Shown here: positions 1-37,214 of the stretch, one piece after another | Layout of the letters: every line of letters starts with the position of its first letter | How positions within the stretch are numbered: the stretch's first letter is position 1 | Source: a virus | Lineage: Duplodnaviria; Caudoviricetes | Length of the DNA stretch: 37,214 bases | Strand: one strand, 5' to 3' | IMG/VR virus record: IMGVR_UViG_3300047308_000012 | Span: 1-37,214 of that record | Translations under genes and position numbers: made by a program | Notes under the pieces: generated by a model | Told to the model about the DNA's origin: nothing | Database searches by the model: none | The model's input: the letters and a program-made list of their open reading frames with translations, nothing else

Positions 1-127
1 GCGCCGTTGTTGTTTGGCAAAATGACCAACGCATACATGCCTGCTAGCAAAGGCGTAGACATTGTGATTTCTTTGGTCCCCGAGCTTTCTAAACCCAACG
101 CGCCTGCGTCAAACACCAGCTTGGTCG
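1..127. repeat. Terminal direct repeat, left copy (circular assembly overlap)
   Basis: 1-127 (gcgccgttgt...cagcttggtcg) is identical to 37088-37214; 127 nt is a common assembler k-mer size. Confidence 0.95.
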
Positions 128-1910
128 GCACACCGTTTTCCATCCGGTAAATGCCCATGTAGGCAAACACGCCGCCCACGCCCGTGGTGACTTGGCATCC
201 CATCTTGGTCCAGACCTGTTGCTGGCGAACAGCAAACGGCATGACATACATCGTGTTGGCGCTCAGTGCCAGCGTACCCGCTGCAAGCGCAGGTGACAAA
301 GTTTCGCCAGCGTAGAAGCGCCCAGCCGCATAACCGCCGTAATTGAAAACGTCGAAGTAGCCGGGGTTATCGCGGATAGTCATCGTGGTGGACAACTTGC
401 CGGGGGCGATGTAGATCGAATCACCAGACGACCAGCTATTGCTGCCCATTTGGTTGTCAGACACAAGCACGTGTTCTGGTGCGCCGCCTACGCCGCCCAC
501 CGTGATGGCCGCAAACGCATCGTTGGCGGGTGCCCACATGTTGTTGGCGACAATGGTGACGTACCGTGGTTGATTTGGACTGGCGGTAAGCGTGATCAAA
601 CTGACGCACGCCGCAGTCGGGAACGTGGCACTGACGCGACCGGGGTTCAGCAGTGTGTTACCGGTCACCGTGACGAAGTTGATGTCGGTCAACGAGATGC
701 TGTCCGAGTCGGTGTCGCCAATGTAGTTGCCTGTGATCGTGACGTTATCGCCTGCAATCTCCAGACCAGACGCCGAGATGTATTTGATGGTCTGGTTGCT
801 GATCCAGTTGTTGGAGACGATGTTGTTGCTGCCGGTCATGTACACGGCAGACTCTTTGTTATTCGCCATGTAGTTGCCGATGACCGACACGCGATTAGCG
901 TTGGCGTACACAGCCGACCAGTTGTTACTCTGGAACGTGTTTTCGGTGATGCTGACATCAAACGAAATAGTCGTGTCAGCAGCAGGTCCAAGCCAAACGG
1001 CAGCACCGCCTTCAATCGTCACGGCGGTGTTACCGCAGTTGGTGAAGAAAGAATTGTTGACGGCGAATGACAAGCAACCCGCTATGACCACGCCGATGTA
1101 TCTAATGTCAAACACTCGGCAGTTGTCCATTAAGCCGTCTTCAACCTTGGCAAACGCAACCAAGCCTTCCAATCGGCTGCTCAAGTTATTGCCGTTAAAG
1201 CCGAGGTTGCGGATTTGGATGCCTTTGTCGGTGTACACATACGCAGTACCCGAAGTGTTCTGGTTACGCAGCAGCGGGGTGCTGCCACCCAGACTTGGCT
1301 GCGCCTTCAAGATAGACGTTGTAGGGTCGTCGCCGTAGACGGTCGTGCCGCTGTACACGATCAACGCGCCGCACAGGTACGTGCCGCTGGGGATGTACAA
1401 AGACTTACCCGCAGCGGCCACAAGCGCGGCTTGCACCGCCGCCGTGTCGTCTGCAATGCCGTTGCCCACAGCGCCAAAGTCTTTAACCGAGATGATCTCG
1501 CGCAGCTTAGTCTGCACAGTACGCGCCGTAGCGCCTGTACCGGATTGAAGAAACCCGACCAAGGACGAACCGCCGGGCGCTGCAAGACTGGCAGCGTATG
1601 CGGTCAAATTGGCTTGCACTGCATCGGCCAATGCTTGGGCAGACGAGATGTTGTCAACAGTCCAAATCTCGACGTTGTTGGCGTCAGTCAGTTTGAACTT
1701 GTAGCTATTGTTGGCAAGCCACACATCTGCCTCGCCACGCGAATCCAGAATGACTGGGTTTGAGTTGGCTGTAACGCCAGTGGAGTCAATGTATGTGGCC
1801 AACGGTGAGCTAGTGCCTGCTGCGTAGGAAAACAGCTTGCCGCCGACCAAAGGAATGCCCGCTGCGGTAAAGAATTGCAGCTTGGGTGCTGGTGAAAGAA
1901 TAGTAGGCAT
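1..1910 (-). CDS. Tailspike / beta-helix depolymerase, 5' part; continues across the junction to 36907 (about 696 aa in total)
   Basis: ATG at 1910 after AAGGA; manual translation begins MPTILSPAPKLQFFTAAGIPLVGGKLFSYAAGT and contains the pectate-lyase-3-like motif ISVKDFGAVGNGIADDTAAVQAA plus Asn-rich beta-helix rungs; in frame with ORF 36907-37203 after circularisation. Confidence 0.88.
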   Translation of the reverse strand, partial: MPTILSPAPKLQFFTAAGIPLVGGKLFSYAAGTSSPLATYIDSTGVTANSNPVILDSRGEADVWLANNSYKFKLTDANNVEIWTVDNISSAQALADAVQANLTAYAASLAAPGGSSLVGFLQSGTGATARTVQTKLREIISVKDFGAVGNGIADDTAAVQAALVAAAGKSLYIPSGTYLCGALIVYSGTTVYGDDPTTSILKAQPSLGGSTPLLRNQNTSGTAYVYTDKGIQIRNLGFNGNNLSSRLEGLVAFAKVEDGLMDNCRVFDIRYIGVVIAGCLSFAVNNSFFTNCGNTAVTIEGGAAVWLGPAADTTISFDVSITENTFQSNNWSAVYANANRVSVIGNYMANNKESAVYMTGSNNIVSNNWISNQTIKYISASGLEIAGDNVTITGNYIGDTDSDSISLTDINFVTVTGNTLLNPGRVSATFPTAACVSLITLTASPNQPRYVTIVANNMWAPANDAFAAITVGGVGGAPEHVLVSDNQMGSNSWSSGDSIYIAPGKLSTTMTIRDNPGYFDVFNYGGYAAGRFYAGETLSPALAAGTLALSANTMYVMPFAVRQQQVWTKMGCQVTTGVGGVFAYMGIYRMENGVPTKLVFDAGALGLESSGTKEITMSTPLLAGMYALVILPNNNG

Positions 1911-1919
1911 ACAGTGTCC

Positions 1920-3344
1920 TTAAATTGCGGCGATTACGAAAGCCAGCAGTTGGTCATATCGAACCCCCAGCCGTGTATGTTCAACAGAGTCTTCTGTCCA
2001 AGTATCTGAACAGAACAACCCATATCTTGTCGGGTCCAGCCCCTCGGCAACAAACGCATCTCGCACGTCTTGTGCAATAACGCCTACGTGTATTCTGGCG
2101 CTGTCACCCTTGGCTTCAACCGCATCGTTAAATTTAAACGTGCGGATCAAACTTTTGAGTCGTTTGGCCACGGCCTGCTCGGCGGCTGTCAACTCGGCGA
2201 CTTGCTGCTTTTGGTTGCCGTCAGACGTGTTGATCGTACCCGTGAATGCGTAGACCACAGTGTACCTAAAAGAAGCCGTGCCGAGTGCAGATACGTTGTC
2301 AGTAAACGGGCGAAATGTGTTGGGATCGACAACAAACCGGCTAGTGCCGGGGCGGGGAGCGCCGGTACACAAAATGATTCCGTTTGTGCCGCCGATGCGC
2401 CCGAACCCTGCTGTCTCGTCAAAGAACGCATTGGCCCCGCCTGCGCCGTCAGATGTGGCGAACACAGTCGATTGCGCTATGTTAGACCATTGAGGCAAGC
2501 CGCTGGTCGGGTTGTAGATCAGCATCTGCCCATATGTGCTGCCTACTCCGGTGGTAAACGCATATGCGCTGCCTGTGCCGTAGGCAATACCGCCAGCATT
2601 TGGTGTGGCCGTGGTGTTTGTGCCGCCGTTGGCAATGGGTAGAGTGCCAGTCACGTTGCTGGCCAGATTGACAAACGTGGTAGACGTAGTGCCTGTACCC
2701 CCGTTGGCGATAGGCAAAGTGCCAGTCACGTTGCTGGCGAGGTTGACAAACGTGGATGACGTGCTGCCTGTACCGCCGTTGGCTGTGCCCAGCGTGCCCG
2801 CCATCGTAATGGTTCCGGCAGTGGTGATCGGACCGCCAGAAAAAGTAAGACCCGTAGTTCCACCGGCCACGTCAACGCTGGTGACTGTGCCCGTTGCAGG
2901 GGCAAACGGCGGCGTTTGCTCCAGTGCCTGAACAGCAGTCTTTAAATTTGCAACTTCCGACACAAGCGATGAATTGCTTGGTGATAGCAACACATCTTGC
3001 ACATGAGACTGCAAAACCGCAATATCGGACAACAGCCCGGACAAGGACGGCCCGACCTCCAAGTCTTGCAGCCGGTTATATACGATGTTGATGATCTCGC
3101 CCGCCGATGGTGGCAGCGGGTTCAACGCCAAAGCCTGTATGGCTTTCTGAATCTCAGCGATCTGCGCCTCTGCGGTGGTGGGCGGTGGGCCGACCATCAG
3201 GTCGGTTATGGACACGTTGCTGCTGCCGCTGCCTGTCAGCGTGAACAGGTTCAGCAAAAACCGATACCACTCACGCGAGATAAGCCCGGTCTTCTCGTCA
3301 ATAAACGCTACGCGAAGCGCAGGGATTTGCGTGACGTTAAGCAT
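1920..3344 (-). CDS. Tail needle/fibre protein with C-terminal intramolecular chaperone (peptidase S74-like)
   Basis: 474 aa; N-terminal ISREWYRFL then coiled-coil, GTLPIANGGTG repeats, C-terminal TSDGNQK...HVGVIAQDV...GVRYDQL; directly follows the gp10-like gene. Confidence 0.8.
   Translation of the reverse strand: MLNVTQIPALRVAFIDEKTGLISREWYRFLLNLFTLTGSGSSNVSITDLMVGPPPTTAEAQIAEIQKAIQALALNPLPPSAGEIINIVYNRLQDLEVGPSLSGLLSDIAVLQSHVQDVLLSPSNSSLVSEVANLKTAVQALEQTPPFAPATGTVTSVDVAGGTTGLTFSGGPITTAGTITMAGTLGTANGGTGSTSSTFVNLASNVTGTLPIANGGTGTTSTTFVNLASNVTGTLPIANGGTNTTATPNAGGIAYGTGSAYAFTTGVGSTYGQMLIYNPTSGLPQWSNIAQSTVFATSDGAGGANAFFDETAGFGRIGGTNGIILCTGAPRPGTSRFVVDPNTFRPFTDNVSALGTASFRYTVVYAFTGTINTSDGNQKQQVAELTAAEQAVAKRLKSLIRTFKFNDAVEAKGDSARIHVGVIAQDVRDAFVAEGLDPTRYGLFCSDTWTEDSVEHTRLGVRYDQLLAFVIAAI
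2626..2785 (-). repeat. 75-nt (25-aa) coding tandem repeat in fibre shaft
   Basis: ccgttggc recurs at 2626, 2701 and 2776; TFVNLASNVTGTLPIANGGT occurs twice. Confidence 0.85.
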
Positions 3345-4857
3345 TGGTCGGACTCAAAATCAGTTCAGCGCCCATGATGGCGATCTTGATGGGGTCAGTG
3401 CCCGACAGTTCGTACACCCGGTCACGCAGCTTGAGCGTCATGCCCAATCGACGCCAGAAGATACGAGTGCCATACGCGCCCACAGCGCCGCCCCCAGCCC
3501 AGTGCTCGTTGGACCATGTGTGGCCACCATCGTCTGACCAACGCAGCATGAACTGCGGGGCCAAGTTGACCAGCAAGCCCACTTCGTCAATCAGCGAGAT
3601 GCCGGACTCGGTGACAATGTGGTCTGATTCTTCAGTGGTCAGATAGACAGGCTCTGTTGTAGGGGCTAGGTAGTGCCCCGCCTCTGCGTCCAATTGGAGG
3701 CTGTGGTGCGCAGTACGCTTAAGATCGTTCTGCCCCGTAGGCAGCGCCCGCCACGACCGCAGCCAGCGTTGAATCTGACCAGCGTCTGCGTACACATCCA
3801 AGTCGAATGCGTAGATTTTGCCGTCACGGTAGTCACCCACAACAATCTCGTCGTTGTACGCCATTTGGCAATTCGACCAGTGACGGGTGAACTGGCCTTG
3901 GGTAAAGCCAGCACGCTCATGCCATGCCTGAGTCGAAGCATCGTAGACCCAAGTCGTGTTGGCCGAAGGGAAGATCAGGACGTAGAAGGCGTGGCCGTCT
4001 TGCTGGTACGTGTACGCAATAGCGTCCGACAGGTTGCCGTACTGCTGGATTTGCCACTCTACGGCGTGGGTTGAGACCCGCACGCCCGTGTAGCCGTTGG
4101 CCCGGTAGACAATGCCACGGCCACGGGCGTCAGCGCCCAGCCAAAACAGGCCGTTGTCCATCTTGGCCACCGAGTAGGGGGCAATACAGCCAATCTCGTT
4201 AAACGCGCCTTGGATGCGCTGCAAAGGGAAGTCCAACGTGCCTGCGTTGTACCAAACCTCGACCGAGTTGGTTCCAAACAGCCACGCTTCGCGGTGGTCA
4301 ACAATCAGCGACACCAGACCGTCTGGCGCACCTTCTGCACTGGCAAACTCTAGCGGGTCAATGGACAAGCCGTCCAGCAGACTCGTCACCCACACACGTT
4401 GGCTGTCGGGTTCGTTGAAGACAAAGTAACCGTCTAGGTAACCAACAATCACAGCGCCGGGAAAATCCGGGTCACTGATCTGCTGGTACACCTTGGTGTT
4501 GTCGTTGTAGATGTAGCTGGGGCCGTTGGCCGCAATGAAAATCTGCGTGCCGTTGTCGGCGATGCTGACAGGGCCAGTGCCTGCCACGCTGCCCAGCAGC
4601 GTAGGCGTCCACGATGTATTGATCTTGTAAAACTCATTGCCCGACACAACGTAGCCAACGCCGTTCATTTGCCACAGGCCACGGACTGGACCTGCGCCTA
4701 CGGTGGCCAGTGTACGCAGGCCGGGGGCACGCTGCAAAAAGGCAGGCTCTTTGCCCGCCTCGGGGATGATCTCGGGGAACAAGTTGACCATACGCGCATC
4801 CGCAGCATTGACGCTGCGGGCAACGTAGGTGCTGCCAAGGATGGGCGTCTTCATCAA
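3337..4857 (-). CDS. P22 gp10-like packaged-DNA stabilisation / tail hub protein
   Basis: 506 aa; FASAEGAPDGLV, YTYQQDGHAFYVL, MLRWSDDGGHTWSNE, WRRLG; position after the adaptor gene. Confidence 0.85.
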   Translation of the reverse strand: MMKTPILGSTYVARSVNAADARMVNLFPEIIPEAGKEPAFLQRAPGLRTLATVGAGPVRGLWQMNGVGYVVSGNEFYKINTSWTPTLLGSVAGTGPVSIADNGTQIFIAANGPSYIYNDNTKVYQQISDPDFPGAVIVGYLDGYFVFNEPDSQRVWVTSLLDGLSIDPLEFASAEGAPDGLVSLIVDHREAWLFGTNSVEVWYNAGTLDFPLQRIQGAFNEIGCIAPYSVAKMDNGLFWLGADARGRGIVYRANGYTGVRVSTHAVEWQIQQYGNLSDAIAYTYQQDGHAFYVLIFPSANTTWVYDASTQAWHERAGFTQGQFTRHWSNCQMAYNDEIVVGDYRDGKIYAFDLDVYADAGQIQRWLRSWRALPTGQNDLKRTAHHSLQLDAEAGHYLAPTTEPVYLTTEESDHIVTESGISLIDEVGLLVNLAPQFMLRWSDDGGHTWSNEHWAGGGAVGAYGTRIFWRRLGMTLKLRDRVYELSGTDPIKIAIMGAELILSPTNA

Positions 4858-5567
4858 TAGTTACCAGCGTAGATGTTGAAACGCTGACGGTTCGCCACAA
4901 TCGCATATGGCAACGACATGATGTCATCAGGGTTGTTGATGCGCTTCAAATCACGCTTGGCGGTCATGGCGATGCGCTTGACCTGCGGGCTTGGCTCGAC
5001 ACCAAACTCAGGTGCGATCTCCATCGCCAAGTTGTACGTGAACGCACGCAGATAACCCGGTGGGAAATGCAAAGTTGTCGCCAATGTGGCAGGCTGATTT
5101 AGTTCATTGACCGATACGAAGTGCCACTCCAAGTCCTGAGTTGGACGTGGGTAAATAAACATCTCAGCGTTGGGATACGTCATGTTGACGAAGATCACCT
5201 GCGGGAATGTAGACGTTACGGTCTTGACCGCAATGCCGTTGTACTGCTGCTGGTTGATGAACTTGATGCCGTATGACACGCCGTTAGGCGCTTTGAAATA
5301 CGTGGCATCGTCAAACAGGACGGGGCGATTGCCCACAAAGTCGCCCGATGGGCCAAGCGTGCGGCTAATAAGACCGGACGGCCAAGTGAACACTTGGTCT
5401 TGGGTAGAGAAGACTGACAGGCGCTCGATGTTCCACGACTCAATCATTTGATTGAGCGCCATCATGCAATCTTGGGAGACAACAGCAGAGGGTGTTTCAC
5501 CTTCGGCAAGAACGCCGAGCAACCTAAGTGCCCGATTGATTTGCTCACCAGCGGTGTACGTTGCCAT
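4854..5567 (-). CDS. Head-tail adaptor (P22 gp4-like)
   Basis: 237 aa; INRALRLLGVLAEGETP...ALNQMIESW...YNLAMEIAPEFG; synteny. Confidence 0.75.
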   Translation of the reverse strand: MATYTAGEQINRALRLLGVLAEGETPSAVVSQDCMMALNQMIESWNIERLSVFSTQDQVFTWPSGLISRTLGPSGDFVGNRPVLFDDATYFKAPNGVSYGIKFINQQQYNGIAVKTVTSTFPQVIFVNMTYPNAEMFIYPRPTQDLEWHFVSVNELNQPATLATTLHFPPGYLRAFTYNLAMEIAPEFGVEPSPQVKRIAMTAKRDLKRINNPDDIMSLPYAIVANRQRFNIYAGNY

Positions 5568-5569
5568 GC

Positions 5570-5758
5570 TCAGACTCCTTCGGTTTCACCTTTACGGGTG
5601 TATTTGCGTTTTGCAACAAGCGTGTTGGCCGCTTCTTCGGGAGCCGAAGGCGTGTCTGGATTATAACGAGTCCAGCCATTTTTTTCGTCTGCCTCAACTT
5701 CGGCTTCCATTGTTGCAACTTTAGCGCCGTGGAGGGGATGTACGAGTGTGACGTTCAT
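5570..5758 (-). CDS. Small hypothetical head-associated protein
   Basis: 62-aa ORF packed between co-oriented structural genes. Confidence 0.65.
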   Translation of the reverse strand: MNVTLVHPLHGAKVATMEAEVEADEKNGWTRYNPDTPSAPEEAANTLVAKRKYTRKGETEGV

Positions 5759-5765
5759 ATTTGAA

Positions 5766-5789
5766 AAACAGGGACCGAAGTCCCCGTTT
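5766..5789 (-). terminator. Intrinsic terminator with CUUCGG loop
   Basis: minus strand aaacggggac-TTCG-gtccctgttttt just after the stop at 5794. Confidence 0.75.
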
Positions 5790-5793
5790 AGAT

Positions 5794-6207
5794 TTACAGC
5801 ACGTGGATAACGGCAAAGTTGATGACAACTGCCTCGGACAACGCGCCGCCCGAAAGGTTACGCAATGTGATTGTGCAACTTCCAGTAGCCTTGCCGGAAA
5901 TCCAGCAGTTGTATGCACCAGCAGTAGCGCCGGAGGACACGCTTAACGTCACAACATCTTTGGCAGAAATTGTGCTGTTGGTCAAGGTGAACGAGACGTT
6001 GGTGACGTTTGCCAGTTCAGCGCCGTTCATCGTAATCTGGCCAGCAGACTTGTTCAAAGTTACGCCAGTCGATTTGCTTGTCAATTGGGTTACTGTACCA
6101 CTTGCTTCTGCGGTATAGCCCAACTCACCACCAGACAGCACAAGGTCAGACCCAACGATGTTCTGGTCTTCAAAAGCAACGCCAATTGGTTTGGTATTAG
6201 AGGACAT
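5794..6207 (-). CDS. Putative capsid decoration / minor virion protein
   Basis: Likely start MSSNTKP at 6207 after AAAGGA; beta-rich, downstream of the coat gene. Confidence 0.65.
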   Translation of the reverse strand: MSSNTKPIGVAFEDQNIVGSDLVLSGGELGYTAEASGTVTQLTSKSTGVTLNKSAGQITMNGAELANVTNVSFTLTNSTISAKDVVTLSVSSGATAGAYNCWISGKATGSCTITLRNLSGGALSEAVVINFAVIHVL

Positions 6208-6219
6208 GATTTTTCCTTT

Positions 6220-6245
6220 AAAAATGGGGACCGAAGCCCCCATTT
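6220..6245 (-). terminator. Intrinsic terminator with CUUCGG loop
   Basis: minus strand aaatggggc-TTCG-gtccccattttt. Confidence 0.7.
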
Positions 6246-6249
6246 AGGT

Positions 6250-6645
6250 TTAGCTGATGCGGTAGCAAGTCCAAGTACCGTCACCCGTTTTACGAGCGCG
6301 GAAGTGAGCAGAAGTGCCCAAGGCAACAGCGGCAGCGCCGACGATTGTCCAGCCAGTGCCAACAGTCAACGTGACAGCGTCTGCACCATCAGTGTTGATG
6401 ACGAAGAAGTCAAATGCTGCGTTAACTTTGGCGGCGCTAGAAATGTCAGCCTCGACGAGTGCCACGGTGGGCAAAGTCAAGTTACCGGCAGTGCCGTTGA
6501 ACACAAACAAACCGTTGGCCAGTTCAGCAGACGTCATTGTCGCAGCAGCAGCTACGGTAGTAGGAGCGCCTTGCACAAACAGTTGTGCTTCACCGACATT
6601 ACCGTCACCAATTTGATAACCACCTGCACCATTAGGGAGAGCCAT
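6250..6645 (-). CDS. Putative capsid cement/decoration protein
   Basis: 131 aa, Ala/Thr/Gly-rich, LTLPT motif, immediately after the coat gene, AAAGGA RBS. Confidence 0.65.
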   Translation of the reverse strand: MALPNGAGGYQIGDGNVGEAQLFVQGAPTTVAAAATMTSAELANGLFVFNGTAGNLTLPTVALVEADISSAAKVNAAFDFFVINTDGADAVTLTVGTGWTIVGAAAVALGTSAHFRARKTGDGTWTCYRIS

Positions 6646-6677
6646 GATAATTTCCTTTAAAAAGAGTAAAACGAGTG

Positions 6678-6696
6678 AAAGGGGGCCGAAGCCCCC
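6678..6696 (-). terminator. Terminator/attenuator hairpin after coat gene
   Basis: minus strand GGGGGC-TTCG-GCCCCC-TTT. Confidence 0.7.
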
Positions 6697-6704
6697 GTTT
6701 CAAT

Positions 6705-7913
6705 TTAGCCCCACATGCGGACGCCCATTTGTGGGCGAATCACGCTGTAGCCGTACAGAACGTCGATACGGCAAGGCAGGCGGTCGTTGTTGATGTCGTA
6801 CTGACGCACGATACGCAGGCTGATACCGTTGTGAACGGCACGAGCAGCCATGTCAACACCTTGTGGCAACAGCAAGTCAGCAGTTGCGAAGGTGATGGCA
6901 TCTTTGTGGTACACCAAGTTCTGGGAGTACTGGGTAGATGCTGCACCAACGAACACGACAGCTTTGCCGTTTTGTGGCAGCACGTCCACGGTAGCCAAAG
7001 CATTGCCAGCCGAGTACATAGGAGCCACAGTGATTGTGCCAGCGCCGGAACCGTTCAAGGTCACGTCAGCAGCAGCAACGAACTGGAACAACGAACCAGT
7101 GGATTCACGGGTTTGTGGGTTCACAGCAAAGCAGTCAGCCACAGTGAAAACGTCACCTTGCTTGACCACGCCAGCGTTGCCGCCACCGGTGATTACGATA
7201 GATGTTGCGCCTTCAGCAGTCACAGCAGCGGACAAAGTAGCACCAGTAGCGCCACGTGAACCGGTTGTGAATTGCTTGATCGACTGAGACATGTTGATCT
7301 CGTCATAGCCCAACACGCCAGTGCCCATCATGCCGTTCTTGAACTGCTTGCTGATGGTGTCGGTTGGGTTAAACAGACCTTTCAAGCCTTCAACCAAACC
7401 AGCGTTAGCGGCAGGGTTGACGGTAGCGTAACGTGGGGACATCACGGCAGCGTTCTCGTTCAGCTTCTGCTGGGCTTGCAACAGCACCAAAGAAGTCGAA
7501 GGAGTGGAGCCGGGAGTACCAACGGTGTTACCGATGTACTTGTAGCTGTTAGCCACGTCAGCATCAATGCTGGAGGCCAACTGGCTGATACGTGGCTTCA
7601 ACACACGCTCTGCGAAGTCGTCCAACTGCATGGTCAATTCAGCGGATGTGAAGTTGACGCCGATGTGCTTTTGGCTGGAGACAGTCAAAGTGGTGAACTG
7701 TTCGTTGTCGTCCTGAACTTGCAGGGCAGCACCGTCAGTTACCAAAGCGCGGTCGGGCAAACGGATACGCAGTGTAGAACCGATCTTTGCGCCTTCAACA
7801 GCGAAAGAGTCGTCATACTGACGGTTCACGTTACGGGTGATCACAAGGTTGTTCTCGAGGATTTCGAGGCTTTTCCGTGTGATCATGTCAATGGTCAGAA
7901 TACTGTTAGACAT
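6705..7913 (-). CDS. Major capsid protein (P22 coat gp5 family)
   Basis: 402 aa; MSNSILTIDMIT...KIGSTLRIRLP...RIDVLYG; follows the scaffold gene. Confidence 0.9.
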   Translation of the reverse strand: MSNSILTIDMITRKSLEILENNLVITRNVNRQYDDSFAVEGAKIGSTLRIRLPDRALVTDGAALQVQDDNEQFTTLTVSSQKHIGVNFTSAELTMQLDDFAERVLKPRISQLASSIDADVANSYKYIGNTVGTPGSTPSTSLVLLQAQQKLNENAAVMSPRYATVNPAANAGLVEGLKGLFNPTDTISKQFKNGMMGTGVLGYDEINMSQSIKQFTTGSRGATGATLSAAVTAEGATSIVITGGGNAGVVKQGDVFTVADCFAVNPQTRESTGSLFQFVAAADVTLNGSGAGTITVAPMYSAGNALATVDVLPQNGKAVVFVGAASTQYSQNLVYHKDAITFATADLLLPQGVDMAARAVHNGISLRIVRQYDINNDRLPCRIDVLYGYSVIRPQMGVRMWG

Positions 7914-7934
7914 TTCAAAAGTCCTTTAAAAAAT

Positions 7935-8723
7935 TTAGCGGTTCTGCGCTTCCCACTTCTTTAGCTGGCGTCTGCGTTCAGCTTCAATCCACTGCGAATC
8001 CGTCATGGTCTTGGTAGACCGTGGGTCCGTTGTGTCATAAGCTGGCGCTCCAGAGGAGCGTGCAGTCACCGGCGAAATTGGCGCTGGCGCAGATGTTGTT
8101 TTTTTGACCGGGGGCGCTGAAACCAATTTGGCCTCAATTTTCCCGATCTCTTTCGCCTGACCCAAGGGCGTCATGCGTGAGATACGTTCCGCTTCTTTAG
8201 GGTTGGTTCCGAGGTAGTACGCTAACTCAGGGCCAATCTCCGAAGACTGAATTGTTTCAGCCATCACGTTTGTAATTGGCAGCTTGGGGTTGTAGGCGAC
8301 TTGTTCAAAGTCGTCGTACTTGGCCATCGCCGCTTCTTCCAAATCCTGATAACTCTCAAGAACTTGCGATTGCTGCTTGGCTGCTTCCCGCTTGGCGATC
8401 AGTTCTTCGGCTTTCTGGAGGGCCAGTGCTTCCGCATAGGCTTCAGTGGACTCAAACTGGTCAGCGGTGGCAGCGGGGGCAGTTTTCAGAATCTGCGTTT
8501 CCGCTTGCTTCTGTGCTTGCTCTCGTTCCCACTTACGTTGCTCTCTTGCGAGGCGTTTGCCGATCATCGCGTCAATTTCAGCTTGCGTATAAGTTTTTTC
8601 CGCAGCTTCGTTGTTCTGATTCTCAGCGACTTCCGGCGTACTTTCAGCAACTTCAGGTGTGGCCGTCACATCCGTGGTTGGCGCGGAGTCTACTTCCGCT
8701 AGGGCTTGGACTTCTTCAGTCAT
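7935..8723 (-). CDS. Scaffolding protein
   Basis: 262 aa, acidic/Ala-rich coiled coil; GPELAYYLGTNPKEAERI, KKTTSAPAPISPV; upstream of coat. Confidence 0.82.
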   Translation of the reverse strand: MTEEVQALAEVDSAPTTDVTATPEVAESTPEVAENQNNEAAEKTYTQAEIDAMIGKRLAREQRKWEREQAQKQAETQILKTAPAATADQFESTEAYAEALALQKAEELIAKREAAKQQSQVLESYQDLEEAAMAKYDDFEQVAYNPKLPITNVMAETIQSSEIGPELAYYLGTNPKEAERISRMTPLGQAKEIGKIEAKLVSAPPVKKTTSAPAPISPVTARSSGAPAYDTTDPRSTKTMTDSQWIEAERRRQLKKWEAQNR

Positions 8724-8768
8724 TTGATGAACCTTTCGATTCCCTGATGTGCTGCATCAGTACAGATA

Positions 8769-8797
8769 ATATTACTGCAATTGTTCCGCAGGCTCAA
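8769..8797 (-). promoter_or_regulatory. Putative sigma70 promoter for scaffold/coat genes
   Basis: TTGAGC-17 nt-TAATAT on the minus strand, about 45 nt upstream of the scaffold ATG. Confidence 0.45.
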
Positions 8798-8987
8798 GTT
8801 TTTCTTTGAGCAAGCGGAAAAAAGCATCCCGACCGACTTGGAGTTGATCCACGTTGAATCTGGCAGAGTTTAATTTTCTATCCAGATCGGCCACATGGTT
8901 CAAGAGCATTTGCTGCTCTGTCGTCATGTCTTCGACTGTGTATTCAACGTCATCAATAGTCACAGGGGTCTTTTTTTCGTTTCCCAT
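8772..8987 (-). CDS. Small coiled-coil protein, probably fibre-associated
   Basis: 71 aa with AAAGGA RBS; downstream of the fibre genes. Confidence 0.7.
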   Translation of the reverse strand: MGNEKKTPVTIDDVEYTVEDMTTEQQMLLNHVADLDRKLNSARFNVDQLQVGRDAFFRLLKEKLEPAEQLQ

Positions 8988-9037
8988 GATATTTCCTTTA
9001 GTGTGCCACCAAAATCGGGTGGTGGCTTCCCGTTAAC

Positions 9038-9349
9038 TTACGGTGCTGGTGTTGACCAAGGAGTGCCGGTGGCCATCACAGGGTTCTTTTGCAACTCGAT
9101 GTTTTGAGCCAAAGCAGCTTCAGTGGCTGTCTTGTCAACGCCGCCAGACCAGCACCAATCCAAAACCTCTTGCATGGTCACATCAGCGTAGGGGATTGTT
9201 GGTGCGGCCTCGGCAAAGCTGCAAGTGGAATAGATGGAGGCTGTGTAGTCGCCATCAACAGCAGAGGCAGTCCAGTGGGCGGTCGTAATAAAGCCGTTGG
9301 CGGTTTCGTAGTTGGTTTGGGTGATAACCCAGTTGTATGCGATGGTCAT
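9038..9349 (-). CDS. Fibre-associated hypothetical protein (possible assembly chaperone)
   Basis: 103 aa; AHWTASAVDGDY...IPYADVTMQEVLDW...GTPW; follows the fibre gene. Confidence 0.7.
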   Translation of the reverse strand: MTIAYNWVITQTNYETANGFITTAHWTASAVDGDYTASIYSTCSFAEAAPTIPYADVTMQEVLDWCWSGGVDKTATEAALAQNIELQKNPVMATGTPWSTPAP

Positions 9350-9368
9350 GGTGATTTCCTTTCAGGGG

Positions 9369-12113
9369 TTAAGGGTGCGATGCTTTGTAGGCATCGAATT
9401 CTGCTTTGAGTTCTTGCAAAGCCTTCATCAAGGCATATTGCAAATCAGTCTGGTAAATCGACAGGCGCTGTTTAGGGTTGTCCTCAGTACCCCAATTGCT
9501 TTCCATGACCAACTCAGGCGCAACAGATTGAACGTCTTGTGCAACCACACCCAGCGTCAGTCCACCGTCTTCTTCCATGTTCTGGTCGATGTAGTTGAAC
9601 GTCTGCACAGGAATAGCGCAGATGGTTTCAAGGTAAGACTTAGCAGGTGCAAAGTTGGTCTTCTCTCTACGGTCTGAAAGGTTGACATCATTTGCGCTGA
9701 AGTTGGCAATTCCGCCGTTAGAGCGAACAGCAAATCGAGTGGATGAAGTATCGCCAGCAAAAATAAATTCATTTCCAGTTCCATTTGGGGCTGCACTAGA
9801 AAATTGAATGTAATGCCCTCTTGGAGTTGCGGAAGTGTTTACTGTTCCCGCAGCAAATAATGTCGTACTTGCTGATTGAAGCACATGAATACAAGATGGA
9901 TTTGAACTCGTAGTCCCTACTAGCAAATCACCCGCGCTGGTGATACGGGCGCGTTCGGAGCCGTTAACGTCAAAAGTCATCGACCTAGTAGACGTAGCGC
10001 CAAGCGATACCAAGTTGGCATCGGTGTACAAATACCCTGCTGCCACACCAGCAATTCCTAGCCCTAAAATTGCAGTAGATGCACCGTTAAGAGTAATGTT
10101 GCCTCGATTGGCTGTGCTGTAAAGAGGGGAAGTAGTCCCCACCATAAAGTTCCCACTCGCATCCAGCGTCATCGCCTGAGTAAAGCTAATAGCGTTACCT
10201 GCTGTGCCGGAGGCTGCTGTGCGCCAAACGTGAGAACCCGCTGTTTGGTAATAATCTGATGCTGCTGCGGTGTTAATGTAATTGTATGTGCCTGCTGCGT
10301 TGTACAAAGCATTTTGCGCCATCTCAATTGCGCTAGTGCCAAACGTCCACAAAGACCCGCCCGGTAGTTCAATTGCTTTGGCGCTGAATGATGTATTCCA
10401 AGCACTCGGAGTAACTCCCAAGCCGAGGTTGCCGGAGGAGTCGATAGTTAGTCTAGGGCTTGAACTTCCTGAATAATTTACCCAAAAACCTAACGAATCA
10501 GCTGAATGGTTGTATTGAATAAAGCCTTGATATGATGCCGCACCAGTTCCGTCAGCAAAACTAAGGTTACTTGAGTCGGCACTGCCCCCGTAAATGGTAA
10601 TACCTTCCGAGCCAGAACCAGTTCCTACAACTAGATTGTTTGCAAAACTATCAAAACTGCCCGGAGAAGTTGTTCCAATACCCACGCTGCCAGCTGAGCT
10701 AAAAGTGGCACGAACTGTATTGGTGGTGCGAATGTTGAAATCACTTCCGCTTGTTGTGCCAACAAAACTATCGCTAGAAACGCCACACTCAAGCATTACT
10801 GCTGTTCCAGCAGGGTTAGTTATTCGCACCCCCTTAGTCCCGTCAACCGCCGCGTTTGCAACACTAATATCTAATTTAGCCGCTGGCGAACTCGTCCCAA
10901 TACCCAGACCTGTGGTGGTCAGGCGCATAGCTTCGGAGCCAGAAGCAAGCCATTGATGACTGTCTACGTTGATACCTGTACGAGCCAAAATGTATGCGTT
11001 CTGTCCGTCAGAAAGCGCGTCATTTAATGCGCGTAAACGAAGCAGTCCAGCCCCCACACCTGTTCCATATTGAAAAGACCAAATCTTCTGGTCTGTTGCG
11101 CTTGTTGTGTCAGACAATCGCAATTGAGCAAGTGTAGGAGCAGCAACACCAAAAACCGTCCCATCAAACGTCAGCGCACTCCCCGTAGTCAGGACTTTGC
11201 TGCCGTTGAGGTAGGCCACGCCGTTGGCTGTGCCAGCGTTGAGCGTCACTGTGCTGGATGTGGTCAGGGTGGTGAAAGCACCAGCGCCGTTGTAGGCTGA
11301 CAGATCAAGTGTGCCGCCCAGAGTCAGGTTGCCCGAGGTCGTGACTGTGCCGGTCAAAGTCAAGCCACTTACCGTGCCTGTGCCGCCAACGGACGTGACT
11401 GTACCCCCGCCGTCAGTCGTCCACTCAAGAGCCGTTGCACCTGAGTTCAAGCCCAAGCGTTTGTTGCCGTTGCCTGTGTAGGATGGCAACAGGTTTTGAA
11501 TGGCTGCTGCGGCTGTTGTGGCCGCAGTGCCGCCCGAGGCAATAGCCAAAGTGGCAGAAAGACCTGCCGCTGTGCCAGTGGTGTTTTGGTTAAAAGTAGG
11601 CCAAGTGAATGTGCCCGAACTGAAATTACCTGATGTGGGTGTGCCAAGCGCAGGGGTTACAAGCGTGGGCGAGGTAGACAGCACCACAGAACCAGAACCT
11701 GTGGAAGTAGTTACACCTGTACCGCCATTAAGCACAGGCAGTGTGCCCGTCACGCCAGTAGACAGGGGCAGACCAGTCAGGTTGGTGGCTGTGCCGGACG
11801 AGGGTGTGCCCAGTGCGCCGCCGTTGACCAAATAAGAGCCAGCAGGCTGTTTGGCGTTGAACGTGGTCCAGTCGGCAGAGGTCAGGTAGCCGTTAACCGA
11901 ACTTGTTGCCGCAGGCATACTGATCGCAGGCGTAGAACCGCCACTGGACACCACCGGGGCCGTGCCAGTAACAGCAGTAACTGCACCTGCTTTGGCTGCA
12001 ATGTCAGCAACCGTGGTTTTCTTAGTCGTGCCGCTTTGGACCAAAGGCACTTCTTCAGTGCCTGCCAGCGGGGTGGTAGCTGCTGGCAGTTGGGAAATTT
12101 TGATGTCTGCCAT
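9369..12113 (-). CDS. Long fibre protein with S74-like C-terminal chaperone
   Basis: 914 aa; MADIKISQLPAAT start, repeated (R)xxSxGxxGIGTxSP units, SDRREK...GVVAQDV...ALQELKAE C-terminus. Confidence 0.85.
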   Translation of the reverse strand: MADIKISQLPAATTPLAGTEEVPLVQSGTTKKTTVADIAAKAGAVTAVTGTAPVVSSGGSTPAISMPAATSSVNGYLTSADWTTFNAKQPAGSYLVNGGALGTPSSGTATNLTGLPLSTGVTGTLPVLNGGTGVTTSTGSGSVVLSTSPTLVTPALGTPTSGNFSSGTFTWPTFNQNTTGTAAGLSATLAIASGGTAATTAAAAIQNLLPSYTGNGNKRLGLNSGATALEWTTDGGGTVTSVGGTGTVSGLTLTGTVTTSGNLTLGGTLDLSAYNGAGAFTTLTTSSTVTLNAGTANGVAYLNGSKVLTTGSALTFDGTVFGVAAPTLAQLRLSDTTSATDQKIWSFQYGTGVGAGLLRLRALNDALSDGQNAYILARTGINVDSHQWLASGSEAMRLTTTGLGIGTSSPAAKLDISVANAAVDGTKGVRITNPAGTAVMLECGVSSDSFVGTTSGSDFNIRTTNTVRATFSSAGSVGIGTTSPGSFDSFANNLVVGTGSGSEGITIYGGSADSSNLSFADGTGAASYQGFIQYNHSADSLGFWVNYSGSSSPRLTIDSSGNLGLGVTPSAWNTSFSAKAIELPGGSLWTFGTSAIEMAQNALYNAAGTYNYINTAAASDYYQTAGSHVWRTAASGTAGNAISFTQAMTLDASGNFMVGTTSPLYSTANRGNITLNGASTAILGLGIAGVAAGYLYTDANLVSLGATSTRSMTFDVNGSERARITSAGDLLVGTTSSNPSCIHVLQSASTTLFAAGTVNTSATPRGHYIQFSSAAPNGTGNEFIFAGDTSSTRFAVRSNGGIANFSANDVNLSDRREKTNFAPAKSYLETICAIPVQTFNYIDQNMEEDGGLTLGVVAQDVQSVAPELVMESNWGTEDNPKQRLSIYQTDLQYALMKALQELKAEFDAYKASHP

Positions 12114-12122
12114 TGCAGCCCC

Positions 12123-12392
12123 TTAATCGTATGCGACTGTGAAAGAGGCCGAGGTTCCGGCCAGAACGATGTACAAGCCCTTGTTGAAGAACAAACCAGC
12201 AGGAATGTTCAAGTAGGTCGTGCTTGCCGCCACTGCAAACGTGTCCACAATTTTAGGATCGCTGGCGCTGGACGCCTGCGAGTCGTAAATGGTCAAAGTG
12301 CCGCTGGAGGAGGCAGAAACAAAAATGCCGAGCAGCTTGCCAGCGCCGACTTTGATTTGCGTGGTTGCGGATGCTTGGGTGTAATTAGCCAT
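12123..12392 (-). CDS. Small beta-rich virion protein
   Basis: 89 aa with AAGGA RBS; GTLTIYD...GLFFNKGLY. Confidence 0.65.
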   Translation of the reverse strand: MANYTQASATTQIKVGAGKLLGIFVSASSSGTLTIYDSQASSASDPKIVDTFAVAASTTYLNIPAGLFFNKGLYIVLAGTSASFTVAYD

Positions 12393-12400
12393 GATGGTCC

Positions 12401-12763
12401 TTAAGCGAGGAAGCGGAGTTTGTACAGGGTTGAAAGATAAAGCTCAATGATATTATCTATGAGTTGCTGCAAAGTCATATCGTCTTTGCCACAAACCTCA
12501 AACCTGCCCTTTTCGATCTCGTCAAGCTGGGCTTGCAAGAACTCGATGATGTTGGTTGTCTTTTTGGCCGCAGGGATGGGGATCGGGCCAATCAACCCGT
12601 GACGGCCTTGGTAGGCTTCTGCAAAAGCATCGGCGTGGTCGATGATGCTGTCGTAAAACGTGTTCAAGGCCACATGCTTGGAGTAGCTGCGGGTGTTCAG
12701 GTGAACTGAATGGGCCACATTGCGGCCCAAGAACAGCAAACCCATTAACTGTGCTGCGGTCAT
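12401..12763 (-). CDS. Ferritin/Dps-like four-helix protein (DUF5856-like)
   Basis: 120 aa; AHSVHLNTRSYSKHVALNTFYD...DAFAEAYQG...LYKLRFL. Confidence 0.65.
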   Translation of the reverse strand: MTAAQLMGLLFLGRNVAHSVHLNTRSYSKHVALNTFYDSIIDHADAFAEAYQGRHGLIGPIPIPAAKKTTNIIEFLQAQLDEIEKGRFEVCGKDDMTLQQLIDNIIELYLSTLYKLRFLA

Positions 12764-14952
12764 TGTGGCATTCCCTCCATTGGCTGCGGCATCTCAGGCA
12801 TACCCTCCATGCCCACGTCCATCTCTTGACCCGGCATCTCTGGAATCCCGTTCAGTTGACCGTTGGACTCCATCGCAGCCGCTACCACACCCATTGCGAT
12901 GTCTTGAATCTGCTGCTCGTTCATGCCCGCTTGAGTGGCTGTAATCCGCTGTGTTTCGGCCTGATAAGCCTTGATCTCAGCTTCATAGTCTTTGCGGCGC
13001 TGCTCTTGCACCTCAATTGACTTGCTCACGTTTTGCAGCATCTGGTGCATTTGCTCCATCTCAGCACCCATCGCCTCGATTTGCTGCTCTGCCGCTTGCA
13101 ACTCAGGTGATTTGTCTTCGCTGGCCAAGAACTTGGGATCAATCGTCTTCTTGAACCGGGCCGACATCTCTTGAGCACCGGGCCAGTCCATGTTCTTGAC
13201 AAACAGATCGCCAGCAACAGTCCACAACTGTGGGTTGCCTTGCAGCAACTGAGCCATTGCTTCCAGTGCCTCTTGGCGCTTGGTTGCGTAGCCCGGACCA
13301 GTTGTAGCCACGACATCGTACTTGCCAACGCCGGGGTTGTAGATTTTCTCGATGACGATGCCTTCTTGGTCAACGATTTTGTTGACTGGCTCGGTCTGCT
13401 CCGGGTTGATCTTGACCATCTTGGTCTCGCCGTCTTCACCAATGATGCGGGCGATACGCTGTGTGTCGTAAATCTTGGGGATCAAGTCCACCAACTGACG
13501 GGCCACGTGGCGCACGGCGCGGGTGAGGTTGTCACCGTAGTGATACGTGCCCACATCGCCCTCACGCTGACGCGCAAGAATGGCTTTGCCCGAACGCTCG
13601 TTAGAACCCATGCCCAAAGATGCGTTGTATTGTCCAGTGGTGGACTTGATGTCTTCAGAAGCGCCCGCTTTGGCCTGCAACAGCCCGCTGGAGGCCATTG
13701 GTGGCTGTGCCCGCTGTGGCAGTGGCAAAATTGCACCTTGGCCGTCTGTAACGTCTGGATTGACCTCCAAATACGGCCAGTTTTGGGTGTTGGCGGTCTT
13801 CCACTTCTCCTCATAGCCCTCAAACTGGCCACCGTAGCCAATAAATGGGGCTTTGGGGGCCAGCGCCAGCATTTCAGCCTCTTGGCTGACCCAGTAGTTG
13901 TACATGCGCTGGGCGTCTTTGGCGTTACGCACCAAGCCCGACACATAAAGACGGCCATCAACCTCAAATTCGTTGCCGACAACACGGATCACAGGAATCC
14001 ACTTGCCCGCCCACTCTTTTTCTTCAAGGATTTCGTAGCCGTTGATCTTGCAGTAGCGCACCCGTGGGCGCTCGGACATGCGGCTGTTCTTAGGCTTGCC
14101 GTAGACGGCCTTCAAGTCCTTGTCCTCGCGTGTGCCTTCAAAGGCAGTCACGTTGCCGGGGTACAAATTCAGCGTTGTTTTGTCGTAGTCGATGTAGTAA
14201 TACCCTGCAATACGCACGGTGTCTTCGTTCAGCCAGTTGCTGATCGACTGGTCGCCCACACCCAGCGATTGCAAGGTGGAAATCGGGGCTGCGTCAGGAT
14301 ATTGACGCTCGTATTCGGCTTTTGTGATGTCTTCGGTGATAAAACACCACTCGGCGTCTGCGCCAGTGGGGTCTTGGATTAGCGGGTCCATGTAAACCGA
14401 GAAGGAATTACGCACCCGACCGATTTTGATGTCTTGATCGAAGGTGTTTTCGTCGCAATACTCGGTCATCAGGGTGATGTACCCCTCGCCGTAAGACACT
14501 TGGTTCTCGCAAGCGGTGTCGTAGGCAACGTCAGCGTCCGAGATGTACTCGATGTGACGAATCATGCCGTTGAAGACCTCGGCCACTTCCACATCGGCGT
14601 TGTCATCCACGGGGATGACTTTCGCGCCGGGGCGGTTTTGCCGCATGTCGTTGGTAACTTGACGGACGTGCTGGGGCAGCTTGTTGATGGTCAGGCAGGG
14701 ACGGGCGTTGATGGTCTGACCCTGCACCGCGCCACGGGTGGCCAGCACATCGGCAGGCCACTGCCAGTGGTTGTCAGGTGAGCCAGCGTAAAAGCGCAGG
14801 TCGTCGATCTCGTCTTCGCGGCTTTCGGCAAGGGCTGAAATGGCCGTGTCCAGACGGGCACGGGCAACAGTCAAAATGTCTGAATCAGATTTCGGGGGTT
14901 TGCCACCAGCAGCTACGTTAGCCGCTGCGACCATGCCAGTTGGGTCAGCCAT
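12760..14952 (-). CDS. Portal protein (P22 gp1-like)
   Basis: 730 aa; RPCLTINKL, GLVRNAKDAQRMYNYW, SGKAILARQ, GKYDV...GPGYATKRQEA. Confidence 0.92.
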   Translation of the reverse strand: MADPTGMVAAANVAAGGKPPKSDSDILTVARARLDTAISALAESREDEIDDLRFYAGSPDNHWQWPADVLATRGAVQGQTINARPCLTINKLPQHVRQVTNDMRQNRPGAKVIPVDDNADVEVAEVFNGMIRHIEYISDADVAYDTACENQVSYGEGYITLMTEYCDENTFDQDIKIGRVRNSFSVYMDPLIQDPTGADAEWCFITEDITKAEYERQYPDAAPISTLQSLGVGDQSISNWLNEDTVRIAGYYYIDYDKTTLNLYPGNVTAFEGTREDKDLKAVYGKPKNSRMSERPRVRYCKINGYEILEEKEWAGKWIPVIRVVGNEFEVDGRLYVSGLVRNAKDAQRMYNYWVSQEAEMLALAPKAPFIGYGGQFEGYEEKWKTANTQNWPYLEVNPDVTDGQGAILPLPQRAQPPMASSGLLQAKAGASEDIKSTTGQYNASLGMGSNERSGKAILARQREGDVGTYHYGDNLTRAVRHVARQLVDLIPKIYDTQRIARIIGEDGETKMVKINPEQTEPVNKIVDQEGIVIEKIYNPGVGKYDVVATTGPGYATKRQEALEAMAQLLQGNPQLWTVAGDLFVKNMDWPGAQEMSARFKKTIDPKFLASEDKSPELQAAEQQIEAMGAEMEQMHQMLQNVSKSIEVQEQRRKDYEAEIKAYQAETQRITATQAGMNEQQIQDIAMGVVAAAMESNGQLNGIPEMPGQEMDVGMEGMPEMPQPMEGMPQ

Positions 14953-15187
14953 TCAGGACTCCTAATACGTGAGGTTCGCGCATTACGACATAGTTCTTGC
15001 CGCCATGCGCGAATTCTTGCCCTACGCCGAAGTATAGGTGATCGCCAATTTTCAGTTCTTTGCAGTCAGGGCCAGCAGCCACAACTATACCGGTTTCCTG
15101 TTTTTCTGTCGAAAGTAGCTCAAGAAACGCATGTTTTTCAACGTCACGTTCGATGATCAGGCAGTTCTGCATGGCGCGAAGGGTCAT
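14945..15187 (-). CDS. groES: GroES/Cpn10-like co-chaperonin
   Basis: 80 aa; GIVVAAGP...LKIGDHLYF...GKNYVVMREPHVLGVL matches the Cpn10 pattern. Confidence 0.75.
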   Translation of the reverse strand: MTLRAMQNCLIIERDVEKHAFLELLSTEKQETGIVVAAGPDCKELKIGDHLYFGVGQEFAHGGKNYVVMREPHVLGVLNG

Positions 15188-15342
15188 TTTTTAGCCTTCT
15201 TGGCCGTCTTGGCAGAGTCTTTGAAGTCCTTGGCAGTGGGCGCACCGGCAGTGCCGGGTTTGCGCATCTTCTTGCCCGAGCCAGCGGCGATGCGTTCGCG
15301 TTTGGCGTTGATATTCGCATAGAGTCCGGGTTTAGTAGCCAT
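15184..15342 (-). CDS. Small basic protein (52 aa), not in the ORF track
   Basis: MATKPGLYANINAKRERIAAGSGKKMRKPGTAGAPTAKDFKDSAKTAKKAKK; TAATG overlap with terL and ATGA overlap with groES. Confidence 0.8.
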   Translation of the reverse strand: MATKPGLYANINAKRERIAAGSGKKMRKPGTAGAPTAKDFKDSAKTAKKAKK

Positions 15343-16886
15343 TATGATCCCATCCATCCTGTTGATGCCATGCCGCGATCTGCGCTGATTGTGCGCTTTA
15401 CGCTGCGGGAATTGTACTCGCGTGATGCCACGGGGTACGCAAACGTCACTGCAATGGCGTCTGCTGCGTCTGGAGATGCAACCCCACGGGCCTTCATCTC
15501 CTTTTTACCTTCCAAGAAGATAGTGCCTGCCGAGTTGGGCTTCTTCATCGGGCCGGTCAGGTCGCTCTTGAGCAACCGGTCCTGCGGCAAACTGGCCGTT
15601 TTCACCCAATCGCGCATGGCTCCCCAAATCTCAGCCCGCTTGTTACCCCACATCACGGGGTTCTTGGCTTTCCAGCCAAAGTTGACCCCGCGCACTTTGT
15701 ATCGCTGTTCGTTGAGTCTGTCAAGGATGCCGTAGCCCAGCCCACCCTCGTCAATGACGGTCAATGTCGGCTTGTACTCGTCGATGGCATCAATCACGTG
15801 GCCCACCACGCTCATGGTGTCCTCACCCTTGAACCGTTTGATCGCCACGATGTCCCGCCCTTGGCGCACGGCAATCACGGTGCTGTCCATGCCCCCACGG
15901 GCCGGGTCCACGCCGATGACGATGGGGGCAGTCATGTCCTTGTGCAGTGGCCGTTTCATGGCGTCATCGACCAAGTGAGGTGCGATGAACTGGTCTTGAC
16001 CACTCTTAGGGAAATCCCCATACACCTCGACACGGGCCTCGTCGCTGTCCTCGCCGTACTCGTTGATGATCTGCTGGTAGATCGACTTGTCGGTCCCTTC
16101 GACCGTGCGGGCGTCAATCTTCTCGCTCTCCCAAAAGTCCCGCTTGCTGCCGTCCACGGCCTCGTAGAAGTACCCGGTGTTACGCCGTCCGTTGCTAAAC
16201 GCTAGCCAGTACCGGTCCAAGATGTTCTCTGTAAAGAAGCCCGCAGCCACGGACCAGATGCTGTCCGGGATACCACTGGCCTCGTCAAAGATCACCATCA
16301 TGCCGTCCATGTTGTGTACACCGGCGTAGGCGTCTGGGTTCTCCTCGGACCACAGCTTACCCTCAGCGCCCCAGTACCGGGTGCCTTTACGCAGGTCACG
16401 CTCAACCAGATCAGTCAACCAGTTGGCCGGGTTCAGGCTCGTGGCAGTCGGCTCCCACCAGTGCGCGTTGATCGCCATCGTGACCCATTTGGTCAACTCA
16501 CCCCACGTCACTTTACGCAACTGGTTCTCGCTGTTAGCCGACACGATGACGCTTGACCCAATCCGGGTCGACAGCATCCACAGGATCAGCCACGACACGA
16601 GGGCCGACTTCCCCACCCCTCGTCCTGACGACACGGCCCGTCTGAGTGCGTCGATCAACTCGTCGTTACTCAGCTTGCCCTTGTTCGTGCGAATGAAGTC
16701 CGTGATCCTGCGCAGTGCTCTGCGCTGCCACGCCCGAGGTGCCTTGAAGTGCTCAAGGGGTGTGTTCTTCTGCCCCCAAGGGAACACAAACAACACGAAC
16801 GCCTCCGGGTCGTCCTTGATAGACGGACTCCAAAGCTGCGCCATGAGCAACTGTTCTTCTTCAGCCGAGTATCGAAGTTTCTGCAT
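15342..16886 (-). CDS. terL: Terminase large subunit
   Basis: 514 aa; Walker A SGRGVGKS, Walker B IFDEAS, nuclease GVDPARGG and SPDAADA. Confidence 0.95.
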   Translation of the reverse strand: MQKLRYSAEEEQLLMAQLWSPSIKDDPEAFVLFVFPWGQKNTPLEHFKAPRAWQRRALRRITDFIRTNKGKLSNDELIDALRRAVSSGRGVGKSALVSWLILWMLSTRIGSSVIVSANSENQLRKVTWGELTKWVTMAINAHWWEPTATSLNPANWLTDLVERDLRKGTRYWGAEGKLWSEENPDAYAGVHNMDGMMVIFDEASGIPDSIWSVAAGFFTENILDRYWLAFSNGRRNTGYFYEAVDGSKRDFWESEKIDARTVEGTDKSIYQQIINEYGEDSDEARVEVYGDFPKSGQDQFIAPHLVDDAMKRPLHKDMTAPIVIGVDPARGGMDSTVIAVRQGRDIVAIKRFKGEDTMSVVGHVIDAIDEYKPTLTVIDEGGLGYGILDRLNEQRYKVRGVNFGWKAKNPVMWGNKRAEIWGAMRDWVKTASLPQDRLLKSDLTGPMKKPNSAGTIFLEGKKEMKARGVASPDAADAIAVTFAYPVASREYNSRSVKRTISADRGMASTGWMGS

Positions 16887-17458
16887 CAGTCGTTCTCCAA
16901 TCTGGGCGTTACATCCGATACGTCAATCACTTCCGCACTGATCACTCTGGCCTGCGCCTGTGCCAGCGCCTCAGTGATCGAGATGCTCCCGCCAAGCTCC
17001 ACCTGCTTGACCTCGCCGTACCGCTTCTTGTTGTGCGCACTCATGAGCCACTTGCGCGTGTCGATGCGCAACTTGTCCCTGTTCACGGTGTCGTTCGATG
17101 TGGGGTCAATGGCATCTACGCCATCGGCAATCTCTAGTATCTCCCCAGCCAGAAACTCGGTACGCATCTCCTGCGCTTCCTTGAACCGTTCATGGCGAGT
17201 GGGGTCACGCTTGACCCAGCGCAAGAAGTCCTCATACGACTCAACCCGGTGGTCATCTTGCACCAACGATTGCAGTGACCTGCCCCGGTACACATCTTCA
17301 ATGACCCGTTCAAATATCTGCTCATACTCAGCGTGCAGCAACGCCCGTGCCTCCTTGGATATACGAGGTGGTTTAAGGTCAGGCACGGACAGCCAAGACG
17401 GTAGCGGTGATTCTCCGGTGACAACCGTGCCTACGAATTGAGGGTCTGCTTGATTCAT
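16886..17458 (-). CDS. terS: Terminase small subunit
   Basis: 190 aa; HTH region then ILEIAD...RDKLRIDTRKWLMS...KRYG; abuts terL. Confidence 0.85.
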   Translation of the reverse strand: MNQADPQFVGTVVTGESPLPSWLSVPDLKPPRISKEARALLHAEYEQIFERVIEDVYRGRSLQSLVQDDHRVESYEDFLRWVKRDPTRHERFKEAQEMRTEFLAGEILEIADGVDAIDPTSNDTVNRDKLRIDTRKWLMSAHNKKRYGEVKQVELGGSISITEALAQAQARVISAEVIDVSDVTPRLEND

Positions 17459-17467
17459 AGTTTTGTG

Positions 17468-17497
17468 ATGCTATCACATGGATGGGTTTTGTGTCTA
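17468..17497 (-). promoter_or_regulatory. Putative late promoter for terS (near-leaderless transcript)
   Basis: TAGACA-18 nt-TAGCAT with extended -10 (TGTGA-TAGCAT); -10 ends 10 nt before the ATG; no SD. Confidence 0.5.
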
Positions 17498-17501
17498 GAG
17501 A

Positions 17502-17984
17502 ACCCATTGGGTTTTTAGTTTTGAAAAAATTTTCACAGGTTCTGTGATGCCTACGTAGCCGTGACCCCGACCCTTTCGGCCCTACCCCCTCCCCCCTGAG
17601 TCACCACACCCACTGGGTTCAAGCATCCCAAGCGTTAATCCATGCACCAACGCACCAGTAAACCCAATGGGTCAAAGGTTCCAGAGTGCATCCCCAGTGG
17701 GTTCGAGTGAGTGACCCAATGGGGCATTTAAGCGTGACCCAATGGGTGAAAAAGGGTCAATGTGACAAGTGACCCTTTCGCGCAGGCAAGGCGAAAAGAT
17801 AGACACTTTTTAAAATGGTCTTTTATTTTCAGAATCCCAGAATCAACGTCTCTGAGCAAAAGGGCAAGTTGTCACTACCTGACAGTTTGCTTACATTGAT
17901 ACCCAATGGAGCACACCCAATGGGTTAGGGTAAGCACTTAGAAGATATTTTCGTCTAAACCCTTGACACAGTGACCCAATGGGT
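17502..17984. repeat. Array of ACCCAnTGGGT palindromes
   Basis: Copies start at 17502, 17608, 17662, 17692, 17714, 17737, 17901, 17915 and 17974; an outlier is at 18761. Confidence 0.9.
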
Positions 17985-17990
17985 TAGAAT
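17963..17990 (+). promoter_or_regulatory. Strong sigma70 early promoter
   Basis: TTGACA-16 nt-TAGAAT, with a palindrome filling 17974-17984. Confidence 0.75.
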
Positions 17991-18034
17991 AGAGCCTTCA
18001 ACAACTTGTAACCCGTAACTGTAAAAGGATCACC

Positions 18035-18175
18035 ATGAACCGCCACCAACTGACCTACATCGACTTGTACCCTCAACCTATTGAACGTGAACCCAGCGGG
18101 TTTGCTTTGTTCCTTGGTGCAGTTGTCGCCTTGGTTGCACTGTACTGCGTGACCGTGTTTCTTTTTTCCCTGTAA
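18035..18175 (+). CDS. Early small membrane protein (46 aa), not in the ORF track
   Basis: AAAGGA RBS; MNRHQLTYIDLYPQPIEREPSGFALFLGAVVALVALYCVTVFLFSL. Confidence 0.75.
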   Translation: MNRHQLTYIDLYPQPIEREPSGFALFLGAVVALVALYCVTVFLFSL

Positions 18176-18200
18176 CCCGTAACCCGTAAAAGGATTGAAC

Positions 18201-18449
18201 ATGCTCACACTCGACAATATCCCTCACGCCACTGACAAGTGGTCAGACGTAACCCATCAAGCCCCCGATTGGCAGTTCCGCATCAGTCCCGTGAAGGGGA
18301 TCGAAACCTTGTGGCGTAAGAATAACCACCCTGCGTTTTACGATGGCTACCAAATCCACCGGATAGCCCTCGACACTCGATTGGCTCGTGAGTGGCTTGA
18401 ATGTGCTGGCTATGACACATTCGACCTCAACATGAAGTCCAAAGCCTAA
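18201..18449 (+). CDS. Early hypothetical protein
   Basis: ATG at 18201 after AAAGGA; 82 aa. Confidence 0.75.
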   Translation: MLTLDNIPHATDKWSDVTHQAPDWQFRISPVKGIETLWRKNNHPAFYDGYQIHRIALDTRLAREWLECAGYDTFDLNMKSKA

Positions 18450-18478
18450 CCCCTGTAACCACTGTAAAAGGATTGAAC

Positions 18479-18760
18479 ATGTCAACTCGAATCACCCGCG
18501 CCTTTTTAGACGCCAAAGCCGCCACTATTAACAGCATGAGGGGTGCACCCGCTGAACCCTATCGCACTGTTGACGGCAAAGCAGTCGCCAACAAGGGCAA
18601 TTACCACATAAGCGGCGCAAATGGCGGGTACAGCCTGCACCGTATGTGCAACGAATCCGGGGGAGTGTCTGACGTGTTTAGCGTTGGCCATATCCCCGCC
18701 CGTGAGTTGGCCGCGCTTATGTCAGCCTACATCGCTGGCTTGTATGACGCCACACGTTAA
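18479..18760 (+). CDS. Early hypothetical protein
   Basis: ATG at 18479 after AAAGGA; 93 aa, MSTRITRAFL. Confidence 0.78.
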   Translation: MSTRITRAFLDAKAATINSMRGAPAEPYRTVDGKAVANKGNYHISGANGGYSLHRMCNESGGVSDVFSVGHIPARELAALMSAYIAGLYDATR

Positions 18761-18778
18761 ACCCATTGGAGAACCATC

Positions 18779-19045
18779 ATGATTGACTTGACCAAACTTG
18801 ACCCCTCAGACGCTGAACGCATCGCTTACGCTGAAGGCTTTACAGGTGTAGCCGCCTTATATGCCCGACTCAGTGATGCTGATTTTCTGAACAGCGTCCA
18901 ACAGGAAGAAATCGAACAATTGAAGGACACGCTTTATCAATGCCTCCCATTTTTTGAAGACGAAGAAGGCAGGGTTTACAAGCCCAAGACAATGGCCTTC
19001 ATGTATCGATTGATTTGCAAATCACTCGGGGAGAAACCCGATTGA
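18779..19045 (+). CDS. Early hypothetical protein
   Basis: 88 aa with GGAG RBS. Confidence 0.72.
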   Translation: MIDLTKLDPSDAERIAYAEGFTGVAALYARLSDADFLNSVQQEEIEQLKDTLYQCLPFFEDEEGRVYKPKTMAFMYRLICKSLGEKPD

Positions 19046-19116
19046 TAACAGCCCTCATTGTTGCCCTAGTGGGCGTGATCCTTCTGCCCATTATCGAGAA
19101 ATTCTTAGACCTGTAA
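19042..19116 (+). CDS. 24-aa hydrophobic peptide
   Basis: GGGGAG 8 nt before a TTG start overlapping the upstream stop; MITALIVALVGVILLPIIEKFLDL; followed by a terminator. Confidence 0.55.
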   Translation: MITALIVALVGVILLPIIEKFLDL

Positions 19117-19122
19117 CCCCAA

Positions 19123-19153
19123 GCCCCTAATTTAACGATTAGGGGCATTTTTT
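19123..19153 (+). terminator. Intrinsic terminator of the early operon
   Basis: gcccctaat-ttaacg-attaggggc-atttttt. Confidence 0.75.
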
Positions 19154-19165
19154 AACCCTCACGCT

Positions 19166-19480
19166 ATGACACCCCTACCCATGACACAAACCCCCCTCAA
19201 TCCACCCAAAACACCCCTCGCAGGTACAGTGGCAGCACGTGCCAAGGACACCGCCGACAGACTGAACCTGTCAGAAGATCGTGCAGCACAGTATTTCGGT
19301 GTACCCGTTTTCACCTATCGTAAGTGGGCCACTGGTGAACGTGAACCGGGAGCAGCAGTAACCCGTCTGCTTGACGTTCTCGGCATGATCGAAGCGATGG
19401 CCCCTGATCTGCACCAGTCGTTCCTGCCCCCGGAACTTGGTCATGTCAAAAAATCCCGAGTAAAGAGGTCAACCCCCTAA
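19166..19480 (+). CDS. XRE/Cro-like helix-turn-helix regulator
   Basis: LNLSEDRAAQYFGVPVFTYRKWATGEREPGAAVTRLL. Confidence 0.78.
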   Translation: MTPLPMTQTPLNPPKTPLAGTVAARAKDTADRLNLSEDRAAQYFGVPVFTYRKWATGEREPGAAVTRLLDVLGMIEAMAPDLHQSFLPPELGHVKKSRVKRSTP

Positions 19481-19483
19481 AAC

Positions 19484-19510
19484 AAAAAGCCCGGTCGATC
19501 CGGGCTTTTT
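19484..19510. terminator. Bidirectional intrinsic terminator
   Basis: aaaaagcccgg-tcgat-ccgggcttttt between convergent genes. Confidence 0.88.
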
Positions 19511-22009
19511 TCATTCCATCGTGTCAGGGTCAAACCCCTTGACCAATTTACGCTCATAGCCCTTTTCGTAAGCGTATCGGTAGATGTAATCGGCATGGCG
19601 CTGTTTGGCCTTGATGACCTTTTCTCGGTAGGTCTTGAACATCTCGGGCAGTGAGGGGTTCAGTGCCCATGTCACTTTACGCTTGTGTAGCTCACTCTCC
19701 ACCTGCACTGCCCACCCTGCCTGCTCAATCACCAACATGGCGTCCATGACCATCTGGTCCTTCTGCCAGTCGGTCTTGCCCTCAAGGGGACGCCTTGCAG
19801 ACCGTTTGAGGGTGCGCAGGTCAACTGTCTGAGTGTCACCGCATATCTGGATGATGTAGTCGATCATCCACTGATCGAAATCGTTCGTAATCGCACCCCC
19901 CACCTCCCCGAGTGCGTAGCGGTAAGCCGGGATCACATAACCCCTCACCAAGCTGGTGACCCTGTTGACAACATCGACTGACACCACAGGGCTGAACGGT
20001 GACTCGATCAAGTGGAACATCAAGATTAACCGGCCTGCAAGACCCTCCAGCTTGCCAAAGGCCGTCATGTACTCCGTACCACTGTCCAGCACCCTCTCGT
20101 CCTGCTTGGCCAACTCGTACCACTGCTGGAACTCACGAAACGCTGTGTAGGCATCGGAACTTAACTGGTAGGTCTGTGGCTGAAGCGCGTAGGTCAGGCG
20201 CAGCGTGTTCTCCCATGCCGCTGCACTGGTCATGTAGTCGGGCACGGGCTGACCCAGCTTGGTCTTACTGCCCCGCAGGATGGCCGGAACGAACCGTTGC
20301 AGCAAGCCATCGGCTGACAGCGCCGCCAGATTGGCCTTGAACACTTGGGGCTGGATATTGCCGTAGATGCTCACGGCCAAGTTCTCGCAGTAGATCGACC
20401 CCGCCCCTACCCTATCCATCTCGTAATGCTCGGATTCATAGCTGACCACCCAAGCTGACCGGTCCTCCCCGCTGGCCTTGTCCGTCAGCTTACGCACCCA
20501 GCTATTCATTTCGTCAAGGTAGCACAGCAGGCCACGGGGCCGGTCTGCCGCTTGGCGCACCAGCTTCTGACTGGTGATGTCACTCACGGTGATCTTTAGG
20601 GGCACGGGCTGTGCGGGCATCTCGGGCACATGTGGTGCCAGATCACCACCCAGCAGTGCATCGGATGATGCTGACCACTCAAGGAACGCCTTCTTGGCAC
20701 TGGCGTATGCCGCCTCTTTGCCCTCCCAATCGAGTAGGTTCTTGGTAAACCCCGGACGATCTTCTGCCTCTATGCTCTTGAGTGCTGTCAGCATGGGGCG
20801 CGATCCGGGTGACTTCTTGTCCGCTGGGTCACCAAGGGTCATCAGCCACAGCACTGGTGGCACTTTAAACCCCGGCATGAGTTCAAGTCTGATGCGGGCG
20901 TCAACCACCCCGCAGACAGCGGCTAACCCAGCAAACAAAGGGACCAAAGGGTCGCAGCCCACGCTTTCTGAAATCTCTTGTGACCGCTGGCGCAGCACAT
21001 TGGGCCACAGTGACAAGTCCATGTCGGGGGCTTTGGGGCGTAGGCCGTCCAGCACATCAAGTGGCTCCATAACCGGTGTGGTGATCTTGCTGAACAACTC
21101 GGCAGCATCGGGCATGGGCCTGTGCCATCCGTGCTGCTTGGCGATGTGGAACAGCGTACCCAGCTTGACCGCTGTGGCCTTGTCGGACCTGAAGCTGACC
21201 CACTGCGTCAAAATCTCACGCTCTCCGGGGTACTTGGTCTGAGCCGTGGCGCTCCACTCGTTCCACAAGTGCAGGGCTTGGTCAAGCTGATCGGTCTGAG
21301 TGCCTGCCCAGTGCAGCGCCATGCCGATGTTCACCCACTCGTCGCGTGTGCAGTCAGCAGGTACAACATCGAGGGCTTGGCGAATTTCCTCCCATGATGC
21401 GTCAACCGTGCCGTCCGTGGCTATCGTGCGCTCCTTGTCCTGCGCCAGCAGCCCGTTCCACAAGTCAAGCAAGGGCTGGGGGATCATCGGGATGCGGGTC
21501 CAGTGGCCATGACCTGCCCACTGGTAAGGCTGTCGTGTCTCGGGGTGGATGGACGGGGGCAGCACGTCCTGCATTGTGAGACCGCTGACCGTGGCGCAGC
21601 GTAGCTCGTAGGCTGTGATGCCCCCGTGCATGATCTTCTTGGAGGGCAGCGCAGCGCCGAACGGGATGGCGTACAGCAGCTTACCGTGCCCCGGCTTGCC
21701 CGAGTTGATGACCACAGCATCGGGCGCATCGTACAGGGCTTGCAGGTCAATGCCGTACTCGGCCAGCAGACTGGTGGTGACGGTCCAGTTGTCGATGTCA
21801 AGGGCCATCGTGCCGCTGTACGCATGGGCTAGGCCGATGCCGTAGCCCGGTGGCAGATCGCCTTGGGCCTTCAGGGCGTTCTCTCGCAGGTTCCACCCCG
21901 GTGTGCGCGGCCCCTTGGTGTTGGCTGGGATGGGCACAAGGCTCCATCCGTGTCTGATGTATGCGTCAACGGACGCAGGGTGTGATTGCACTGTCTGTGG
22001 CGCTGTCAT
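19511..22009 (-). CDS. Bifunctional primase-polymerase with PriCT-2 and DUF3987-like domains
   Basis: 832 aa; GWSLVPIPANTKGP, ALDID, VLPPSIHP; WVNIGMALH...WNEWS; GLLCYLDEM, GNIQP, DGLLQRF. Confidence 0.85.
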   Translation of the reverse strand: MTAPQTVQSHPASVDAYIRHGWSLVPIPANTKGPRTPGWNLRENALKAQGDLPPGYGIGLAHAYSGTMALDIDNWTVTTSLLAEYGIDLQALYDAPDAVVINSGKPGHGKLLYAIPFGAALPSKKIMHGGITAYELRCATVSGLTMQDVLPPSIHPETRQPYQWAGHGHWTRIPMIPQPLLDLWNGLLAQDKERTIATDGTVDASWEEIRQALDVVPADCTRDEWVNIGMALHWAGTQTDQLDQALHLWNEWSATAQTKYPGEREILTQWVSFRSDKATAVKLGTLFHIAKQHGWHRPMPDAAELFSKITTPVMEPLDVLDGLRPKAPDMDLSLWPNVLRQRSQEISESVGCDPLVPLFAGLAAVCGVVDARIRLELMPGFKVPPVLWLMTLGDPADKKSPGSRPMLTALKSIEAEDRPGFTKNLLDWEGKEAAYASAKKAFLEWSASSDALLGGDLAPHVPEMPAQPVPLKITVSDITSQKLVRQAADRPRGLLCYLDEMNSWVRKLTDKASGEDRSAWVVSYESEHYEMDRVGAGSIYCENLAVSIYGNIQPQVFKANLAALSADGLLQRFVPAILRGSKTKLGQPVPDYMTSAAAWENTLRLTYALQPQTYQLSSDAYTAFREFQQWYELAKQDERVLDSGTEYMTAFGKLEGLAGRLILMFHLIESPFSPVVSVDVVNRVTSLVRGYVIPAYRYALGEVGGAITNDFDQWMIDYIIQICGDTQTVDLRTLKRSARRPLEGKTDWQKDQMVMDAMLVIEQAGWAVQVESELHKRKVTWALNPSLPEMFKTYREKVIKAKQRHADYIYRYAYEKGYERKLVKGFDPDTME

Positions 22010-22050
22010 AGAATAAGCCCGTTGGTGATTGCAGTTGCCGACACGTTCAT
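22006..22050 (-). CDS. 14-aa leader peptide coupled to the primase start
   Basis: AAGGAG RBS, MNVSATAITNGLIL, stop overlaps the primase ATG (ATGA). Confidence 0.5.
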   Translation of the reverse strand: MNVSATAITNGLIL

Positions 22051-22065
22051 GGAAACTCTCCTTTT

Positions 22066-22097
22066 AAGCCCCGGTCTAACCACCGGGGCTTTTCTTT
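22066..22097 (+). terminator. GC-rich hairpin with plus-strand U tract
   Basis: aagccccggt-ctaacc-accggggctt-ttctttt. Confidence 0.7.
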
Positions 22098-22119
22098 TGC
22101 AAAAATAATTTCAAAACAG

Positions 22120-22155
22120 TGGCACAATCGTATCACAGTGGTGTACACTTCGCCA
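22120..22155. promoter_or_regulatory. Overlapping divergent promoters for primase and replication operon
   Basis: plus TGGCAC-18-TACACT (22120-22149); minus TGGCGA-17-TACGAT with TGTGA extension; ACAGTGG repeated at 22116 and 22135. Confidence 0.55.
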
Positions 22156-22174
22156 TCGGTCAAGGAAATTATTT

Positions 22175-22384
22175 ATGACACAACCATTAAAATCTGCGTT
22201 TATGACTGTCCGAGTGACAGACATGACACGCGCCAAGTTTCACGCCAAGGCACGGAAGATCGGGAAACCGAGCGAAGTGCATCGTGAAATCGTTGAGGCT
22301 TTCGTAGAAGACCGCCTCACAATTCAACCCCCTGTAAACCGTAACCCTCTGGAGAAACTTTATGTCACTCGAACTCAAGATTGA
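22175..22384 (+). CDS. Ribbon-helix-helix (Arc/CopG-like) regulator
   Basis: 69 aa; beta strand FMTVRV then two helices (SEVHREIVEAFV); AAGGA RBS; first gene of the operon. Confidence 0.65.
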   Translation: MTQPLKSAFMTVRVTDMTRAKFHAKARKIGKPSEVHREIVEAFVEDRLTIQPPVNRNPLEKLYVTRTQD

Positions 22385-22745
22385 AGCCCTGACCGCCGCC
22401 GTGGTTGCCCTGACTGCCAAGCTGGAGTCAAGCAATGTAGCAGCACCCGCACCAGTTGCGCCAACCCCCGCACCCGTGGTACAAGCTGCCCCCGTGGCTG
22501 CTGCACCGGTCATGCCCGCCCCTCCTGCATTCGTAGCCCCTGCACCAGCACCCGTTGCCACTGGCGCACCGTTCAGTGACGGCAAAGGTCTGATCGACTA
22601 TGTGATGGGCGCATACAAGTCGATGGGTCCACAAAAGGGAGCCATGATCCAAAGCGTGCTGACTGGCATGGGCTATCAGAACATCAACGATGTCAAGCCC
22701 GAGCACTATGGTCAGTTGTTTACTGGCATTGAGGCACTGAAGTGA
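22362..22745 (+). CDS. Ala/Pro-rich protein of the APSE-like replication module
   Basis: 127 aa; MSLELKIEALTAAV, AP linker, INDVKPEHY end; precedes DUF2800. Confidence 0.75.
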   Translation: MSLELKIEALTAAVVALTAKLESSNVAAPAPVAPTPAPVVQAAPVAAAPVMPAPPAFVAPAPAPVATGAPFSDGKGLIDYVMGAYKSMGPQKGAMIQSVLTGMGYQNINDVKPEHYGQLFTGIEALK

Positions 22746-24085
22746 GCGATCACGCCATGCTGTCCCCATCGAAGCGCAGCCGCTGGGCCTTGTGCCCCGG
22801 CAGCATTCGGGAGGAGGCCAAGTACCCTGACACTGGTAGCGGCCCCGCTGCTGTCGACGGCACACACTCGCACACGCTGCTGGAATACTGCATTCAGAAC
22901 AATCGGTTCATTGACCCGATGATGCAAATCGGTGCGAATTTTGAAGATCATGAAGGTGACTTTGTGATTCATCAGGATCGTGCCGAGCGTGTCAAGATCG
23001 CCGTGGATTACATCCGTGAGCGTTCGATGGATGGTCTGTTCAAAGTGCTGTCCGAGGAGCGTGTAGACCCCGAGCACCTGCTAGGTCGCAAAGACTTGTC
23101 AGGCACCGTGGACTGCCAGATTCTTGGACCCGACACCCTTGAACTCATTGACTACAAAGACGGCATGGGCGTGGTGTCAGCCGAAGGTAACTTGCAGCTT
23201 GAGCAGTATGCCTACGGTGTGCTGGCAGGCTACAAGCTGCCCGTTAACGGTACTTACCCGTTCAGCACGGTTCGCATGACCATCATCCAGCCTAAGCTGG
23301 CGCTCAAGGGCATGATGCCGATCACTTCGTATGAAGTGCCCGTGTCCCACTTGTTGGCCAACATGGGTACAATCATCACGCAAGCTGCTGCCACTGACAA
23401 ACCAGACGCACCGCTTGTACCGGGTGAAAGTCAATGTAAATTCTGCCGCGCTAAAGGCTCATGTCACGCGCTGGCAAGTAACGTAATGAAGGAGGTCGGG
23501 ATCATGTTCCAGCCTGTTGTAACTCAAACACTCGATGTCGCGCAGCAAAGCGCCGATAAAGACCCATCCACGATGGACGATGCCCAGATCGCTCAGATCA
23601 TGGAAGCTGCCCCCTTGATGCGCCAACTCCTTGAAGGTGTCGAAGCTGAAGCGTTGCGCCGCTTGCAAGCAGGTCAGTCTATCCCCGGCTTGAAGCTGGT
23701 CAACGGTCGCGGCTCTCGCACTTGGGCACTGCCCGAAAACGAGATGGCCGAGAAGCTGATCAAGATGGGCATCCCTAAGTCCGCTGTCTACGAAACCAAA
23801 CTCGTAACACCCGCCAAGGCTGAGAAGCTAACGTGGAAGAAAAAGGACGAGATGGTCACGCTGACTGATCGCCAACTCAAGCGCATGGAGCAAGAGTACG
23901 TGGTTAAGCTGGCTGGCAAGTTAACCGTAGTCCCCGAATCTGATGGCCGTCAGGCTGTCATCACCAATGCTGCGCCGCTGTTTAGCGCAGTCATAGGGGT
24001 TGATTTGGCTATACCCGGCACAGAGAAAACTGTTGTCAATGGTGTGGTTCAACAACCCGAATCCCTGCCCTCGTGGCTTTCTTAA
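22742..24085 (+). CDS. DUF2800 PD-(D/E)XK (Cas4-like) exonuclease
   Basis: HAMLSPS...RWALCPGS, GTHSH, GTVD...IDYKDG, QLEQYA, CKFC...C. Confidence 0.85.
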   Translation: MSDHAMLSPSKRSRWALCPGSIREEAKYPDTGSGPAAVDGTHSHTLLEYCIQNNRFIDPMMQIGANFEDHEGDFVIHQDRAERVKIAVDYIRERSMDGLFKVLSEERVDPEHLLGRKDLSGTVDCQILGPDTLELIDYKDGMGVVSAEGNLQLEQYAYGVLAGYKLPVNGTYPFSTVRMTIIQPKLALKGMMPITSYEVPVSHLLANMGTIITQAAATDKPDAPLVPGESQCKFCRAKGSCHALASNVMKEVGIMFQPVVTQTLDVAQQSADKDPSTMDDAQIAQIMEAAPLMRQLLEGVEAEALRRLQAGQSIPGLKLVNGRGSRTWALPENEMAEKLIKMGIPKSAVYETKLVTPAKAEKLTWKKKDEMVTLTDRQLKRMEQEYVVKLAGKLTVVPESDGRQAVITNAAPLFSAVIGVDLAIPGTEKTVVNGVVQQPESLPSWLS

Positions 24086-24100
24086 ACTGGAGTAAATGTA

Positions 24101-24787
24101 ATGTCTGAAATCGTCTTTTTGAGCAACGTCCGTCTGTCCTTTCCCCATCTTGCTGAACCACAGCGCCAGATCAATGAGCAGACTGGTAAGGAACGCATCT
24201 CGTACAACTGCGAGTTCATCATGCCGCAGGACCACGTTGGCTTTCAGCAGTTCATGCAGCGTTACGGTGCGTTGGCGCTGGAGAAGTGGAAAGAGCACGC
24301 GCAAGCTGTGATGTCCATGATCCAGAATGATCGCAAGACTCGCTGCTTTGGTCGTGGCGAGGAGAAGGTTAACAAGAAGACCTTCCAGCCGTATGACGGC
24401 TACGCTGGTCATGTGTTCATCACCGCAGGGCGTGACTCGGCCCCGCAGATGATCCAAGCCGATGGTACACCTATCGACCCGAGCAACACGATGGCTTACC
24501 AACAGCTTGCACGCAAGATGTATGGTGGTTGCCGGGTGAACGCTGCCATCAAGCCTTGGCCTCAAGACAACAAGCATGGCCGTGGCATCCGCTGCGATTT
24601 GATCGCTGTTCAATTTGCTGGTGACGATACCCCGTTCGGTGAAGGAGCCGTCGATGCGTCTGGGATGTTTGGTGCGGTGGCGGGTGCTCCTGCTGGCATG
24701 TTTGGCGCTGCGCCTCAAGGTGCGCCTCAGATGCCTGCTGCGCCGTTTGGCGCACCGGTTGGCCTGCCTTCGTTCTTTGGTCAGTAA
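24101..24787 (+). CDS. Single-stranded DNA-binding protein (DUF2815 / gp2.5-like)
   Basis: NVRLSFPHL.EP, MYGGCRVNA, GIRCDLIAVQFAGDDTPFG. Confidence 0.85.
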   Translation: MSEIVFLSNVRLSFPHLAEPQRQINEQTGKERISYNCEFIMPQDHVGFQQFMQRYGALALEKWKEHAQAVMSMIQNDRKTRCFGRGEEKVNKKTFQPYDGYAGHVFITAGRDSAPQMIQADGTPIDPSNTMAYQQLARKMYGGCRVNAAIKPWPQDNKHGRGIRCDLIAVQFAGDDTPFGEGAVDASGMFGAVAGAPAGMFGAAPQGAPQMPAAPFGAPVGLPSFFGQ

Positions 24788-24794
24788 GTAAATC

Positions 24795-24869
24795 GGGGCT
24801 GAAAGCGGATGCTGTGATATGCCAAGTTTCGCTTGGAATACATAAGCACAGACGCAGCGAGTAGGCCCC
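24795..24869 (+). ncRNA. Candidate structured RNA (long irregular hairpin)
   Basis: Nested pairings GGGGCT/GGCCCC, GAAA/GAGTA loop, GC/GC, TGC/GCA, TGTG/CACA, TATG/CATA, CCAAG-TTTCG-CTTGG. Confidence 0.6.
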
Positions 24870-24890
24870 ACCTTGTAAGGAGTAACTGTA

Positions 24891-25325
24891 ATGGCTCACG
24901 GACTTAAAGGCACACCCGAGTACCTTGCTTGGGTGAACATGCGAAAAAGATGCAACAACCCTCAAGGGCATAACGTGCATTACTACGCACATGTGTCAAT
25001 ATGTGACGAATGGGGCGACCCTGTTCAATTTGTTGCAGACATGGGGCTGCGACCAAGCGCCAAGCATCAACTTGACCGGCGTGACAACACTAAGGGTTAC
25101 TCGAAAGAGAACTGCCATTGGGTTGAGAAGAAACTGCAAATGCAAAACACGCGACTTAGTAAATGGTGGATTATTGACGGTGTACGTTACGCTAGTTTGA
25201 GCGAAGCCGCTGCCGCCGTTGGCGTGACAATCAGCAGAGTTAAAGCGTGGTGCGAAGGGCGTACTGACGGTGGCTACATATACCCTCCGAAGCCAAATTG
25301 CTGGTCGGAGAAAAAATATGTCTAA
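24891..25325 (+). CDS. Free-standing HNH-type homing endonuclease with C-terminal NUMOD-like HTH
   Basis: EYLAWVNMRKRCNNP...ICDEW...FVADMG.RP...LDRRDNTKGYSKENCHW; IDGVRYASLSEAA. Confidence 0.8.
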   Translation: MAHGLKGTPEYLAWVNMRKRCNNPQGHNVHYYAHVSICDEWGDPVQFVADMGLRPSAKHQLDRRDNTKGYSKENCHWVEKKLQMQNTRLSKWWIIDGVRYASLSEAAAAVGVTISRVKAWCEGRTDGGYIYPPKPNCWSEKKYV

Positions 25326-27171
25326 CGACTGGGTGTTTGATCTGGAAACTTTTCCAAATGTATTTACAGCAGCGTTTGAACACTCTGACGCCCCCATCAC
25401 CCTGTCCTTTGAGATCAGCGAGTCGCGCAACGACAGCCGGGACATCATCGCTTTTCTCCAGTTCCTCAAGGAAACGGATGCGCGACTTGTGGGCTTCAAC
25501 AACCTTGGCTTCGACTACCCCGTCCTCCATACGCTAATCCGCATGGGTCACAGTGACGCCAACACGCTGTACCAAAAGGCGATGGCGATCATCAACAGTC
25601 AGGACGAAGACGGCAGCAGGTGGATGCACCTTGTCAAACCTTCTGACCAGTTTGTGCAGCAGATCGACCTGTTCAAGATTCACCACTTCGACAACAAGGC
25701 CCGCGCCACCAGCTTGAAGATGCTGGAGTTCAACATGCGCAGCGACACGATTGAAGACTTGCCGTTCCCTGTGGGTACGATGCTGAACCCGCAGCAGATC
25801 GTGGTGCTCAAGCAGTACAACGCCAAGGACGTGCGGGAGACTAAGGCGTTCTTGCACAAGTCGATGGACATGATCCACTTTCGTGAAGAACTCACGCGCA
25901 AGTACCAGCGTGACTTCATGAACCACAACGACACCAAGATCGGCAAGGACTACTTCGTCATGAAGCTGGAGGAAGCCGGTGTGTCTTGCTACGACTTCGG
26001 CCCCAAGGGTCGCACGCCCCGGCAGACCAAGCGCCCGGTCATTGCGCTCAAGGACGCCATCTTGCCTTGGATCACGTTCGAGCAGCCCGAGTTCAACCGG
26101 GTGCTTAACTGGCTCAAGGCCCAATCAATTACAGAGACCAAGGGAGTCTTCAATGACCTTACTGCAAGCGTTAATGGTTTTACTTTTGTGTTTGGTTTGG
26201 GTGGCATTCATGGAAGCATCGAGTCAGAAGTCATTGAGTCGGATGATGACCATATCATTGTTGATCTTGATGTCACTTCTTACTATCCCAATCTGGCTAT
26301 TACTAATTCTTTTTATCCTGCGCATCTTGGACGTGATTTTGTGAGCATTTACAAGTTCCTGTTTGAGCAGCGCAAGTTATACCCTAAGAAGTCAGCAGAG
26401 AGCGCCATGCTGAAGCTGGCGCTGAACGGTGTGTACGGTGACAGCAACAACCAGTTCAGCGTGTTCTACGACCCGCTGTTTACCATGAGCATCACGCTCA
26501 ACGGGCAACTGCTGCTGTGCCTGCTGGCCGAGGGGCTGATGCACATTCCCGGCCTGCGCATCATTCAGGTCAACACCGATGGCTTGACGGTGCGTGTGCC
26601 CCGCAGCCAGAAAGTGCTGGTCGATCTGGCCCGTGCTGCATGGCAGTTGCGCACCGGCCTCAACCTTGAGGAAGCCATTTATAAGGCCATGATGGTGCGC
26701 GATGTCAACAATTACATCGGCGTCTTTATGGACGGCAGCACCAAGCGCAAGGGTGCATACGAGTGGGACATGGATTGGCATCAGAACGCTGGCGGCTTGG
26801 TCATTGCCAAGGTGGCCGAGAAGGTACTGGTCGAGGGTGCGCCCATCCGCAAGACGCTGGAGCAGTGGCCTGACATCATGGACTTCATGCTGCGCACCAA
26901 GGTTCCTCGGTCAAGTCACTTGGGGCTTGAGCGTGACGGTGTGACTACGCAGTTGCAGAACATCACGCGCTACTACATCGCCGAGGGTGGTGGTCGCCTG
27001 TTCAAGTGGATGCCACCGTTGGCCAAGAGGCCCGGTGAGTGGCGAAAGATTGGTGTGGAGTCCGGCTGGGGTGTCCAGCCTTGCAACGACATCAAGGACG
27101 CAGGCAAGTTGCCTGTTGATTTCAACTACTACGTCAGAGAAGTGGAGAAGCTATGTCTCAGTCTAGCGTGA
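25318..27171 (+). CDS. DNA polymerase, family B, with 3'-5' exonuclease
   Basis: Start MSNDWVFDLETF after GGAG; GFNNLGFD, YNAKDV; motif A DLDVTSYYPN, motif B KLALNGVYG, motif C VNTDG. Confidence 0.9.
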   Translation: MSNDWVFDLETFPNVFTAAFEHSDAPITLSFEISESRNDSRDIIAFLQFLKETDARLVGFNNLGFDYPVLHTLIRMGHSDANTLYQKAMAIINSQDEDGSRWMHLVKPSDQFVQQIDLFKIHHFDNKARATSLKMLEFNMRSDTIEDLPFPVGTMLNPQQIVVLKQYNAKDVRETKAFLHKSMDMIHFREELTRKYQRDFMNHNDTKIGKDYFVMKLEEAGVSCYDFGPKGRTPRQTKRPVIALKDAILPWITFEQPEFNRVLNWLKAQSITETKGVFNDLTASVNGFTFVFGLGGIHGSIESEVIESDDDHIIVDLDVTSYYPNLAITNSFYPAHLGRDFVSIYKFLFEQRKLYPKKSAESAMLKLALNGVYGDSNNQFSVFYDPLFTMSITLNGQLLLCLLAEGLMHIPGLRIIQVNTDGLTVRVPRSQKVLVDLARAAWQLRTGLNLEEAIYKAMMVRDVNNYIGVFMDGSTKRKGAYEWDMDWHQNAGGLVIAKVAEKVLVEGAPIRKTLEQWPDIMDFMLRTKVPRSSHLGLERDGVTTQLQNITRYYIAEGGGRLFKWMPPLAKRPGEWRKIGVESGWGVQPCNDIKDAGKLPVDFNYYVREVEKLCLSLA

Positions 27172-27443
27172 TGGAAACAACCTTAGAAGAAATTGAGGAG
27201 TGGAACAAATTGACAGCAATGAACAAACAAGTGGCGGGCAACCATTACAAGGACTTGCCAATTCAACCCGTCGAGTACATCCACGCCAACGCGCTGGGCT
27301 ACTTTGAGGGCAACGTGGTCAAGTACATCAGCCGCTGGCGCAAGAAGAACGGAATTGCCGATCTTGAGAAGGCCAAGCACTACATCGAGTTGTTGATCGA
27401 GTTGGAGAGTCGCAAGGCTGACGGGGAGTGTGGCGGTGCTTGA
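27153..27443 (+). CDS. DUF3310 protein
   Basis: QVAGNHYK...IQPVEYI...GNVVKYISRWRKKNGIADLEKAKHY; start may be 27171. Confidence 0.85.
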   Translation: MSQSSVMETTLEEIEEWNKLTAMNKQVAGNHYKDLPIQPVEYIHANALGYFEGNVVKYISRWRKKNGIADLEKAKHYIELLIELESRKADGECGGA

Positions 27444-27732
27444 GAAACAAATTGAAGCCAAGGTCTGCGACTACGCCAAAGAGTGCGGGCTGGGTGTTTA
27501 CAAATTCACCAGTCCGGCCCGTGCTGCTGTGCCTGATCGCATGTTTATGTACAAGGGTCGCGTGTTCTTTATCGAGTTTAAGCGCGAGGGGCAAAAGGCA
27601 ACACCCGCACAAGAGCGTGAGCACAACAGGATGCGTCAGCATCAGATCAACGTGTTTGTGGTGGACAACGTGGAGCAAGGGGAAATTGTGATTGCCGCAA
27701 TGATGCGAATGATTGAGCACATTCTATGCTGA
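27430..27732 (+). CDS. VRR-NUC nuclease
   Basis: LEKQIEAKV...KFTSP...VPDR...FIEFKR...TPAQ. Confidence 0.88.
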   Translation: MAVLEKQIEAKVCDYAKECGLGVYKFTSPARAAVPDRMFMYKGRVFFIEFKREGQKATPAQEREHNRMRQHQINVFVVDNVEQGEIVIAAMMRMIEHILC

Positions 27733-29132
27733 CACCTGACCTGCTGCATGGGTATCAAAAGAAGATGGTAAATTTTCAATGCACCAGACCTCACACGATG
27801 ATGTGGGCAGATATGGGATTGGGGAAGACCATCACCACTCTCACATCCATCGTGCATTTAGTGAATGCAGGCTTCCTGCGCGGGGTCATCATCGTAGCCC
27901 CCATCCGAGTCATTCGACTGGTGTGGCGTCAAGAGGCTGTGAAGTGGGAGCACACCAAGCACCTCAAGTTCAGCATGGTCACGGGCACTAAAGATCAGCG
28001 CACCCGCGCCCTGCTGCGCCCCGCTGACGTGTACATGACCAACTATGAGAACCTCGGCTGGTTGGCCGAAACCTTGCAGACTTACTTCGTCAAGAAGGAC
28101 AAACCCATACCTTTTAACGGGATCATTTGGGACGAGATCAGCAAGATGAAGAACAGCGCCACGAACCGGGTCAGAGCGTTTCGCAAGATCGCTGACAAGT
28201 TCGACTGGACTACGGGCCTTACCGGCACACCTGCCAGCAACGGGTACAAAGATTTGCACGGTCAGTTCCTCGTGGTGGACAAGGGTGAGCGTCTGGGCAC
28301 TAGCAAGACAGCGTTCAAGACCCGGTTTTACAAGAAGGTTGGGCCGTACAAGGAAGTGCCGTATGAGGACACCGAGGACACGATCAAGAAGCTGATCGGG
28401 GACATCACGCTTGAGATGTCAGCCGAGGACTACAACCCGCTGCCTGACCTGATTGTCAACAACGTCGAGATCGAGATGCCTGACGAATTGAGGGCCAAGT
28501 ACGACAAGCTGGAGAAGGAGTTCTTCTTGGTGCTGGACAGCGGCAAGGAGGTTGAGGCGTTTAACCAAGCTGCCTTGACCAACAAGTGTTTGCAGTTCTC
28601 CAACGGCGCGATGTACCCCATCGCCGGGATGCCGCTGTGGGAGCCAGTGCATGACATGAAGCTGGACGCCCTTGAGGACATCATCGACGAGGCCCAAGGG
28701 TCGCCCGTGCTGTGCGCCTACGCCTACCGATCAGACGCTGCCCGGATCATGGAGAAGTTCAAGGCGCTGCGCCCCATCAACCTGACCGAGTGCAAAAGCG
28801 AGGCGTCATTGACCAACGCCATGCACCGCTGGAAGACTGGCGATTGCTCCTTGATGATCGGTCACCCTGCGTCGATGGGTCACGGTATTGACGGCTTGCA
28901 AAAGAACGGCCACATCCTCGTGTGGTATGGCCTCAACTGGTCGCTGGACCTGTACGAGCAGTTCAACGCCCGAGTGCGCCGCCAAGGTCAGGGAGCACCT
29001 GTGATGTGCCACCGCATTTTGATGCAAGCCACGCTGGACCAAGCGCAGGCACTGGCACTCGACGAGAAGGCTACCACGCAGGCCGGATTGCGCAACGCTG
29101 TAAAACAATATCGCATATCTAAAAATGTGTGA
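27726..29132 (+). CDS. SNF2-like superfamily 2 helicase
   Basis: DMGLGKT, WDEIS, LTGTPASN, HPASMGHGID, QFNARVRRQGQ. Confidence 0.9.
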   Translation: MLTPDLLHGYQKKMVNFQCTRPHTMMWADMGLGKTITTLTSIVHLVNAGFLRGVIIVAPIRVIRLVWRQEAVKWEHTKHLKFSMVTGTKDQRTRALLRPADVYMTNYENLGWLAETLQTYFVKKDKPIPFNGIIWDEISKMKNSATNRVRAFRKIADKFDWTTGLTGTPASNGYKDLHGQFLVVDKGERLGTSKTAFKTRFYKKVGPYKEVPYEDTEDTIKKLIGDITLEMSAEDYNPLPDLIVNNVEIEMPDELRAKYDKLEKEFFLVLDSGKEVEAFNQAALTNKCLQFSNGAMYPIAGMPLWEPVHDMKLDALEDIIDEAQGSPVLCAYAYRSDAARIMEKFKALRPINLTECKSEASLTNAMHRWKTGDCSLMIGHPASMGHGIDGLQKNGHILVWYGLNWSLDLYEQFNARVRRQGQGAPVMCHRILMQATLDQAQALALDEKATTQAGLRNAVKQYRISKNV

Positions 29133-29146
29133 TACACTTGTGTCAC
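29128..29146 (+). promoter_or_regulatory. Extended -10 promoter inside an imperfect palindrome
   Basis: TGTGA-TACACT followed by TGTGTCACA; AGGAG and ATG at 29167 downstream. Confidence 0.5.
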
Positions 29147-29166
29147 ATCAACAACAGGAGAAAACG

Positions 29167-29331
29167 ATGAACACGGCACTTTTAATCAAAGTAAGAACCC
29201 TCTACCCTCAAAGCCGATACCTGCAACGCCAGTGGATCAAAAGCGTGCGCCATCTTGGCGACCGCTGGCTGGTGCGTACACCGCAATCTAAGGCGACCCT
29301 GATGGAGCAGGCAGCGGGGAGGATGGTATGA
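29167..29331 (+). CDS. Hypothetical protein (54 aa)
   Basis: CAGGAG RBS; MNTALLIKVR. Confidence 0.7.
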   Translation: MNTALLIKVRTLYPQSRYLQRQWIKSVRHLGDRWLVRTPQSKATLMEQAAGRMV

Positions 29332-29636
29332 CCGTAATTGAAATGGCGCGGGAGGCTGGAATGACAGGTTTGGAAGATGGCGGTTTGCTTGAAAACTTCT
29401 TGGCATTTGCCGAGCTTGTCCGTGCTGACGAGCGCAGGGCCATGATGCAGTTGTTCACCGACCCTGAGAACCAGCCTACGCAGCATGGCACAGTCACGGT
29501 AGAGTACATGCAGCGTGAGATCGCTGACGAACGTGAGGCGTGTGCAAAGGTGTGTGAAAACGAATGGTCAACTTTGGCTGAGAGCAAGTACGGAGAAGAG
29601 TGTGCAGACGCCATCCGAGCAAGGAGCAACACATGA
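29328..29636 (+). CDS. Hypothetical phage protein
   Basis: 102 aa; FAELVRADER...EREACAKVCE...CADAIRAR; ATGA overlap. Confidence 0.75.
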   Translation: MTVIEMAREAGMTGLEDGGLLENFLAFAELVRADERRAMMQLFTDPENQPTQHGTVTVEYMQREIADEREACAKVCENEWSTLAESKYGEECADAIRARSNT

Positions 29637-29845
29637 AATGTAAGTGCCACCTCAACTCGCCCTTCCTGTGGGCCAGCAACCCACGCCCCAGCATGTTCGT
29701 CAAGGACGTGTACTTCAGGCCCAAGGCCGCGCAGGTGTACGAAAACTTGACCAAGGAGGAGAACGTCTTGGCGTACAAGCAGTTCAGCATCCACAGTCGG
29801 GCGCACCCCAAAGTCAAACCGTCTAAGAACAAGCACGAACTATGA
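29633..29845 (+). CDS. Hypothetical protein
   Basis: AAGGAG RBS; MKCKCHLNSPF; ATGA overlaps on both sides. Confidence 0.65.
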   Translation: MKCKCHLNSPFLWASNPRPSMFVKDVYFRPKAAQVYENLTKEENVLAYKQFSIHSRAHPKVKPSKNKHEL

Positions 29846-30345
29846 AAAAGAAAAGCAAGTACAAACCTCGCGGGGTACGCCTAGACAACATGTCGTGGCT
29901 CATCGCTGGCATGAAGAAGGTCGGCGCTTTGCCCACTGCTGGCGTGGCGCTGAAACTCAAGAACCGTGAGGCGCTTGACTCCATTCTGACGGGACACGGC
30001 AGCAGGGAACACGTTGATGTGCTGATCTCAGCGGTCAACATGAGCGAAGCGATGATCCGCATACGTGACGATCTGGGGCGCGATTGGGCAGGCGAGATCA
30101 GGGCCGCACAAGACGCCGTTTATGCAATGGGTGTGCGGGGCTATGAGAAGGGGTCGTTTGTGTTCACGGGGCCAGAGATGACGGCTGTCAAGCTGATCAT
30201 GGACCTGCACGACAGCCAACTGGACGACTGCACTGTCCGGGAGATGGAGCAGGCCCTATTCATCGTTGAGGAAGAACTTAGGATGCGTAAGGCCCGTGCC
30301 ATCGTCAAGACAAGAACAGCGCAATCTCCGCTTCCCTGCGCTTGA
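29842..30345 (+). CDS. Hypothetical phage protein
   Basis: 167 aa; MKKKSKYKPR...DLHDSQL; last rightward gene. Confidence 0.75.
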   Translation: MKKKSKYKPRGVRLDNMSWLIAGMKKVGALPTAGVALKLKNREALDSILTGHGSREHVDVLISAVNMSEAMIRIRDDLGRDWAGEIRAAQDAVYAMGVRGYEKGSFVFTGPEMTAVKLIMDLHDSQLDDCTVREMEQALFIVEEELRMRKARAIVKTRTAQSPLPCA

Positions 30346-30808
30346 CCAGCCCCGGCAGCACTTTGCCGCCGCCCTTGGTCCAGACTCTGAACGCATCGGC
30401 TGCGCCCTCCCAGTCACCACGGTTTGCCCGCATACGGATCGTGGACCGCTGGAGGTTGCCTAGCCCGAAATTGAAGGATATAGAGACCAGAGCGTCGAAG
30501 CTGCCTTGACGGCCAACAACGCCGGGAACAAGTCGAAGAACACCACGTTCAAAACTTGCGACATCAGCGCGGAATAGTTCGTCGATTTCCGTTTTAGTCC
30601 AGACACGGTTGTCCTCCGGTTTCAATGGCATCTCTTTGCGGATCATGCCTGTGTAGCCCTCCACCCGCACCACGGGTAGCCTGATCTGCTCTTGGTACAG
30701 AACGTGGCCGTAGCCAATCGTCCAGATGTGTGCTGGGCAAAGGTAAGGCCGAGAGCGAAAGCCCTCGTACTTGTGCATCAGGTCTTCGCCTGCCTTGCCT
30801 AGTCTCAC
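30305..30808 (-). CDS. Endolysin, GH24 (T4/P21-like) lysozyme
   Basis: YEGFRSRPYLCPAHIWTIGYGH, FDALVSISFNFGLG, LPGLVKRREAE. Confidence 0.92.
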   Translation of the reverse strand: MRLGKAGEDLMHKYEGFRSRPYLCPAHIWTIGYGHVLYQEQIRLPVVRVEGYTGMIRKEMPLKPEDNRVWTKTEIDELFRADVASFERGVLRLVPGVVGRQGSFDALVSISFNFGLGNLQRSTIRMRANRGDWEGAADAFRVWTKGGGKVLPGLVKRREAEIALFLS

Positions 30809-31308
30809 TTCTTGCCCCAGTTACGGCTCCCGAACCAGAAGCCGATGATGCCGCCCAGCATAGCCATCTCGTCCGAGCTAAACACCAGATCAGAATACAG
30901 AATCACGTCATCAATGCTGCGGATCAGACCGGGGTGTTCCCACAAGTAGTAGCACATGAACGCATTGACCATCACCAACTCAATGACAAAGATGTAGGTC
31001 ACGGTAGGGCGTACAGTGCCCACGTAGCTGGACACCCATGTAGACGCCTTCTCTAGCACCTTGGCGTCATGCGCCAGCGCCGCCTCGGTCATCCGGGCAT
31101 CGGTCTCCATCGCCACCTGCTCAGTGCGGATTTCTTCGATGTGGGCTTGGGCAGCAAAGCCAGCAGCGGCCAGTTGGAGTTCACGCTCGGTCTGCACACG
31201 GGCCAGCGCCAACTCGTGTTTTTGATCGGCCTTGTTTTGGAAGTACTCCAGCAGCTTGGGCAGGCCGGAGATTAGCAGACCACCGAGAGTTGAAAACAGT
31301 GACAGCAT
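30805..31308 (-). CDS. Holin-like membrane protein (3TM / GTA-holin-like)
   Basis: Hydrophobic N-terminus, VRPTVTY, GIIGFWFGSR; adjacent to the endolysin. Confidence 0.65.
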   Translation of the reverse strand: MLSLFSTLGGLLISGLPKLLEYFQNKADQKHELALARVQTERELQLAAAGFAAQAHIEEIRTEQVAMETDARMTEAALAHDAKVLEKASTWVSSYVGTVRPTVTYIFVIELVMVNAFMCYYLWEHPGLIRSIDDVILYSDLVFSSDEMAMLGGIIGFWFGSRNWGKK

Positions 31309-31310
31309 AT

Positions 31311-31745
31311 TTACCCCTTGTTTTTGATTTGGTCAACGACCCAGAAGCCAAGAATCATCAGTGTTGAAAACAACAGCCCGACAAACGTCCAGCCAGCAAC
31401 GGCCCACGCTTTGGCGATCCTTGCTGCCTTTTTACGCAGTGCGGCTTTTTCAGCAGCGATGCGTTTGTGCTTGGCTTCTCGCTGAAACTTCAGCCAGTCA
31501 TCCCAAAGCCCTGCTCGACCGTGGTAGACCATCATGCGTTTGAGTTCAGCTTCATTGTTCTTTAGCTGCTCAAGAGCAGCGAACGCCTCCATGTCGTTGC
31601 CGCCTTCGGCCTTTTCTTGAATGACTGTCTTGTTGTCGAAGTAATCAAACAGCTTGGCCCCAGCAGCCATGATGTCGCCGCCGTTGTTGACTGTCTCACG
31701 AATAACGGCAAACGCTGCGTTTGCTGCGGCAAGTTCGACCAACAT
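31311..31745 (-). CDS. Membrane-anchored hypothetical protein
   Basis: 144 aa with a C-terminal transmembrane segment; in the lysis region. Confidence 0.7.
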   Translation of the reverse strand: MLVELAAANAAFAVIRETVNNGGDIMAAGAKLFDYFDNKTVIQEKAEGGNDMEAFAALEQLKNNEAELKRMMVYHGRAGLWDDWLKFQREAKHKRIAAEKAALRKKAARIAKAWAVAGWTFVGLLFSTLMILGFWVVDQIKNKG

Positions 31746-31748
31746 AAA

Positions 31749-31823
31749 TCACCCCACTACAACAAGAGCGACCTGAAGCAGCCACCACACAACAACAATA
31801 CCGATGGCGAGTTTCACTCTCAT
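31749..31823 (-). CDS. 24-aa transmembrane peptide
   Basis: MRVKLAIGIVVVWWLLQVALVVVG; ATGA overlap with the upstream peptide; stop 3 nt before the next ATG. Confidence 0.55.
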   Translation of the reverse strand: MRVKLAIGIVVVWWLLQVALVVVG

Positions 31824-31912
31824 GAAAACGCCCAGACTAACATGTGGGCGCAGTACACGACAAACCCCACAAGAACGACTGCTGCGATTAAGCTAACAGC
31901 CAAATCTTTCAT
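31820..31912 (-). CDS. 30-aa transmembrane peptide
   Basis: MKDLAVSLIAAVVLVGFVVYCAHMLVWAFS; ATG 2 nt after the upstream stop. Confidence 0.55.
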   Translation of the reverse strand: MKDLAVSLIAAVVLVGFVVYCAHMLVWAFS

Positions 31913-31914
31913 GG

Positions 31915-32124
31915 TTACAACCCAAAGACCTTCTTGACCAACTCAGCGGCCACGCCGGGGCCGAGCAAGACAGCAGCGATTACTGCGTACAGCAGATATT
32001 CAATCTTGGCCATGCGCTTGGAGCCTGACTCAAAACTCTTTTGAATCGTCTCGTAACGATGGGCGCACACTTGCTCATGTGTGGACAGACGGGCGTCTGT
32101 CGCACTGATCTGATCACTCATCAC
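31915..32124 (-). CDS. Small membrane protein (XhlA/holin-like)
   Basis: RLSTHEQVCAHRY...RMAKIEYLLYAVIAAVLLGPG. Confidence 0.65.
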   Translation of the reverse strand: MMSDQISATDARLSTHEQVCAHRYETIQKSFESGSKRMAKIEYLLYAVIAAVLLGPGVAAELVKKVFGL

Positions 32125-34497
32125 TTACCTCGCTAATGCGTTTTGATTTTCGGATTGGGGCGCAAGAGTGTTAGTTGGCGCAGCGGGCATTGCGGCAGCA
32201 CGAGTAACCGCCGCGCCCTTTGTCCAAGTCGCAGGATTGTTTAACATGCGAAGCACCGCACCACGCTCGACAGCAGGCAAAGTGTTAAGCATCTCTAACG
32301 CGCTTTTACCAGACACCATGCCGCTTTTCAACTTGGCTGCAACCTTTGGTCCAAGTCGGCCTTCTAACTCATCCATCGTAAGATTGGCAAACGTAACTTT
32401 GGGGTTGAGCGTGTTACGCAAACGGGGAAAAGTTCGTCCTGCCCGTTCAATAGCTTCTGCAAGTGCTTCTTTACCTTTCCCGGCTGCAATTTCCATAGTT
32501 GCAGTGTCTTCAATTCTTGACGCCAGCTTTTCGAGTGTGGGCATTTTGCTGCCCATCTCTTTAAAAATGTCGTAGCTGCCGGGACCAAAAATGGCCTCCA
32601 CGGCATCTGTGTTGTTGCCACGCACAAGACGCATGTACTCTTGTGGCGAATCCTTAAACAATTTTGCAGCTTCAGCAGCCATTGCTTTCTGGTCAATGGT
32701 TTGCATCCCTTGGGAATACGTCTTGAGGTAGTTGCTCCAATCAGTACCGCCTGCGTCTTCAATGGCCTTGTCAATCAATGGTCGAACATCTTCCAACACT
32801 CGGCGTGTAACTTTGGCGCTGACCTTTGGATCAGTTTGACCCATGATCTGTTGAATGCGCTCATTAATGCCTTCTTTACGCAATGTGTATAGGTCGTGCG
32901 CGTCAATGACACCGCCACCTTTTTGAGTCAGATTGGCGATGTCGTCCTTGATTGTCTCCAACACTTTGACAACATTTGAGCTTGCCCGAATGCCGGGAGT
33001 GGACAACCTTGTGTCAATTGCGCCAACAATTTTGCTTGCGTCGAGGGGGCTTAGACCGTAATCTTCCAAGCTGCCAATCTGACGTTCCAAGAACCCAGCT
33101 TCTGCACGGCGCTGACGGGCAATGTTGGCAAAGGTGTCAGATGTTTCTTGCCATTGCTCTGCCACAAACCGATTGGCTCGTTCAATTTTTCTGTCGTCTA
33201 CGCCCGGAACTGGTCCTTCCGAAACCACACCACGAGCGCCCCGAGAACGAGAAACCATTAACCGTCTAGCGGCGTCATCGGCAACATTTGCACGTTGCAA
33301 TGCTTCTGTGCCCGCATGAATTCCGGACACACCCGGCGCTGGAGTGCCAGCCGCACCAGACGGTAAATTTGCAGGCATACCTTGGCGCAACGCATTAACC
33401 ATTGACGCTTGACGCTGCTGCATTTGTGGCGCAAGACGATTGGTGGTCTGTGCGGCTTGATTTGCTGCTTGCAACTCGACGTTGCGCATGTCGGCGGTCA
33501 ACTGATTAAGACGTTTAATTGACGCATCGTATGCGCGGCGCATTTCGGTTTCGTTACCACCTTCAGCCATGCGCTGTAATTCCGCAATGTCACCATCAGC
33601 TTGCTGCTTTAGCTTAAGTGACACCTCGTCGGTTTTGTTGGCAAACGCACCTAAGGCTTGGAAGGCATTTTTCTGCACACCCGCCGTAGCTTGAGCAGCA
33701 GTCAGATCGTCAGGCGCAGCCGCTAATGCAGCGCGAATAGCGGCAATTTGATCACCTGCAACATCACGTGAAATTTTGCCTGCTTTAACGGCTGCAAGTC
33801 GGCCAGTAAATGCGTCTTTAAGAAAGCCCGAGCTTTTGGCAAGAACTTGAACAACGGGCGGCGCAACAAACGGAACAGCAGCGCCGATCAACGCACCTGT
33901 CTCAGCCTCGTTTGGATTAATTACCGCAGCAGTAGCGCCGCCAGTAATTGCGCCGCCTGCTGCGCGTGTGGCTATGCCGCCTTTAGAAAGCCCACCAGTA
34001 CGAATTGATTGCGCCAACGGTGCGGCTGCGGGGATTGCTTTTAACGGTGCGGCAAGCGCCATGCCTACGGGACCAGTGCCCAACACTTCACCACCAAGCT
34101 CGCCCGTACCAGTCAAAATCGGAAATTCTTTTTTAAACGGTGCAACTGTAGCTTGCGATTGGGCAAGGCGTCGAGCAGCGTCCTCTTGCAAAAACGTGCC
34201 CGTGTCTTTTGCGCCAATCTTTTCTAGACCCATGCCCATTAATCGTTGACCGCCAAGCACTACATTTGCAACGCCGCTGCTAAGACCTTGGAATGGCGCG
34301 GCAAGGCGGCGACCTTCTGCGGCTAACAAATCTTGACGTTGTTCTTGACGTGTGCGAGGTGGGGCAGGCGTTGCACTGGGTTGCGAGGGTTTATACACCG
34401 AAGCAGCAAACGCAATCGCATCTTGTTCCGTTGCGCCGGGGGGCGCATCTACCGGAATAATTGAGCCATCGGGCGCAGTGACATTAAAACGGGCCAT
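32125..34497 (-). CDS. Large DNA-ejection (internal virion) protein
   Basis: 790 aa, Ala/Gly-rich helical; third of three genes in the P22 gp7/gp20/gp16-like position. Confidence 0.65.
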   Translation of the reverse strand: MARFNVTAPDGSIIPVDAPPGATEQDAIAFAASVYKPSQPSATPAPPRTRQEQRQDLLAAEGRRLAAPFQGLSSGVANVVLGGQRLMGMGLEKIGAKDTGTFLQEDAARRLAQSQATVAPFKKEFPILTGTGELGGEVLGTGPVGMALAAPLKAIPAAAPLAQSIRTGGLSKGGIATRAAGGAITGGATAAVINPNEAETGALIGAAVPFVAPPVVQVLAKSSGFLKDAFTGRLAAVKAGKISRDVAGDQIAAIRAALAAAPDDLTAAQATAGVQKNAFQALGAFANKTDEVSLKLKQQADGDIAELQRMAEGGNETEMRRAYDASIKRLNQLTADMRNVELQAANQAAQTTNRLAPQMQQRQASMVNALRQGMPANLPSGAAGTPAPGVSGIHAGTEALQRANVADDAARRLMVSRSRGARGVVSEGPVPGVDDRKIERANRFVAEQWQETSDTFANIARQRRAEAGFLERQIGSLEDYGLSPLDASKIVGAIDTRLSTPGIRASSNVVKVLETIKDDIANLTQKGGGVIDAHDLYTLRKEGINERIQQIMGQTDPKVSAKVTRRVLEDVRPLIDKAIEDAGGTDWSNYLKTYSQGMQTIDQKAMAAEAAKLFKDSPQEYMRLVRGNNTDAVEAIFGPGSYDIFKEMGSKMPTLEKLASRIEDTATMEIAAGKGKEALAEAIERAGRTFPRLRNTLNPKVTFANLTMDELEGRLGPKVAAKLKSGMVSGKSALEMLNTLPAVERGAVLRMLNNPATWTKGAAVTRAAAMPAAPTNTLAPQSENQNALAR

Positions 34498-34498
34498 A

Positions 34499-35752
34499 TT
34501 ATGGTTTTCCGATACTAAAGCCGGGGAATTGAGGATTTGTAATCACGTTGGCCGCAGGGCTTGCGCCTTCCGCAGCCATGTCCTTGGTTGAAAACTGATT
34601 CTTACGCTCTTTCATTAAGCGAAGCACAGTTTTACCCGCTTCTTTTCTAATCGCTGTGGGCAACGTAGGATCGGCTAATTGACCAGCCGCTGCCTTGTAC
34701 GATGCCGTGTCCTTGTCGGATTGCGGTCCCTCAAAACGAGGAACCATTTTAAGCGCCAAATCGGCAACAGGTTCAATTTTTCCGATTGCAATTGCGCCGG
34801 GGGTTGCTTGACCAACAAAACTTGCGCCAAGGTCAACCAATCGACCTGCGCCGCTGCCTGTGGATTGGTCAATCAAACCGCCATCTTTTGTAATGTCACC
34901 CAGTTCCTTAATTGCAAAATCAAGGTCTTTACCCAACTGCGCTTTTTGCGCGGTTGCTTTTTCAGCAAACGCAGAAGGTTTGCCCTTGACTGGCGTGCCA
35001 CCCATAGTCGCAGGCGTGACCGCGCCTGTGTCCATGTTCACAAGGCCAATACTGCCGTCACTCAGCGTCACTTGCTGTGTTCGTGGAGCGCGTTCTGGGC
35101 GCGGTGCTGGTGGGGGCCGTTTTGCAGCTTCACGGGCAATTACAAAGTCTTGGTACGAACCTTGGAAGTTGCCGCCTTCAGGCGAACGCGCAAAGTTAAA
35201 TTCAGCAACCATTGCAGGCTGCGCCGCCACTTGTGGGCGCTCGGGCGGCTCAATGTAACTCATTGTTCGGGGGTCAAACACTCGATTGCCCACTGTTTTA
35301 GGCATCTGCGACTTCATCCACTCGATCATACCCAACGCCTCTCGCTGGCGATAATTTTCAAACTCAGTCGGATCGTCCGAGATTTCAGCAAGGGCTTGGT
35401 CTAGCGTTGCAGCTTGGGACAGAACAGGCGCTAAGTCAGGGTCAGCGTATTGCATCTTGACCAGTTCGCGGGCAGCAGCGGGGGTTGGCGCACGAAGCAA
35501 CCGTTCCCGAAACATCCCGGTTTTCTCCGCAGCCTTGTTCCTAGTGCGAGTTTCTTCTTGCGTCTGGATTTGGCCTGTCAACTGTTGACGACGAAGGGCG
35601 TTTAACTCTTGATCTTGCGCCATTTTTTCTCGCGCCAACAGAGCGTTTTGCTGCGCTGCTTCGCGGTCCATCGTGGCCTGCTGACCTTGGAAAAAAGCAT
35701 TGACGGGGTTTGATCCGCCTGCGGGTCGAAGTAAATTGAAATCAAGTGCCAT
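34499..35752 (-). CDS. DNA-ejection protein
   Basis: 417 aa, Gln/Ala-rich; PRFEGPQSDKD; synteny. Confidence 0.65.
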   Translation of the reverse strand: MALDFNLLRPAGGSNPVNAFFQGQQATMDREAAQQNALLAREKMAQDQELNALRRQQLTGQIQTQEETRTRNKAAEKTGMFRERLLRAPTPAAARELVKMQYADPDLAPVLSQAATLDQALAEISDDPTEFENYRQREALGMIEWMKSQMPKTVGNRVFDPRTMSYIEPPERPQVAAQPAMVAEFNFARSPEGGNFQGSYQDFVIAREAAKRPPPAPRPERAPRTQQVTLSDGSIGLVNMDTGAVTPATMGGTPVKGKPSAFAEKATAQKAQLGKDLDFAIKELGDITKDGGLIDQSTGSGAGRLVDLGASFVGQATPGAIAIGKIEPVADLALKMVPRFEGPQSDKDTASYKAAAGQLADPTLPTAIRKEAGKTVLRLMKERKNQFSTKDMAAEGASPAANVITNPQFPGFSIGKP

Positions 35753-35761
35753 GATCAGTCC

Positions 35762-36493
35762 TTACAGATATTGCCCAAGGTCTTGGTTACCGTAAGCCAA
35801 TCCAGAACCAAATCCAGAACCACCCATAGGTGTTTGACTAAAAGCCGCTTGAGTGCCACCACCACCATAGTAGCGGCCTGCCAGATTGGCCAATTGGTTT
35901 GTAGTGTCACCGTAAGCAGACGCACGCGCCATCCCGGCGTTGCCCATTACGTTGGCTTGGTTCATGCCGATGTTGCCCATCGTGTTGGCAAACTGTGTGC
36001 CAGCAGTGCCCAGCGTGTTGGCGCTGGTTTGACCGACACCAGCCAGCGATTGCAACGGGTTGAGGCGAGCGCTGCGTTCGGTCTGGTAACGGTTGAAGGC
36101 GTTTTGGTATTCTTGGGAACCCATCTCTTGACCGTAGCGCTGTGCGGCTTTGAGCGCACCACCAGAGATCAGGCCACCTCGCATTGAGGCTTGGCGATCC
36201 AACGCCTTCATGCCTTCAGACATGCGGAAGCCATAGCCGGGGTCTTCTTGGAATTGTTGCATCCCAAACGGCGTGTACTCGGACGCAAGCGGAGCTAGTT
36301 TGTTCAGCGCGTTAACGCCTGCCTCACGAAACGGTGCTTGCAACTCGATGTTGCGCTCAAACATTTCGCGTTGCAGATTGCTGGCCCTATCGCTCGCCGC
36401 AGCAGCAGTGTCAGCCGCGCCTTGAGCAGCTTTTGCAGACTGTCTACCGCTATAAACGGAAGCCGCCGCCGCGATAATTGCTGGCCATACCAT
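35762..36493 (-). CDS. DNA-transfer/pilot protein (P22 gp7-like)
   Basis: 243 aa; QAPFREAG, DPGYGFRMSEG, GGLISGGALKA, SQEYQNAFNR; TAAGGAG RBS. Confidence 0.78.
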   Translation of the reverse strand: MVWPAIIAAAASVYSGRQSAKAAQGAADTAAAASDRASNLQREMFERNIELQAPFREAGVNALNKLAPLASEYTPFGMQQFQEDPGYGFRMSEGMKALDRQASMRGGLISGGALKAAQRYGQEMGSQEYQNAFNRYQTERSARLNPLQSLAGVGQTSANTLGTAGTQFANTMGNIGMNQANVMGNAGMARASAYGDTTNQLANLAGRYYGGGGTQAAFSQTPMGGSGFGSGLAYGNQDLGQYL

Positions 36494-36556
36494 AATATTC
36501 TCCTTATTGCGCTATATCTGCGATTGTACTGACGAAGCCGTCAAAAGGGTGCAACA

Positions 36557-36892
36557 TCATGTGATCTCACGTCCGCTGATACGGACGTTCAGGCCCGTGT
36601 TGTTGCTGGCAATGATCGAGACAAAGTTTTCTTGGTTCAGCACTTGACCCACGATCTCTGGCCAAGTGTACGTCTCCTTGGGCTGAAACGTGTGCTTGGC
36701 CACATAGTAGGCGTCACCTACCGTGCCGCCTGCTGGCACGATGCTGATCGTCATCTCGCGGACTACTGAGTCGTAGTTTATCGAGGTGACCTTATCCAAG
36801 ATGGTGGTCACGGCCAAAGGTGCGGTGTACACCGTTGTGTTGGCGTTAGGGATGATTTGGCCTTGGACCAAGGCTTTTGCTACAACTGCCAT
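36557..36892 (-). CDS. Small virion/tail-associated protein
   Basis: 111 aa; TTVYTAP...GQVL...ISGREIT; GGAG RBS. Confidence 0.72.
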   Translation of the reverse strand: MAVVAKALVQGQIIPNANTTVYTAPLAVTTILDKVTSINYDSVVREMTISIVPAGGTVGDAYYVAKHTFQPKETYTWPEIVGQVLNQENFVSIIASNNTGLNVRISGREIT

Positions 36893-36906
36893 TTTAAATT
36901 CTCCAG

Positions 36907-37214
36907 TTACACGCCGTAGCGCAGGGTTAACAAGGGGGTGTTGCTTGTACTGCGCGACAACACCGGGAAAGTCGTTGGCAATGTGCCGTAAGTTTGGACC
37001 GCAGTAATCAAGGTGTCAGCCGTACCAATCGCGCTAGTGCCAAGGGTAGACAGCGCATCGTCGCTTGGTGTGCCTGCGCGAATGGACGCGCCGTTGTTGT
37101 TTGGCAAAATGACCAACGCATACATGCCTGCTAGCAAAGGCGTAGACATTGTGATTTCTTTGGTCCCCGAGCTTTCTAAACCCAACGCGCCTGCGTCAAA
37201 CACCAGCTTGGTCG
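36907..37214 (-). CDS. Tailspike, 3' part (continuation of 1-1910 across the junction)
   Basis: 37203 maps to position 116, which is in frame with the ATG at 1910; ends ...TPLLTLRYGV*. Confidence 0.85.
   Translation of the reverse strand, partial: TKLVFDAGALGLESSGTKEITMSTPLLAGMYALVILPNNNGASIRAGTPSDDALSTLGTSAIGTADTLITAVQTYGTLPTTFPVLSRSTSNTPLLTLRYGV
37088..37214. repeat. Terminal direct repeat, right copy
   Basis: Identical to 1-127. Confidence 0.95.

What the first reader, a model, noticed from the sequence alone, without database searches (positions are those of the whole stretch)
24795..24872. 75-nt structured RNA candidate between the SSB and HNH/polymerase genes
Seen: nested pairing across nearly the whole intergenic gap. 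A GGGGCU/GGCCCC stem is followed by a GAAA/GAGUA internal loop (AGUA/GAA, loop-E/sarcin-ricin-like), GC-GGA-UGC-UGUG pairing with CACA-GAC-GCA-GC, UAUG/CAUA, and a CCAAG-UUUCG-CUUGG cap. There is no U tract, so it is not a terminator. It starts GGGGCUGA and is followed by ACC, resembling a tRNA-Ala/tmRNA acceptor end without a cloverleaf. It ends 7 nt before the next SD. Inference: an uncharacterised phage ncRNA, such as a processing site, protein-binding operator, tRNA mimic or small ribozyme.
Basis: partly seen in the sequence, partly recalled or inferred. Interest (0 to 1): 0.72.

Follow-up and report, generated by a model that had tools for sequence, protein, structure and literature searches.

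The report
Swappable phage small-RNA cassette
This folded 78-letter RNA belongs to a large phage family with a nearly unchanging core and a freely swapped tip; it is likely cut out of the message by the host's tRNA-trimming enzyme and would then act as a small RNA gripping a host protein.

Summary
The structure is real and is one member of a large phage RNA family: an estimated 880 IMG/VR stretches hold the exact 25-nt core, with no Rfam match. The closing stem and the arm stem covary. Arms are hypervariable (272 arms, 181 clusters). In 70 of 78 close relatives the SSB-polymerase gap holds the same G-rich clamp plus ACC tail, filled with about ten different RNAs; only 21 carry this core. Such units form tandem arrays, once directly behind a tRNA. 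The ends (G+1, paired termini, RCC tail) fit RNase P recognition. Best reading: a tRNA-style processed small RNA with a constant protein-binding handle and a swappable effector tip. Cleavage, expression and partner are untested. Terminator, tRNA-Ala mimic, Y RNA, rRNA sequence mimic and anti-RBS readings failed for this copy. The scan noted a similar, perhaps the same, family on other DNA (e1-6321330). An unreadable 2023 catalogue of IMG/VR RNAs may already list the motif.

The parts
24101..24787 (+). Upstream gene: gp2.5-like single-stranded DNA-binding protein; the RNA starts 7 nt after its stop codon
   Evidence: PHROG 112; Pfam PF10991, E 1.2e-18
24788..24794 (+). Unpaired 7-nt leader; C at -1, U at -2 (predicted RNase P leader)
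   Evidence: sequence; family -1 is C or U in 84%, -2 is A or U in 87% of 283
24795..24800 (+). Closing stem P1, 5' strand; G24795 is the predicted mature 5' end
   Evidence: 4 of 4 counted pairs show two-sided changes; P1 of 4 bp or more in 87% of 301 cores against 24% with shuffled partners
24801..24804 (+). GAAA strand of the loop-E (bulged-G)-type internal loop
   Evidence: sequence; invariant in alignment A1 but fixed by the search patterns; shared with sibling RNAs; motif name recalled
24805..24812 (+). Core 5' strand GCGGAUGC: two G-C pairs, then the symmetric GGAUG loop, then C24812
   Evidence: variant scans: 24805 changed in 3 records, 24810 in 2 chance-like records, 24808 in one true member in metagenomes, 24811 in 48 and 24812 in 32 records
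24813..24850 (+). Variable arm: stem UGUG/CACA, UAUG/CAUA, and a CCAAG/CUUGG cap with a 5-nt loop; only its base stem is shared by the family
   Evidence: fold; arm-base pairs covary; 272 distinct arms in 181 clusters
24851..24858 (+). Core 3' strand GACGCAGC; G24851 pairs with C24812, A24852 faces G24811 (G.A to A.G swap in 22), 24855 is the variable position; a one-nt-shorter GU form exists
24859..24863 (+). GAGUA strand of the loop-E-type internal loop
   Evidence: sequence; fixed by the search patterns; shared with siblings
24864..24869 (+). Closing stem P1, 3' strand
24870..24872 (+). Unpaired ACC tail (RCC, predicted RNase P anchor), followed by a U-rich trailer
   Evidence: ACC 189, AAC 28, GCC 9 of 277; next base U 58%, C 28%, A 14%
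24877..24882 (+). Shine-Dalgarno AAGGAG of the next gene
   Evidence: sequence
24891..25325 (+). HNH endonuclease gene, an optional insert not tied to this RNA (4 of 78 relatives, three payload classes)
   Evidence: PHROG 3377
25318..27171 (+). DNA polymerase gene, the usual downstream partner of the slot (77 of 78 relatives)
   Evidence: PHROG 1252

Best explanation
The element is a 78-nt structured RNA with a nearly invariant core and a hypervariable arm in a swappable slot behind the SSB gene; host RNase P likely cuts it out of the replication transcript, and the freed RNA would use its core as a protein-binding handle carrying interchangeable effector tips. Steps. (1) Shown: paired ends, ACC tail, constant two-loop core, variable arm, exchangeable slot, tandem arrays. 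(2) Inferred: RNase P cuts between C24794 and G24795, anchored by the ACC; an RNase E-type cut and trimming in the U-rich trailer would set the 3' end, as for tRNA operons. (3) Inferred: placement behind SSB gives high copy number during replication. (4) Inferred, weakest: the core binds a host factor, because it is shared by unrelated phage groups with no common neighbouring gene and is dispensable in close relatives. The arms act as decoys, aptamers or, in a few members, anti-RBS loops, and their fast exchange suggests a host-phage conflict role.
For: Family size and core invariance. Covariation of both flanking stems: 9 of 11 pairs with two-sided changes, score 0.572, against 0.10-0.22 for slid partners. 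End signature: G at +1 in 86%, ACC in 189 of 277; RCC is the part that pairs with RNase P RNA, and phage C4, M3 and T4 gene 32 RNAs are substrates (PMC11143913, passages and section 11). A host SRP RNA from Comamonas ends the same way, stem then ACC then U's. Slot: 70 of 78 relatives have clamp plus ACC with about ten unrelated fillings; 30 changes on the SSB tree, 12 being the minimum; L329 and L330 are 98.8% identical in SSB DNA yet differ in payload. Six fetched relatives with other fillings lack the core anywhere in the record (48 of 54 records had an arm). Tandem units: a second clamped unit ending in ACC/AAC follows in 15 of 271, against 0-4 for eight other tails. In L106 the unit follows tRNA-Leu after ACCA plus 5 nt. 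In L357 the arm is a tRNA body (31.4 bits, cut-off 29). The tail persists where no gene start follows.
Against: No experiment, no RNA ends and no partner. The closing stem is only 4-6 bp and this copy has no T-loop, which the review says aids correct RNase P cleavage. The -1 base is more often C (57%) than U (27%). The fourth tail base is A in only 14%. About a fifth of members lack an ACC, AAC or GCC tail (51 of 277), and some sit in other contexts (L021, L054, L055, L091). Payloads still track the SSB tree more than chance (30 changes against a shuffled mean of 38.6, minimum 33), and recombination inside SSB may inflate the count. Invariance of non-canonical loops can come from fold alone, without a partner. 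The two G-C pairs 24805/24858 and 24806/24857 show no compensatory change. The conserved-core estimate is partly circular, because the patterns fixed GAAA and GAGUA.
Confidence: 0.5

Rival explanations
1. A cis-acting mRNA processing or stability site. The stem, cut or uncut, uncouples abundant SSB from scarce polymerase, and the freed RNA has no job of its own.
For: The core starts 5-17 nt after a stop codon in 67 of 94 loci, always on the coding strand, often about 20 nt before the next start. A plain UUCG hairpin fills the slot in 6 of 78 relatives. T4 gene 32 (SSB) mRNA is a reported RNase P substrate.
Against: A plain hairpin suffices for this in relatives, so it does not explain a 25-nt invariant core, 181 arm clusters, tandem arrays with no gene between units, or a place behind a tRNA.
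Confidence: 0.22
2. An antisense regulator like C4: the arm loop pairs with ribosome-binding sites of the phage's own genes.
For: Three members picked for anti-SD-looking loops match own sites: G032 AUAGGAG at 5 sites (others mean 1.4, max 8.9), G213 AAGGGGG at 4 (mean 0.9, max 3.4), G206 AUAGGAA at 4 (mean 0.4, max 3.8). Earlier notes report such hairpins.
Against: 0 of 33 unselected arms and 2 of 17 selected arms pass. UCC/CCU loops are not enriched (29 of 272 against 33 shuffled). This copy's arm is largely self-paired, has no SD-containing complement, and does not match the window's repeated early RBS tag. Host targets were not testable.
Confidence: 0.08
3. An autogenous operator bound by SSB or the polymerase, controlling the next gene's translation.
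For: Frequent SSB neighbour: 13 of 50 upstream proteins hit SSB or annealing families, 18 of 81 after clustering. The SD lies 7 nt after the stem.
Against: Those SSBs belong to unrelated families, and 44 upstream clusters occur. Relatives with SSBs 81-96% identical carry other RNAs. Downstream genes vary.
Confidence: 0.07
4. A small self-cleaving ribozyme whose two invariant loops form the active site.
For: Invariant loops between freely varying helices are typical of small ribozymes (general knowledge).
Against: No Rfam ribozyme model matches at E up to 10. No pseudoknot or docking partner is apparent. The loop-E base is shared with siblings that have other interiors, and the ACC clamp points to host processing.
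Confidence: 0.07
5. A tRNA or Y RNA mimic that is charged, or bound by Ro60.
For: Acceptor-like end. tRNA-like arms in L357 and L331. Loose T-loop words in 11 of 272 arms against 1.3 shuffled (related arms inflate this).
Against: No cloverleaf here, G3.U70 in 0 of 283, A76 in 14%. GNCGAAN0-1G in 54 of 277 and not in this copy. No TROVE gene in 40 carrier records.
Confidence: 0.04
6. A single-stranded DNA signal (priming or SSB loading) rather than an RNA.
For: It lies in the replication module.
Against: U-G wobbles (11 at 24812/24851; 38 in P1), strict coding-strand orientation, an RNA-type loop signature, and arrays with tRNAs.
Confidence: 0.02

Closest known systems
Non-tRNA RNase P substrates: pre-4.5S (SRP) RNA, phage M3 RNA, phage C4 antisense RNA, T4 gene 32 mRNA (PMC11143913, section 11 read)
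   Same: Paired ends with G+1 and a 3' RCC; phage RNA predicted to use host RNase P; SSB-gene context as in T4 gene 32; a host SRP RNA has the same stem-ACC-U end.
   Different: No Rfam match to SRP or c4 models. The SRP loop shares only GCAGC on the 3' strand. No antisense target for this copy. A constant core with hypervariable arms in an exchangeable slot is not described for these RNAs in what I read.
Phage tRNA arrays processed by RNase P and RNase E (PMC11143913, section 11)
   Same: Units in tandem with short spacers and ACC(A) ends; one unit directly follows tRNA-Leu (L106); one arm is a tRNA body (L357).
   Different: The units are not tRNAs: no cloverleaf here and mostly no encoded CCA.
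Bacterial Y RNAs, YrlA (PMC4201824, passages read)
   Same: Design of a protein-binding terminal stem plus an effector domain that can be tRNA-like.
   Different: GNCGAAN0-1G absent here and in 223 of 277 members; no Ro60 gene in 40 records; the 3' strand forms a loop-E-type loop.
Loop E / sarcin-ricin-type bulged-G motif (recalled)
   Same: AGUA opposite GAA signature.
   Different: A module only. The rest has no sequence likeness to host 16S or 23S rRNA beyond shuffles.
Candidate structured RNAs of IMG/VR (Fremin 2023, PMC10690425) and of Weinberg 2017 (PMC5737381)
   Same: Same source database and size range as the 2023 set; this motif could be one of its 8,495 unnamed candidates.
   Different: Their alignments could not be read. 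The passages read do not describe this core, the slot or RNase P (0 mentions of RNase P).

Membership tests
Non-tRNA RNase P substrate | Paired 5' and 3' ends with G+1/C72 | tested here: met
   G24795-C24869; G+1 in 86% of 283; covariation
Non-tRNA RNase P substrate | Unpaired 3' RCC(A) that pairs with the P15 loop | tested here: met
   ACC 24870-24872; ACC 189 of 277; feature. The final A is mostly absent.
Non-tRNA RNase P substrate | Single-stranded 5' leader, U preferred at -1 and A at -2 | tested here: inconclusive
   -1 C 57%, U 27%; -2 A 54%, U 33%; no background control for post-stop composition
Non-tRNA RNase P substrate | T-loop about 12 bp from the cut site | tested here: not met
   6-bp stem then internal loops, no T-loop in this copy; it aids but is not needed for hairpin substrates
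Non-tRNA RNase P substrate | Cleavage by RNase P | not testable with these tools
   only assembled contigs were available
tRNA-Ala / tmRNA acceptor mimic | G3.U70 pair (recalled determinant) | tested here: not met
   G-C here; G-U in 0 of 283
tRNA | Cloverleaf with D, anticodon and T arms | tested here: not met
   no Rfam hit; only L357 carries a tRNA body as arm, not called by ARAGORN
Bacterial Y RNA (YrlA) | GNCGAAN0-1G near the 5' end | tested here: not met
   absent here; 54 of 277 members; feature
Bacterial Y RNA (YrlA) | Ro60 (TROVE) gene within about 4 kb | tested here: not met
   0 of 40 carrier records, control positive in 2 of 14 genomes
c4 antisense RNA | Match to the Rfam model | tested here: not met
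c4 antisense RNA | Loops complementary to the phage's own target sites | tested here: not met
   none for this copy; 0 of 33 unselected arms
SRP (4.5S) RNA | Conserved Ffh-binding loop and tetraloop | tested here: not met
   no Rfam hit; host SRP loop differs on the 5' strand
Intrinsic terminator | U tract directly after the stem | tested here: not met
   ACC follows the stem
Known small ribozymes | Match to an Rfam ribozyme model | tested here: not met
   0 matches at E up to 10
Known small ribozymes | Self-cleavage | not testable with these tools
   needs in vitro assay
Loop E / bulged-G motif | AGUA opposite GAA between helices (recalled signature) | tested here: met
   24801-24804 opposite 24859-24863; the 3D form is not testable here

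The most novel reading that the evidence does not exclude
These phages run a library of small RNAs on a constant-plus-variable plan. A clamp-and-ACC format hijacks host tRNA processing to release any RNA placed in a slot behind SSB; this family adds an invariant handle for one host protein and displays some 180 kinds of tips (decoys, tRNA bodies, anti-RBS loops), swapped like accessory anti-defence genes.
Probability: 0.3. Interest if true: 0.92.

Novelty: new variant of a known kind. Interest (0 to 1): 0.76.

Why it matters
It exposes an uncatalogued layer of phage small RNAs: one family in roughly a thousand viral sequence records, plus at least ten sibling RNA classes in the same format, none matched by Rfam. 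If RNase P releases them, phages have a general expression cassette for small RNAs, and accessory RNAs turn over as fast as accessory proteins. The invariant core gives a direct bait to find the host partner. Cultured Comamonas and Cupriavidus strains carry the family, so the question is testable now.

Tried and rejected
Rfam: no hit in the window; in 60 related loci only tRNAs matched. GenBank phages: one 27-nt match for the window element and only 22-nt chance matches for L044. A second copy in the window: none. A chromosomal host homologue: model R1 hit 2 of 151 genomes of the Comamonas family, both already known loci (filters lose weak matches). rRNA sequence mimicry: 41 of 272 arms share 10 nt or more with host rRNA against a shuffled mean of 31.4, max 42, not convincing given related arms. 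General anti-RBS action: rejected (the 19-nt hit in G050 is a self-overlap artefact). A link to the HNH gene: rejected. Expression: the ten runs found held 4-6% of the words and are contigs only; three RNA runs had no cover at 24760-24843; two RNA-library contigs of a relative run unbroken across a sibling payload, which may be precursor or DNA and says nothing on ends. Literature: nine full-text searches found no description; the hits for the core strings were papers on unrelated topics, judged from the listing. Limits: patterns capped the arm at 50-55 nt, so long-arm members (L357, L331, L635) are undercounted; variants at 24806, 24807, 24809 and in the loop-E strands were not scanned one by one.

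Full report
Setting. The window is a complete 37,214-nt phage record with terminal repeats. Structural genes lie on the minus strand. A replication block on the plus strand runs DUF2800 exonuclease, SSB (PF10991), HNH, DNA polymerase, helicase. The element fills the gap between the SSB stop (24787) and the HNH start (24891).

Observation. The 78-mer folds at -29.5 kcal/mol, z -3.14. It is no terminator, has no Rfam match and is single-copy.

Family. The pattern GAAAGCGGATGC-N25-55-GACGCAGCGAGTA returned 120 IMG/VR loci from 9 of 64 parts, an estimated 880 stretches, and 14 GTDB contigs, 10 titled as betaproteobacteria such as Comamonas, Cupriavidus and Polaromonas. Variant scans added 3, 2, 32 and 48 records and an estimated 230. 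These are stored stretches, not species. Among 301 distinct cores the closing stem is 4 bp or more in 87%, against 24% (max 30%) when flanks are re-paired at random. In a hand-picked 40-row alignment 9 of 11 pairs show two-sided changes.

Core structure. Position 24805 changed in 3 records without compensation; 24810 only in two chance-like hits. For 24808, 101 metagenome stretches gave 73 distinct hits, 5 with a closing stem, and one true member. Position 24812 covaries with 24851, and 24811/24852 swaps G.A to A.G in 22 cases. Position 24855 takes U, A or G, so it is no strict partner of 24808 or 24811. The core is thus a symmetric loop GGAUG/ACGCA closed by C-G, with a one-nt-shorter GU form. 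The loop-E name rests on a recalled signature.

Arms. There are 272 distinct arms in 181 clusters by shared 11-mers. Some recur across phages and some also occur inside sibling scaffolds. One is a tRNA body (L357). They share no more words with host rRNA than shuffles do.

Context. The core starts 5-17 nt after a stop codon in 67 of 94 loci with long flanks. Of 81 upstream ORFs I gave 50, chosen as non-redundant by eye, to PHROGs: 13 hit SSB or annealing families. Clustering all 81 gave 44 clusters, 18 ORFs in SSB-named ones and 26 with acidic tails.

The slot. Of 80 closest SSB relatives (81-96% identity), 78 reach the stop codon. Seventy have a G-rich clamp and a matching C-rich strand plus ACC-type tail. 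The fillings are a GGGGUUCCC hairpin (25), this core (21), a pseudoknot-like RNA (10), a 100-nt RNA (5) and about six rarer types; 6 relatives have a plain UUCG hairpin and 2 a tRNA-like element (four rows of the 'loopE_other' label were relabelled by eye before the tree). On the tree of 66 distinct SSB genes the 13 states need 30 changes; shuffles need 38.6 on average, minimum 33. So there is lineage signal but also much exchange; two phages 98.8% identical in SSB DNA differ in payload. Six fetched relatives with other fillings lack the core altogether, so it is accessory.

Arrays. Among 271 cores with enough flank, 17 had a clamped unit just upstream (about four look spurious) and 15 just downstream; with eight other tails the downstream rule gave 0-4. 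L010 holds four units in a row. In L106 the unit follows tRNA-Leu after ACCA and five bases. A scan for the scaffold with a GU variant found 78 records with 44 distinct other interiors.

Mechanism. The ends read like an RNase P substrate: G+1 in 86%, pyrimidine at -1 in 84%, ACC in 189 of 277. The review PMC11143913 (passages and section 11) states that residues 73-75 pair with RNase P RNA and lists 4.5S, M3, C4 and T4 gene 32 RNAs as substrates. A host SRP RNA ends the same way. Against this: a short stem, no T-loop here, C more common than U at -1. I put release by RNase P at about 0.6. What the freed RNA does is inferred. An invariant core across unrelated phages with no shared neighbour points to a host partner; hypervariable, exchangeable tips point to conflict or tuning. 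The whole model gets 0.5. The main rival is a cis processing or stability role (0.22).

Antisense test. Earlier notes suggested anti-RBS loops. Across 50 arms in 48 fetched records, 0 of 33 unselected and 2 of 17 selected arms matched own ribosome-binding sites at three or more places above background; G206 is a third by a looser count. This copy has none. Anti-RBS loops are at most one kind of tip.

Known systems. It works like RNase P-processed phage RNAs and is built like Y RNA (handle plus effector), but fails membership of Y RNA (PMC4201824 passages), c4, SRP, tRNA and Rfam ribozymes. Nine literature searches found no description. Fremin 2023 (PMC10690425; first fifth of the text, passages, three supplementary files searched and the first part of a fourth read) mined IMG/VR, and its alignment files were unreadable, so prior listing is quite possible. 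The Weinberg 2017 supplement (PMC5737381; listing only) was also unreadable. The scan's note e1-6321330 describes a similar or the same family on another genome; it is not independent evidence.

Verdict. A real, widespread, uncatalogued phage RNA family in a swappable small-RNA slot. New variant of a known kind. Interest 0.76.

Noticed in passing
L321, L325, L341, L344, L364 (gap after SSB stop): A ~105-nt clamped RNA with AAGCCAG/CUGGCUU pairing, pseudoknot-like, in 10 of 78 relatives; no Rfam match.
   Followed up: partly
L302, L304, L356, L363; L307; L301; L345; L348 (gap after SSB stop): Further unrelated clamped RNAs of 60-105 nt in the same slot; those scanned had no Rfam match.
   Followed up: partly
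L349:2186-2290, L354: A tRNA-like element with a T arm and long variable arm fills the slot without the G clamp; missed by ARAGORN and Rfam. UCA sits in its central loop.
   Followed up: partly
L127, L130, L147, L196, L635 (just after the core unit): A conserved clamped RNA with a GGGAC/GUCCC pseudoknot-like part and, in some, a CUCCUUU loop that looks anti-SD; two are in Cupriavidus genomes. No Rfam match.
   Followed up: partly
L076, L177, L218, L546 (just after the core unit): Another clamped class with a CCUUGGUCGG word; no Rfam match for the three scanned.
   Followed up: no
L221-L298: Loop-E scaffold siblings with recurrent interiors such as GCUUCACAUAC, GGCAAUUUCGCC..CUACAG, GCACGAUAUAUUGUGC and CAAGG words.
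   Followed up: partly
L021, L022, L023, L038, L065, L173 and 15 more: A recurrent neighbouring RNA bounded by ACGCAUG and GCCGUGUUGG (21 loci); also a GCC-AGCC pseudoknot-like RNA (7 loci) and ACAGCCNGGAAAGACNGGC (12 loci). No Rfam match in those scanned.
   Followed up: partly
L002, L011, L029, L033, L060, L073, L077 (upstream); L031, L043, L044 (downstream): A ~50-aa cysteine-rich ORF with a likely signal peptide often sits beside the cassette; no PHROG or Pfam match for those tested.
   Followed up: partly
window 18008, 18172, 18455, 22334; 24092, 24882 (+): Repeated GUAAC..GUAA tags before early genes (three end in AAAAGGAU) and GUAA(A/C)UGUAAUG at the SSB and HNH starts; relatives' polymerase starts use GUAACCGUAAUG with no clear SD.
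   Followed up: partly
window 17480-17990: Intergenic stretch with many ACCCAAUGGG-type repeats ahead of a sigma-70-like TTGACA promoter, probably an origin or operator array (seen).
   Followed up: no
window 10391-10403 (+): 13-nt reverse complement of arm 24831-24843 inside the minus-strand gene 9369-12113, so the same sense as the arm in that mRNA; probably chance.
   Followed up: yes
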